Origin: Eledone cirrhosa
Taxonomy: Eukaryota
Length of the DNA stretch: 64,000 bases
Direction: 5' to 3'
Assembly: GCA_964016885.1 (NCBI GenBank)
Contig: OZ024757.1
Coordinates: forward strand, 33,170,001 to 33,234,000
Shown here in pieces: positions 1-64,000 of this stretch. Every line of letters begins with the position of its first letter. The stretch's first letter is position 1. The notes under the pieces were generated by a model. The model saw only the letters and a program-made list of their open reading frames with translations, had not been told where the DNA came from and searched no databases. The position numbers and the translations under genes were made by a program.

Positions 1-510
1 TCCTTGTGCCAACTCCATGGCCTCCATGTACTCTATTGAAGCCGTCGCAGTGTTTACCTACGTGTCCGTTAAAATCTCCTGCAATGATTAGGAAGTCCTT
101 GTCGTCTGTTAGAGCAGTAGTGTGTATTAGGGACTCGTAAAACCTATCCTTAAGTTCGTCTGGCAGCCCCGATTGGGGTGCGTAAGCTGATATTATTGTG
201 GTAATTGTCTTATTCAGGACTAGTCTGAGTTTAATGATTCTTGCATTTACCCTGTACACTGAGATTACTTTATCTACCCACTTGTCAGCTAATAGTATAC
301 CTACACCACCCATCCCATCGTCATTTCCCACCCAGAAAAATTTGTAGCACTGGCTTTTTCCTACAAGGACTCTAGCAGACCCTCCTCTCCATCTAGTCTC
401 TTGCACACAGCATACATCAACTTCCTTTCGCTCTAGCATTTCTACGATTTCTCCTGCTCTTCCTTTCATTGAGCCTACATTGATGGTACCAACTCGGAGT
501 TTTGGGCATT

Positions 511-511
<1 letters not shown>
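1..511 (-). mobile_element. RTE-clade LINE fragment, AP-endonuclease domain, running off the window edge
   Basis: The minus strand reads KCPKLRVGTINV..DVCCVQETRW..SAYAPQ..IIAGDFNGHVG, which are APE motifs. It is nearly identical to 50781-51283, and its 5' end abuts (TA)n. Confidence 0.93.
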
Positions 512-564
<53 letters not shown>

Positions 565-631
565 ATATATATATGTATATGTATATAATATACACACTTA
601 CACATGCACACACATATATATATATATTATC

Positions 632-993
632 ATACGTAGTTTAGAAAGCCACAACAATGCAGATGGGAAATCTCGAGGTAGGAAGTGAATGATAGATAGG
701 AGAAATAGGAGAAAGTTGTGATGTCGTTAAACAGGAATGCCGCATTCCTGTTTAACGACATCACAACTTTCTTCGGCTTAGCCTGTTCCCCCCCTTTTTG
801 GAACTTTCCCCCGTTGATGGGCGTGAGCCCGAAATATTGGGATTAAATCTCCACTACGGTAACCCTTCTACCTTTGTTTTGTTTTCATCTTTGTCTCTCT
901 CAATTTTCACTTTCTCCTATTTCTCCTATCTATCATTCACTTCCTACCTCGAGATTTCCCATCTGCATTGTTGTGGCTTTCTAAACTACGTAT
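632..993. repeat. Inverted repeat with 85-bp arms (632-716 and 909-993) plus an inner 31-bp palindrome (710-772); Penelope-pLTR-like
   Basis: The arms are exact reverse complements by eye. A variant hammerhead lies at 807-842. Confidence 0.9.
807..842 (+). ncRNA. Atypical or degenerate minimal type I hammerhead motif
   Basis: TCCC-CCGTTGA-T-GGGC(GTGA)GCCC-GAAA-TATT-GGGA. Stems I and II are intact but the core deviates from CUGANGA. Confidence 0.45.
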
Positions 994-1208
994 TTTACAC
1001 ATTTCACAATGCTTCAAGCAAACTTTAACACCCTCTTATATATATTATCATCGTCGTGGCTATTTTTCCTTCCTTGCATGGATATATATATATATATATA
1101 TATGCAAGAGATGTCAACATGAATGGACCTGTTATTTTTATCTAAAGACATTTTTTTTTTCCAATTCCATCACGCCCGACCTCTCAATCTATTTTATTTG
1201 TCATTCTT

Positions 1209-1244
1209 TCTTCTGATGAAAGACTAGTGTCCGAAACGTTAAGA
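1209..1244 (+). ncRNA. Minimal type I hammerhead ribozyme (Penelope-like), in a dispersed repeat at 1103-1332
   Basis: TCTT-CTGATGA-A-AGAC(TAGT)GTCC-GAAA-CGTT-AAGA with a palindromic ACGT stem III. A paralog lies at 55446-55481. Confidence 0.75.
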
Positions 1245-1579
1245 CCCTCTTCCTGCTATATCAAGCGTTAACCTAATATATACCTTCCATATACTGTACC
1301 GATTGTGTTGTTATTTCTGTTCACCTTTTACATACACATATATATATGTATATATATATATACACACACACAGAAGTACATACACACAAACACACACAAA
1401 CCACAAACATATGATGACAGATAGCTGCACAATATTTGTTATATATTAAATGTCAAATGGAAATGTTAAGTGTGGCCTACAAAGGAGAGGGAGGAGAACA
1501 AGGTGAAGGTGTTAGATGGACTCATGGGGGAGGGGAGAAAGAGAGGAAAGAGTGAACATGTGAGGGGGAGGTGAAGTGA

Positions 1580-1714
<135 letters not shown>

Positions 1715-1760
1715 GGGGTTAGCGTGTCAGGTGGAGGTATGTGGTGAAGTGAGGATATAT

Positions 1761-2097
1761 CATCATCATCATTATTTTATGCCCGCTTTTCCCTGCTTGC
1801 AAGGGTGGGACGGCAACTGATTCTGGCTTGATTTCTACAGGTGGACGCCCTTCCTAACACCAACCTCATTTACAGTGAGTGCTGGGTGCTTTTTTGCCAT
1901 GGCACCTCCACGACCACTTTGCAGTGGAGTGATATGGACCCCAGTCCCTATCATCTCATTTCTACAGCTGAGTAAACTGGAGCAATGTGAAATAAAGTGT
2001 CTTGCTCAAGGAAACAACACATCACCTGGTCTGAGAATTGAACTCACAACCTTTCGATTGCAAGGCCAATGCTGTAACCACTAAGCCATGCACCTTC
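1761..2097 (-). mobile_element. tRNA-derived CORE-type SINE with RTE-derived 3' tail and (TGA)n end
   Basis: Pol III head TGGCTTAGTGG..GAGTTCAATTC, central CCTTGAGCAAGACACTT, tail GTTAGGAAGGGCGTCCA..(TGA)n. Same family as 28035-28340. Confidence 0.8.
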
Positions 2098-2242
2098 ATA
2101 TACGGATATATAAAGAGTGTACCGCAAAAATGTAACACACTTTTATTAAACTGTTGTTGAAGTGTGTATACATTGGGGGGGGGGGCACCCTGTGTATATA
2201 TATATTTATATATATGTATGTATGTATACATATATATATATA

Positions 2243-2580
2243 CATCATCATCGTTTAATGTCCATCTTCCACGCTAGCATGGGTTAGACAGTTTTGTTCC
2301 ATTTGATGCGGGATTGGTCAGGAGACCGTGTCTCACTCGAACGGACCTGTCTCTGGCAGGTTTTTTACAGCTGGATGCCCTTCCTAACATCAACCACATT
2401 TACAGTGTGGACTGGGAGCCTTGTTATCATGTCTCCTACACGACCACTTTACAGTGTGGACTGGGTGCTTTTTGTTGTGTCACCATCACCGACACAGTGG
2501 ACGGAAATGGGGGGATGGGGTAGAGTGTGTGAGGTGCCTACTGACTGTAGGTTTAAGTTTGTATGCAAAGGAATACTTAC
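2243..2580 (-). mobile_element. RTE LINE 3' UTR fragment with (TGA)n tail
   Basis: Matches the sequence downstream of the RTE ORF stop at 44172-44670. Confidence 0.7.
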
Positions 2581-2658
2581 AGGGTGTCCCTAAAAGATGT
2601 ATACACACTTTTATTAGAATGCTGTTGAAGGGTGTATACATTTTTGGGGGACACCCTC
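2580..2658. mobile_element. Tiny Tc1/mariner-type MITE (TIR CAGGGTGTCCC..ATGTATACAC); further copies near 2113, 17632, 33991, 41410 and 45885
   Basis: Terminal inverted repeats flanked by TA. Confidence 0.75.
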
Positions 2659-2715
2659 TATGTATGTGTGTATATACATATATATACATATATACATATA
2701 TATATATATACATAC

Positions 2716-2750
<35 letters not shown>

Positions 2751-2939
2751 AAAAGAAAGAGAGGGGAGGGTGTGTGGGTGAGGATGTGAGGTGGGAGTGT
2801 GTGGGGAAGTGTCAAGATGAGTGACACTATTGCGGTGACTAGTGTCACTCCCTGACATTTTATCTCCACTTCAATATCAACACGTTACTGTAGAAATGTC
2901 AGTTATCAAACATATAATATAGAATTGACAGCCAATACT

Positions 2940-3920
2940 AGCACTGCCACCTGACACCATCAGCACCACCACTACCACAACCACTGCCAATACCATCACT
3001 ACTACCTTCAGCAGCAGCAGCACTACCACCATCACCACTGCCATCATCAGCTGCAGTACCACTCCTCCCCCACTACCACCACCACCACTGCCATTAGCAC
3101 CATCACTACCACTAACACCACCACCATCAGCACCATCACTACCTCTACCACCACCACAACCACCACCACCACAACCACCACCAATAGCCACTACCATCAG
3201 CACCATCACTACCACTAACACCCCCACCATCACTACCACCACCAACACTACCATTACCACAACCACCACCACCACCACCACCACCACAACCACCACCAAT
3301 AGCCACTACCATCAGAACCATCACTACCACTAACACCCCCACCATCACAACCACCACCAACACTACCACTACCACAACCACCACCAACACTACCACCACC
3401 ATCAGAACCATCACTACCACTAACACCCCCACCATCACTACCACCACCAACACTACCATTGCCATCACCACCACCAACACTACCACTACCACAACCACCA
3501 CCAATAGCCACTGCCATCAGCACCATCACTACCACCACCAACACTACCATTGCCATCACCACCACCAACACTACCACTACCACAACCACCACCAACACTA
3601 CCACTACCACAACCACTAACAACAACCACTGCCATCAGCAACATCACTACCACTAACCCCCCCCCCACCATCACTACCACCACCAACACTACCACTACCA
3701 CAACCACCACCAACACTACCACTACCACAACCACAACCACCAACAACCAACAACCACTGCCATCAGCAACATCACTACCACTAACATCACCACCATCACT
3801 ACCAGCAACCACCACCAACACCACCACAATGCGACCAACAACCACTACTATCACTACCACTCCCCTGATTAAAACTACACCCCGACCCCGCCCCCACCCC
3901 CCACTAAAAAACAACAACAA
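2940..3920. repeat. Degenerate (CAC/CAA/CTA)n low-complexity tract
   Basis: Direct inspection. Confidence 0.9.
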
Positions 3921-3960
3921 AGATTGAAAGAATGTTTGACAAAATCTGAGGAAGTCTTAC

Positions 3961-4066
3961 TTGAGTTAAGAATCCCAATAAAGAAGGTTTGGGGTTTATA
4001 AACCCTGGAAGTGATAATCCCGTTGAATGTGTGTGGATGGCAATCCATAGGAAAAGTGGCGTACAC
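3961..4066 (-). other. Candidate internal exon (106 nt) of an unidentified minus-strand transcript
   Basis: Acceptor ccttgtttttcag| and donor |gtaaga bracket a unique island. Two frames are open ([16 protein letters not shown].. and [11 protein letters not shown]..). Confidence 0.5.
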
Positions 4067-4127
4067 CTGAAAAACAAGGGAATAATATACGTATATATAT
4101 GTGTATAATATATATATATGAGTGAGA

Positions 4128-4190
<63 letters not shown>

Positions 4191-4196
4191 TGTATG

Positions 4197-4242
<46 letters not shown>

Positions 4243-4370
4243 GAAGTTCTATTTAAATTGTTGGGATACAACAAGCAAATATTTTTATAACTGATATAAA
4301 GCACTCAACAAATTATTGGAGTAAAAATACGATATTAACAAATGGAAACTATATTTATAAAACCATATTT

Positions 4371-4433
4371 ATTTCATTATACATATTTCAAGGACACCAA
4401 GTGAAATTATGGTGTGCTTTCATCAGATAAAAT
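4371..4433 (-). ncRNA. Type I hammerhead motif, AT-palindrome stem III family
   Basis: ATTTTAT-CTGATGA-AAG..CACCA/TGGTG..CTT-GAA-ATATGTAT-A-ATGAAAT. Confidence 0.65.
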
Positions 4434-4914
4434 ATAATATAGAGCAGTTTTATAAATACACACACACACACACACACACGTGCAGACAACCGCCCCAGTT
4501 TTTCTAGGGGTTATCATCTCGATATCTTAAAACGAGGTTAAACAAACACACCTATCCATAACTAATCAATCCAATCAATGTTCTACCTGTGTGTATGTTT
4601 GCTTGTGTGTGTGTGTGTGTCACAGTGATTGGTAGTTTCTCACACACCAACCAACACCCCATTCACCACCAACCATTATCTCTACAGAGCCACCAAACTT
4701 GGCTACAGCTAGGAGACATCTTGACAGGGCTAGAAATAGCAGTCAAATCTCTTTCTAAATCATCATCATCATCATCATCGTTTAATACAATTTCCATGCT
4801 AGCATGGGTTAGACGGGTTAGTCCCATTAGAAGCAAGTTGACCGTGCCTTGCTCATATAGAACTCTTTCTGGCTAGATTGCTACAGCTGGATGCCCTTCC
4901 TAACGCCAACCACA

Positions 4915-5403
4915 TTTACAGTGTATGCTGGGTGCTTTTTGTTGTGACACCTACACAATTGCTTTACAGTGTATGATGGGTGCTTTTTGTTGTGACACCT
5001 ACACAATTGCTTTACAGTGTATGATGGGTGCTTTTTGTTGTGACACCTACACGACCACTTTACAGTGTATGATGGGTGCTTTTTGTTGTGACACCTACAC
5101 GACTGCTTTACTGTGTATGCTGGGTGCTTTTTGTTGTGACACCTACACGACCACTTTACAGTGTATGATGGGTGCTTTTTGTTGTGACACCTACACGACT
5201 GCTTTACTGTGTATGCTGGGTGCTTTTTGTTGTGACACCTACACAATTGCTTTACAGTGTATGATGGGTGCTTTTTGTTGTGACACCTATACGACCGCTT
5301 TACAGTGTATGATGGGTGCTTTTTGTTGTGACACCTACACGACCACTTTACAGTGTATGATGGGTGCTTTTTGTTGTGACACCTATACAACCGCTTTACA
5401 GTG
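4915..5403. repeat. 48-bp minisatellite, about 10 copies, amplified from an internal unit of the RTE 3' UTR
   Basis: Unit tttacagtgtatgatgggtgctttttgttgtgacacctacacgaccac, continuous with the RTE tail at 4759-4915. Confidence 0.9.
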
Positions 5404-5404
5404 T

Positions 5405-5683
5405 AGTAATGTACCTTTCTCTCTCTTTGAAATCTGCGCCCTATAAGTGGCTACACAGTTGGCCTTAATGGTAACACCAGCTCTATATAAAACTGTGATA
5501 TTTTAAGGTTCAGTAAAGTACCTCTCTAAAGTCTATACCCTATAGGTAGCTACCTAGTTGGCCTTAATGGCAACACCAACCCTGTATAAAACTGTGATAT
5601 TTTAAGGTTCAGCAATGTACCTCTCTGAGGTCTGTGCCCTAAGTGGCTGCCAAGTTGACTTTAATGGTAGCACCAGCCCTGTA
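5405..5683. repeat. ~100-bp satellite, about 3 units, same family as 62140-63510
   Basis: Unit aatgtacctctct..ccctataggtggct..gttggccttaatgg..ataaaactgtgatattttaaggttcag. Confidence 0.85.
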
Positions 5684-5844
5684 TATCAGGCCAGAGCTTA
5701 TCCTGGTTTCCATGGTGTAAAGAGACTGAGAGTACAAGGCTCCCCGCTGAACAGGTCACCAGTCCATCGCAGGGTTAAACCCCCAGCTATTGCTGGTACA
5801 CATTTTCAGCTGAGTGTACTGGAGCAACGAGAAATAATAATGAT

Positions 5845-6102
5845 AATAATGAAATTATTGTGTAAAGTGCTCAGGTGCACTACAACTCGTCAAAGGTGCA
5901 TGTATAGTACATAGAATAATACACAAATGTCAGGGAAGTGAATAGTGTATGAGTCATGGTATACATGTGTGTATGTGTATGGAGGGGGAACATTAGGTGT
6001 AGTGTTGGCGGATCTCGGGAAGCATGGAGGCCTTAAAGGATGCAGTGTCTCGACAGCTAACAACTGATGCAGGTAGTTTGTTCCATGCTTCAGCAACTCT
6101 GA
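5845..6102 (-). mobile_element. CR1-type LINE 3' end (ORF2 C-terminus plus 3' UTR)
   Basis: The minus strand reads RVAEAWNKLPASVVSCRDTASFKASM..HYT*, a CR1/L2-like terminus. A second copy lies at 52835-53100 (+). Confidence 0.75.
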
Positions 6103-6979
6103 GCATTTTAATTAAGAACACAGAACACAACCCAGTCCAGGAATCAAACCCTTGATATTATGATTGTAAGTCCAACACCCTTACCACTAGGCCACGTGCC
6201 TCCACACATGGGTTGAATATCTGCTGCCAATTTGGAAATGTTAAATTATTAATTTGAGAAGAATGTAATTCCAAACGATATTAATTTACAGCTACACAAA
6301 ATAATACAATAGAAAAAAAAAACGATAAAGAGAAAATAAAAAAATAAACATCAACTTATTTCTCATTAACTTTACGTTACCACATTCAAACACACCACCA
6401 CCAGCATTACCACCACACACACACACAACCACCACCACCACTACCATATATACACACACACATCACCATTACAAAATACACACACACCACCACCACCACA
6501 TACTCACACACCACCACTACTACATACATTCACACACACCATCAACACAGCATACACACACTACTACCAGTACATACACACACCACCACCATCCTCAAGC
6601 CCACACCACCACCACCACCCCAACAGCATTACACACCACTCCACTACACCACCACCACCACCATCATCATCATCAAACCTTTACCACACCACCACCACCA
6701 CCACCATCATCATCAAGCCCTCACTACACCACCACTACCACCAGCACTATACCACCACACTGCCACCATCAAGCCCTCAACACACCATCAACACCACCAC
6801 CACTACACCACCACCATCATCATCATCAACTCTCACCACCACCACCAATACCACATCAGCCCTATGTTAGTTCCACACAAGCACAGAACTGAAGGGCACA
6901 CAAGGAGAGTCTGACGTATGTATACCTGACATATTTCACTCACATGATGGAAAGTTCTCTACCTTTGAAATATAATACA

Positions 6980-6998
6980 TGCCACTAGGGGGCAGCAC
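6980..6998 (+). promoter_or_regulatory. Candidate CTCF-binding motif
   Basis: TGCCACTAGGGGGCAGCAC closely matches the CCASYAGRKGGCRS core and sits in unique sequence. Confidence 0.5.
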
Positions 6999-7508
6999 AA
7001 GTAGTAGTATCTGGCTATCTCTGTATATTGTCTTCTGCTGTCTTGTACAGATGCACCACCCTAAAAAACATACACACACTCCACCACCACCACCATCACC
7101 ACATATATATATGCACATATATACACCACCACAACACACATATACACACCACCATCTACACCACACACATTACTCAGGTCCCATCACGTACACACGCTAT
7201 CATCACCACATACACACCACCACCGCACACCAGTACCATTATCATCGTTACACACATACACACAAACATGCATACACATACATGCATACACATGCACTAC
7301 CATATACACACACACTATACATACCACCACCAACGCACTCCAGTCACATACACACGCATACCACACACACACATACCATATACTGCATACACACACACAC
7401 TACCCCCACCACCACCATCACCACTAATGCCTCTCACTACCAACACACACCAAACACACCACCACCAACGCACTCGAGTTACACACACACATACTGCAGA
7501 TGCATGCA

Positions 7509-7550
<42 letters not shown>

Positions 7551-8151
7551 ATACCACATACACACTACCAGCACCACACTGGCTCCTTGTACATTTGTCT
7601 GACTATCAGCTGTTTACCTATTCATCAGGGGAGAAGAGGGCAGGGAGGTTCTATCCATCCATCCATCCATATCAGACCTTCATACCCTCACAGCTTTATA
7701 TAAACAGACAAATACACACACATTACAACTCAAAAATATACAATGATTATCTCCCTTATTTAAACTCTTTTTATATCCAAGTTACAATCTGACCCACACT
7801 CATCCAAAATGTCTAACTAAATATACATGTGCTCCTCCTATAAAAAAAAAAGGTTTTTCCCATTCTTTCGTTTCTTACTGTATCCTTCTATTTCTTCTAA
7901 CTCCCACTCTATTTTCCAATGAAGGACTAACATCCGAAAGGTTGAGACCCTTTTCCAAATGTATAATGTGTTAAACTAATATATATCATCATTGTACTCT
8001 GATATTCTCCTGTGTATTCACACACACACACACTACCACTGATGTGGTATGTGTGTGTGTGTAACTGTAGTGATTTGGTGGTGGTGTGTATGAGGTGTGT
8101 GTGTTTGTAGTGATGGGTGGTGGTGGTGGTGATATATATACATATATCTAT

Positions 8152-8302
8152 CTAGGGTGGGTAAAATTCCCGAGATGCATGGACGAGTTCTCTCCAGCGG
8201 TCTCTGTCCCTCATTATCGCTGCCATGTCCTGTGTCCCCAGCAGACCAATGTCTGTCCTTAGGGCATTAACATATGTTAACTTCGGTCTTCCTCTTCCAG
8301 TG
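8152..8302 (-). mobile_element. 3' end of a second RTE-like LINE family
   Basis: Reverse complement of 51770-51925 ([27 protein letters not shown]). Confidence 0.75.
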
Positions 8303-8493
8303 TTGTTAAGAGAAGGTTACTTTTACATAATTATTTTATTACATAATAAATATTTCAATGACTTGGTTATGCAATGGTTATACTATTGACAGTCGCCATG
8401 ACATCATCAGATGCTCAAAAATTATGAGGTGTTGTTATGCAGGTAATGTATTACCATCTTGGTATCATGCGAGCCAACTTAGCTATCTATCTA

Positions 8494-8533
<40 letters not shown>

Positions 8534-8705
8534 GTGGTAGAAACTGGGTAGATCTGGTCATTCCAGTTAGAAAACCCTGATGTAATAAGTTAACGCACTC
8601 AATGTTATGCAAATCATCTGGTATCTCATGGCAGGTGCAAGAACGGAGTTAAAAACAACAGAAAGCCGGATGGAAATATTGTTTTAAAGTTTTAGTGTTG
8701 TAAAA

Positions 8706-8780
8706 ACATTATACGTATTTCAATGGCCTAGTTACATTATCTGATTCTGACCTAATAAATCTGGCCACATCATCAGGTGT
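8706..8780 (-). ncRNA. Type I hammerhead motif with a long loop II
   Basis: ACAC-CTGATGA-TG-TGGCC..GGCCA-TT-GAA-ATACGTAT-A-ATGT. It overlaps the left arm of the inverted repeat at 8763-9019. Confidence 0.55.
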
Positions 8781-9370
8781 GGATTGCAAAATTAGTTAAT
8801 CGATAAAAGGATTATGGCAAACACAAACAGAGCATAGAGAATAGACTTATCAATGAACTGATTGCAAAATTAGTTAATCAATAACAGGATTATGGCAAAC
8901 ACAATCAAAATTGGCAGACCATCTCCGAATCAAGTCTATTCTCTGTTTTCTGCTTGTGTTTGCCATAATTCTGGTATCGATTAACTAATTTTGCAATCCA
9001 CACCTGATGATGTTGCCAAAGTCTTCCATCATGATTAGATGATGTAACACAGCAATTTGAAGGGGAGGGGTAAGTTGATTAAATCAAGCCCAGTGCATTA
9101 CTGGAGCTTTATTTTATCCATCCGGATAGGATGAAAGGCAAAGCTAACCTCAGCGGCATTTGAATTCAGAACGCAAATGGCCATAACTCTATGTTGCAAA
9201 GCATGGTGTCAAACACTTTACCAATACTGCAGAACACTCAGAAAACAAAGCCAACAATAAACAAGACATCTAGAGGATAAGACCATCGAATTCCAAACTT
9301 CTAAATAATACATTCATAAAAACAAAGCCAATCCTGAACTAAATACCTATACTAGAACTCATCACCCAGT

Positions 9371-9660
9371 TCTATCCAGTGGCCTCAGCTGAAATGGACT
9401 CAACAATTGATCTCCACATGAGTCTGTCATTCATTATCGTTGCCAAGTCCTGGATTTCAATACCAGAATCTCTGGAGATGACATCGGGGTAGGAGAGCTT
9501 GTGCCCTCTGTTATTGGTCACTGCTTGTGGTTTCTAAAGCACTAATGGGGACTTATAGGTGGCATGTTGGCAGTGGCCTGCAAATCTTACTCTCCTTTTA
9601 TGTACAACGACAGATATGCATAGGAGGCCGGCATATATCTCTCTCAAAGTCAGATGTCAC
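9371..9660 (-). mobile_element. Decayed RTE-like LINE 3' end
   Basis: The minus strand reads RGHKLSYPDVISRDSGIEIQDLATIMNDRLMWRSIV. Confidence 0.6.
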
Positions 9661-9809
9661 CAGCTTAAGACATCCTCCATAATCCCTACCTCAGACATCC
9701 TCCACATTTCCCAACCCCTAACTCACTCTACATATGAGTATGGGGGAGATAGACTTTTTCAAGCCGCAGCCGTCAAATTATGCAGTTTCTGTATGAGAAT
9801 AGACATTAA

Positions 9810-10138
9810 CCCTTTAGCATTTACATTACTATATATTTACTATTATATTTTCATGGTAACTTTGCCTTTCATCCTTACGGGGTCGATAAAATAAAGTACC
9901 AGTAATGTACTGGGTAATTGCTGGCCTTGTGCCTAAAGTAGAAACAATTATATTTTCATGGTAAAGGTTTTACTTCACATAATTATCTCAATCTCACATA
10001 ATATCAAATCTACGAGATTTTGATATTTATTTTGAGAACAATACCTTAACATCAGTATGAGTAGCCAGTTATGGCCAGTTTGAATAGAAAAAGTTGAGAG
10101 AATTCTGGCCAGATATGGCTGGTTTAAATGCTAAAGGG
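9810..10138 (+). mobile_element. Non-autonomous piggyBac-type MITE carrying a nested, 5'-truncated SINE
   Basis: TTAA|CCCTTTAGCATTTA..TAAATGCTAAAGGG|TTAA. The SINE piece at 9860-9946 is flanked by a duplicated ATTATATTTTCATGGTAA. Confidence 0.85.
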
Positions 10139-10712
10139 TTAAACAATATCTATTACTATCTGCATATATATACCCAGCAAACGCTTAGTCCCGTTTTGAG
10201 CAAGGTACGGTGTGGCCATCTGGTCAGACCTGTCTCATAACAGGACCACCCAGCTCCACACTGTAAACATGGTTGGTGTTAAGTAAAAACCAAGCCCAAA
10301 CATGGTTCCACTATAAGCAAGGCATAGTGTGGCCAACTAGCTAGACTTCCCTCGTAATGGGAGCACACAGCTCCTAAATTAGGGTTCCAATGTGAACACG
10401 GTATGACGCGGCCAACTAGCCAGACCCTCCTCAGAATGGTGCCACCCAGGGCTCCACTATAAGTAAGACTTGGTGCGGTCAACAGGCCAGACCTCCCTCA
10501 CAGTGGGACCACTCAGCTCACAAGCTCTGGTTCCAATGTGAGATGGGCATGGAGCACCCAACTGACCAGGGGCTCCTCATAACGGTGCCACCCAGTTCCA
10601 CACTGTAGACATGGTTGGTGTTAGGAAGGGCATCGAGCTGTAAAAATCCCAGCCAAAATACAGTTCTGTCTGATCAAGGTATGGCACGGCCAGCTGGCCA
10701 GACTTGTCTCAT

Positions 10713-11065
10713 GACCACCACCACCACTAACAAGAACAACAAAAGCAACAACAACACTAACAACAGCAACAACAAAAGGAACAACAGCACCACCACCACC
10801 AACAACAACAACAACAGCACCGCCACCACCAACAACAGCACCACCACCACCAACAACAACAACACCAACAACAACACCAACAACACCAACAACAACACCA
10901 CCAACAACACCAACAACAACAACACCACCAACAACACCAACAACACCAACACCAACACCACCAACAACACCACCAACAACAACACCAACAACAACACCAA
11001 CAACACCACCACCAACAACAACACCAACAACACCAACAACAACAACACCAACAACACCAACAGCA
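10713..11065. repeat. (CAA/CAC)n microsatellite
   Basis: Direct inspection. Confidence 0.95.
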
Positions 11066-11358
11066 CGCCTGCTCTTCATACAAAAACATTTGTAAATGTT
11101 ACACCAAGAGAATCCCCCTCCTCCACACCACACACCAGCAACAGAATACTATTCTATCCACCACCCCTACCATCCTACCACCCACACGCACTCTTCAGTG
11201 AAAAACTAACCATCACCAGTTGCCATAGTAACAAGCTGTTTTAGGGAGCAACACCTGATAAGAGTGGCATCAGATTGTTACTTCACTTTTTCACTGTAGG
11301 TATGTGTGTATATATGGATGTTTGTGTATATATATATATCTATGTGTGTTTATGTGTG

Positions 11359-11390
<32 letters not shown>

Positions 11391-11420
11391 CAATACACAC
11401 ACACACACATATATATATAA

Positions 11421-11473
<53 letters not shown>

Positions 11474-11663
11474 TATATATATATATATAAGTATATACAT
11501 ATCTATATATATAAGTATATACATATATATTAATATATATACATACCTGGTATTTCAAGCGTTAAACTAATATATTCCTTCCATGTAGTGTGCTGTTTGT
11601 TTTGTTATTTTTTTCTTTCTGTTTACATTTTACATATATATATATACACACATATATATATAT

Positions 11664-11708
<45 letters not shown>

Positions 11709-11749
11709 TTCAAAATATTAATAAATGAGAAATATCATAACCAAAGTAT

Positions 11750-11814
11750 ATATTTTATTATACATATTTCAAAGGTACAATGGTGTTTCAGTACGTTTTC
11801 ATCAGATAAAATAT
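11750..11814 (-). ncRNA. Type I hammerhead motif, AT-palindrome stem III family
   Basis: ATATTTTAT-CTGATGA-AAAC GTAC..GTAC CTTT-GAA-ATATGTAT-A-ATAAAATAT, with a 9-bp stem I. Confidence 0.7.
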
Positions 11815-11914
11815 ATAAGAGATTGGATATGCAACATACCGCTAAGGTACTTGAATCACCAATTCCTATATATGTATTAAGCTTGACCATAAGGACTATA
11901 CACCTTACAATAAC

Positions 11915-12090
11915 AATAATTGTTTCTACTTTTGACACAAGGCCAGCAATTACCCAGTACATTACTGGTACTTTATTTTATCGACCCCGTAAGGATGAAA
12001 GGCAAAGTTGACCTCGGTGGGATTTGAACTCAGTCTGTAAAGGGACGTAACTTTATGCTGGAAAGCATGACATCCGACTCTCTACTGATA
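11915..12090 (-). mobile_element. tRNA-derived SINE with a Meta-domain-like centre; about 15 copies or fragments in the window (e.g. 9050, 20155, 20345, 29262, 31395, 32000, 35630, 42233, 53100, 57770, 58890, 61078)
   Basis: B box GAGTTCAAATCC followed by GCCTTTCATCCTTACGGGGTCGATAAAATAAAGTACCAG. Confidence 0.8.
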
Positions 12091-12245
12091 ATGAAAAAAA
12101 ACCATGATCATGTGACTACTTTCTGTATCTAGAACCCCCTCCCTCCCCGAGCTCTTTACATTATTTTGTTGAAAATCATAGTTTGATTTATTCAATTACA
12201 TATTATTATTGGTAAACACGTCATACTTCATTCCTTATATATATG

Positions 12246-12280
<35 letters not shown>

Positions 12281-12964
12281 AAAAGGTAAACAGAAATAAC
12301 AACACAATCAAACTCACTAATACCTGTGCATGGTTGGGTCGTCAGTGACTAAACTGGCAACCCCACCAAGCTTGCTTGGTGAGGAGGGTGAATTTGGGAA
12401 TTTGGACACTCTGCAAGATGAAAAAACAAAACCTATTAAAGGGCGGAGGAACTCAGGAGAGTCAATGGCCATCGAAGAAAGCATTTTGTGGAGCGAGAGT
12501 CTCCTAGTCATCATTAAGAGATCTCTCTAAGAGAAGGTCACTCTGATATAAAACCTGCAACTATGCTTGCATCCAATGTTCAGAGAGCCTTTCCTCACTT
12601 AAAAAAGCTTTGAGCACAGGCATCACTTGATATGTGACATTTTTTGCGATGCATGGTATTGCTAGACATAGGCAAGTCCCTAGTATGACTAAAAAACCAC
12701 GTCAGTGATTCTCATGTTTAAGTATCAAGCGATGGCATTACTTGAAATCAAGTTGCAGCAATCATATATATATATCATATATATATATCATATATATATA
12801 TCATATATATATATATATATAGTTAGGGAAGCAGGAAAATGCTTATTGTGATCCAGTTCGTGGTTAAGAAAGCCAGTTTCGTGGACGGTTTCAATGTACG
12901 GTCGTAAATACCTGGTCGTAAATACCTGGATAAAATCCTTTTCTTAATGCTTACCTGTGTTTTC

Positions 12965-13014
<50 letters not shown>

Positions 13015-13490
13015 ATATATATATATGATATATATATGATTATGATGATATTTATACATTGTTTACTATACACCTTGTCATGTTTGACAAGTACAATGAA
13101 AATATATTAACATCATTATCAACATTTAATGTTTGCTCTTCCTGCTAGCAAGGGTTGGACGGGTCTACATAGGCCAAGCCAGGACTGAAGCGAGCTACTG
13201 ACCTCCCAGATAGGCCAAGGGGTTTGTATCCCACTTCATACAGTAATATTGAGTGCAGAGAAGTTGTGTGTTTTAACACAGACTGAAGGGTCCTCCCAAC
13301 CCCTTGTTTGGCAATCTTTCTATGGCTGGATGCTCTTCCTAACAACAACAACTTTACATTTGTAATGGCTGCTTTTATTGTGTAGATCACCAACACCAGG
13401 GAGGCTGTCATATCCTTGTCACAACTATATACCCACATATATATATACACACACATATATATATACATATATATATATATACATATATAC

Positions 13491-13523
<33 letters not shown>

Positions 13524-13674
13524 CACACACACACATGGATGCAACAAGGGATCAGTTACTGGACAGTCACTCAATACAATACCTACACTATTTTCTTAAG
13601 AATTGAGTACTAAGCTGAACAATGGCCATACTAGTCTAAACTGGTAACTCAAAATCTCCCTCTCTCTCCCTCTT

Positions 13675-13704
<30 letters not shown>

Positions 13705-13705
<1 letters not shown>

Positions 13706-14155
13706 TGTGAATGCGCATGGCTTTGTGGTTGCATTGGGCTTGCAATTGAAAAGTTGTGAGTTTAATTCTTGGACCGGGTGATGTGTTGTTTCCTTGAGCA
13801 AGACATTTTATTTCACATTGCTCCAGTTTACTCAGCTGTAGAAATGAGATGATAGGGGCTGGGGTCCCTATCATTCCACTTCAAAGTGGTCGTGGAGGTG
13901 CCACGGCAAAAAAGCACCCAGCCCACACTGTAAAGTGGTTGTGGAGGCGCCACGGAAAAAAAGCACCCAGCACTCACTGTAAATGAGGTTGGTGTAAGGA
14001 AGGGCATCCAGCTGTAGAAATCAAGCCAAAATCAGTTCCCGTATGAGCAAGACAAAGTCAGCTGACCGGACACTGCCCACAACAGGACAACCCGTCTAAC
14101 CCATGCTAGCGTGGAAGGACGGACATAAAACGGTGATGATGATGATGATGATATA
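13705..14155 (+). mobile_element. CORE-type SINE with RTE tail and (TGA)n
   Basis: Same family as 28035-28340, with two 48-bp internal units. Confidence 0.8.
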
Positions 14156-14496
14156 TATATATATTTGAGCCACTCTTTCCACATAAAACAGAAATAACTT
14201 TCAAACACCAACCAGATGCGAGAAAAACCACACACCCTCCATCTCAATTCTACTTTTGAAAGGCATAAGAACTGTGAAACAAATAAATTTTCTTAAAAAG
14301 ACTCCAGTTGCATTTTCGATTTCTTTTCCTTATACTTTCACTTGTGTAGGACATCTCGTTTCTTTATTAAAAAAAACCTCATTTTCTTATATATATATAT
14401 ATATATATATTGATGATGATGATATATATATATATGTACTTCGTTTTTAAATTTGTTTGGCAAGCTTTCTTATCTGAAAATGTGTATGGAAACAGA

Positions 14497-14815
14497 TATT
14501 GTTATACTTTGGGAGGGTCATGCTGCCAATAAAAACACACCTGTTGGTTTTCACTTCAATTTATTATAAATTTCCAGTAGGTTGGTTCGATAACAAGATG
14601 GTGTAGGACAGAACAAAGGAGAGACAGAAAATAAAAACCCAGTCACTGAGGAGGTCACAGTATGTGTGACGAAAGAGCTTTGATAATATATAAACAACCT
14701 TTCGGTTATCGAATCAACCAACCAACCAACCGGAAATATATAATAAATTGAAGTGAAAACCAACAGATGCATGTGTTTTTATTGGCAGCATGACCCTCCC
14801 AAAATATAACAATAT
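14497..14815. repeat. Imperfect inverted repeat (~100-bp arms) with a hammerhead in the spacer
   Basis: gggagggtcatgctgccaataaaaacac pairs with gtgtttttattggcagcatgaccctccc, and ctgttggttttcacttcaatttatta also recurs as its reverse complement. Confidence 0.85.
14643..14683 (+). ncRNA. Minimal type I hammerhead motif
   Basis: TCA-CTGAGGA-G-GTCAC(AGTATGT)GTGAC-GAAA-GAGCTT-TGA. Confidence 0.7.
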
Positions 14816-14993
14816 ATATATATATCAAAATAAGAGTCATATATCATAAGATCAATAGTGGTTGGTTCTTAAAAGTCTTGCTTTCTCCGCCAAATATTTC
14901 TGCTTATATTTATATAATGTGTGTATGTATATATATATATATGTACAATGATATTAAATAAATGGAAACTATATTTATAAAACCATATTTATT

Positions 14994-15038
14994 TTTCAAG
15001 GGTACCAAGACACATTGGTACGCTTTCATCAGATAAAA
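14994..15038 (-). ncRNA. Hammerhead motif with stem III deleted or decayed
   Basis: TTTTAT-CTGATGA-AAGCGTACCAA..TTGGTACCCTT-GAAA, with no intact stem III. Confidence 0.45.
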
Positions 15039-15337
15039 TACAAAGTTTGTTTTATAAATAGAGACATACCCATGAAAATCATACCTTATTGGTTGGAAAT
15101 TCACTGGATAGTCATTTAATATCATTGAATATTTACTCCAGAAACTTGTTGAGTGCTCTAAATCAGTTATAAATATTTATATTTGTCGGACTTCCTACAA
15201 ATTAAATACCCCTTCTAATTACATATATATATATATATATATAAATATATATATATAAATAGGATTTCGCGTTATACAAATATGTATAGAAATTTTGTAT
15301 TTCTAAAGAAACACGGTTTTAGGAAGCTGTAGCTGTG

Positions 15338-15357
15338 CTAACGCCCTCTGGCGGTCT
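15338..15357 (-). promoter_or_regulatory. Candidate CTCF-binding motif
   Basis: The minus strand reads AGACCGCCAGAGGGCGTTAG. Confidence 0.4.
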
Positions 15358-15895
15358 CCAGCAGAAGCAAGGGGGACAACCGTATATATATATATATATA
15401 CTACTTCTTCTTCACCCACTTATTCCTGAGAGGGTCGTGGGGGCAGAGTCCTCAAACACTCCTTCCAGCAGGTCCTGTCAGAAGCAAGTGTCTCCATATA
15501 TATATATGTTGTTTTGACGGGTAACCACAGTTAAAAAAGATACTCAACATATTGGTAGAGCAAGGCAGCTTTATTATATATAGAAATGACTTCTACAGGA
15601 CTAGAACTGTTTCATTTGTATGAAATCACCCGGAATATAAATATACATATATACAATCATTATCATATTTATACAGGCTTCCCCCAGATACTCTATAAAT
15701 TACTGGTATTAATTTACCCCACCCCATGCCAAATGTGGGGGGGGGGGGGGTAAAGTGTATTATATCAGGAATGATTCTGATATATCATCACACTGGAGTC
15801 TTTCTAAATATTTTTTTATAGATAACAGCACCACTGGTGCTTAGAATGTGTGCATATGTTTACATACATAAAAATATATGTATGTATATATGTTT

Positions 15896-15937
<42 letters not shown>

Positions 15938-16509
15938 ATTGGGTTATCAATCTCATACAATTATTTATGTACCACACACACACACACACATATATATATG
16001 TGTGTATATATAGTGTCTGTATATATATATATATATATATATATAATAAATATATTATGGGAAAAACAACATAAAATGATGATGATATATAAATATATAT
16101 TCATGTTTATATATATATATATATATATAGGGAAAATAGGGTTTGAAAAATGCAATGACTGACCTTTTGGCTATTTAGAGGGTTTCTGTATTAATGTGCC
16201 ATGTGATGATTATTTATATATTTATGTTTACCTTTACTGGTTTCAGCTGTGTTTACAGTCTTTTTAAAAGGATATTCGATGCAGTCTTTCAAAAAATGTT
16301 TTTCATTTATGTTTATCTCACATGGTTAGCCACTTATGTTCTTGATGAACACAAGGGACATACTATATATAATATATATAGTCTCAGACTCTGACAACCT
16401 GTCCAACCCAAGTCTGGAAAGCAGATGTAAAATGATCATGCTGATTGACACATTATATATATACACACACACCTATATATATACATATATATATAGAGAG
16501 AGAGAGATG

Positions 16510-16748
16510 TACAAATACAATGTACAAATAGATGTTCATAAGGGCTCAGTCCTTAGTCGACTTCTCTTTATTATAATTCTCCAGGCCATAACAGAGGAGT
16601 TTAAGACTGGCTGTCCATGGGAACTTCTTTATGCTGATGACCTGGTTCTTATAGATGAATGAGTGGAAGAGCTAAAGAAGAAACTCCTACTATGGAAATA
16701 GAATCAAAAGGATTCAATAAACTTAACAAAGATCAAAGTTTACTAAGT
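16510..16748 (+). mobile_element. Decayed RTE RT fragment (YADD region)
   Basis: VHKGSVLSRLLFIIILQAITEEFKTGCPWELLYADDLVLI followed by a stop. Confidence 0.85.
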
Positions 16749-16767
16749 AGAAAAGAAGACAGGACTG

Positions 16768-17040
16768 TCTGGGTATTTAACATCTAGGATAGCCCTACAA
16801 TGTGTACCTGTGTATTTAACACACTAGGTTAGCTCTACAATATGCATCTGAATATTCAACACTCTAGGCTAGCTCTACAATGTGCATCTGGGTATTTGGT
16901 AACCAAGGCTAGCTCTACAATGTGTTTCTGGGTATTTAGTACCCCAAACTAGCTCTATAATGTATGTCTGGGTATTTAGCACCCTAAGTTAGCCATACAA
17001 TGTGTTCCTGAGTATTTAACATTTAACACCCTAGGTATTT
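16768..17040. repeat. ~39-bp minisatellite
   Basis: Unit ctacaatgtgtatctgggtatttaacactctaggctagct, about 6 copies. Confidence 0.8.
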
Positions 17041-18249
17041 TGAGAGTATGTAAAATTCTTGGCATTAGGTGGAATAACTTCATCACCAACAAAGAATCCA
17101 TCACTGAATCCACCAACAATGTGTGTCTAACATCATGGGCAAGTGTTAACTTGGCTGGTTGGGACATGACTCCTAAATGAGAGACATACTAATCAGCTCC
17201 TGTATTGGTATGCCACCACCACCACCATGGATAGAGGCAAAGAAGACATCCCAAGATGAACTGTTGGAAGATAATCAACAGGGTCCTGCAACCCAGCAAC
17301 AAAAGTTGGAACAATGTATTGATAGATGCAACTGACCGTTGTCATTGGAACACTTTGGCTGCCTCATGTATCTCAAGACGCGGGGAAATTCTAAGTATGT
17401 ATATATATATATATGTGTGTGTGTGCATGTGGTTGTGCATATGTATGTGTGTGCATGTGGTTGTGCATATATATATATGTGTGTATGTGTGTGTGTGGTG
17501 TGTGTGTGTGTATATATATCATCGTCATCAGCAGCATTTTTACGTCTACTTTTCCATGCTTGCATGGGTCTTAATGGATCCTTTTCAGCGTAGAATCTCT
17601 CCACTCATCACATTCCCTTGTCATATATATACAGGGTGTCCCAAAAAATGTATACACACTTCAACAGTATTCTAATAAATACTGCCTGACAAGTAATGAA
17701 AGTGTGTACACATATTATTTTTGGGACACCCTGTATATATATATATATATAGATATATATATATCATCATCATCATTTCATCATTTCATTTTACGTCCGC
17801 TTTTTCCCTGCTTGCAAGGGAGGGACGGGAACTGATTCTGGCTTAATTTCTACAGCTGGATGCCCTTCCTAACACCAACCTCATTTACAGTGAGTGCTGG
17901 GTGCTTTTTTTTCATTGGCACCTACACGTCCACTTTACAGTGTGGGCTGGGTGATTTTTTGCCGTGGCACCTCCACGACCACTTTGCAGTGGAATGATAT
18001 GGACCCCAGTCCCTATCATCTCATTTCTACAGCTGAGTAAACTGGAGCAATGTGAAATAAAGTGTCTTGCTCAAGGAAACAACACATCACCCGGTAGATA
18101 TATATATATATAAAAAGTAAGTATGTTTTGAAACAGTGAGCAGGTTTAAAATTAGAAAATAGAATAGTTTTCACCGTATTTTTGACTAAGGAAATTTTAG
18201 CCTGATAATGGGGTTTAGAACCCTCAGATAAATAGAAAAAGATGAGTAT

Positions 18250-18321
18250 TGACGTACATGGAAATCGAACCCACATCTTTGGTTATCCAGACCACTGTGC
18301 TACCATTACACCAACACATCA
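18250..18321 (-). pseudogene. 72-nt tRNA-like sequence, probably a pseudogene or SINE head, with GGA at the anticodon position
   Basis: Acceptor TGATGTG/TACGTCA, D arm GTG-TAATGGTAG-CAC, anticodon arm TGGT-CTGGATA-ACCA, T arm GTGGG-TTCGATT-TCCAT, and a T5 run just downstream. Confidence 0.6.
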
Positions 18322-18385
18322 CCCATCTCCTTCCATTCAAATTAGAAGCTACATTCTTAGCGAGTATAAATGACAAGTAAGTATG

Positions 18386-18416
<31 letters not shown>

Positions 18417-18464
18417 ATGTGTGTGTGTATGTGTGTGTGAGTGTGTGCGCCTGTGTGTGTGTGA

Positions 18465-18504
<40 letters not shown>

Positions 18505-18723
18505 TCATCATCATCATCACCGTTTTACGTCCGTTCTTCCACGCTAGCATGGGTTAGACGGGTTGTCCTGTTGTGGGCAGTGTCTGGTCGGCTGACCATG
18601 CCTTGCTCATACAGGAACTGATCTGGCTTGATTTCTACAGCTGGATGCCCTTCCTAACACCAACCTCATTTACAGTGAGTGCTGGGTGCTTTTTCGTGGC
18701 GCCTACACGTCCACTTTACAGTG

Positions 18724-18754
<31 letters not shown>

Positions 18755-19121
18755 GTATATATATATATGTATGTATGTATATGCATATATATATATGTAC
18801 ACAAACAGACATAAGTAAATATATATATATAAAAAAACGTATCAAAGCAATATTCTATGTTTGAGACGTGATGCATCTTACTAATCTGCTTCACACTGTA
18901 CGTGCATAGAATAGTGCAACTGCTGCTGCAGTATTGTATTATTGGCCTGTTGTATTGTATTGCTGTTTTATTTGTGCTTGGAGTTCAGACAAAAGCTGCT
19001 AATGGCTTGCAATCTCACTGCACAGATCAGATCAAATAGCAAAGGATCAAGATTCCAATAGTAATATATTGCAAAGATCAAACTGTTTATGTATGTGTGT
19101 CTGTGATATGGTATATATATT

Positions 19122-19161
<40 letters not shown>

Positions 19162-19673
19162 TATACATATTCACTCACACACACATATATATTTATGTAT
19201 ATACACACACATATATTTATGTATACACACACACACACACATATACATACACACACACACACACACATATAGACATATATACACACACACATATATATAT
19301 ACAAATACACACACACAGACACACATATATATACATATACACACACACACACATATATATATATTTATATATATATACATACATATACTATAAATTATGT
19401 CCATAGAATCATTTGATAAAATATATACACCATCTCCTCTCCCAATTAGCATAATCAACCAGACAAAAAACCAATTAAACCAGGCTATAAGATTAAAAGG
19501 CACCTATGAAGAAATAATAGATAAATAAACGACACTCATCTATTCGCGATCAACAGCTATAGAATATTTACCCAGCATTTCAATAGCACGTGGAAATCAA
19601 TTAAATATATCGTCAACCATACACAATTAGGTATAAAATTAAAGTTAGAAGAAAAAAATGCATATACACCAGG

Positions 19674-19718
<45 letters not shown>

Positions 19719-20154
19719 TGTGTGATATGGTGGTGTATGATATGGTGGTGTTATGTATGAAGTAGTGGAGTACGGTGTGGTGTGGTGTGTGCATATGTAG
19801 CCTATCTGAATGTGTGCTTGTATAAATATATATACACACACACACAACATATACACACACACACACATACATACATAACTACAAGATATAAGTGACAGGT
19901 TTATAAGCTCCTCGGTTACATATTTCCTCATGGTTGTTTAGATGAGAAACCCAACAAGGCTTGAAAATTGCTTCAAGTATTTTAGCATTTGTTTTCAATT
20001 TACAAGGAAATATGTATATTTGTCATGTTTACATGTCGATACACTATAAACCTGTAAATTTGTATACACATTTAAGCAATCTTTGTTATCTCTATTCTGT
20101 GTATATACAGATATAACTTTATCGCAAACACTCACACACGCATACATAAATATA

Positions 20155-20527
20155 ATAATTGTTTCTACTTTAGGCACAAGGCCAGAAATTACCCAGTGCA
20201 TTACTGGTACTTTATTTTATCGACCCCGTAAGGATGAAAGGCAAAGTCAACCTCGGCAGGATTTGAACTCAGATCGTAAAGGGACGTAACTATGCTGGAA
20301 AGCATGGCGTCCGACCCTCTACCGATACTGCCAATCTACCGCCATTGGCAGTATTGGTAGAGTGTCGGATGCCATGCTTTGGCGCATAAAGTTACAGCCC
20401 TTGCCATTCTGAGTTCAAATCCCGCCGAGGTTAACTTTGCCTTTCATCCTTACGGGGTCGATAAAATAAAGTACCAGTAATACACTGGGTAATTGCTGGC
20501 CTTGTGCCTAACGTAGAAACAATTATA
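20155..20527. mobile_element. Two SINEs head to head, forming a hairpin with ~180-bp arms
   Basis: The minus copy at 20155-20344 directly abuts the plus copy at 20345-20527. Confidence 0.85.
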
Positions 20528-20635
20528 ATAATACATAAATATAATACATAATAAATATATATATATATAATTATGTATTATATATATATATAAATATATA
20601 TATATATAAAAATATAGATATATATCTATATTTAT

Positions 20636-21005
20636 ATGGAGAAAAAGCTAGAAGGGGCATACACACGTATGTTCCGTGCTGCTTTAAACGTGTCTTGGAG
20701 GGAACAGCCAACAAATAAGGATCTCTATGGCAATATACCACCTATCAGCAGGTCAATACGTGGACAGAGACTCAGATTTGCTGGCCATTGTTGGTGCAGC
20801 AAGGAAGAAATAGCAGGTGATGTGTTGTTATGGAGTCCATCTCATGGAGCAAGAAACGCTGGTCGTCCCAAGAAGACATATGTCAAGCAACTTGAGGACG
20901 ATACTGGATGCACTGCGGAAGAACTGGCAAACGCTATGAGAGACAGAGATGGATGGAGGAAACGTGTCGTAGAAAGCCGAGCAAGCTCGACCTGATGATG
21001 AATGA
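20636..21005 (+). mobile_element. 5'-truncated RTE-like LINE (third family), C-terminal 119 aa intact, (TGA) tail
   Basis: ..AYTRMFRAALNVSW..RLRFAGHCW..GRPKKTYV..DRDGWRKRV*. The 5' end abuts a TA-rich tract. Confidence 0.88.
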
Positions 21006-21702
21006 TATATAAATGCATGTACACATACATAAGTATATAATTGTCAAAATCATCATCATAAACATAAGTGTCAACACCACCACACCATCATCATCAACAC
21101 CACAACCACCATCATCGTCACCACCTCCATCATCAACATCACCACCATCACTATCATCATCATCATTATCAACATCATCATCACCACCACCATCATCACC
21201 TATCACCATCATCACCATCACCATCACCACCACCCTCATCATCACCATCACCAACATCAGCAGCCACAACATAGGTAGCTATTGAGTTTGTCTGAATGCA
21301 GATCAGGTTACAACAAACAATGCCACCTAAGTGGAGTGGAGTGCAGGGGTGAGTGGGGGAGGGGTGAGCGGAGGGGGTGAGTGGAGGGGAAGTTGAGTGG
21401 AGAGAAACAACAGCAGCAATAGCAACAACTACAGACAACAATAAGCACACACATATACATACACACATATACATACATACACACACATATCCATACACAC
21501 ATATACATACACACATATATATATATACACTCATACATACACACATATTTACATACACATATATACAAACACATATATACATACATTTGCATACACATGC
21601 ATACATACATATATACACATATATACATACAAATACATACACATATTCATACATACATAAATACATATATACACAGATGCACGCACACACACACAAACAT
21701 GG

Positions 21703-21751
<49 letters not shown>

Positions 21752-22039
21752 TAATAAGAGACTCGGCACTGTAGTAATCTATATCACAGATAGAGGGGGG
21801 TGATAGAAGGGGTGGGAGAGAAATATAGGTAGGGAGAATGTGTATGCCTCTCCCCTACCCCTTATCTTTAGCCTGGGGGGGTGATTGTGTGTGAATAATT
21901 ACAGGTGTAAACTTGCAAGTAAGGGAACTGTCTCTCTGACCTACACCTGTAATATCTCTACTATGACCACCTTTCACCATCACCATCATCATCATCATCA
22001 TCCCACTAACTTCTCATATATCACACACACACACACACA

Positions 22040-24150
22040 CACACAGCCAGCACCAACATCACCACCACCACATACCAACACCACCACTATCACCACTACC
22101 ACCAACACTACCTACACCAACAACATCACATACCACTACCACCACCACCAACACTACCACCACTAGCAACACCAACACCACCAACAACATCACATACCAC
22201 TACCAACACCACCACCAACAACAACACTAGCAACACCAACACCACCACCAACATCACATACCACTACCAACACCAACATCACATACCACTACCAACACCA
22301 CCACCAACAACACCGCTACCAACACCACCAACAACACCACATGCCATTACTGACACAGTCACTACACTACCACCACCACCAACACTACCAACACTACCAC
22401 TACCAACACTACCACTACCAACACACCATCACCAACAACACCACATACCACTACTGACACAATCACTACCACCACCACCATCACCAACAACACCACATAC
22501 CACTACCGACACAATCACTACCACCACCACCACCACTATCAACACTACCAACACCACCACTACCAATACAATCACTACCACCACCGCCAACATCAACACA
22601 TATCATCACCACCACAACACACACACTACCACTAACAACAACACTACCACCAATACATACAACTAACGTGACCACCAACACCACCACCAACACTATCAAC
22701 ATAATCACTACCACCAACACCAACACAACCATCATCACCTCCACCATCAGCACTACCAACACCACCATATACCACTACCACCTCTACCACATATCATCAC
22801 CTCCACCATCAACACTACCAACACCACCATATACCACTACCACCTCCACCACATATCATCACCTCCACCATCAACACTACCAACACCACCATATACCACT
22901 ACCACCTCCACCACATATCATCACCTCCACCATCAACACTACCAACACCACCATATACCACTACCACCTCCACCACATATCATCACCTCCACCATCAACA
23001 CTACCAACACCACCATATACCACTACCACCTCCACCACATATCATCACCTCCACCATCAACACTACCAACACCACCATATACCACTACCACCTCCACCAC
23101 ATATCATCACCTCCACCATCAACACTACCAACACCACCATATACCACTACCACCTCTACCACATATCATCACCTCCACCATCAACACTACCAACACCACC
23201 ATATACCACTACCACCTCCACCACATATCATCACCTCCACCATCAACACTACCAACACCACCATATACCACTACCACCTCCACCACATATCATCAGCACC
23301 ACCATCAGCACTACCAACACAATCACTACCATCACCACCACACACTTCTTACACCACCAGCACTACCAACGCCACTACAATCTCCACCATATATCATCAC
23401 CACCACAAAGCACTCACACATACCAATACCACCACCACCATCACCACTTACCACCATTAACACCACAACCACCACCACCATCATCACCGCCACCACCCCC
23501 AACAACACCGCAACCACCACCATCATCGCCAGCACCGCTACCATTAACACCACAACCACCACCACCATCATCACCGCCACCACCCCCAACAACACCGCAA
23601 CCACCACCATCATCGCCAGCACCGCTACCATTAACACCACAACCACCACCACCATCATCACCGCCACCACCCCCAACAACACCGCAACCACCACCATCAT
23701 CGCCAGCACCGCTACCATTAACACCACAACCAGCACCACCATCATCACCGCCACCACCCCCAACAACACCGCAACCTCCACCATCATCACCCCCCCCAAC
23801 CCCAACAACACCGCAACCTCCACCATCATCACCCCCCCCACCAACCCCAACAACACCGCAACCACCACCATCATCACCAACACCACTACCATTAACACCA
23901 CAACCACCACCACCATCATCACCACTTACCGCCATCAACAACGCAACCACCTCCACCATCATCACCCCCACAACTTCCAACAACACCGCAACCACCACCA
24001 TCATCACCAACACCACTACCATTAACACCACAACCACAACCACCATAATCACCACTTACCGCCATCAACACCGCAACCACCTCCACCTCCACCATCACCA
24101 CCGCCACCGCCACCCACAACACCGCAACCACCCCTACATACCCGCCATCA
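22040..24150. repeat. CAC-rich low-complexity block with higher-order 62-bp (22730-23300) and 87-bp (23455-23760) tandem units
   Basis: The periodicity is visible directly. Confidence 0.9.
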
Positions 24151-24159
24151 GCACTATAT

Positions 24160-24950
24160 ATCTCATATTAGGTTTCTTGGGTGTTTTAATGATAGAGATC
24201 CCAGTCCTATCATGTTGCTATTGTTACAACTCACACCTATGCATGTTTAGCTGGCCTCATATGAGGTTGCATCTAATAGGTTTCTCAGGTGTTTTAATGT
24301 TAGTGCTCCACCCCCAACTCCCAATCCTGTCATACATACACGTGTGTGTGTGTGTTTAGTTGGCCTCCTATGAGATATAATCTCATAGGAGGCCAACTTT
24401 TTTTAATGATGGGGGCCTCAATCTTATCATAAAAACACACACATACGTATGATATAGCTATCTCACACCTATGTGGGGTTTATCTGACCACCTGCGAAGT
24501 TGTATCTCATAGGAGGATTCATATACATGTGTATGTTGCTCACCTATGCAGTTTTTCTGGCACTTTCTATGATGTTGCAACTTATCAGAGGTTTCTCAAG
24601 TGCTTTAATAATAGAGGGTCCCAGTCCTATCATTCACACACATGTATGTTGTTACAGCTAATACTTATGCAGTTTTAGCAGATCTCATATGAAGTTGTAT
24701 CTCAGGAGGATTCTTGGGTGTTTTAATGATAGGGGCCCCAGTCCTATTATGTAGATATTGTTACAACTCTCACTCATGCAGGTTTAGCTGGTCTCCTATG
24801 AGGTTGTATCTCAGGAGGATTCCTGGGTGTTTTAATGATAGGGGCCCCAGTCTTATTATGTTGATATTGTTACAGCTCTCACTCATGCAGCTTTAGCTGG
24901 TCCCTTATGAGGTTGTATTTCATAAGAGGTTTCTTTGGTGTTTTAACAAT
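24160..24950. repeat. Degenerate ~120-bp tandem repeat
   Basis: Recurrent gtgttttaatgataggggccccagtc..gttac..ttagctgg..atgaggttgtatctca. Confidence 0.7.
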
Positions 24951-25190
24951 AGATGTTGTTGTCATATCATGAAATGCAATGTGAAATGAAGTGTCTTGCT
25001 CAAGAATACAAGAACACAACACCTCACCTGGTTCAAGAATTGAACCCACAGCCTTATGGCTGTGAAAACACTCAAACCACTAAGCCACACACATTCAGGG
25101 ATTTTGAAGTAAAAAACAACAAATGAAAAGAAACAAAAAACTCAATCTATATATTTAATTTGAGCGACTTCCTTCCGTCCGTCACACAAT

Positions 25191-25253
<63 letters not shown>

Positions 25254-26141
25254 TGTGTGTGCGTACGTGTGCATGTGCATGTGTGTGTGTTTGTGTGAAT
25301 GTATGTGTGTGTAAAAGGAAGGAAGGGGATGGTGAAAAAACTATAGCTAAACAGCGGCCGGCGTTCCATTTGATATGCTGTGTGTGAGTGTATGTGTTTG
25401 TGTGAATGTATCAGTGTGTTTGTGTGAATGTATGTGTATTTGTGTGAATGTATGTCTGTGAGTGTGTATTTTTGTAAGTGTGTCTATGTTTTCGCGTTTA
25501 TATTTATATACTCAGGGATATAAATATATGCATATGCACATACACACATGCACACACATATGCGTCAGGATGTTGAAAATAATCCTAGTTAACTTAAACA
25601 TCTTGAACTAACTACATTATATAATTATTAACACCCACCCAACCCACCCTGGCCCAAATTTTTTTTAATAACAAAATATATTGATTCTTTGAAACAATTT
25701 AACCATTTTTATACCAAACCACCCAAAACCACCCCTGGTTCTATGATAATCTTTTTTATAACCCCTTCATGACTGGATTGCTAATGAAGTATACTCTATT
25801 TCAATTATTTAATGATGAATTTTTTAGGGATTTACTAAAATTATTAATTATTTCATTACTAAGACAGTAACTTAACATGGTTCTTATAAAAGATTATGTT
25901 GGAAAGTCTTAATTTAAATAGGAACCATTTAGAGAAGGTTTTGAACAGGTTGATATAAAAAAAAAAAATTATGAAGAATTTTGAGGGATTCACTAAAATT
26001 ATTCATTATTATATTACTAAGACAGTAACTTAAGATGGTTCTTATATAAAATTATGTTGGAAAGTCTTAATGTAAATAAGAATTCTTTAATATGGGTGGT
26101 TTTGTTTCATAGAGACAGAGTCAATTTTGGCCAGGTTGATA

Positions 26142-26630
26142 TTAGCATTTACATTACTCTATATATACTATTGTATTTTTGTGGTAAAGGCTTTACCTTA
26201 CATAATATCGAATCTATGAGATTTTGATATTATTTATTTTGAGAATAATACCTTAACATCAGTATTAGCAGCCAGTTACAGCCAGTTTGAACAGAAAGAG
26301 GTGAGAGAATTCTGGCTGGATGTAGCCGGTTTAAATACTAAAGGGTTAAAGTTTGTAAGAAAGGAAGAATAGATGTAAAAACAACAGCTTTCATAAAAAA
26401 TAAAAGCATGTTAAACTCTTTAGCATTAAAACCAGCCATATCCGGCCAGAATTCTCTCACCTCTTTCTGTTCAAACTGGCTGTAACCAGCCACTCATACT
26501 GATGTTAAGGTATTGTTCTCAAACTAAATAATATCAAAATCTAATAGATTCAATATTATGTGAGATAATTATGTGAAGTAAAGCCTTTACTATGAAAATA
26601 CAATAGTTTATATAGAGTAATGCAAATATA
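26142..26630. mobile_element. Two piggyBac-type MITE copies in inverted orientation (26142-26350 and 26410-26630)
   Basis: Same internal sequence as 9810-10138, with a terminal AAAGGG|TTAA. Confidence 0.75.
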
Positions 26631-27154
26631 GAGTAATACCAAACCACTTGAAATCACTGCTGATTCTACGAAACGAAACTGTTTATTTTAATGTGTTTAT
26701 ATTTACATTAAAAATACATTCCATTATAAGTTCATGTAAAAACCTTTTTGTTAAGTTGTATTCTAAACACCAGATGATGAGAAAGTTAGTAATATTACTA
26801 ACAGCTGAAGAGACCCCCACCACCACCACCACCACCACTGTTTGGCAAGTTTGTTTTACATCTGGATGCCCTTCCTATTACCTACTATTTCACACATACT
26901 TTATCAAAACAAAAATAATGAGATTTGCATGATGTTTTGTCAAGAACTTTTCCAAGTACTGTTGGATAAAACTCAACAGAGCCAATATATCTGTAATTAT
27001 CATTCATTCATCTTGATCAGTTTTATATATAAAAACATACTTCACGAAGAGCGAGCCAACTTCACCTTCATGCTTTGGTCACTGGGAATGTATTTGTTAT
27101 AATGCTTTGCAAATGTGGGCAATTACAAACCATGGAGCACCTTCTAGTTTGCCC

Positions 27155-27425
27155 CTTCTTCTTCTTCGCCCAATTATTCCTGAGAGGGTTGTGAGGGCAG
27201 AGTCCTCAAACACTCCCTACAACAGGTCCTATCAGAAGCAACCAGCCAAGCTCATGGATGTTATCCAACCATCTTGCTCAGGATCTACCCCTGGGTCTCT
27301 TGCCGGTTGCTTTTGCCAGTAAAATCTGTCCAGCGATTCTTTCCTGAGACATTCTAACCACATGCCCATAGTATCGGAGCTGTGACCTCTCAATTTGGAG
27401 AAGTAGCAGCTCTACCTGGAGTGCT
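27155..27425 (-). mobile_element. LINE 3' end with an (AAG)n tail, inserted in an older non-LTR fragment (CKCGQLQTMEHLLVCP); short copies at 15404 and 58382
   Basis: The terminus cttcttcttcgccca..tcctgagagggt is shared by all three copies. A CCHC-like motif is read on the + strand at 27107-27155. Confidence 0.6.
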
Positions 27426-27591
27426 CCAATCTTGAAAATTCATTCACACTATATGATCTTGAAACCTTAAGACCCCAGCCAAGGATGCATGTGCAACAGT
27501 GGATGGGTGTGGTGTAGCAACTCAATAAGAAGATTCTTTGCAAATGAGGCTCTGTGTATGAAAAAATATGTTGAAGAAAAATAATGATATA

Positions 27592-27708
27592 TGAGGGTAG
27601 GCTGAAAAGTTCATAGACTGACTATGAAGGAGTGATGCTAGGGTTGTGGAGTTTCTTTCCAAGCAATATGTATCTTGGTCAGCTTATGAACTTTTCAGTC
27701 GACCCTCA
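27592..27708. mobile_element. Mariner-type MITE
   Basis: TA|TGAGGGTAGGCTGAAAAGTTCATA..TATGAACTTTTCAGTCGACCCTCA|TA. A partial copy lies at 28343. Confidence 0.75.
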
Positions 27709-28034
27709 TACATAAGATAAACACACCCAGTACATGGTGTAAAGTGGTTGGGGTGATAGGAAAGGCATCCAGCCATAGAAAGCTTGCCAAACAAAGAGTT
27801 AGGAGAACCTTCAGTTGTGTCAAAGACATGACAACTTCTCTTCTGCTTGTGCCATGATAAAATGCACTTGGAAGAACATGGGACTGTATGTAAGCAAGAT
27901 GCAGACCCCAGCCTGCCTAGAAGGTCAATAGCACTGCTCCAGTAGACTTGATCTAGAATACTTGTTTAACCTTTGCGAGCAGAGAAAGTGGATGTTAAAT
28001 CATGATGATAATATTGATATATACATACATACAT

Positions 28035-28340
28035 GGAGGCACATGGCTTAGTGGTTAGATCATTGGGCTTGCAATCGAAAGGTTGTGAGTTCAATTCTCA
28101 GACCGGGTGATGTGTTGTTTCCTTGAGCAAGATACTTTATTTCACATTGCTCCAGTTTACTCAGCTGTAGAAAAAGTGGTCGTGGAGGTGCCACGGTAAA
28201 AAAGCACCCAGCACTCACTGTAAATGAGGTTGGTGTTAGGAAGGGCATCCAGCTGTAGAAATCAAGCCAGAATCAGTTCCTGTCCCACCCTTGCAAGCAG
28301 GGAAAAGCGGACGTAAAAAATGATGATGAAATGATGATGA
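28035..28340 (+). mobile_element. CORE-type tRNA SINE with RTE-derived tail
   Basis: A box TGGCTTAGTGG, B box GAGTTCAATTC, CCTTGAGCAAGATACTT core and a (TGA)n end. Confidence 0.85.
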
Positions 28341-29733
28341 TACAAGGGTGGGCTGAAAAGTTCATAGGCTGACTATGAAGGAGTGATGTAAGAGCTGTGA
28401 AATCTTGCATGCAGGGCCAGATTTATATACATACATTCACTGTAAGGTGGTTGTGTAGGTTTCATTACAAAAGGCACCCAGCCCATACTGTAAAGTGGTT
28501 GTGTAGCTGCCACAACAGAAAGCACCCAACCTACACAGCATACACTGTAAATATGGTTGGCATTAGGAAGGGCATCCAACTGAAGAAATCTAGCCAGAAA
28601 CAGTTCTATATGAGCAAGACACAGTCACCTGGCCCAACTTACCTCAAATGGGATAACCCGTCTAACCCATGCTAGCATGGAAAGGGAACGTTAAACGATG
28701 ATGACGATGATGCTATATGCACACACATGCAGGATACCCCCAAATACATGCCATACATAACTGTGTTTATTACATATTTGCTGACTATCAAAGCTGATGT
28801 TGCATGGAAAAGGAAAATGAAGAACATCCTTTACATGCAGTCAGACTAGATAATATGTAAACAGAAACCTTATTCAAACGGTGCAGAGTTTCAAACAAAA
28901 AATTCCTCACTGCTTCATCATGGCTGCCACAAAACATATTAACAATAACAATTATATTAGAGCTATTATCACAGCATGCTGTATATACAATACCACATGG
29001 CTACATGTGTATGTAATATCAGCCGTTAACATCAAAGATACAGGTAAGTGTGGTGTAGGGAGGGTCTGTTTAGATAAACTATAAATATAGCACATTAACC
29101 CTTTATTTTTTTAAACAACCGATGCATTACATTGACGTAAAAATAAACGGCAGATGCACAGGTTTCTAAAAATAGACACCTATAAAATTGTGCTAGTTTG
29201 ATATGATATATAAATATGTATGCATATGTGTGTGTATATATATATATATATATATAATTTATGGTGGATTAGCAGTATCGGAGGAGAGTCGGACACCATG
29301 CTTTGAAGCATAGAGTTACATCCCTTTATGATCTGAATTCAAATCCCGCCGAGGTTAACTTTGCCTTTCATCCTTACGAGGTCGATAAAATAAAGTAGCA
29401 GTAATCTACTGGGTAATTGCTGGCCTTGTGCCAAAAATAGAAACAATTAGGTTATATATATACATACATATGTATAAGTACATTGTATATTATTTTACAG
29501 GCATAAATAAATACATATCTATCTAGCTATCTACATATATATATATGTATGTATGTCAACTCCTTATTATATATATATATATATTATCTATAAGTACATT
29601 GTATATTATATTACAAGTATAAATATATATATGAATATAGACATAGAATATTCGAAAATATTCTGTATGTTTATAATAAACATTTTGAAGACCTAATCGC
29701 TATAGAATAGAATACGTCACGTATTACAATTAG

Positions 29734-29822
29734 ATTCTCGATAAAAGCAAGGGAAGTAATCTACGCGTTTCATTCTTGTTAGAAATCATCAGGACTACAT
29801 ATCCAGTGCTTTTATCGAGAAT
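29734..29822 (-). ncRNA. Extended type I hammerhead ribozyme, copy 1
   Basis: Reverse complement of 30665-30753. Confidence 0.88.
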
Positions 29823-30043
29823 GACACAGCTAGAGACTTATAGAATACTTAGCTGTGTACAGGAACTGGTTTGAAAGAGCGGTTGCCGGTCCGGCAGAAA
29901 TTAGAAATTGGAATAAATGCTCTGAAATAGCGATATATATGTGAATATAGACATAGAATATTCGAAAATATTCTGTATGTTTATAATAAACATTTTGAAG
30001 ACCTAATCGCTATAGAATAGAATACGTCACGTATTACAATTAG

Positions 30044-30132
30044 ATTCTCGATAAAAGCAAGGGAAGTAATCTACGCGTTTCATTCTTGTTAGAAATCATC
30101 AGGACTACATATCCAGTGCTTTTATCGAGAAT
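30044..30132 (-). ncRNA. Extended type I hammerhead ribozyme, copy 2
   Basis: Reverse complement of 30665-30753. Confidence 0.88.
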
Positions 30133-30353
30133 GACACAGCTAGAGACTTATAGAATACTTAGCTGTGTACAGGAACTGGTTTGAAAGAGCGGTTGCCGGT
30201 CCGGCAGAAATTAGAAATTGGAATAAATGCTCTGAAATAGCGATATATATGTGAATATAGACATAGAATATTCGAAAATATTCTGTATGTTTATAATAAA
30301 CATTTTGAAGACCTAATCGCTATAGAATAGAATACGTCACGTATTACAATTAG

Positions 30354-30442
30354 ATTCTCGATAAAAGCAAGGGAAGTAATCTACGCGTTTCATTCTTGTT
30401 AGAAATCATCAGGACTACATATCCAGTGCTTTTATCGAGAAT
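30354..30442 (-). ncRNA. Extended type I hammerhead ribozyme, copy 3
   Basis: Reverse complement of 30665-30753. Confidence 0.88.
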
Positions 30443-30664
30443 GACACAGCTAGAGACTTATAGAATACTTAGCTGTGTACAGGAACTGGTTTGAAAGAGC
30501 GGTTGCCGGTCCGGCAGAAATTAGAAATTGGAATAAATGCTCTGAAATAGCGATATATATGTGAATATAGACATAGAATATTCTAATTTCTGCCGGACCG
30601 GCAACCGCTCTTTCAAACCAGTTCCTGTACACAGCTAAGTATTCTATAAGTCTCTAGCTGTGTC

Positions 30665-30753
30665 ATTCTCGATAAAAGCACTGGATATGTAGTCCTGATG
30701 ATTTCTAACAAGAATGAAACGCGTAGATTACTTCCCTTGCTTTTATCGAGAAT
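30665..30753 (+). ncRNA. Extended type I hammerhead ribozyme, copy 4; predicted cleavage after GUA at 30725
   Basis: ATTCTCGATAAAAGCA-ctggatat-GTAGTC-CTGATGA-T-TTCT(AACA)AGAA-T-GAA-ACGCGT-A-GATTAC-ttccct-TGCTTTTATCGAGAAT. Confidence 0.9.
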
Positions 30754-30974
30754 CTAATTGTAATACGTGACGTATTCTATTCTATAGCGATTAGGTCTTC
30801 AAAATGTTTATTATAAACATACAGAATATTTTCGAATATTCTATGTCTATATTCACATATATATCGCTATTTCAGAGCATTTATTCCAATTTCTAATTTC
30901 TGCCGGACCGGCAACCGCTCTTTCAAACCAGTTCCTGTACACAGCTAAGTATTCTATAAGTCTCTAGCTGTGTC

Positions 30975-31063
30975 ATTCTCGATAAAAGCACTGGATATGT
31001 AGTCCTGATGATTTCTAACAAGAATGAAACGCGTAGATTACTTCCCTTGCTTTTATCGAGAAT
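30975..31063 (+). ncRNA. Extended type I hammerhead ribozyme, copy 5; predicted cleavage after 31035
   Basis: Identical to 30665-30753, offset by 310 bp. Confidence 0.9.
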
Positions 31064-33779
31064 CTAATTGTAATACGTGACGTATTCTATTCTATAGCGA
31101 TTAGGTCTTCAAAATGTTTATTATAAACATACAGAATATTTTCGAATATTCTATGTCTATATTCACATATATATCGCTATTTCAGAGCATTTATTCCAAT
31201 TTCAAATATATATATATTATTTATGGTATGGTATGGTTCCATAACTCCCGAAGGAATCATATAGGTGTTGTACTGACATACTCATACGTCATTTCTTGGA
31301 CATCCCTCTCCAGGCCTGAGTACAGCAGATTTCTTCCAGAGAAGGATAGAAAGGTGATAGGAAGGAAGTGAGAAAGAGATATAGAGGAAGAATCTCTCCC
31401 ACTGGTACTTTATTCTATCGACCTTGAAAGGATGAAAGGCAAAGTTGACCTTGGCAGGATTTGAACTCTGAGAGCAGAGAACGGGAATGAATACCACAAA
31501 GCATTTTATCCGACATTCCAACGACTCTGCCAATTCGCCGCCTATGTTATTTAACTTTACTTTTCATCCTTACAGGGTTGATAAAATAAAGTACCAGTAA
31601 TATACTGGTTAATTGCTGACCTTGTGCCAAAAGTAGAAACAATTATTATTTTATATAAATAATAAAAATCTGTATATTGTGACCATCTTGCCTGTTTGTA
31701 TACTTTTAGTGGTTTCAGTCATTGAACTGAGAGAGAGAGAGAGAGAGAAAGACTTGAGGGACAGCTAGGGGGGGGGGGGGGGGTTATAAAAGCAAGTTAT
31801 CTTATCCAGACAGATGGCAGCATGAGTGAAGTTTGTTAAGTTTGATAACTTTGTTTTCAGTTAATTCAGTTGTTCTCAAACCGTTTTCGCTTTTTTTCAC
31901 TCACAACTAAAAATATTTTGACGCCATTTTTACTTAAATTGGAAAATTTATTCAAAAGAGGTATTTATCCATATTAACATAGCATAAAATAAAAATACAT
32001 GTGGTGAATTGGCAGAGTCATTAGAACATCGGATAGAATGCTTTGTGGTATTCATTCCAGCTCTTTGCTCTCTAAGTTGAAATCCCGCAGAGATCAATTT
32101 TGTCTTTCAATAAAATATAGTACCAGTTAAATACTGGAGTTGATTTAATCAACTTCATCCTTCCCACAAAATTTTTTCTGGCCTTGTGCCTAAATTAGAA
32201 ATCAATCTTTCACCATAGTACAATAAAATAAATATGTATAAAAAGATTTGATAGACTCTTAGTCCCTGCAGATAAAAAAAAAATACCAGTATCTCTTTCT
32301 TACTTCCTCTCACTCTTCTCTGGAAGAAATGGATGTGTTCAGACATGGCGAGGAACTCTAAAAGGAGTTTTGGGTCTATGCATCATGATCATCATTATTG
32401 TCATTTTAATGTCTACTTTCCCTGCTAGCAAGGGTTGGACAGGTCTACATAGGCCAAATGGGTACAGAAGCGGGGCTGCTGACCTCCCAGATAGACTAAG
32501 GATTAGTTATCTTGCTTGTGTACAGTCTCACCTTCTACCAAGTGGCACCAGCACAAGAGAGATTGTCATAACTTTGACACAACTGAAGAGTCCTGCCAAA
32601 CCTTTGTTTGACAAGATTTCTACAACTAGATGCCTTTCCTATCACAAATACATATAAAATAGAAACATAAATAATTTTTTAAATGGAAGAGTTTGCCAAA
32701 CAAAGGGCTGGGAGGACCTCTCAGTCATGTTAAGGACATAACAATATCCATAATGTTGGTGATCTACACAATAAGTACAACCAGTACACTCTGTGAAGTG
32801 GTTGGTGATAGGAAGAGCATCCAGCCATAGAGATCTTGCCAAACAAAGAGTTGGGAGGACCCTCAGTTGTGTCAAAGACATGACAACTTCTCCTGTGCAC
32901 TTAATGGAACGCGAGATCATACATAAGTGAAACAAAGACCTCTTGACTTGTCTGGGAAATCATTAGTTCCACTTCAGTACCGACTTGGTCTATGTAGACC
33001 TGTCCAACTCTTGTTAACAAGGGAAAGTAAACGTTAAAATGACAATGATGATAGAAAAATGATTTGTACTTCCTACTTTAGTTAATAAATAGGGCAAAGT
33101 TATCAATGAGAAACGTGAGATTGGTGCTTTTTGGCAAAGTTTTCATTCTTAGTTTAATGGTTTTCAACTTTGACAGTTATGTATGAACTTTATTACGAAT
33201 TTCAATTTGTAATTTTTGTACAGTTTGAAGTAGAATCTTGCTCTTTTGCTAGGCATCTAATTACATCTCGCAATGCACCGCTGCACTGAGACACAGTTTT
33301 GGAACCACTGTGTTATAAGAACAGAAGGTGGGTGGATGGGGAAGTGGTGGTGGGAGAGGATATGACTATGGTAGGAGAGAAATTGGTTTATAAGAGCCCC
33401 TTTATTTGGCAACTATGCACATACATGTTATATACAAACATACATTATTTAGACACGTATATATATATATATATATATACTCACACACATACATTATATC
33501 TATATATACATACATACATACACACATACATTATATCTATATATGTATATATACATACACTATTTATATACATGTATATACATACACACATATATATATG
33601 AATATATATGTATATATACACTATTTATATATATATAAACACACACATTATATATAAATATATGAGAAAGAGAGAGAGAGAGAAAGATAGATACCAGCTT
33701 TCTTTGTAGAGGAATGCACATACACATATACACATAAATTCACACACACATACATATATACACAAACACCCACACATAC

Positions 33780-33890
33780 AAGGTTGCCAGGAATGCTCCA
33801 GACCGTTTCTCGTGGCAACATTAACCTCACCAAAATTCTTGAATGCCATAAGAATCTGGAGGTGAATTCTCATTTCACTGTGTGCTTTTT
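33780..33890 (-). CDS. Candidate 111-nt coding exon (phase 1 to phase 1), product unknown
   Basis: atttctttag|..|gtatgt. Only one frame is open, (E)KAHSEMRIHLQILMAFKNFGEVNVATRNGLEHSWQP, and it is phase-compatible with the exon at 37445-37602. Confidence 0.4.
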
Positions 33891-34089
33891 CTAAAGAAAT
33901 ATATAACCACATATAAAAATATATTTATACAGTATATATATATATATGTATGTGTGTGTATATATATATGTATGTGTATATATATACACACAAAGTGTCC
34001 CCAAAAAATGTATACATACTTTGATTACCTGTACAGGCAATGTTTATTAGAATGCTGTTGAAGTGTGTATACTTTTCGGGGACACCCTG

Positions 34090-34182
<93 letters not shown>

Positions 34183-35399
34183 ATTTCAAGTAAAAAGCAT
34201 TGGTTGATAAAACAACTGACTGATTGTGGTGTAATCAGACGTAAGCACTCTACAACATAGGAACATTAAAGTATTATCTATATGGTATCAGACAAAGAGT
34301 CAGTGTTATAAAAAAAAAGAAGACAGATGGTATCACATATACATCCCCTGTTTATTATATCATGTAATAAACAGGGGATATGTATATGTGATACTGTCTC
34401 AGAGAGCAGATCACCAAGGTGAGTACTGAAAAGCATTCTATCTGACTTTTTAACAACTGCCAATTCACTGCCTATGTATACCAAATACCCAGGTATAATT
34501 ATATAACCCCCACAAACAATCTCAAGCACAAAATAAAGATGAAACTCTGTTCCACTGATTCTCTCTCTCTCTTCTCTTTCTCTTCACACACTCTCTCTCT
34601 CTTCTCTTTCTCTTCACACACTCTCTCTCTCTCTTCTCTTTCTCTTCACACACTCTCTCTCTCTCTTCTCTTTCTCTTCACACACTCTCTCTCTCTCTTC
34701 TCTTTCTCTTCACACACTCTATCTCTCTCTTCTCTTTCTCTTCACACACTCTCTCTCTCTCTTCTCTTTCTCTTCACACACTCTCTCTCTCTCACTCTCC
34801 CACCCTCCCTCATGCTCTCTCTTTCTCTCTCCCACACATTCTCTCTTTCTCCACTCTTTCTCTCTCTTCACACTCATTATATATCACAGATTCCTCAGCA
34901 AAGCTAAACCTACTCAGGAATAACTAAAACATTATAAAAAAAACCTATCTATAACATCCCATACATTTTCAGAAGGTTTCTTTTTTTATAAAGGAGAAAC
35001 TGGCAGAGCCCTTAAAGGTCAGAATAGTGAAACATTGAAAGACAGACTTTAATAAAAGGAGAAACTGGAAGGTCCTTTATGTCTAACATCCAGTACCACA
35101 TGAAACCTCATTAGCAAGATATTCTTGAAAAGTATAAAACAGTACTAGCTCGTCTGAGGAAGGAGCGATATGGGGTAGGGTGGGTGTTGCTGGCCATTGT
35201 CTACGGAAATGCTTTTGCCATGTTGTCCATGGGGCACACCCAAAACACCACTTAGACATAGGTATAGAATTTGTCACCCTTTCCCCTTCCCTCTTTCTTT
35301 CTTTTGTTGCCTAATACACTTTTTCCTTTCCCTCTCATTTATAGCATTTATAGTCCTTTCCAATACTACATTATTTATCTATATGTTTGACTAAATATT

Positions 35400-36220
35400 A
35401 AATTCTTTATTATTTTTTATGTAATCTTATCCTAGAAATATATTTGAGTATTATGGCTGCATCACATTAAAAATCAAAGTCTTCACTTTAGTTTATTGCA
35501 AATTTTCAAAACAATCTGCAAACTAGTAAAGCTACTTTAAACATCTGAATTAAGAAACCACATTAGCAAGACATTCTTGAAAATGATAAAACAGTACTGC
35601 ATCACATTAAAATGTATAGCTTTTACTCTAATAATGGTTTCTTATATAGACACAAGGCCCTCACTTTTGGAGGAAGGGAAAGTCGATTAAATCGACCCCA
35701 GTGCGTGACTGGTACTTTATTTTATCGACCTTGTAAGGATGAAAGGCAAAGTTAACCTTGGCGGGATTTGAACTCAGATCATAAAGGGCCATAACTCTAT
35801 GCTGCAAAGCATGGCGTCCGACCCTCTACCAATACTGCCAATCCATCGCCCTCAGCTTTTACTTTAATAATGTAAATGTACACAATGATCTGTCCACTAG
35901 TAAAGATACTATAGGCTTTCAAATTAACAAAGCACATTAGCAAGACATTCTTGAAAAATACAAAATAGCACTATGACTGCATCACATTAAAAATTAAAAT
36001 CTTTACTTTAATACTGTAAATTTTCACAACATTCTGTCCTCTTATAATGATACTATAAGCATTCGAATTAACAAACTACATGAAATTGTATCACCAAGAT
36101 ATTCTTGAAAAGTTCTATCACATTAAAAATTAAAATTTGTTCTCAAATACTGTAAATTTTCACAACAATCTCTCCATTAGCAAAGATACTATAAACATTA
36201 GAATTAACAAACTCCTTTTT
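35400..36220. repeat. Degenerate AT-rich tandem repeat interrupted by a SINE (35630-35850)
   Basis: Recurrent cacattagcaagacattcttgaaaa and catcacattaaaa. Confidence 0.65.
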
Positions 36221-36492
36221 AGATATTTTCTGCCTAATCATTACAGGATATCAAGAGTTTTAAAGGAGTAACTGGCAGTCCCTCACATGATAAAACAGGG
36301 AAACATTGAAAAACATTTGTGAGGGGAGAAATAGGGAGCTTCCTTATCCCTAAAGGAGAGAACTAAGGAACACTGAATAATCTAAATCAGAGCAGAAAAA
36401 GTGAGGTATGGCTGAATATGTCACATTAAAAATCACCCAGTACACTCTATAAAATGGTAATGATGGTGCCACATTAAAATGCACCTAGTAAA

Positions 36493-36752
36493 GTGATGAT
36501 GATGATGATGATGGTGATGGTGATGGTGATAGTGATGATGATGATAGTGATGATGATGATAGTGATGATGATGATGATGATAGTGATGATGATGATGGTG
36601 ATGATGGTGATGATGATGAAGATAATGGTAATGATGATGATGATGGTGATAGTAATGATGACGATGATGATGATAGTGAAGATGAAGATGATGGTAATGA
36701 TGATGATGATGATGAAGATGATGGTTAATGATGATGGTGATGATGATGATAG

Positions 36753-36801
<49 letters not shown>

Positions 36802-36805
36802 GATA
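36493..36805. repeat. (GAT)n microsatellite
   Basis: Direct inspection. Confidence 0.95.
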
Positions 36806-37444
36806 TGTGGTATTAGAAGTGAAATCATATGTAGCTGGAAGGAAATTTCTATAAATGATGGAGAACAAATGTGGAAATTTAAGAAAAATCAAATAAGCCG
36901 AAAACGGATTGTATGAGCAAGACGTGGTCACCTGACCTGTCTAGCCTAGATAGGTGACATCATGTCTAACCCATGCCTGCATGGAAAATAGACATTAAAC
37001 AGTGAGGATATACATACCAACCCCACCCCCAGTTACACACATACCGCCACTACCATGATCACCAAGAGATACACACACCATCACCACCGCCACCATTAGA
37101 TACGCACATGCCACCACCATGACACACACCACCACAACCGCCAAGTACACCCACACCACCACCATCAGCATAATCAACACCCCCACTACCACCAGGCACA
37201 CCCCCACCACCACCACCAGATATATACACACACACACCACCATCACAACCAGATACACACACCACCACCACCACCACCCACAGATGCACACACCCACCAT
37301 CACAACCAGATACAACCACACCACCATCATCATCACCACCATCACCACCACCACCACCACCAGCAGCAGCAGCAGCAGCACTGCCACCATTTGTCTATAA
37401 ATGCAAAGTAATATAAAATAAAAAAATTAAAACAGATAACTTAC

Positions 37445-37602
37445 CCGATTTAACAAATATCTTGTGGAAGCAAAGCTTGCCACCGCCAACAACAGCTAAC
37501 ATCCATTGTAACAGAGATGAAGATGAAGAAGAAGGGTTTGTGAAAGATTTAAGCCTAGTTTATTCCGATTTCCTATAAACACTCTCCAAGATGGATCCAA
37601 AT
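37445..37602 (-). other. Candidate exon (158 nt), possibly 5' UTR plus the start MLAVVGGGKLCFHKIFVKS
   Basis: Strong acceptor tttttttcttttttag| and consensus donor GG|gtaagt. All three frames contain a stop, so it is not an internal coding exon. Confidence 0.55.
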
Positions 37603-38669
37603 CTAAAAAAGAAAAAAAAAATGATAATATATATATATATGCAAAAGGCAAACAGAAATAAGAAAACAAATGACACACTACAATGAAGAAATATGCTATT
37701 AGTTTTACGCTTGATATAGTAGGAAAAGAGTCTTGATGTTTCATACTTGATGAGAGTCTTGATGTTTCAGACTTGATGTTTCAGAAATTAAAGAAGAAAT
37801 AGAAAAATGGAGGAGACAGTCAGGGAAGAAATGGAAAACATCTTTATAGAGAAAAAAATATACTGTTGAGTGAATAATAGTCAGGAAATCTCAGTGGAAG
37901 GAAGCTGCAGTAGAGAGCAACCAAGAAAGACTTGAACAGAGGTAGTGACAGCTGATCTCAAATCATAGAGGAGATGACAAAGGACTGCAAAGAGTGGTGG
38001 GATGCTGACTGGAAATGACCCATCCAACCCATGCAAGCATGGTAAAGTGGATATAAAATAATGATGATGACAAATACCATGACAAAAGTGCCCAGTCCAC
38101 ACTGTAGAGTGGTTGCGTAGGTGTCACGATAAAAAGCACCCAGTCCAAACTGTAAAATGGTTGAGTAGGTATCATAACAAAAAGCACCCAGTCCACACTG
38201 AAAAGTGGTCATGTTGGCAACACAAGAAAAAGCACCCAGCACACACTGTAAATGTGGTTGGCATTTGGAAGTGCATCCAGCCATGGAAACCAAGCCAAAA
38301 TCAGTTCTGTATGAGCGAAACATGGTCCTCTGACCTGATCTCTCACAAAGGGACAGCCCGTCCTACCCTTGCTAGTGTGGAAAATGGACCTTAAACGATG
38401 ATGCTGATGATGGGTGCAGGCGTGGTTGTGTGGTTAAGGAGTTTACTTTGTAGCCATATGGTTCTAGGTTCAGTTCCCATTGTGTGACATCTTAGGCAAA
38501 TGTCTTCTACTAAAGCCTTATGATGACAAATGCCTTATGAGTGGAATTTGGTAGATGGAAACTGCAGAAACTCGTCGAATATATATATATATAACTGGTG
38601 TTGGATGCTTAAAGCGTCCGTATGTGGTAGGCCATATGAGCACTCGATGCTCTCATAGAGCAGAGTATG

Positions 38670-38980
38670 ATATCACAGAAAAAAAGAGAATCAGTGTTGT
38701 GACGAATGGAATTTATTGGACATATTACAATCGTTTCTCTGGCGACCAGCTTGAGGCACGATCGATGTGATGATCGAACCTGACTCTGAAAATCGCAAGG
38801 TCCTCAGGTATGTCTTGTCTGCTTCGTAGAATCAAGACGTATCTGAGGACCTTGCGATTTTCAGAGTCAGGTTCGATCATCACATCGGTCATGCCTCGAA
38901 CTGGTCGCCAGAGAAACGATTGTAATATGTCCAATAAATTCCATTCGTCACAACACTGATTCTCTTTTTTTCTGTGATAT
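38670..38980. repeat. Near-perfect hairpin, ~148-bp arms and ~15-nt loop
   Basis: atatcacagaaaaaaagagaatcagtgttgtgacg..tcttg pairs with caaga..cgtcacaacactgattctcttttttctgtgatat, with a few transition mismatches. Confidence 0.92.
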
Positions 38981-39525
38981 ATATATATATATATAATGTG
39001 GGTAATAATAAATATTATCCAATTACAAGTGTGAAAATAGTTCAATGTAAAATGCCAAGTGTACTACAAAGCCAAAATACAATATGATTCTGGCCTTGTG
39101 CTAGGATGAAACAATTGTAAGTGATTAAATGTTTTAAACACTCTTTGATTATCATTTATTCTATATATACATATTTATATAGTTTCAAAAAAATCCACAT
39201 CACTAAGTCATTAGAATATGAATTCAAAATAAGGGATGCACAGGATAAAGACAATAGAAAAAAACAACAGAAATATGAACAGTCTCATCTCAGTAAACCT
39301 CTGGAAATCACGATGGTTTTTGTCCTGTGTGCCTCCTATTTTTAGCGAGCCAAACTTTGTGGTTGAAAAACAAAGAAAGAACAATTCAAAACGATGTTTA
39401 TGAAAACATAAGAGAAAGCAAGCTCATTAAACACCAACTTTATGTACATGTTATAAAGTCCCCTCATTTTTTATATATATACAAGCTGCAGTTTTTTTTT
39501 TTAATTATCTTTTTCCTTGTGTATG

Positions 39526-39566
<41 letters not shown>

Positions 39567-40524
39567 TTGCTAGCAGGGAAAATGGACGTTAAGCGATGAT
39601 AATGGTGTATATATATATATATGTGTGTATATATGTATATATATATATGTGTGTGTATGTGTGTGTCCTGTGTCACTATTTACTTTTCTGTCATTGTTTG
39701 TGTTTATGTCTCTAACTTAGCAGCTCAACAAAAAAAGAGATCGATAAAATAAGTAGCAAACATGAAAATAAAATAAATACTAAGAGGATGGGTGGGGGTA
39801 GGGGTGGAGGATCGATACCATTGACTAAAAATCAATGAGGTGCTCCAGAATGGCCACAGTCTAAAGACATAATGACTGAAACCAAGCAGCAAAAGAATAA
39901 AATCAACTAGATGGCTATGATATCAATATGTTTTAATCATGGGACTGCTTGACCAATTCTGACTTGTGACTAAATAACTACATGATGATGATGATGATGG
40001 ACACTCCCCACCATCACAATCACCTACCACCACTCCCCATCACCACCACCCCTACCACTACTCCCTACCATCACCACCACCACTCCCTACCTTCACCACC
40101 ACCACTCCTACCGTCACCACCATCACTAAATACCACCACCACCACTCCCTACAGCCACTACCACCACTCCCTACCACCGCCACCACCCCCACCACCACTC
40201 CCTACTGCCACGACCACCACCACCACCATCCCTCCCTACCACCACCACCACCACCACCACCACTCCCTACCACCACCACCACCACCACCACCACTCCCTA
40301 CCACCACCACCACCACCACTCCCTACCACCACCACCACCACCACTACCATCACTATACAATGGTGTAATGAATTATTGATGAATGTATTTCTAAGCCAGA
40401 ATAGAATTATTGATATATATATATATTGATAGTTATTTTCTTTTTCTCTCTCTGCCATCAATATTTGATCATTTGTGGCTTCCAATGTGATACAGGTCCC
40501 AGTCACACATCAAATAATACCACC

Positions 40525-41075
40525 TATTGATCTATCACTGATCAATAATACTACCTCTGATCAATAATACTACCTATGATCAATAATACTACCTCTGATC
40601 AGTAATATCACCTCTGATCAATAATACTACCTCTAATCAGTAACATCACCTCTGATCGATAATACTACCTCTGATCAATAATATCACCACTGATCGATAA
40701 TAACTGATCAATAATATCAACTACTGATCAATAATACTAGTACTAATCAATAATACCTAATACTAATCAATAATATCAACTACTGATTAATAATAGCAAC
40801 TAATAATGGACACTCCCCACCACTAGCAACTAATACTAATCAATAATACCAACTACTGATCAATAATACTAGCACGAATCAATAATACCAAATACTAATC
40901 AATAATAGCAACTACTGATCAATAACTAATCAATAATACCAACTAGTGATTAATAATAGTAACTACTGATCAATCACTGATTAATGATAGCAACTACTGA
41001 TTAATCACTGACTAATAATACCACAGCTGATCAATAACTAATCAATAATATAACCATTGATCAATCACTGATCGA
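40525..41075. repeat. ~20-bp minisatellite (ctgatcaataatacta core)
   Basis: Direct inspection. Confidence 0.85.
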
Positions 41076-41153
41076 TGATATAAGATTGAGTCAGCTTAGT
41101 GTATGTGTATATATATGTGTGTGTGTGTAAAAAGTAAACAAAAATAATAAAGA

Positions 41154-41197
<44 letters not shown>

Positions 41198-41261
41198 AGC
41201 GAATTTTCAACCGTCAAGGTAGTTTTCCATGGTTATGTCACTATTTATAAAACAAATTTTG

Positions 41262-41308
41262 TATTTTATCTGATGAAAGCATCCTTGAAATATATATATA
41301 ATAAAATA
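41262..41308 (+). ncRNA. Minimal hammerhead motif, AT-palindrome stem III family
   Basis: TATTTTAT-CTGATGA-AAG(CATC)CTT-GAA-ATATATATAT-A-ATAAAATA. Confidence 0.6.
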
Positions 41309-41850
41309 ATTATGGTTTTATAAATATAGTTTCCATTTATTAATATATTGATTATATATATATATATATGTATATGTGTGTGTGCGTATGTGTATGTATA
41401 TATATATATAGGGAAAATGTATACACACTTTGATTACATGTACAGGCAATATTTATTAGAATGGTGTATATATATATTTTGGGACACCCTGTATATATAT
41501 ATATATATATATATATTGTTTCTACTTTTGGCACAAGGCCAGCCAGCAATTACCCCAGTGCATTACTGGTATATATATATGTCATTATCATCGTTTAACG
41601 TCCACTTTCCACGGTAGTATGGGTTATATATATATATATCATCATCATCGTTTAACGTCTATCTTCCACGCTAGCATGGGTTAGACAGGAGTTGTCCCAA
41701 TTTGAGGCAAGATTGGTCGGGTGACCATGTCTCGCTCGTATAGGACTATCTGGCAGGTTTTCTACGGCTCGATGCCCTTCCTAACACCAACCACATTTAC
41801 AGTGTGGACTGGGAACTTTTTACCATGTTACCTACACGGTTTTACTGCGT

Positions 41851-41883
<33 letters not shown>

Positions 41884-42424
41884 TAAAATAACAGATTAAA
41901 GTTTAAGCAAAGAATCGTTGCTTTCACCCTTAACTGGATCTTCTGAAACTAAAAAAATCAATCTGTGAACGCAGAAGTGAATATTTCAAAAAACGTTGCA
42001 ACCAAAGGAAGACAGGAAGATGATACTTTGGTTCGTGGAAACGTTCTCTGGTAAAGAACGGAAAAAAGCGAAGATAATACGTCATTATTTGGAGCGGTAA
42101 GATCCCATAAGGATGAAAGCAGCGATTCTTTGCTTAAACTTTAATAAATATTTGCTCTACGGTTCTTATATACTTGATATATATTTATCCTTATCGAGCC
42201 CTCTTTGGATTTTAGTCTTCACATTTATTATTAGGTGAATTGGCAGTATCGGTAGAGGGTCGGACACCATGCTTTGACGCATAGAGTTACGGCCCTTGCC
42301 ATTCTGAGTTCAAATCCCGCTGAGGTTAACTTTGCCTTTCATCCTTATGGGGTCGATAAAATAAAGTACCAGTAATGTACTGGGTAATTGCTGGCCTTGT
42401 GCCAATAGTAGAAACAATTATTAC

Positions 42425-42467
<43 letters not shown>

Positions 42468-42982
42468 ATGTGTAATGTTTTGTACTAAGCGGGCTGAAGT
42501 ATATATAATAATGTTATATCTGTATATATACAGAATGGAGATAGCCAACAATGTTTATATATGTATATATATTTACACAATTTTTAGTTTCAACAGTCGA
42601 TCAACTTTCATCAAATTGGACCAAGGAAACAATGTTTCCATTGGTCTTTCCAATTGCTAATACTATCTATCTGTTTCAAATCCAGGTAGAAGGAGCAACG
42701 TGAAATAAAGTGTCTTGCCCAAAACATAACGCATCGCCCGGTCCGAGAATCGAACTCACAACCTCACAATTGCGAATCCATTTCTCTAACCTCTCATATA
42801 TACATGCTAAATATACGTATTTCCCCTGTAGATTGGAAAAAATACTAAACCCCTTTAACATTTACATTACTCTATATATACTATTGTATTTTCACAGTAA
42901 AGGCTTTATCTCACATAATTATCTCACATAATATCGAATCTATGAGGTTTTGATATTATTTATTTTGAGAACAATACATTAA

Positions 42983-43190
42983 CCCTTTAGCATTTAAACC
43001 GGCCAGGGATTCTCTCACCTCTTTCTCTTCAAACCAGCCATCACCGGCTACTCATACTTATGTCAAGGTATTCTCAAAATAAATAATATCAAAATTTCAT
43101 AGATTCAGTATTATGTGAGATAATTATGTAAGATAAATCCTTTACCACAAAAATACTATAGAATATATAGGTAATGTAAATGCTAAAGGG
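42983..43190 (-). mobile_element. piggyBac-type MITE inserted at the internal TTAA of a truncated sister copy (42848-42982)
   Basis: TTAA|CCCTTTAGCATTTA..TAAATGCTAAAGGG|TTAA. Confidence 0.85.
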
Positions 43191-43194
43191 TTAA

Positions 43195-43230
43195 TCGAGT
43201 TTCAGACCTAGTTGGGTCTTCATCAGAAAG
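43195..43230 (-). ncRNA. Hammerhead motif truncated at its 3' side by the MITE
   Basis: CTTT-CTGATGA-AGACC(CAACTA)GGTCT-GAAA-CTCGA. A related decayed copy lies at 19890-19970 (+). Confidence 0.6.
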
Positions 43231-43351
43231 GAGGTATATCATCTAAACAACCACAAGGAAATATGTAATCAAGGGGCTTATAAACCCTATTACTTACAGT
43301 AGTATCCTGAAATGGACATACTAATTTACATATAATTAAGATATATATTAA

Positions 43352-43559
43352 CCCTTTAGCATTTAAACTAGCCGTATCTGGCCAGAATTCTCTCACCACT
43401 TTCTGTTGAAACTGGCTGTAACTGGCTGCTCATCCAACATCAAGGTATTGTTTCCAAAATAAATTATATCAAAATCTCATAGATTCAATAATTATGTAAG
43501 ATAAAGCCTTTACTGCGAAAATATAATAGTAAATACAGAGTAATCTAAATACTAAAGGG
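43352..43559 (-). mobile_element. piggyBac-type MITE
   Basis: TTAA-flanked CCCTTTAG TIRs. Confidence 0.85.
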
Positions 43560-44171
43560 TTAAGCAGTGGTTGTAGCTCCCTGAACTTTTTACAGCCCCT
43601 TCTCGTGTTAACAAATGTGTGTTAATAAATATGCTGGCAGACAGGAACCATTCCTTGCAATGGTGAAAAAATGGAAGCTTGCCGAGTATGATCATGTATC
43701 TCGCCACAGCTTCTAGTTCAAAACTATCCTTTAGGGCACAGTCAAGGGAGGGCAAAGAATAGGCAGACAAAGAAAATCCTGGTCCGACAACATCAAAAGC
43801 TAGACTGAACTGGTCACAATACCGAGATCCTTCTACACATGACGAGATCCTTCTACACATGACAGAGAAAAGGGGCCAATGGTGATAACTGACTGTGAAA
43901 GTGTCTAGAGTAACACCTCAATAACTGGCTGCATATATACAGACATATATATATAAATAGACATAAATATATATATATATATGTATATTGATACATATAT
44001 GTAGATGTGCATATATACACACATATATATATATATAGTAATAATAATAAATTTGAAGACTAAAATCCAAAGAGGGCTCGATAAGGATAAATATATATCA
44101 AATATATAAGATCCATTAAGGGTGAAAGCAGCGATTCTTTGCTTAAACTTTAATCTGTTATTTAATAAATA

Positions 44172-45452
44172 TCATCATCATCATCAACGTTTAACGTCCA
44201 TGTTCCACGCTTGCATGGGTTTGGACGGGGGTTTTCCCACTTGAGGCAAGAGTGATTGTCTTGCTCGCATAGGACTGTCTGGCGGGTTTTCTACAGCTGG
44301 ATGCCCTTCCTAACACCAACCACATTTACAGTGTGGGGCTGGGAGGTTTTTACCGTGTTGCCTACACGGCCACATTACAGCGTGGACTGTCTGGCGGGTT
44401 TTCTACAACTGGATGCCCTTCCTAACACCAACCACATTTACAGTGTGGGGCTGGGAGGTTTTTACCGTGTTGCCTACACGGCCACATTACAGCGTGGACT
44501 GTGTGTTTTTTTGTCGTGACACCTACACGATCTCATTTGTTTCGGCCTGGATGTTGTGTCACCAACATAACTTTACATTGAAAGGGGCGGTGTGGATGGG
44601 GTGGGGGTGGTGGGACGGGGGTGTATTTTGTTAGAGATGCCTATTGACTGTAGTAGGTTTTACTTTGTATTTAGGTAAGGCGGGTCTTCTCTATTACTGA
44701 GTACCGCCAAAGGTCTCGGTCCAGTGACATTGTCTTGGAGAGGTGTAAGTGTGTGAGGTCGGAATTTATCAGCTCGTCCCAGGTTTTTCTGGGTCTGCCT
44801 ACTCCGTGGCTACCGTCTATCTTTATTGCCCTGCACTTTGTTATACAGCTATCGTCTTTCATGCGCATCACGTGACCATACCAACGTAACCTTCTCTCGA
44901 GTAAACAACATCTGATCCCTCTTATTTCTAATTTTTTCCTTAGTTCGTTTATGCTTTGCCGTTCACGTATATTACTATTACACATCCAGTGGAGCATGCA
45001 AGCTTCGTTCCTCTCTAGTCTGCGTATATCCTCTGCACACAATGCCCAGGTCTCACTGCCATGCAACATTGCTGTTCGTATGCAGGCATCATACAACCTG
45101 CCTTTCATTTTTAGGGAGAACCCTTTAGCGGCTATTAGTGGTATAAGCTCTCTGAACTTTTTCCATCCAGTTCTGACTCTAGCTACTGTACTTTCAGAGC
45201 ACCCTCCCCCACTGCTGATTTTGTCACCCAGGTAACGGAAGCTGTCCACTATTTCTATAGAACCCTCTGTGCAGTTGAAAGAGCTAGTATTTTGTGGGCA
45301 CTTGCTGCTACTTATTGCACCAGAGCACCGGCCACATGTAAAATCTATGTTCTTAGTTAGCTTACCTGTGATCCCACTACATCTTTTATGCACCCATACT
45401 TTGCATTTGGGACACAAAATGGAGTTTCTACCTACGCCTTTCCTACACACTG
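44172..45452 (-). mobile_element. 5'-truncated RTE LINE: open C-terminal ORF (44671-45452), 3' UTR and (TGA)n tail
   Basis: PHD-like CRKG..CPKC..HKRC..CGRC, FRYLG, HGSETW, RRLRWYGHVMR and GRPRKTW. The 5' junction abuts (TA)n. Confidence 0.93.
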
Positions 45453-45477
45453 ATATATATATATATATATATATATT

Positions 45478-45875
45478 CAGTAGGCACCTCTTAACCGAAT
45501 ATACACCCCAATCCACTACCCCTACCCTATCCTTCCACTCCCACCAACACCACCCTCTCTCTATAAAGTTGGTACCACAACATCCAGTCCAAATAAATGA
45601 GATAATGAGATCGAGATCGTGTAGGTGTCACGAGAAAAAAACACACAGTCCACGTTGTAATGTGGCCGTGTAGGTAACACGGTAAAAACCTCCCAGTTCC
45701 ACACTGTAAATGTGGTTGGTGTTAGGAAGGGCATCCAGCCATAGAAAACCTGCCAGATAGTCCTATATGAGCGAGACATGGTCACCCAACCAACCTTGCC
45801 TCAAGTGGGACAACTCCCATCTAACCCAGGCTAGCGTGGAAGATGGACGTTAAAGAAAGATGATGATGATGATGA
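45478..45875 (+). mobile_element. RTE LINE 3' UTR fragment, head to head with the previous element
   Basis: Homologous to the reverse complement of 44172-44650 and ends in (TGA)n. Confidence 0.8.
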
Positions 45876-46444
45876 TATATATATAGGGTGTTCCAAAAAT
45901 TGTATACACGTATTTATTAGAATGCTATTGAAGTATGTATACATTTCTGGAGGATACTATGTATACACACATACACAAATTCACACACCCATATATACGT
46001 ATATATACATATATACATATATACAACCCATTAGTCTATGCAATATTAAAATTCTTTAACACAGTGCTGAAGGTTTCAAGTTGCCAGAATTCCTTAAGGC
46101 ATCTGCTGTAACATTGATTAACCTAATTAGTTGTTTTTCCTCGTTAACTAGTTAACCCTTTATATACTAGCCTTATATTTTCTCTCTCTCTCTCTCTCAC
46201 AACCCCATTCTCTCTCGCTCTCCATCCTCTAAGTCTCACTCTCTCCCTCTCTCTCTCTCAACCTCTTTCTCTGTGTCTCTCTCTCTTGCCCAGTTAGCTT
46301 CATTCTCTCTCGCTCTCCTTCTCAAAGTCTCACTATTTCCCTCTCCTCTCTCTCAACCTCTTTCTGTGTGCATGTCTCTCTCTCTCTCTCTCTCTCCCAC
46401 AACCTCATTCATTCTCGCTCTCCTTCCATTCAACCTCACTCTCC

Positions 46445-48040
46445 TGCATGTCTGTATGTCTGTCTGTCTTCATGCCTGTCTGTCTGTATGTATGTATGTC
46501 TTCATGCCTGTATGTATGTCTGTCTGTCTGTATGTATGTCTGTATGTCTGAATGTCTATCTGTATGTCTGTATGTCTATCTGCATGTCTGTATGTCTGTC
46601 TGTATGTCTGTCTGTATGTCTGAATGTCTATCTGCATGTCTGTATGTCTATCTGCATGTCTGTATGTCTATCTGCATGTCTGTATGTCTGTCTGTATGTC
46701 TGAATGTCTATCTGCATGTCTGTATGTCTATCTGCATGTCTGTATGTCTGTCTGTATGTCTGCATGTCTGCATGTCTGTATGTCTGTATGTCTGTGTATC
46801 TGTATATCTGTCTTTCTGTTGGGTTCCTGGTGGTGGGAAGGTGGTGGTTGTCATGGTGGTGAAGGTGGTGATAGTGGTGGTTGTTGTGTTGTTGTTGGTG
46901 GTTGTTGTGGTGTTGGTGGTGATATTGGTGATAGCGTTGGTTGTTGTGGTGTTGGTGGTGATATTGGTGGTTGTTGTGGTGTTATTGGTGGTTGTTGTGA
47001 TATTGGTGGTGATATTGGTGATAGTGTTAGTTGTTGTGGTGTTGGTGGTGATATTGGTGGTTGTTGTGGTGTTATTGGTGGTTGTTGTGATATTGGTGGT
47101 GATATTGGTGATAGTGTTAGTTGTTGTGGTGTTGGTGGTGATATTGGTGATTGTTGTGTTGTTATTGGTGGTTGTTATTGGTGGTTGTTGTGATGTTGGT
47201 GGTGATATTGGTGATAGCGTTGGTTGTTGTGGTGTTGGTGGTGATATTGGTGATTGTTGTGTTGTTATTGGTGGTTGTTATTGGTGGTTGTTGTGATGTT
47301 GGTGGTGATATTGGTGATAGCGTTGGTTGTTGTGGTGTTGGTGGTGATATTGGTGATTGTTGTGTTGTTATTGGTGGTTGTTATTGGTGGTTGTTGTGAT
47401 GTTGGTGGTGATATTGGTGATAGCGTTGGTTGTTGTGGTGTTGGTGGTGATATTGGTGATTGTTGTGTTGTTATTGGTGGTTGTTATTGGTGGTTGTTGT
47501 GATGTTGGTGGTGATATTGGTGATAGCGTTGGTTGTTGTGGTGTTGGTGGTGATATTGGTGATTGTTGTGTTGTTATTGGTGGTTGTTATTGGTGGTTGT
47601 TGTGATGTTGGTGGTGATATTGGTGATAGCGTTGGTTGTTGTGGTGTTGGTGGTGATAGTGGTGATATTGGTGGTTGTTGTGTTGTTATTGGTGGTTGTT
47701 GTGTTGTTGGTGGTGATATTGGTGGTTGTTGTTGGTGTTGGGTGTTGTGTTGGTGGTGGAGATGTTGGTGATGGTAGTAGAATTGGTGTTGGTGGTGATG
47801 GTAGTGGGATTGGTGTTGGTTGCGATGGTGGTGGTGTTGGTGGTGGTGTTGGTGGTGGTGATTGGTGATGGTTTTGGTCATGGTAGTGATGGTAGTTGTG
47901 ACGTTGGTGATGGTGGGGGTGTTGGTGTTGATGGTATTGGTAATGGTACTGTTCATGGTTGTGGTGTTGGTGGTTGTGGTGGTAGTGTTGGTTGTTGTGG
48001 TGGTGGTGGTAGTGTTGGTTGTGGTAGTGGTGGTGGTGAC
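46445..48040. repeat. (TGTC/TGTA)n tract followed by a GGT/GTT-rich tract with 103-bp higher-order units (47130-47640)
   Basis: Identical ORF-track entries recur every 103 bp. Confidence 0.9.
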
Positions 48041-48338
48041 AGTCAGTTCTAGCTGAATGATATTGTGACCTGATTTCAAACAACACTCCCCTCCCTCCTT
48101 CCCCCGCACACCATTCTCACTTTCTACATCTTCTTGAGTCAGCTGATGATATTGGAGGGGGTGGAAGTGGTCGGGAAGGTGAGGGTGGTGGGTTAAATCA
48201 TGAATGACAAATTTCCAAATTCTTATGATTTATTCTTTACATTTCCAGAATTCTTTTATTCTCTCACTGCTTTCAGTCATTAGACTACGCTCATGCTGGA
48301 GCACCGCATTGATTGAGACAACCATATTGGGCTCAGCA

Positions 48339-48412
<74 letters not shown>

Positions 48413-48527
48413 TTTTCAAGTCTGGTACTTATTTTATCAAACCTCTGTTTTGTTGAACAACCAAGTTGCATGAGGTAAATAAACACACACAGAGACATAC
48501 ATACACACACATATATATATATATACA

Positions 48528-51353
48528 CATTTATGCTTTGTCGGTCGCGTATATTACTATTACACATCCATCGGAGCATGCAGGCTTCGTTTCTCTCTAA
48601 TCTACGTAAGTCTTCCACCCTCAGCGCCCAGGTCTCACTACCATGTAACATCGCTGTTCGGATACACGCATCATACAGTCTGCCTTTCATTTTGAAGGAG
48701 AAGCCTTTTGCAGCTAGCAGTGGTAGTAGTTCCCTAAACTTCTTCCATCCCGTTCTTACCCTAGTTATTGTACTTTCTGAACACCCACCTCCGCTGCTAA
48801 TTCGGTCACCTAGGTAGCAGAAGCTGTCTACTGTCTCTACAGAGCCCTCCCAGAGATTGGTGGTACTTGTTTCCTGTGGCTGTTTGCTGCTTGCTGTCCC
48901 AGCACAGCTGCTGCATGTGAAGCCTACATTCTTAATTAAGCTTCCTGAGATCCTGCTACATCTCTTGTGTACCCATTGTTTGCATTTGGGGCAGAGAATG
49001 GAGTTCCTACCTACACCTTTCCTACATACTGAGCAAGGCCATTTCCCTGAGGGGATCTGGGTTCTGTTTTCTCGTCTACTTACATGGACCTTAGTCTTTG
49101 TCATGTTGACTTTGAGACCCTTTCTTTCTAGTCCCTGCTTCCAAGTTTGGAATTTCTTCTCTAGTTCTACCATAGATTCAGCTATAAGTGCGAGGTCATC
49201 AGCATACAGGAGTTCCCATGGGCATCCGGTCTTAAATTCCTCCGTTATTGCCTGCAGGACTATGATGAACAGGAGAGGGCTAAGAACAGAGCCCTGGTGG
49301 ACACCAACCTGTACGCTAAATTCCTCGCTATACTCATTGCTAATCCTAACTTTGCTGACTGCTCCCCTATACATGGCTTGTACAGCTTTCACAAGCCATT
49401 CATCTACTCCTAGTTTTCTAAGAGCCCACCAGATTACAGCACGTGGAACTCTGTCAAAGGCTTTCTCGAGATCGACAATGCCAGGTAGGGTGGCTTACTT
49501 TTAGCTAGGTACTTTTCCTGTAACTGCCTCACAAGGAAGAGGGCATCAGTGGTGCCTCTTCCTGGTACAAACCCAAATTGCATCTCATCTAGTTTCACCC
49601 AGTCCCTAATCAACTGTGCTATAATTCTTTCTGTTACTTTCATGACCTGGTCCATCAGCTTTATACCTCTATAGTTTCCTCTATTGAGTGCATCACCTTT
49701 ACCTCTGTAGCAGTTGACAATGATGCTACTGCACCAATCTTTTGGTATGACACCTTCTAGTATTACCTGGTTAACAATACGTGTGGTTATAGTGTGACCT
49801 ACAAACCCAGATGCCTTCAGCATCTCGGCAGCTATACCCGATGGACCGGTTGCCTTCCCCATCTTCATATCTTTGATTGCCTTACTTACTACGATGCTGC
49901 TGACTTGTACTGCTGGCCCCTCTATAGGGTCTACTTGGGGTAGGGTCTCTTCTTCCCATGCATTCTCCTCATTTAGTAATCTATCATAATGACTCTTCCA
50001 TGCATCTTTCTTCTCAGCACTTGTGAGGGCAAGCTCACCTTTATCATTCCGGATACACTTCTCTCCAATGACATCACAATTCTCTCTGACACACTGCCTC
50101 GCAATCTTGAACACCTCCTGTTTCTGGTCCTCTCGTTGCAAAACATGCTTGAATTTTCTATCCTCTGCTTCCCTCCTAGCTAAGTATACTTGTCGTCTAG
50201 CTTCCCTCTTGGTCTCTATGTAATGTACCCTGCTCCCCCCGTTCTTCCATTCTTTCCATGCCTGTCTCTTGGCCTTAACTGCCTCATCTACCTTATTGTT
50301 CCACCACCAAGTCACTCTCCTCCTGCTTGTGGTCTTACTCCAGCCACAGACCTCATCCGTCGCCTCCAGTAAGTTATTTTTTAGGAACTGCCAGTGCTCT
50401 TCTACATTGAATGTCTCTATCTGTTCTTCTCTACTGTCATAGGCGTTGAGTAAAATATCTTTAAATCTGTTACTGGCTGAGGGGTCTTTCAGCTTCCAGA
50501 TCTTTCTTCTCCAGGTTTGCCTCTGTTTCCAGGTTCATCTAGTTCTGACTGTGAGGTCGCTGACAACTAAGCTATGTTGGGAGGTACATTCCTCACTAGG
50601 GAAGGCTTTGTGTTTACGACCGTCCATCTGTCACGTCCTCTGATGAGGATAAAATCTATCTGACTAGAATGCTCCCCTGATCTATAGGTGATCAGGTGGT
50701 TGTCAGGTTTTTTGAAGTTTGTATTACATATCGACATCTCATTGGCGTCGCAGAATTCTAGAAGTCTGAATCCTTCTTCATTTCTTGTGCCAACCCCATG
50801 GATTCTATTGAAGCCGTCACAGTGTTTACCTACGTGTCCGTTAAAATCTCCTGCGATGATTAGGAAGTCATTGTCATTTGTTAGAGCAGTAGTGTGGATT
50901 AGGGACTCGTAAAATCTATCCTTAAGTTCGTCTGGCAACCCCGATTGGGGTGCGTAGGCTGATATTATTGTGGTAATTGTTTTATTCAGGACTAGTCTGA
51001 GTTTAATGATTCTTGCATTTACCCTGTACACTGAGATTACTTTATCTACCCACTTGTCAGCTAGTAGTATACCTACACCACCCATCCCATCGTCATTTCC
51101 CACCCAGAAAAATTTGTAGCACTGACTTTTTCCTACAAGGACTCTAGCAGACTCTCCTCTCCATCTAGTCTCTTGCACACAGCATACATCAATTTCCTTT
51201 CGCTCTAGCATTTCTACGATTTCTCCTGCTCTTCCTTTCATCGTGCTTACATTGATGGTACCAACTCGGAGTTTGGGGCATTTGTCGATTTTTGCAAGGG
51301 TGTGTGTGTGCATCCTCTCTCTGGATTGGGGCTTCACATGGGTGCTTGGTAGC

Positions 51354-51355
<2 letters not shown>
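48528..51355 (-). mobile_element. Near-full-length RTE-clade LINE (APE, RT, PHD finger), frameshifted and 3'-truncated
   Basis: ORF pieces 50567-51355 (APE: GTINV, QET, YAPQ, GDFN, QIDFIL), 49434-50315 (GKATGPSG, NYRGIKL, QFGF) and 48528-49392 (GVHQGSVLSP, YADD, FCYLG). Both ends are in (TA)n-rich sequence. Confidence 0.95.
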
Positions 51356-51390
<35 letters not shown>

Positions 51391-51677
51391 AGTATTTATG
51401 TGTGTGAATGTTTGGAGTATATACAGTGCAAAGCCCCAGCGGACTACAAATCAAGCTAGTTCTTAAACCATGATGAGATGTAGGGTGGGTATGGTGGGGA
51501 GGTAAAATCACAACAACAACAACAGCTACGACAATGACAAAAGCAATAACAGCAACAACAACAATAAATCATAGACAATATTGATTGCAACATGTCAGCT
51601 GCTGCTATGACAACAATAGAGACACCAATATCATAACTATCTTCAACACAACCCAAGCTGGTACCATATATATATAA

Positions 51678-51927
51678 AAGTGACACAGAGGAGACTGGAG
51701 TTAGCTGGACATGCTCACCGACATCCAGAGTTGACATTGCACTCAGTGCTCCTTTGGGAGCCCCTACATGGACACACTAGAAGAGGAAGACCAAGGTTAA
51801 CGTATGTTGATGCCCTAAGGACAGACACTGGTCTGTTGGAGACGCAGGACATGGCAGCGATAATGAGGGACAGAGACCGCTGGAGAGAACTCGTCCATGG
51901 ATCTTGGGAATTTTACCCGCCTTAGAT
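51678..51927 (+). mobile_element. 5'-truncated RTE-like LINE 3' end (second family)
   Basis: [40 protein letters not shown], flanked by (TA)n. Confidence 0.85.
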
Positions 51928-52444
51928 AGATATATATATATATATATATGTGCATATATTTATATATACATACATATACATACATACATATATATATACA
52001 TATATATACATACATATATATATATACATATTTATATATACATATTTATATATACATATTTATATATACATATATATACATATATATACATATATATACA
52101 TACATATATATACATATATATACATATATATACATACATATATATACATATATATACATACATATATATACACATATATATACATATATATATATACATA
52201 TTTACACACACATATATATATATATACACATTTATATATACATATATATACATACACACACATATATATATATATATATAAATATATATAACCCATGCTA
52301 GCATGGAAAATGGATGTTAAACGAAGATGATGATGATGATGATGAAACACACATATATATATACACATATATATATTCCAGTACTGCCAATACTGGAATT
52401 GAACCATCAAGACCGTTGAGGTATGTCATACATCAATTCAAGTA

Positions 52445-52505
52445 TTTTATCTGACGAGGACGTACTGAAAAAATAACACAGTACCTTCGAAATATATATA
52501 ATAAA
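52445..52505 (+). ncRNA. Type I hammerhead motif, AT-palindrome stem III family
   Basis: TTTTAT-CTGACGA-GGAC GTACTG..CAGTAC CTTC-GAA-ATATATAT-A-ATAAAA. Confidence 0.65.
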
Positions 52506-52834
52506 ACATATATTTTGATTATGTGAATGTCTTCATTTATTAATGTTCTGAATAATATTAATAACACCAGAAAACTTCCTTGTAGAGTGCTTCTAATCTA
52601 TTGTAAAACTATATTCATTGAGTAATCAATGAACCATATTAATCTTTGGTTATATATATATGCATATCCCATGGTCAAAAACCTAAGGTTTCAAGGCCCA
52701 ATTTTTACAATCTCCCCAGATTGTAAAAGCAATCAAATTTGTGACCTAATCGTCAGGCACTTGGACGAGTTTGAAGATACCATTAAAAATAAGCATATTA
52801 AATGTTTCTTTATGAAAACTTAGCATAACATTTC

Positions 52835-53100
52835 TTCATGTTCAGAGTTGCTGAAGCATGGAACAAACTACTTGCATCCGTTGTTAGCTTTCAGGACTCT
52901 GCATCCTTCGAAACTTCCATGCTTCCTGAAATTCGCCAACACTACACCTGATATTCTCCTCCATATACATGCATGTATCTGTGTATATCATGACTCATAC
53001 ACTGTTCACTTTCCTGACATTTGTACATTATTCTATGTACCATACATGCACATTTGATGAGTTGTAGTTCACCTGAACACTGTATACAATAATTTTCATT
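52835..53100 (+). mobile_element. CR1-type LINE 3' end
   Basis: FRVAEAWNKLLASVVSFQDSASFETSM. Homolog of 5845-6102. Confidence 0.75.
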
Positions 53101-53677
53101 GGATTGGCAGTATCGGTAGAGGGTCGGACGCCATGCTTTCCAGCATAGAGTTACGTCCCTTGCCATTCTGAGTTCAAATCCCGCCGAGGTTAACTTTGCC
53201 TTTCATCCTCACGGGGTCAATGAAATAAAGTACCAGTAATGCACTGGGTAATTGCTGGCCTTGTGCCAAAAGTAGAAACAATTATTATTTCTTTTAAATA
53301 ACTCAAAAATGTAAATTGTAAATGGCAAAGTAGGTGTACGTGTATTAGTGTGACGGCATTATAGTAGATGTGGTATTATGTAGTGGTATGTAATATAGAG
53401 ATGTTTATATTTATTAAGCTATAGAATTGAGCAGTATAGAAGTTGTACTGTATTATGTAAGTGTGGAAAAAGAAAACTTAAGGAAGTATATAAATCAATA
53501 TAAAGGTGGTTGAAAATCAGTTGAATTCGTTGAGTGTTTCTACTTAGCAAGAAGTTGGCCTTTGAGATGTAGACATCCTCTAAAAAGTTTGATCTTTATA
53601 TATACATGTGTTTTTGGAGTGTGAATTACAAAAGAATAAATCTTCGATAAGTAAACATAGAGTCAATTTCTATAACT

Positions 53678-53832
53678 TAAAATATATGGCAAGTAAGAAT
53701 ATGTTTCCGTAGGTATGCAAAGTTTCATGGTGGTATCCAATTAATCATTGTAGATTCCTACTATGATTAATCAGATACTGCCATGAAACTGTAGGTACCT
53801 ATAAAAACATGTTTAGTTCCCATGTATTTTAA
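53678..53832. repeat. Imperfect ~155-bp palindrome, MITE-like
   Basis: agtttcatggtggtatccaattaatcattgtag-attc-ctactatgattaatcagatactgccatgaaact. Confidence 0.75.
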
Positions 53833-53844
53833 TATGGATATATT

Positions 53845-55308
53845 AGCCCTCTCCTGTTTGTTATTGCCCTACAGGCTATAACAGAAGAATTTAAGACCGG
53901 CGGCCCATGGGAACTCCTGTATGCACATGATTTAACTCTCATAGCTGAATCTATGGCAAAATTAGAGAAGAAATCCCAAACCTGGAAGCATGACCTAGAA
54001 TCAAAAAAGTCCTAAAGTTAACTTGTTAAAGGATATAAAAAGAAAAATAGGGCCCAGATTACCTCAGGGAAATGGCCTTGCTCAGTGTGCAAGAAAGGAG
54101 CAGATAGAAATTCCATCCTATGTCCCAAATGCAAGTTATGGGTACATAAAAGATGTAGTGGAATTACAGGCAGGTTATCAAAGAACATAGCTTTTATATG
54201 TGGCCTACCCTTGCGCATGGACTGAAGCATACATCTAGTATGCACCTCTTAACAACCATCCTCCTTCTTCCACACACCTCCCATGCCCTAACACCTGCAC
54301 AGGTGCAGAAAGTAGCAAATGCCCACAGAACACTAGTTCCTTCAAATGCCCAGATGGCTCTGTAGAAATAGTTGACAGTTTCCGTTACCTGGGAGACTAA
54401 ATCAGCAGTGAAGAAGGGTGTTCCAAAAGTATAGTAGCCAGAGTAAGAAGGGGATGGGGAAAGTTCAGAGCTACTAACGCTGCTAGCTACAAAAGGTTTT
54501 TCCATTGAAATGAAGATTGTATGATGCATGTATATGAATAGCAATGTTGCATGGTGGTGAGACCTGGGTACTGTGTGCAGAGGATCTGTGAAGATTGGAA
54601 AGAAATGACGCTTACATGCTCTGATGGATGTGTAATAGTAATACACACGAATGGCAAAGCATAAATGAGCTGAGAGAGAAATTATACATAAAAGCATTAG
54701 ATGCAATGTGCAAGACAGAAGATTGCCTCATTGTGGCCATGTGATGCGTATGAAGGATGACAGCTATATAAAAAGGCGGAGGGCAATGAAAGTTGATGGA
54801 AGTTATGGAGTAGGAAGACCCAGAAAGACTTGGGATGAGGTAATAAAAGCTGACCTTGCACAAATGCACCTCTCAAAGACAATGACACAGGATCATGATC
54901 TTTGGCGTTATGCAGTAATACAGAAGACCCGCCTTCCCTTGCACGTGGACTGATGCATACATCTAGTATGCACCTCTTAACAACCATCCTCCTTCTTCCA
55001 CACACCTCCCATGCCCTAACACCGCACCCACATCTGATCACACCACACTTACACTGTAAAGTTGTCATGTTAGTATCACAACAAAAAGCATCCAGCCCAT
55101 CTGTAAAGTGGTCAGGTAGATGTGATGACAAAAAGCACCCAGCACACACTGTAAATGTGGTTGGCATTAGAAAGGACATCCAGCCATAGAAACCAAGCCA
55201 GAAACAGTTCTGTATGAGCAAGACATGGTCACCCAATCCAACTTGCCTCAAACAGGTCAACCCATCTAACCCATGCTAGCGTGGAAAATTAACGTCAAAC
55301 GATGATAA
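53845..55308 (+). mobile_element. Older, decayed RTE LINE 3' portion with 3' UTR
   Basis: QAITEEFKTGGPWELLYAHDL..GKWPCSVCKKG..GRPRKTW, with many stops. Confidence 0.88.
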
Positions 55309-55445
55309 TATATCATACACAAAACGCCAGCACCAACAGTTTTGCAAGAGATGTCAACATGAATGGACCTGTTATTTTTATCTAAAGACATTTTTTTCCA
55401 ATTCCCTCCCGCCCGTCCCCTCAATCTATTTTATTTCTCATTCTT

Positions 55446-55481
55446 TCTTCTGATGAAGGACTAGCGTCCGAAACGTTAAGA
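55446..55481 (+). ncRNA. Minimal type I hammerhead ribozyme, in the repeat 55343-55570 (paralog of 1103-1332)
   Basis: TCTT-CTGATGA-A-GGAC(TAGC)GTCC-GAAA-CGT-T-AAGA, with all core positions intact. Confidence 0.8.
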
Positions 55482-56587
55482 CCCTATTCCTGCTATATCA
55501 AACGTTAACCTAATATATACCTGCCATATACTGTACCGATTGTGTTGTTATTTCTGTTTACCTTTTACATATATATATATATATATATGCATGCATGGAC
55601 CTGTAATTCCAGAGGGAGTTATAAGGACTCCCCTTTGACATATGGTGTATCTAAGGAATTTTTAAAAAACCTGGTGAAGCCCAACTCCTCTCCAAGTCTG
55701 AATACAGCAGATTTTTTCCAGAGAAGGGCAGATATAGAGAGAATGGAAGAGAATGGAAGTGAGAAAGAAATATAGGGGAAGAATTGACCCCAGTACTAGT
55801 ATGGACATATGATGTTAGTGTACCTGAATGGCAAAGCATGGATGATTTGAGAGAAAAACTGGGTATAAGAGAAATCAGATGGAGTGTGCAGGAGAAAGGA
55901 ATCAGATGTAGTATGCAAGAGTTTGCATTGGTATGGTCATGATGGAAGTGATGGTAGTGATGATGGTTGTGATGGTGGTGGTGGTGGTTATGGAAGTGAT
56001 GGTAGTGGTGATGGCTGTGGTGGTGGTGGTGATGGAAGTGGTGGTGGTGGAAGTGATGGTAGTGGTGATGGCTGTGGTGATGGTGGTGGTGGTGGTGGTG
56101 GTGATGGAAGTGATGGTAGTGGTGATGGCTGTGGTGATGGTGGTGGTGGTGGTGGTGGTGATGGAAGTGATGGTAATGGTGATGGCTGTGGTGGTGGTGG
56201 TGGAAGTGATGGTAGTGGTGATGGCTGTGGTGGTGGTGGTGATGATGAAAGTGATGGTAGTGATGATGGCTGTGGTGATGGTTGTGGTGATAGTGATGAT
56301 GATAGTGGTGGTGGTGGTGGTGGCAGTGGTGGTAGTGATGGTGGTGGTGGTGGTAGTGATGATGGTTGGCGTGGTGGTGTTGGCAGCAGTGATGATAGTT
56401 GTTGTGGTGGTGGTGGTGATGGTGTTGGAATTAATTGTGGTGGTGGCGGTAGCAGTGATGATGGTTGTGGGAGAAGAGGGGTGTTAGTGGTGGCAGTAGT
56501 GGTGGAGTGTTGGAATTAATTGAGAAAAGAGCTTTGGAGGAGGGCAATAGTTCAGTGGTGAGGTAATTAATTTGCATGTATATGTGC

Positions 56588-56642
<55 letters not shown>

Positions 56643-57128
56643 TGTGTATGTGCGTGTATGTATATGTGTATATATATGTGTGTGTATATATGTGTGTGTA
56701 TGTATATGTGTGTGTATGTATATGTGCATATATATGTGTGTGTGTATATATGTGTGTGTGTGTGTGTGTATGTGTGTGTATGTATATGTGCATATATATG
56801 TGTGTGTGTGTATGTGTGTTTGTGAATATATTCATGTGTATATGTGTATATATATGTGTGTGTGCGTGTATGCATGTGTGTATATTTGTGCATTTGTATA
56901 TGCATGCATGTGTATCTGTGTATATATGCGTGCGTGTGTTTGTCTATGTATGTATGTGTATATATGTGTGTACATGTGTTTGTAAGTATATATGTATGTA
57001 TGTGTATGTATGCACGTATATATGTATTTGTGTACATATATATGTGTGTGTGTGTGTGTGTGTGTATATACAAGGGAAAGAGAAAGAGACTTGTTAATAT
57101 TATGGCCATTTCAGACATTTGGTGAGTT

Positions 57129-57181
<53 letters not shown>

Positions 57182-57258
57182 AAATGAAAAGAAGCCAGGA
57201 TAGTGCTGCTTATGTATGATTGATTGGAGTTTAAACTTTCCTTTACAGGCAAATACAA

Positions 57259-57292
<34 letters not shown>

Positions 57293-57505
57293 GACAGTCA
57301 CAGTGTATGTATGTGTGTATATATGTATGTATGTATGTATAAATATATATATATATACATATATACATATATATATATATGTTATATATATATGCGTGTG
57401 TGTGTATTATATATATATATATATACATCATCATCATATATAGAGAAAGAGGGGGAGACAGACAGTCACAGTGTATGTATGTGTGTATATATGTATGTAT
57501 GTATG

Positions 57506-57545
<40 letters not shown>

Positions 57546-57647
57546 TACATATATATATATATGTTATATATATATGCGTGTGTGTGTATTATATATATAT
57601 ATATACATCATCATCATATATAGAGAAAGAGGGGGAGACAGACAGAC
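57293..57647. repeat. Tandem duplication (~170 bp) of microsatellite-rich sequence
   Basis: gacagtcacagtgtatg..catcatcatcatatatagagaaagagggggagacagacag occurs twice. Confidence 0.8.
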
Positions 57648-59319
57648 ATAGTGTGTATATATAGACATATATTGTAAAGATGGTGTATATATATGCAGCT
57701 TTTTTCCTCTGAGGAAATGAATGGAATAGTTTGAAGTGACTCAAAGTGGTTTTGGAAATAAATAAAGATTTCTCATCTAGGCACAAGGCCAGCAATTTGT
57801 GAGAAGGGGAAGTTGAATATGTCGACCCCAGTTTTTTACTGGTATTTTATTTTGTCGACCCTCAGAAGGATGAAAGGCAGAGTTGATCTTGGCAGGATTT
57901 TAGATCAGAATGTAGAAAATGTAGAAACTCGTAACTAAATACTGCAAAATATTTTGTCTGGTGCTCTACCGATTCTATCAGTACCCCATCATGTGGAATT
58001 CTAATCTAAAGTCTGTCTTATCCCAGTTTTATGGCACGAAGCGACTGAAAGTACAAGATTCCCCTTTGGACAGGACCCCAGTCTATCGCAGGGTTAAACC
58101 CCCAGCTATTGCTGGTACTCATATTCAGCTGAGTTTACTGGAGCAATATGAAATGAAGTGTTTTGTTCAAGAACACAACATGTAATCCAGCCCAGGAATT
58201 GAACCCATGACTTTATGATCATAAATCCAAGACCCTTACCACCAGGCCATGTGCCTAAATGTGGAAAGGAGATAATAATTTCTTATCTAGGCAGAAGAAC
58301 ACCAATTCCTAAAGGAAGGAAAACTCAATTATATCAACAGCAGTACTTTACCAGGACCATATTTTATAGACCCTGGAAGGATCTTCTTCTTCGCCCACTT
58401 ATACCTGAGAGGGTCATGGTGGCAGAATCCTCAAACACTCCTTCCAGAAAGTCCTGTCAGAAGCAACCTCCTCCAATTCATTGGGCTGGATCTCCAAGCA
58501 AGACCAGCTGAGTTCAGGATGAAAGACAAAATTGACCTCAGCGGGATTTGAACTCAGAACGTAAAGAACTGGAACAATACCACAAAGCATCATATCCGAC
58601 GCTCTACCAATTCTGCCAATCCACTGTAGAAAGGAAATAACAACAACAACAACAACAACAGAACAAGTGTAATGATAGTTTTGTTGTTGTCTGCTGTGGA
58701 AATGAAGAGAATCCCTTATGCATGGCCCCATAACTTCTAAAGGAGTCTTAGGGGTGCTGTACTGACATATGGTGTTTCTAAGGCATTTTGAAATCTGATG
58801 AAGCCCAATCCTCTCCAGGTCCGAATACAGGAGATTTATTCCAGAGAAGGATAGAGACTGAGAGAATGGAAGTTAGAAAGAGACACAGAAGAAGAATCGA
58901 CTCCAGTATTTGACTGGTACTTTTTTATAGACCTTGAATAAATGAAATGCAAAGTTTATCTCGGCAGGATTTGAACTCAGAGAGCAGAAAGCCAAAACAA
59001 ATACTGCAAAGCATTATATCCAATGTTCTAACAACTCAGCCAAGTTGCTGCCTACTTTGAATTATTGTAGGGTAGTAAAGTGGTTGTTGATAGGAAGGAC
59101 ATCCAGCCTTAGAAAACCTGCCAACAAAAGGTCAGAAGAGCTTTTCAACTATGCCATAGACATGATAATGTCCTTAGTGTTGATGATCTAAACCAACAGT
59201 CCCCAACCACCGGGCCGCAGACCGGTACCGAGCCATGGAGTATTTGGTTTGGGGTCGAACAGAAACGATACAAACTTTACAAATGTAATGTTGGAAATCA
59301 GGCAGAGAAAATGGAGTGT

Positions 59320-59750
59320 AGAGAGGACTGTTCTGCCTTATTGAGGACATAATTTCTCTAATGCTGGTGACATGATAAAATGCACTCAGTACACTCTGTA
59401 AAACTGTTGGAGGAATGAACCAGGGCAATATATGGTAGAGATGACTGTTCAGTCGTGCTGGGGGCATAATTTCTCTAGAGTTGATGACATGATAAAAGGC
59501 ACCGAGTACACTCTGTAAAGTTGTTGGAGGAATGAACCAGGGCAATATATGGTAGAGATGACTGTTCAGTCTTGCTGAGGACATCTTCTCTAAATGCACC
59601 CAGTACACTCTGTAAAGTTGTAGGAAGAATGAACCAGGGCAATATATGGTAGAGATAACTGTTCAGTCTTGCTGAGGACATAACTTCTCTACTATTGTTG
59701 TCAAGATAATAAGTGTCCAGTATAACTTGTAAAGTGTTAGGAAGGGTATC
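59320..59750. repeat. ~100-120-bp tandem repeat, about 4 units
   Basis: Recurrent agtacactctgtaaa..gaatgaaccagggcaatatatggtagagatgactgttcagtc. Confidence 0.8.
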
Positions 59751-61961
59751 CAACCATACAAACCAAGCTGAAATAAAATATATAAGTGAAAAGTGGTCCT
59801 CTGACATGACTAGGTGAGCAGGAGATCTGAATAAGAACTGATTTGGACCATAACGACCTGATGGGAATGGGTAGAGGGAGGGGTGGAGTCTATTCTTAGG
59901 CTGTGATAGTGGTGAAAGCTAGAGAGAGTTAGGAGGAAGAAGAAGGAGACTGAAGAGGAAAAGAGAGACAAAGAGAGAGAAAGAGAGAGACAGACAGATA
60001 GACAGAGAGCAGGGGTGGAGACTATTCTTAGACTTTGTGATAGTGGTGAAAGCTAAATTTGGTAGTTCTTGAAGTGGTATAAGCAGCAGAGTGAAGAAAA
60101 AAAAAGAAAGAAAGAAGTTTTTAGTTACTGCAGAAATGGTTGCTGTTGCTTATATAATAATTATTATCATCATTAATATTATTATTACTATCATTAATAT
60201 TATTATTATTATTGCTATGCAGCAGTGATGCCATTGAAAAACAACCACATGCAACAAGCTTACACACACATACACACACACACAGAGGCAAATATGTACA
60301 TATACTCTCTTTGACATCTATGAGAAGTGTACTCACTAAAGTGTGAGTTACACATGAGTCTTACAGGAGTGTGGTCAACAACAGATGTCCAAAACTAAAT
60401 TATTTCCTGGGTCCCGAGCTATTTGAGATCCAGCCCACTTTTTTCAGAATATAGTTTGGACTGAATTAATTTTATATGAAGGATTTAATAAACTTTTGTT
60501 ACCATATTCCTAGTGAAAGACACTGCGCATGGTTTTCAAATAATTTTGAAAATAATCAAAAATTTAGAGGGATTTGGTAAAATAACTAAGTTTTTCATTC
60601 TTAAAGTGGTGTTTGGAAGATAAAGGTTCTTACATAAAAATATAATGATAATGAAAATTATTGTGTACAGTGCTCAAGTGCACTACAACTTATCAAAGGT
60701 GCATGTATAGATAAATATAAACACTAACCTTTTTGTTACCATATTTCTAGTGAAAGACACTGTCTATAATTTTCAAATAATTTTGAAAATAATCAAGAAT
60801 TTAGAGGGATTTAGTAAAATAATTAACTTTTACATTATTAATCATCATCATCATTTTACGTCCGCTTTTTCCCTGCGTGCAAGGGTGGGACGGGTCTTAT
60901 TCAGCATAGCATCTCTCCACTTGTCACGGTCCTTCGTCATAATAATAATGATTTCTTTATTTCTTTATTGGCCACAAGGGCTGACATCAAGAAAAACATT
61001 ACAGACGGTACAGAACGATACAGGACGGTACGATGTGGGTTTTGTGTGTGTAAAGATTTTTATTATTTATATAAAATAATAATTCTTTCTACTTTTGGCA
61101 CAAGGCCAGCAATTACCCAGTACATTACTGGTACTTTATTTTATCGACCCTGTAAGGATGAAAGGCAAAGTTGACCTCAGCGGGATTTGAATTCAGAATG
61201 GAAAGGGCCGTAACTCTATGCGTCAAAGCATGACGTCCGACCCTCTACCGATACTGCCAATCCACCGCCCTTTTATATAAAATAATAATGAAAATGAAAA
61301 TTAATGTACAGTGATTTTCATTTAAACTGGTGTTTGGGGCATAACTTAACCATTTTGTTACTATACTTCTTGTAAAAGATATTACTTATAATTTTCAAAT
61401 AAATTTGAAAATAATAAAGAATTTGAAGAAGCCTCAGGCGTCCTCATACTCTGCACTGGTGAGCTCCTCCGTAAGATCAGAACGTCAGCAGCTCATCTGA
61501 GGAAGGAGCCCTGTGAGGATATGTGTGCCTGGGTATTTAATGCCCTAGGTTAGCTCTACGTGTGGCCCTTCTCCCAAATTAGCTGACAAAGCTAATTATT
61601 GACACTTCTTGCTATACCCACACTAAGAAAGTTACTAAGCTTACTCTCCCCCCCCCCTACAGAACCTACATTCACCCATGCTAAGTCATAACACCATACA
61701 ACCCCCTCCATCACTTTGGATATTTCCACGATGCTGCTACACAGCAATGATGTTTAATGATTTATTTAGTGATTGCAGGAAATTGTTATATATTTAATTC
61801 TATATATTTAGTTCTATATTTAGTTCTATATATTCAATTCTTGATAGGTTTGTTATTAAACTGATAACGTTAAAGACTTCTGATGTTCACAGTCACTGAA
61901 CCACCTCCCTTCTTAATACAATTGGAGTAGAGATAGTGGCTATTTTAATGCATCTCTCTTG

Positions 61962-62113
61962 CTATCCTCCGGGGTAACAATATTTCCATTTTTTCCACTG
62001 GGCTATGAGGTAGTTTGTGTCTGGGGTTCTGCACACCAGAGAACATTCTCCCACAATATCTGGGCTTGTATCATTGGAGTAGCAATGGTTATAGGTTGTT
62101 GATATATTTAATT
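61962..62113 (-). CDS. Candidate terminal coding exon, Cys/Trp-containing, product unknown
   Basis: After the acceptor ttttacaaatttgtag| one frame is open: (E)LNISTTYNHCYSNDTSPDIVGECSLVCRTPDTNYLIAQWKKWKYCYPGG*. The sequence is unique in the window. Confidence 0.3.
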
Positions 62114-62139
62114 CTACAAATTTGTAAAAAAAAAACTGA

Positions 62140-63510
62140 TTTCTGCTCTAGGTGGCTGCCTAGTTAACCTTAACAGTAGCACCGACTTTGTAGAAAGCTG
62201 TGCTCCTTTAAGTTTCAGTAATGTACCTCTCTCTCTCTCTCTCTGAAGTCTGTACCCTATAGGTGGCTGCCAAGTTGGCTTTAATGGTAGCACCAGACCT
62301 CTATAAACCTGTGATATTTTAAGGTTCAGCAATGTAACTCTCTGAGGTCTGTACCCTATAGGTAGCTACCAAGTTGGCCTTGTATCACCAGCCCTGAATA
62401 AACTGTGATATTCTAAGGTTCAGTAATGTACCTCTCTGAAGTATGTGCCCTAGGTGGCTGCCTAGTTAACCTTAACAGTAGCTCCAACTTTGTAAAAAGC
62501 TGTGATCCTTTAAGGTTCAATAATGTACCTCTCTCTGAATTCTGTGCCCTAGGTAGTTGCCTAGTTAGCTTTAATAACACCAGCCCTTTGTAAGACTGTA
62601 ATACCTTAAGGTTCAGAAAAGCACCTCTCGGTGGATTGTGGCACAGGCAGCTGCCTAATTATCCTTAATGATAAAACTGTATAAAACTGATACTTTAATG
62701 TTTAGTATTGTACTTCTACGAGGATTGTACCCTAATTGGTCTTAATGGCAGCATCAGCCTTGTATAAAACTGTGATCCTTTAAGGTCCAGTAATGTACAT
62801 CTCTGAGGATTGTGCGCCAGGTAGTTACCCATTTGGTCTTAATGATAGCACCAGCCCTGTATAAAACTGTGGTATTCTAAGGTTCAGTAATGTACCTCTC
62901 TGTGGTATGTACCCTATGTGGCTGCCTAGTTAACCTTAACAGTAACACCAGCCTTCTCTGAGGATTGTGCCCTGTGTGTTTGCCTAGTTGGCCTTAATGA
63001 CAGCCCCAGAGCAATGTACCTCGCTGAGGATTGTGCCCTGTGTGACTGCCTAGTTAACCTTACCAGTAGCCCCAGCCTTGTATAAAACTGATACTTTAAC
63101 CCTTTAGCATTCACATTTTATATATACTATTATATTTTCATGGTAATTATCTCACATAATTATCTCACATAATTATCTCACATAATTATCTCACATAATA
63201 TCGAATCTATGAGATTTTGAAAGTATTTATTTTGAGAACAATACCTTAACATCAGTTTGAGCGACCGGTTACAGCCAGTTTCAGAAAGAGGTAGAGAATT
63301 CTGGCTGGTTTTGGCCGGTTTGAACACTAAAGGGTTAAGGTTCAATAATGTTCTTCTCTGAGGATTGTGCCCTAGTTGGCCTTAAAGGCAACAACAGCCC
63401 TGTATAAAACTGTGATATTTTAAGGTTCAGTAATGCATCTCATCCTCACCCTCTGAGGTCTGTCCCTCATGTGGCTGCCTAGTTGGTCATGATGGTAACA
63501 TCAGCCCCGA
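62140..63510. repeat. ~97-bp satellite array interrupted by a piggyBac MITE
   Basis: Same unit as 5405-5683. Confidence 0.88.
63100..63334 (+). mobile_element. piggyBac-type MITE with an internal 13-bp unit (aattatctcacat) repeated 4 times
   Basis: The TTAA duplication is demonstrable because neighbouring satellite units show the empty site gata(t/c)ttTTAAggttcag. Confidence 0.9.
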
Positions 63511-64000
63511 CCCTGAGATATATATATATATGAGTTAATAGAGGCAGTGATGGTGTTGGGCGTTGACCATTATATTTGGGTGGGTTACATTCTTGAGAGC
63601 GAAGTAACTGTAGGTAAGGCCAGTATGTGTGTGTATATATGTGTATGTGAAGATGCATGTACATGTATGTGTGTTTGGGCATATGTGTGTGTATGTGAAT
63701 ATGTAGGAGCATGAGTGCATATGTACATGTATATGTGTATGAATGTGTATGCATATGTGTATATGTAGGAACATATGTACATATGCATGTATGTATATAT
63801 GTAGGAGTGTGTGTTCATATGTACATGTATATGTGTGTGAATTATATGTGTGTATATTTAGGAGTATATATACATGTATATGTGCATGCAAATGTATATG
63901 AATGTGTATATACATGTATGTATAAATGTGTATAGGTGTGCAGAGATTGTATTCAATACCATATTCATTCATCCCCCCCCACACACACACACACACTTTA

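Follow-up and report, generated by a model that had tools for sequence, protein, structure and literature searches.

A young non-LTR retrozyme family of Eledone cirrhosa with the integration signature of Penelope-like elements

Introduction

Non-LTR retrozymes of metazoans, as described for coral, mussel and axolotl in the portion of the published account that we draw on (PMC7229834), are tandem arrays of 150-450-bp units with a GC content below 50%, each with a canonical type I hammerhead ribozyme. They are without LTR, PBS, PPT or ORF, occur in thousands of copies and show target duplications of more than 4 bp. The reverse transcriptase (RT) that mobilizes them is presented in the same portion as a candidate only. 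What moves animal retrozymes, and whether the RNA circle is the template, are hypotheses both there and in a recent study of vertebrates (bioRxiv 2026.07.22.740005). Penelope-like elements (PLEs) show their own signature, which the sections relevant here of another source give as an inverted 5'-truncated copy, a 30-40-bp tail at one end and a bias toward (TA)n; the origin of these inverted and tail structures is named there as an open task (PMC8557442). In vitro, the tail equals the distance between two RT start sites, and both target strands are nicked and extended (PMC11167929).

The locus analyzed here, in a window of 64,000 nucleotides of Eledone cirrhosa (contig OZ024757.1), is one insertion of a young, protein-free, non-coding retrozyme family. 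The family ties both questions together, with the PLE tail and inversion found on arms whose variants point to a single monomer template.

Results

Positions 29632-31203 of the window hold five identical 310-bp units, with TRF and a separate repeat finder in agreement. Three hammerheads lie on the minus strand and two on the plus strand, so that the arms are divergent and joined head to head. The left arm (29632..30583, ribozyme sense on the minus strand) measures 952 bp or 3.07 units and the right arm (30581..31203, plus strand) 623 bp or 2.01 units, both with 0 mismatches to the monomer at 30726..31035 (plus strand). This monomer runs from cut site to cut site, has 34% GC and, judged by its fold, is the predicted circular RNA; we number it from position 1 = 30726. 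The outer end of the left arm falls at monomer position 130 (end type A) and its inner end at 109, the right arm has its inner end at 166 and its outer end at 168 (end type B), and the two meet in a 3-nt microhomology common to both (TTC/GAA, 30581..30583). The stretch from end A (position 130) to end B forms a 38-nt 'tail', present at the right end only (31166..31203, plus strand). The best match between left suffix and right prefix at the locus is an 11-bp target-site duplication, of which the left copy, AAATATATATA, is a short TA tract at 29621..29631 and the right copy stands at 31204..31214 (both plus strand). The repeats in the flanks look like those of octopods. No ORF of at least 150 aa was found in the array, and the sequence-only reading, which had recognized five identical non-coding units, three in tandem and two inverted, is confirmed on these points.

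Each unit contains the type I hammerhead that this reading had described: a CUGAUGA and GAAA core, a stem I made of a 6-bp proximal part (one G.U), an internal loop and a perfect 16-bp distal part, a palindromic ACGCGU stem III and a predicted GUA cleavage site (30723-30725 and 31033-31035 in the right arm). Measured from distal stem I to distal stem I, hammerheads 1 to 3 (minus strand) occupy 29734..29822, 30044..30132 and 30354..30442, with predicted cuts at 29762/29761, 30072/30071 and 30382/30381, and hammerheads 4 and 5 (plus strand) occupy 30665..30753 and 30975..31063, with predicted cuts after 30725 and after 31035. The four pairs of the 4-bp stem II are present as well, but the earlier description had omitted a U.U mismatch beneath them, at 10.1:11.1. 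It had also listed further hairpins, which do exist but were quoted from the antisense strand, two of them having 1-nt loops as written. The third, given as GAATATT-CGAA-AATATTC, reads GAAUAUU-UUCG-AAUAUUC in RNA sense (30824..30841, plus strand); it lies just upstream of end A and, from its sequence, may be a candidate RT recognition element.

Folding of the monomer in circular mode, a check proposed at the outset, gave -67.8 kcal/mol, with a z of -4.1 relative to 60 dinucleotide-shuffled sequences. Rfam, where Hammerhead_1 had been the expected family, returned nothing at the gathering level and did not list Hammerhead_1; the best match on all five copies was Hammerhead_HH9 (19.2 bits, E 0.25, gathering 52), and our hammerhead call therefore rests on motif, fold and covariation. 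The locus variant combines the U.U at 10.1:11.1 with a 2-bp stem III; taken in isolation, the motif has a predicted minimum-energy fold other than the active one (stem I forms, the core mispairs). These points count against the explanation that we favor below. A U.U at the base of helix II is common to the locus unit and axolotl HHR_Amex2, and a U.U-based axolotl hammerhead is described, in the portion of the source used here, as only 22% cut as a monomer (PMC7229834). Among predicted Xenopus retrozyme dimers, 8/9 gave no cleavage in vitro (bioRxiv 2026.07.22.740005).

By sequence-pattern search, the hammerhead core has 17,163 matches in the genome (8,688 on the plus and 8,475 on the minus strand). 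The exact 43-nt core was matched 4,177 times, against 0 for its reversed control, and this, together with the fold of the circular monomer, indicates that the motif is not due to chance. We estimate roughly 1,600-1,800 insertions; the ~17,000 units amount to about 5.3 Mb, or 0.18% of the genome. Identical units follow one another in exact 310-nt phase, with no bases gained or lost at the cut site, and 541 of 626 full units are identical to the majority unit of their own array. The family is young and dispersed, and in 72 fetched stretches no ORF was found between or inside the arms. With tandem units of 310 bp and 34% GC, a type I hammerhead in each of the five (core and stems, with covariation), neither coding capacity nor LTR structure in the locus array and the 72 stretches, and dispersed copies with an 11-bp duplication at the locus, we class it as a non-LTR retrozyme that bears the integration signature of PLEs. 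The initial suggestion of a dispersed non-coding hammerhead repeat, reinserted as multimers by a Penelope-like RT, gains support from these genome-wide data, which show or imply its parts. No published description of the family was found in the literature searched, a search of papers and not of Repbase or Dfam. Sequencing runs X1, X3, X4 and X6 (available as contigs) yielded one 340-nt contig each (310 + 30), which is no sign of expression because such a contig is expected from tandem DNA as much as from a circle.

The insertion form is a pair of divergent multimers sited in (TA)n. Counted from the cleavage site, end A has its mode at 130 nt and end B at 165 nt (ranges ~130-139 and ~165-172), with 671 A-ends and 973 B-ends joined to (TA)n. 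Inward-facing end pairs, found independently in the first 289 Mb of contig C1, were A+B in 43/43 cases, with no A+A or B+B, an outcome with a chance of 5e-14 if ends were independent. Complete two-armed insertions gave 62/64 A+B, or 44/46 without the 18 selected as pairs. Arms are unequal, the junction position differs at every locus, and inner ends are uniform across the unit (chi-square p 0.51); microhomology of at least 2 nt is seen at 27 of the 43 junctions without inserted bases, versus 18.8% in simulation. More than one unit is present in 114 of 124 arms and more than five in 53, in a sample that leans to long arrays and excludes L043 (four segments) from end and arm statistics; L037, L074, L086 and L094, also among the fetched insertions, are single-armed. 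We do not rely on the greater median length of B arms (1,726 bp versus 1,040 bp for A, p 0.017), since long arrays were picked deliberately. Tracts of (TA)n longer than 10 nt flank 48/64 insertions on both sides, most loci having been located by a TA-anchored pattern; 11 complete insertions located via the ribozyme also end in TA-rich sequence. Informative target duplications were counted in 4/64 insertions (shuffled pairs: mean 1.3, maximum 3). Duplications inside (TA)n are mostly unreadable. The palindrome recurs as the standard layout of the family's insertions, whose ends are fixed and unequal, and is not an accident of this locus.

Units also differ between arrays: the 64 loci carry 28 variants, 20 of which occur once, and the majority variant is common to both arms at 42/47 loci. 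An array-specific variant shared by both arms points to one monomer template. The arms carry different variants in L039, L073 and L095. Variants recur in scattered units in L065, L079 (linked variants in four such units) and L092, and are confined to one arm in L073, so some arrays have undergone local expansion or drawn on more than one template. Sporadic differences amount to 0.033% per base. With L081 (two arrays) excluded from these variant classes, array-wide substitutions in stems or core preserve pairing in 6/6 cases and sporadic ones in 2/10 (Fisher p 0.007), which shows that an intact ribozyme fold is selected at transmission and that the fold matters; this selection does not separate a circle from a linear monomer as template.

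Two older sister families, mostly one to two units long, have compensatory changes in the hammerhead. Across the locus family and one sister family, 96.4% of cells pair, against 27-50% in slid controls, and 14 of 23 pairs are altered on both sides, the sample being of few lineages (4 + 14 related sequences). Among 207 loci, a profile built on the shared region had matches in the three sister families only. The hairpin upstream of end A is kept in the sister families with other letters (GCAA/GCCA loops).

According to the sequence-only reading, a unit found only at the terminus of autonomous PLEs would be a pseudo-LTR remnant. No recurring PLE ORF lies in or adjoins the arrays fetched, and no RT + GIY-YIG ORF bounded by the repeat was found in the sequence read (about 1.1 Mb and a further 30 small loci from the 3-Gb genome). 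PLE ORFs do lie within a few kb of several arrays, belonging to different PLE families at different loci, and autonomous PLEs of the same genome likewise show the two-end pattern in (TA)n. The ends of four PLE families were compared: one of 881 aa (RT+GIY-YIG), a young one of 1,217 aa with no Pfam match, a young one of 784 aa (RT+GIY-YIG), and P0003. None of the families sampled has a homologous end, and the four-family comparison to positions 60-240 gave no significant similarity, the best being a 60-nt AT-rich piece of P0003 (9/300 shuffles; 58/300 for the 784-aa family). With ends 124 and 164 nt past its cut site, a spacing similar to that of the locus family, and a U3-A8 core resembling the sister families (22/26 nt, E 0.14), the 784-aa family is no more than a candidate partner. 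A slight resemblance between the tail and that of the 881-aa family fell below every shuffle in score and was dropped. The PLEs examined carry minimal hammerheads, and the locus family carries the long canonical kind.

Discussion

Back-to-back chains in TA repeats, with two different fixed ends, are likely the product of a Penelope-type RT copying the predicted circle from both cut strands. We therefore favor, with a probability of roughly 0.7, the reading that the predicted 310-nt hammerhead RNA cuts itself and circularizes, and that a borrowed Penelope-like RT copies it into (TA)n from both target strands. Array transcripts would be cut at GUA, as monomers or via the ACGCGU dimer fold, and a host RtcB-type ligase would close the monomer to a circle, as the relevant part of Cervera and de la Pena (2020, PMC7229834) suggests. 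A putative endonuclease-bearing PLE protein would nick both strands of the TA tract, 11 bp apart here, with one nick priming at site A (~130-139) and its counterpart at site B (~165-172), so that an insertion has one start of each type. Both cDNAs would presumably circle the same template several times, giving multimer arms with the same variant and random stops, and the cDNA 3' ends may then anneal over 0-8 nt and be filled in, leaving the head-to-head junction.

Template jumping is known for such RTs, and two-ended PLE-driven integration could start from linear RNA, either a monomer copied with template jumps or an uncut multimer, and need no circle. We consider this unlikely. It is true that the anole PLE protein uses uncleaved, unprocessed linear RNA in vitro without need of the hammerhead, mutants of which were inserted normally (PMC11167929), but an uncut multimer would pass on the unit-to-unit differences of its source, whereas every one of the 20 variants seen once occupies entire arrays, in both of their arms, which requires a single-unit stage. 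Selection at transmission adds that the fold matters, for a circle and a linear monomer alike. Slightly less probable still is that short two-armed PLE-type insertions grew later by unequal exchange or slippage, with arms homogenized by conversion. Local amplification has been proposed by Li et al. (bioRxiv 2026.07.22.740005), and the linked variants in L079, the repeated ones in L065 and L092 and the shortness of the older sister families would fit it; yet so few sporadic differences sit badly with so many long arms, even in a sample leaning long, each arm would have to begin with more than one unit, and slow growth would leave the older sisters, not the young family, with the longer arrays.

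That the unit is a mere pseudo-LTR of an autonomous PLE, and the arrays its 5'-truncated remnants, appears improbable. The unit bears every PLE end feature, and PLE ORFs do occur near several arrays in the fraction of the genome read; but the arms are free of ORFs in the 72 stretches fetched, both outer ends enter (TA)n, the neighboring ORFs come from differing PLE families, the shared-region profile found the three sister families only among 207 loci, and the hammerhead is full-length and canonical where those of the PLEs examined are minimal. Perfect inverted repeats of identical units could also be a fold-back artefact of long-read sequencing or assembly, which we find hardly credible: 43/43 mixed fixed ends, unequal arms, locus-specific junctions and a target duplication are unexpected from it, and in short-read contigs of runs X2 and X5, which may be from the source sample, loose TA ends recur at matching positions (139, 167, 170).

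A step beyond the reading that we favor stands at about even odds, namely that the ~1,700 insertions are the genomic record of double-primed rolling-circle reverse transcription, in which a dimeric PLE protein initiates one cDNA from each target strand, at sites separated by 35 nt, and the two cDNAs chase each other round one ribozyme circle. If so, animal retrozyme circles as templates and PLEs as movers would be shown in vivo, and the PLE tail and inversion would arise from obligate use of one A and one B start site. Such strict one-A-one-B pairing is a feature that in vitro work did not see, the start site there showing no difference between strands (PMC11167929). Being short, young, present in ~17,000 units and placed beside intact young PLEs, the family suits a direct test, for which it supplies candidate enzymes, (TA)n as the target and a template of 310 nt.

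Metazoan retrozymes have had their RNA circles shown, whereas that of the locus family is predicted; conversely, the portion of the source considered here (PMC7229834) describes for them neither a two-armed inverted form nor fixed ends, a tail or targeting of (TA)n. Vertebrate retrozymes are likewise tandem hammerhead units of ~300 bp, concluded to be mobilized by PLEs in a study that argues from co-occurrence and pLTR homology and calls the mechanism unresolved (bioRxiv 10.64898/2026.07.22.740005); our case rests instead on a PLE-type integration footprint, partner homology not having been found in the families sampled. Chlamys elements such as MRC1 are, like ours, non-autonomous PLE clients with multicopy head-to-tail insertions, but these belong to green algae, their 3' end resembles that of their partners, and no canonical hammerhead is reported for them in the sections relevant here (PMC8557442). 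With EN+ PLEs (Penelope/Poseidon, Neptune, Naiad), as far as the parts of these accounts used here describe them, the family shares the inverted head-to-head 5'-truncated partner, the 30-40-bp tail at a single end with two start sites (modes 130 and 165), AT-rich or (TA)n targets (both flanks in 48/64) and a hammerhead upstream of the ends (PMC8557442, PMC3846280, PMC11167929). Unlike them, it lacks an RT-endonuclease ORF, builds both arms from multiple copies of a single short unit, and has a full-length hammerhead, with a 16-bp distal stem, rather than a minimal one. In L1 twin priming, two target 3' ends prime and a divergent inversion with microhomology results, the second primer acting at a variable internal site and each arm being less than one unit; in the locus family, a constant 35 nt separates the two start sites, and each arm is a multimer.

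An inverted array of identical hammerhead units

The sequence-only reading had described an inverted arrangement of five identical 310-bp units, and the array at 29632-31203 of the window indeed matches the monomer (30726-31035) with 0 mismatches. Its left arm (952 bp, starting at 29632) carries the hammerhead on the - strand and its right arm (623 bp, finishing at 31203) on the + strand; the arms meet head to head at 30581-30583 with a 3-nt overlap, TTC. Counting from the first base after GUA, the outer ends lie at position 130 (left) and position 168 (right), and the array is flanked on either side by AAATATATATA. The proposed hammerhead parts are present (core, 6-bp proximal and 16-bp distal stem I, 4-bp stem II, ACGCGU stem III), except that stem II sits over a U.U at 10.1:11.1. 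The Rfam check failed to recognize this hammerhead: HH9, the sole match, scored 19.2 bits where the gathering score is 52. Folded as a circle, the monomer reaches -67.8 kcal/mol (z -4.1).

The window holds other repeats. Copies of a high-copy dispersed repeat, with very high depth in sequencing run X2, adjoin the array (31210-31660 and 29260-29450; 89% over 95 nt). LINE fragments that we take to be RTE-like, their endonuclease and RT motifs spread across several frames, occupy 44671-45627 and 48409-51568 (-), and a tRNA-like match (18250-18320, -; 45.1 bits) is possibly the head of a SINE.

Insertions join one end of each type

The window belongs to contig C18 of a 3.0-Gb genome, throughout which the unit proved to be dispersed as a young family: a 43-nt core has 4,177 exact matches (reversed control, 0), and a pattern tolerating common variants has 17,163, equivalent to ~5.3 Mb or 0.18% of the genome. 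Units give way to (TA)n at position 165 in 973 cases (end B) and at position 130 in 671 (end A), and capture-recapture on contig C1 gives an estimate of ~1,600-1,800 insertions. For array structure we fetched 72 stretches, within which no ORF was found inside the arrays; those read in detail were the array of the window and C1 arrays from among the matches listed, and several fetched arrays run into a gap or past the stretch edge.

Lists of 75 A and 100 B ends were obtained independently for C1 (first 289 Mb). There, inward-facing neighbors were A+B in 43/43 cases, split 22 to 21 between the two orientations, with no A+A or B+B pair among them; the chance of this with independent ends is 5e-14. 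Complete two-armed insertions were A+B in 62/64, and in 44/46 after removing 18 picked beforehand as pairs (L043, with a duplicated junction, was excluded from the count). The two remaining cases combine A with position 290 (L084) or have a left arm that leaves the fetched stretch (L102), and four insertions have a single arm (L037, L074, L086, L094). A ends span positions 118-139 (44 at 130, 12 at 139) and B ends 157-172 (42 at 165).

The inner arm ends are evenly distributed along the unit (p 0.51). Junctions overlap by 1-8 nt in 34 insertions, are blunt in 9 and contain extra bases in 21; microhomology of at least 2 nt occurs at 27/43 of those without extra bases, versus 18.8% in simulation. 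At one junction (L036:2599-2870), the arms are separated by 272 bp of captured sequence, unrelated to them and richer in GC.

A probable single-unit template

Across 64 loci, 541/626 full units are identical to the majority unit of their own locus; the majority variants number 28, of which 20 were seen once. Both arms share the majority variant in 42/47 loci; of the five exceptions, L034 and L081 each contain two separate arrays, and L039, L073 and L095 have unlike arms. More than one unit is present in 114/124 arms, up to 22.9 units in a sample that leans long. Because one variant fills the whole array, on both arms, a single-unit stage is required, and the simplest reading would be that one circle, itself predicted, is copied repeatedly. 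Against such copying, variants recur in scattered units at L065, L079 and L092, and some local expansion or template change must therefore occur as well.

A Penelope-like footprint

The two-armed, tailed, (TA)n-targeted form of these insertions is the footprint of Penelope-like elements (PLEs). PLEs insert into (TA)n with an inverted 5'-truncated copy and a 30-40-bp tail, often single-ended (Craig et al., PMC8557442), and their head-to-head form with a 31-bp tail has been noted (Arkhipova et al., PMC3846280). According to Frangieh et al. (PMC11167929), the PLE protein, a predicted dimer, nicks and extends both target strands from two adjacent internal RNA start sites, whose spacing makes the tail; start-site use does not differ between the strands, and hammerhead cleavage is dispensable in vitro. 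Autonomous PLEs of this genome (the 881-aa, 784-aa and 1,217-aa families) likewise show the two-end pattern in (TA)n, with a tail of ~36-38 nt in the 881-aa family and ends 124 and 164 nt past the cut site in the 784-aa family. Pfam RT and GIY-YIG domains were found in these two families, and no Pfam match in the 1,217-aa one.

The 310-bp family is not an autonomous PLE, and it is built like a PLE client. Run over 207 loci (1.12 Mb), a profile built on the shared region matched only sister families and no partner PLE, and local alignments to the ends of four PLE families were unconvincing. The best candidate partner, for its spacing and core type only, is the 784-aa family. It is young (L232:4799-8448, contig C5), with many near-identical copies and two overlapping frames (455 and 784 aa) in those read; its hammerhead has GCAA instead of GAAA and is perhaps inactive. 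A further short element, non-coding and inserted in (TA)n as two arms, carries a minimal U3-A8 hammerhead (L063:770-1095, L140, L147, L188:8250-8480). It is homologous to the end of the 784-aa family, at 78% over 65 nt (E 7e-12) and, at the ends, 66% over 62 nt, and would likely form a client-partner pair with it.

The 1,217-aa family, PLE-like and also young (L188:4021-7671, contig C1), has a minimal hammerhead, an Asn-rich insert such as reported for rotifer PLEs (PMC3846280), and numerous intact copies arranged as tandems and inversions. Another PLE family, P0003, carries at its 3' end a hammerhead whose stem II is very long (L063:6300-6440, L036, L046). In the window, a TA tract at 14300-14700 holds a cluster including an end of the short U3-A8 element, the inverted end piece of a PLE related to the 1,217-aa family (14441-14533; 61% over 31 aa) and, near 14650-14685 (+), a minimal hammerhead-like motif.

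Conservation of the ribozyme

Fifty arrays (514 units) had been chosen without regard to the ribozyme. In them, substitutions in stems or core that run through a whole array kept pairing in 6/6 cases, plus one stem I insertion, whereas sporadic ones, among which assembly errors are possible, kept it in 2/10, plus one insertion (Fisher p 0.007). One array-wide change converts the U.U at 10.1:11.1 to A-U. An older sister family (units of 318-324 bp, 3,072 exact 20-mer matches; L149:1501-1818, L159:1687-2008, L133-L167 on C1) is two-armed, 65-77% alike, with ends at homologous places, mostly U3-A8 cores and a 12-nt palindromic stem III. A third, older family (L122:200-480, L238-L267; copies 87-92% alike to the query, mostly about one unit) has outer ends placed likewise and cores of both C3-G8 and U3-A8 type, and shows successive waves of one lineage. 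Sister hammerheads, though written in other letters, retain the long distal stem, palindromic stem III and GUC, with C3-G8 and U3-A8 interchanging. Over 4 + 14 sequences, 96.4% of cells pair and both sides change in 14/23 pairs, a count of few events because the aligned rows are related; 0/500 shuffles reach the pairing level, and slid controls give 27-50%. By these patterns, the ribozyme is kept in the family.

Comparison with known retrozymes

Activity of the predicted hammerhead is not assured, because an axolotl U.U variant was 22% cut as monomer (PMC7229834) and 8/9 Xenopus dimers were uncut (bioRxiv 10.64898/2026.07.22.740005). Hammerheads with a palindromic helix III have been described to fold as dimers by way of it (PMC4209133); the term cephalopod is absent from two of the three supplements of that paper. 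In the literature outside Repbase, Dfam and the PMC7229834 supplement, we found no published retrozyme that combines regular two-armed insertions, a strict one-A-one-B rule and multimers of the same variant on both arms. Retrozymes and the notion of their mobilization by PLEs are already known (also PMC7761336), and the 310-bp family works like a non-LTR retrozyme in its testable features, with self-cleavage and the circle as predictions.
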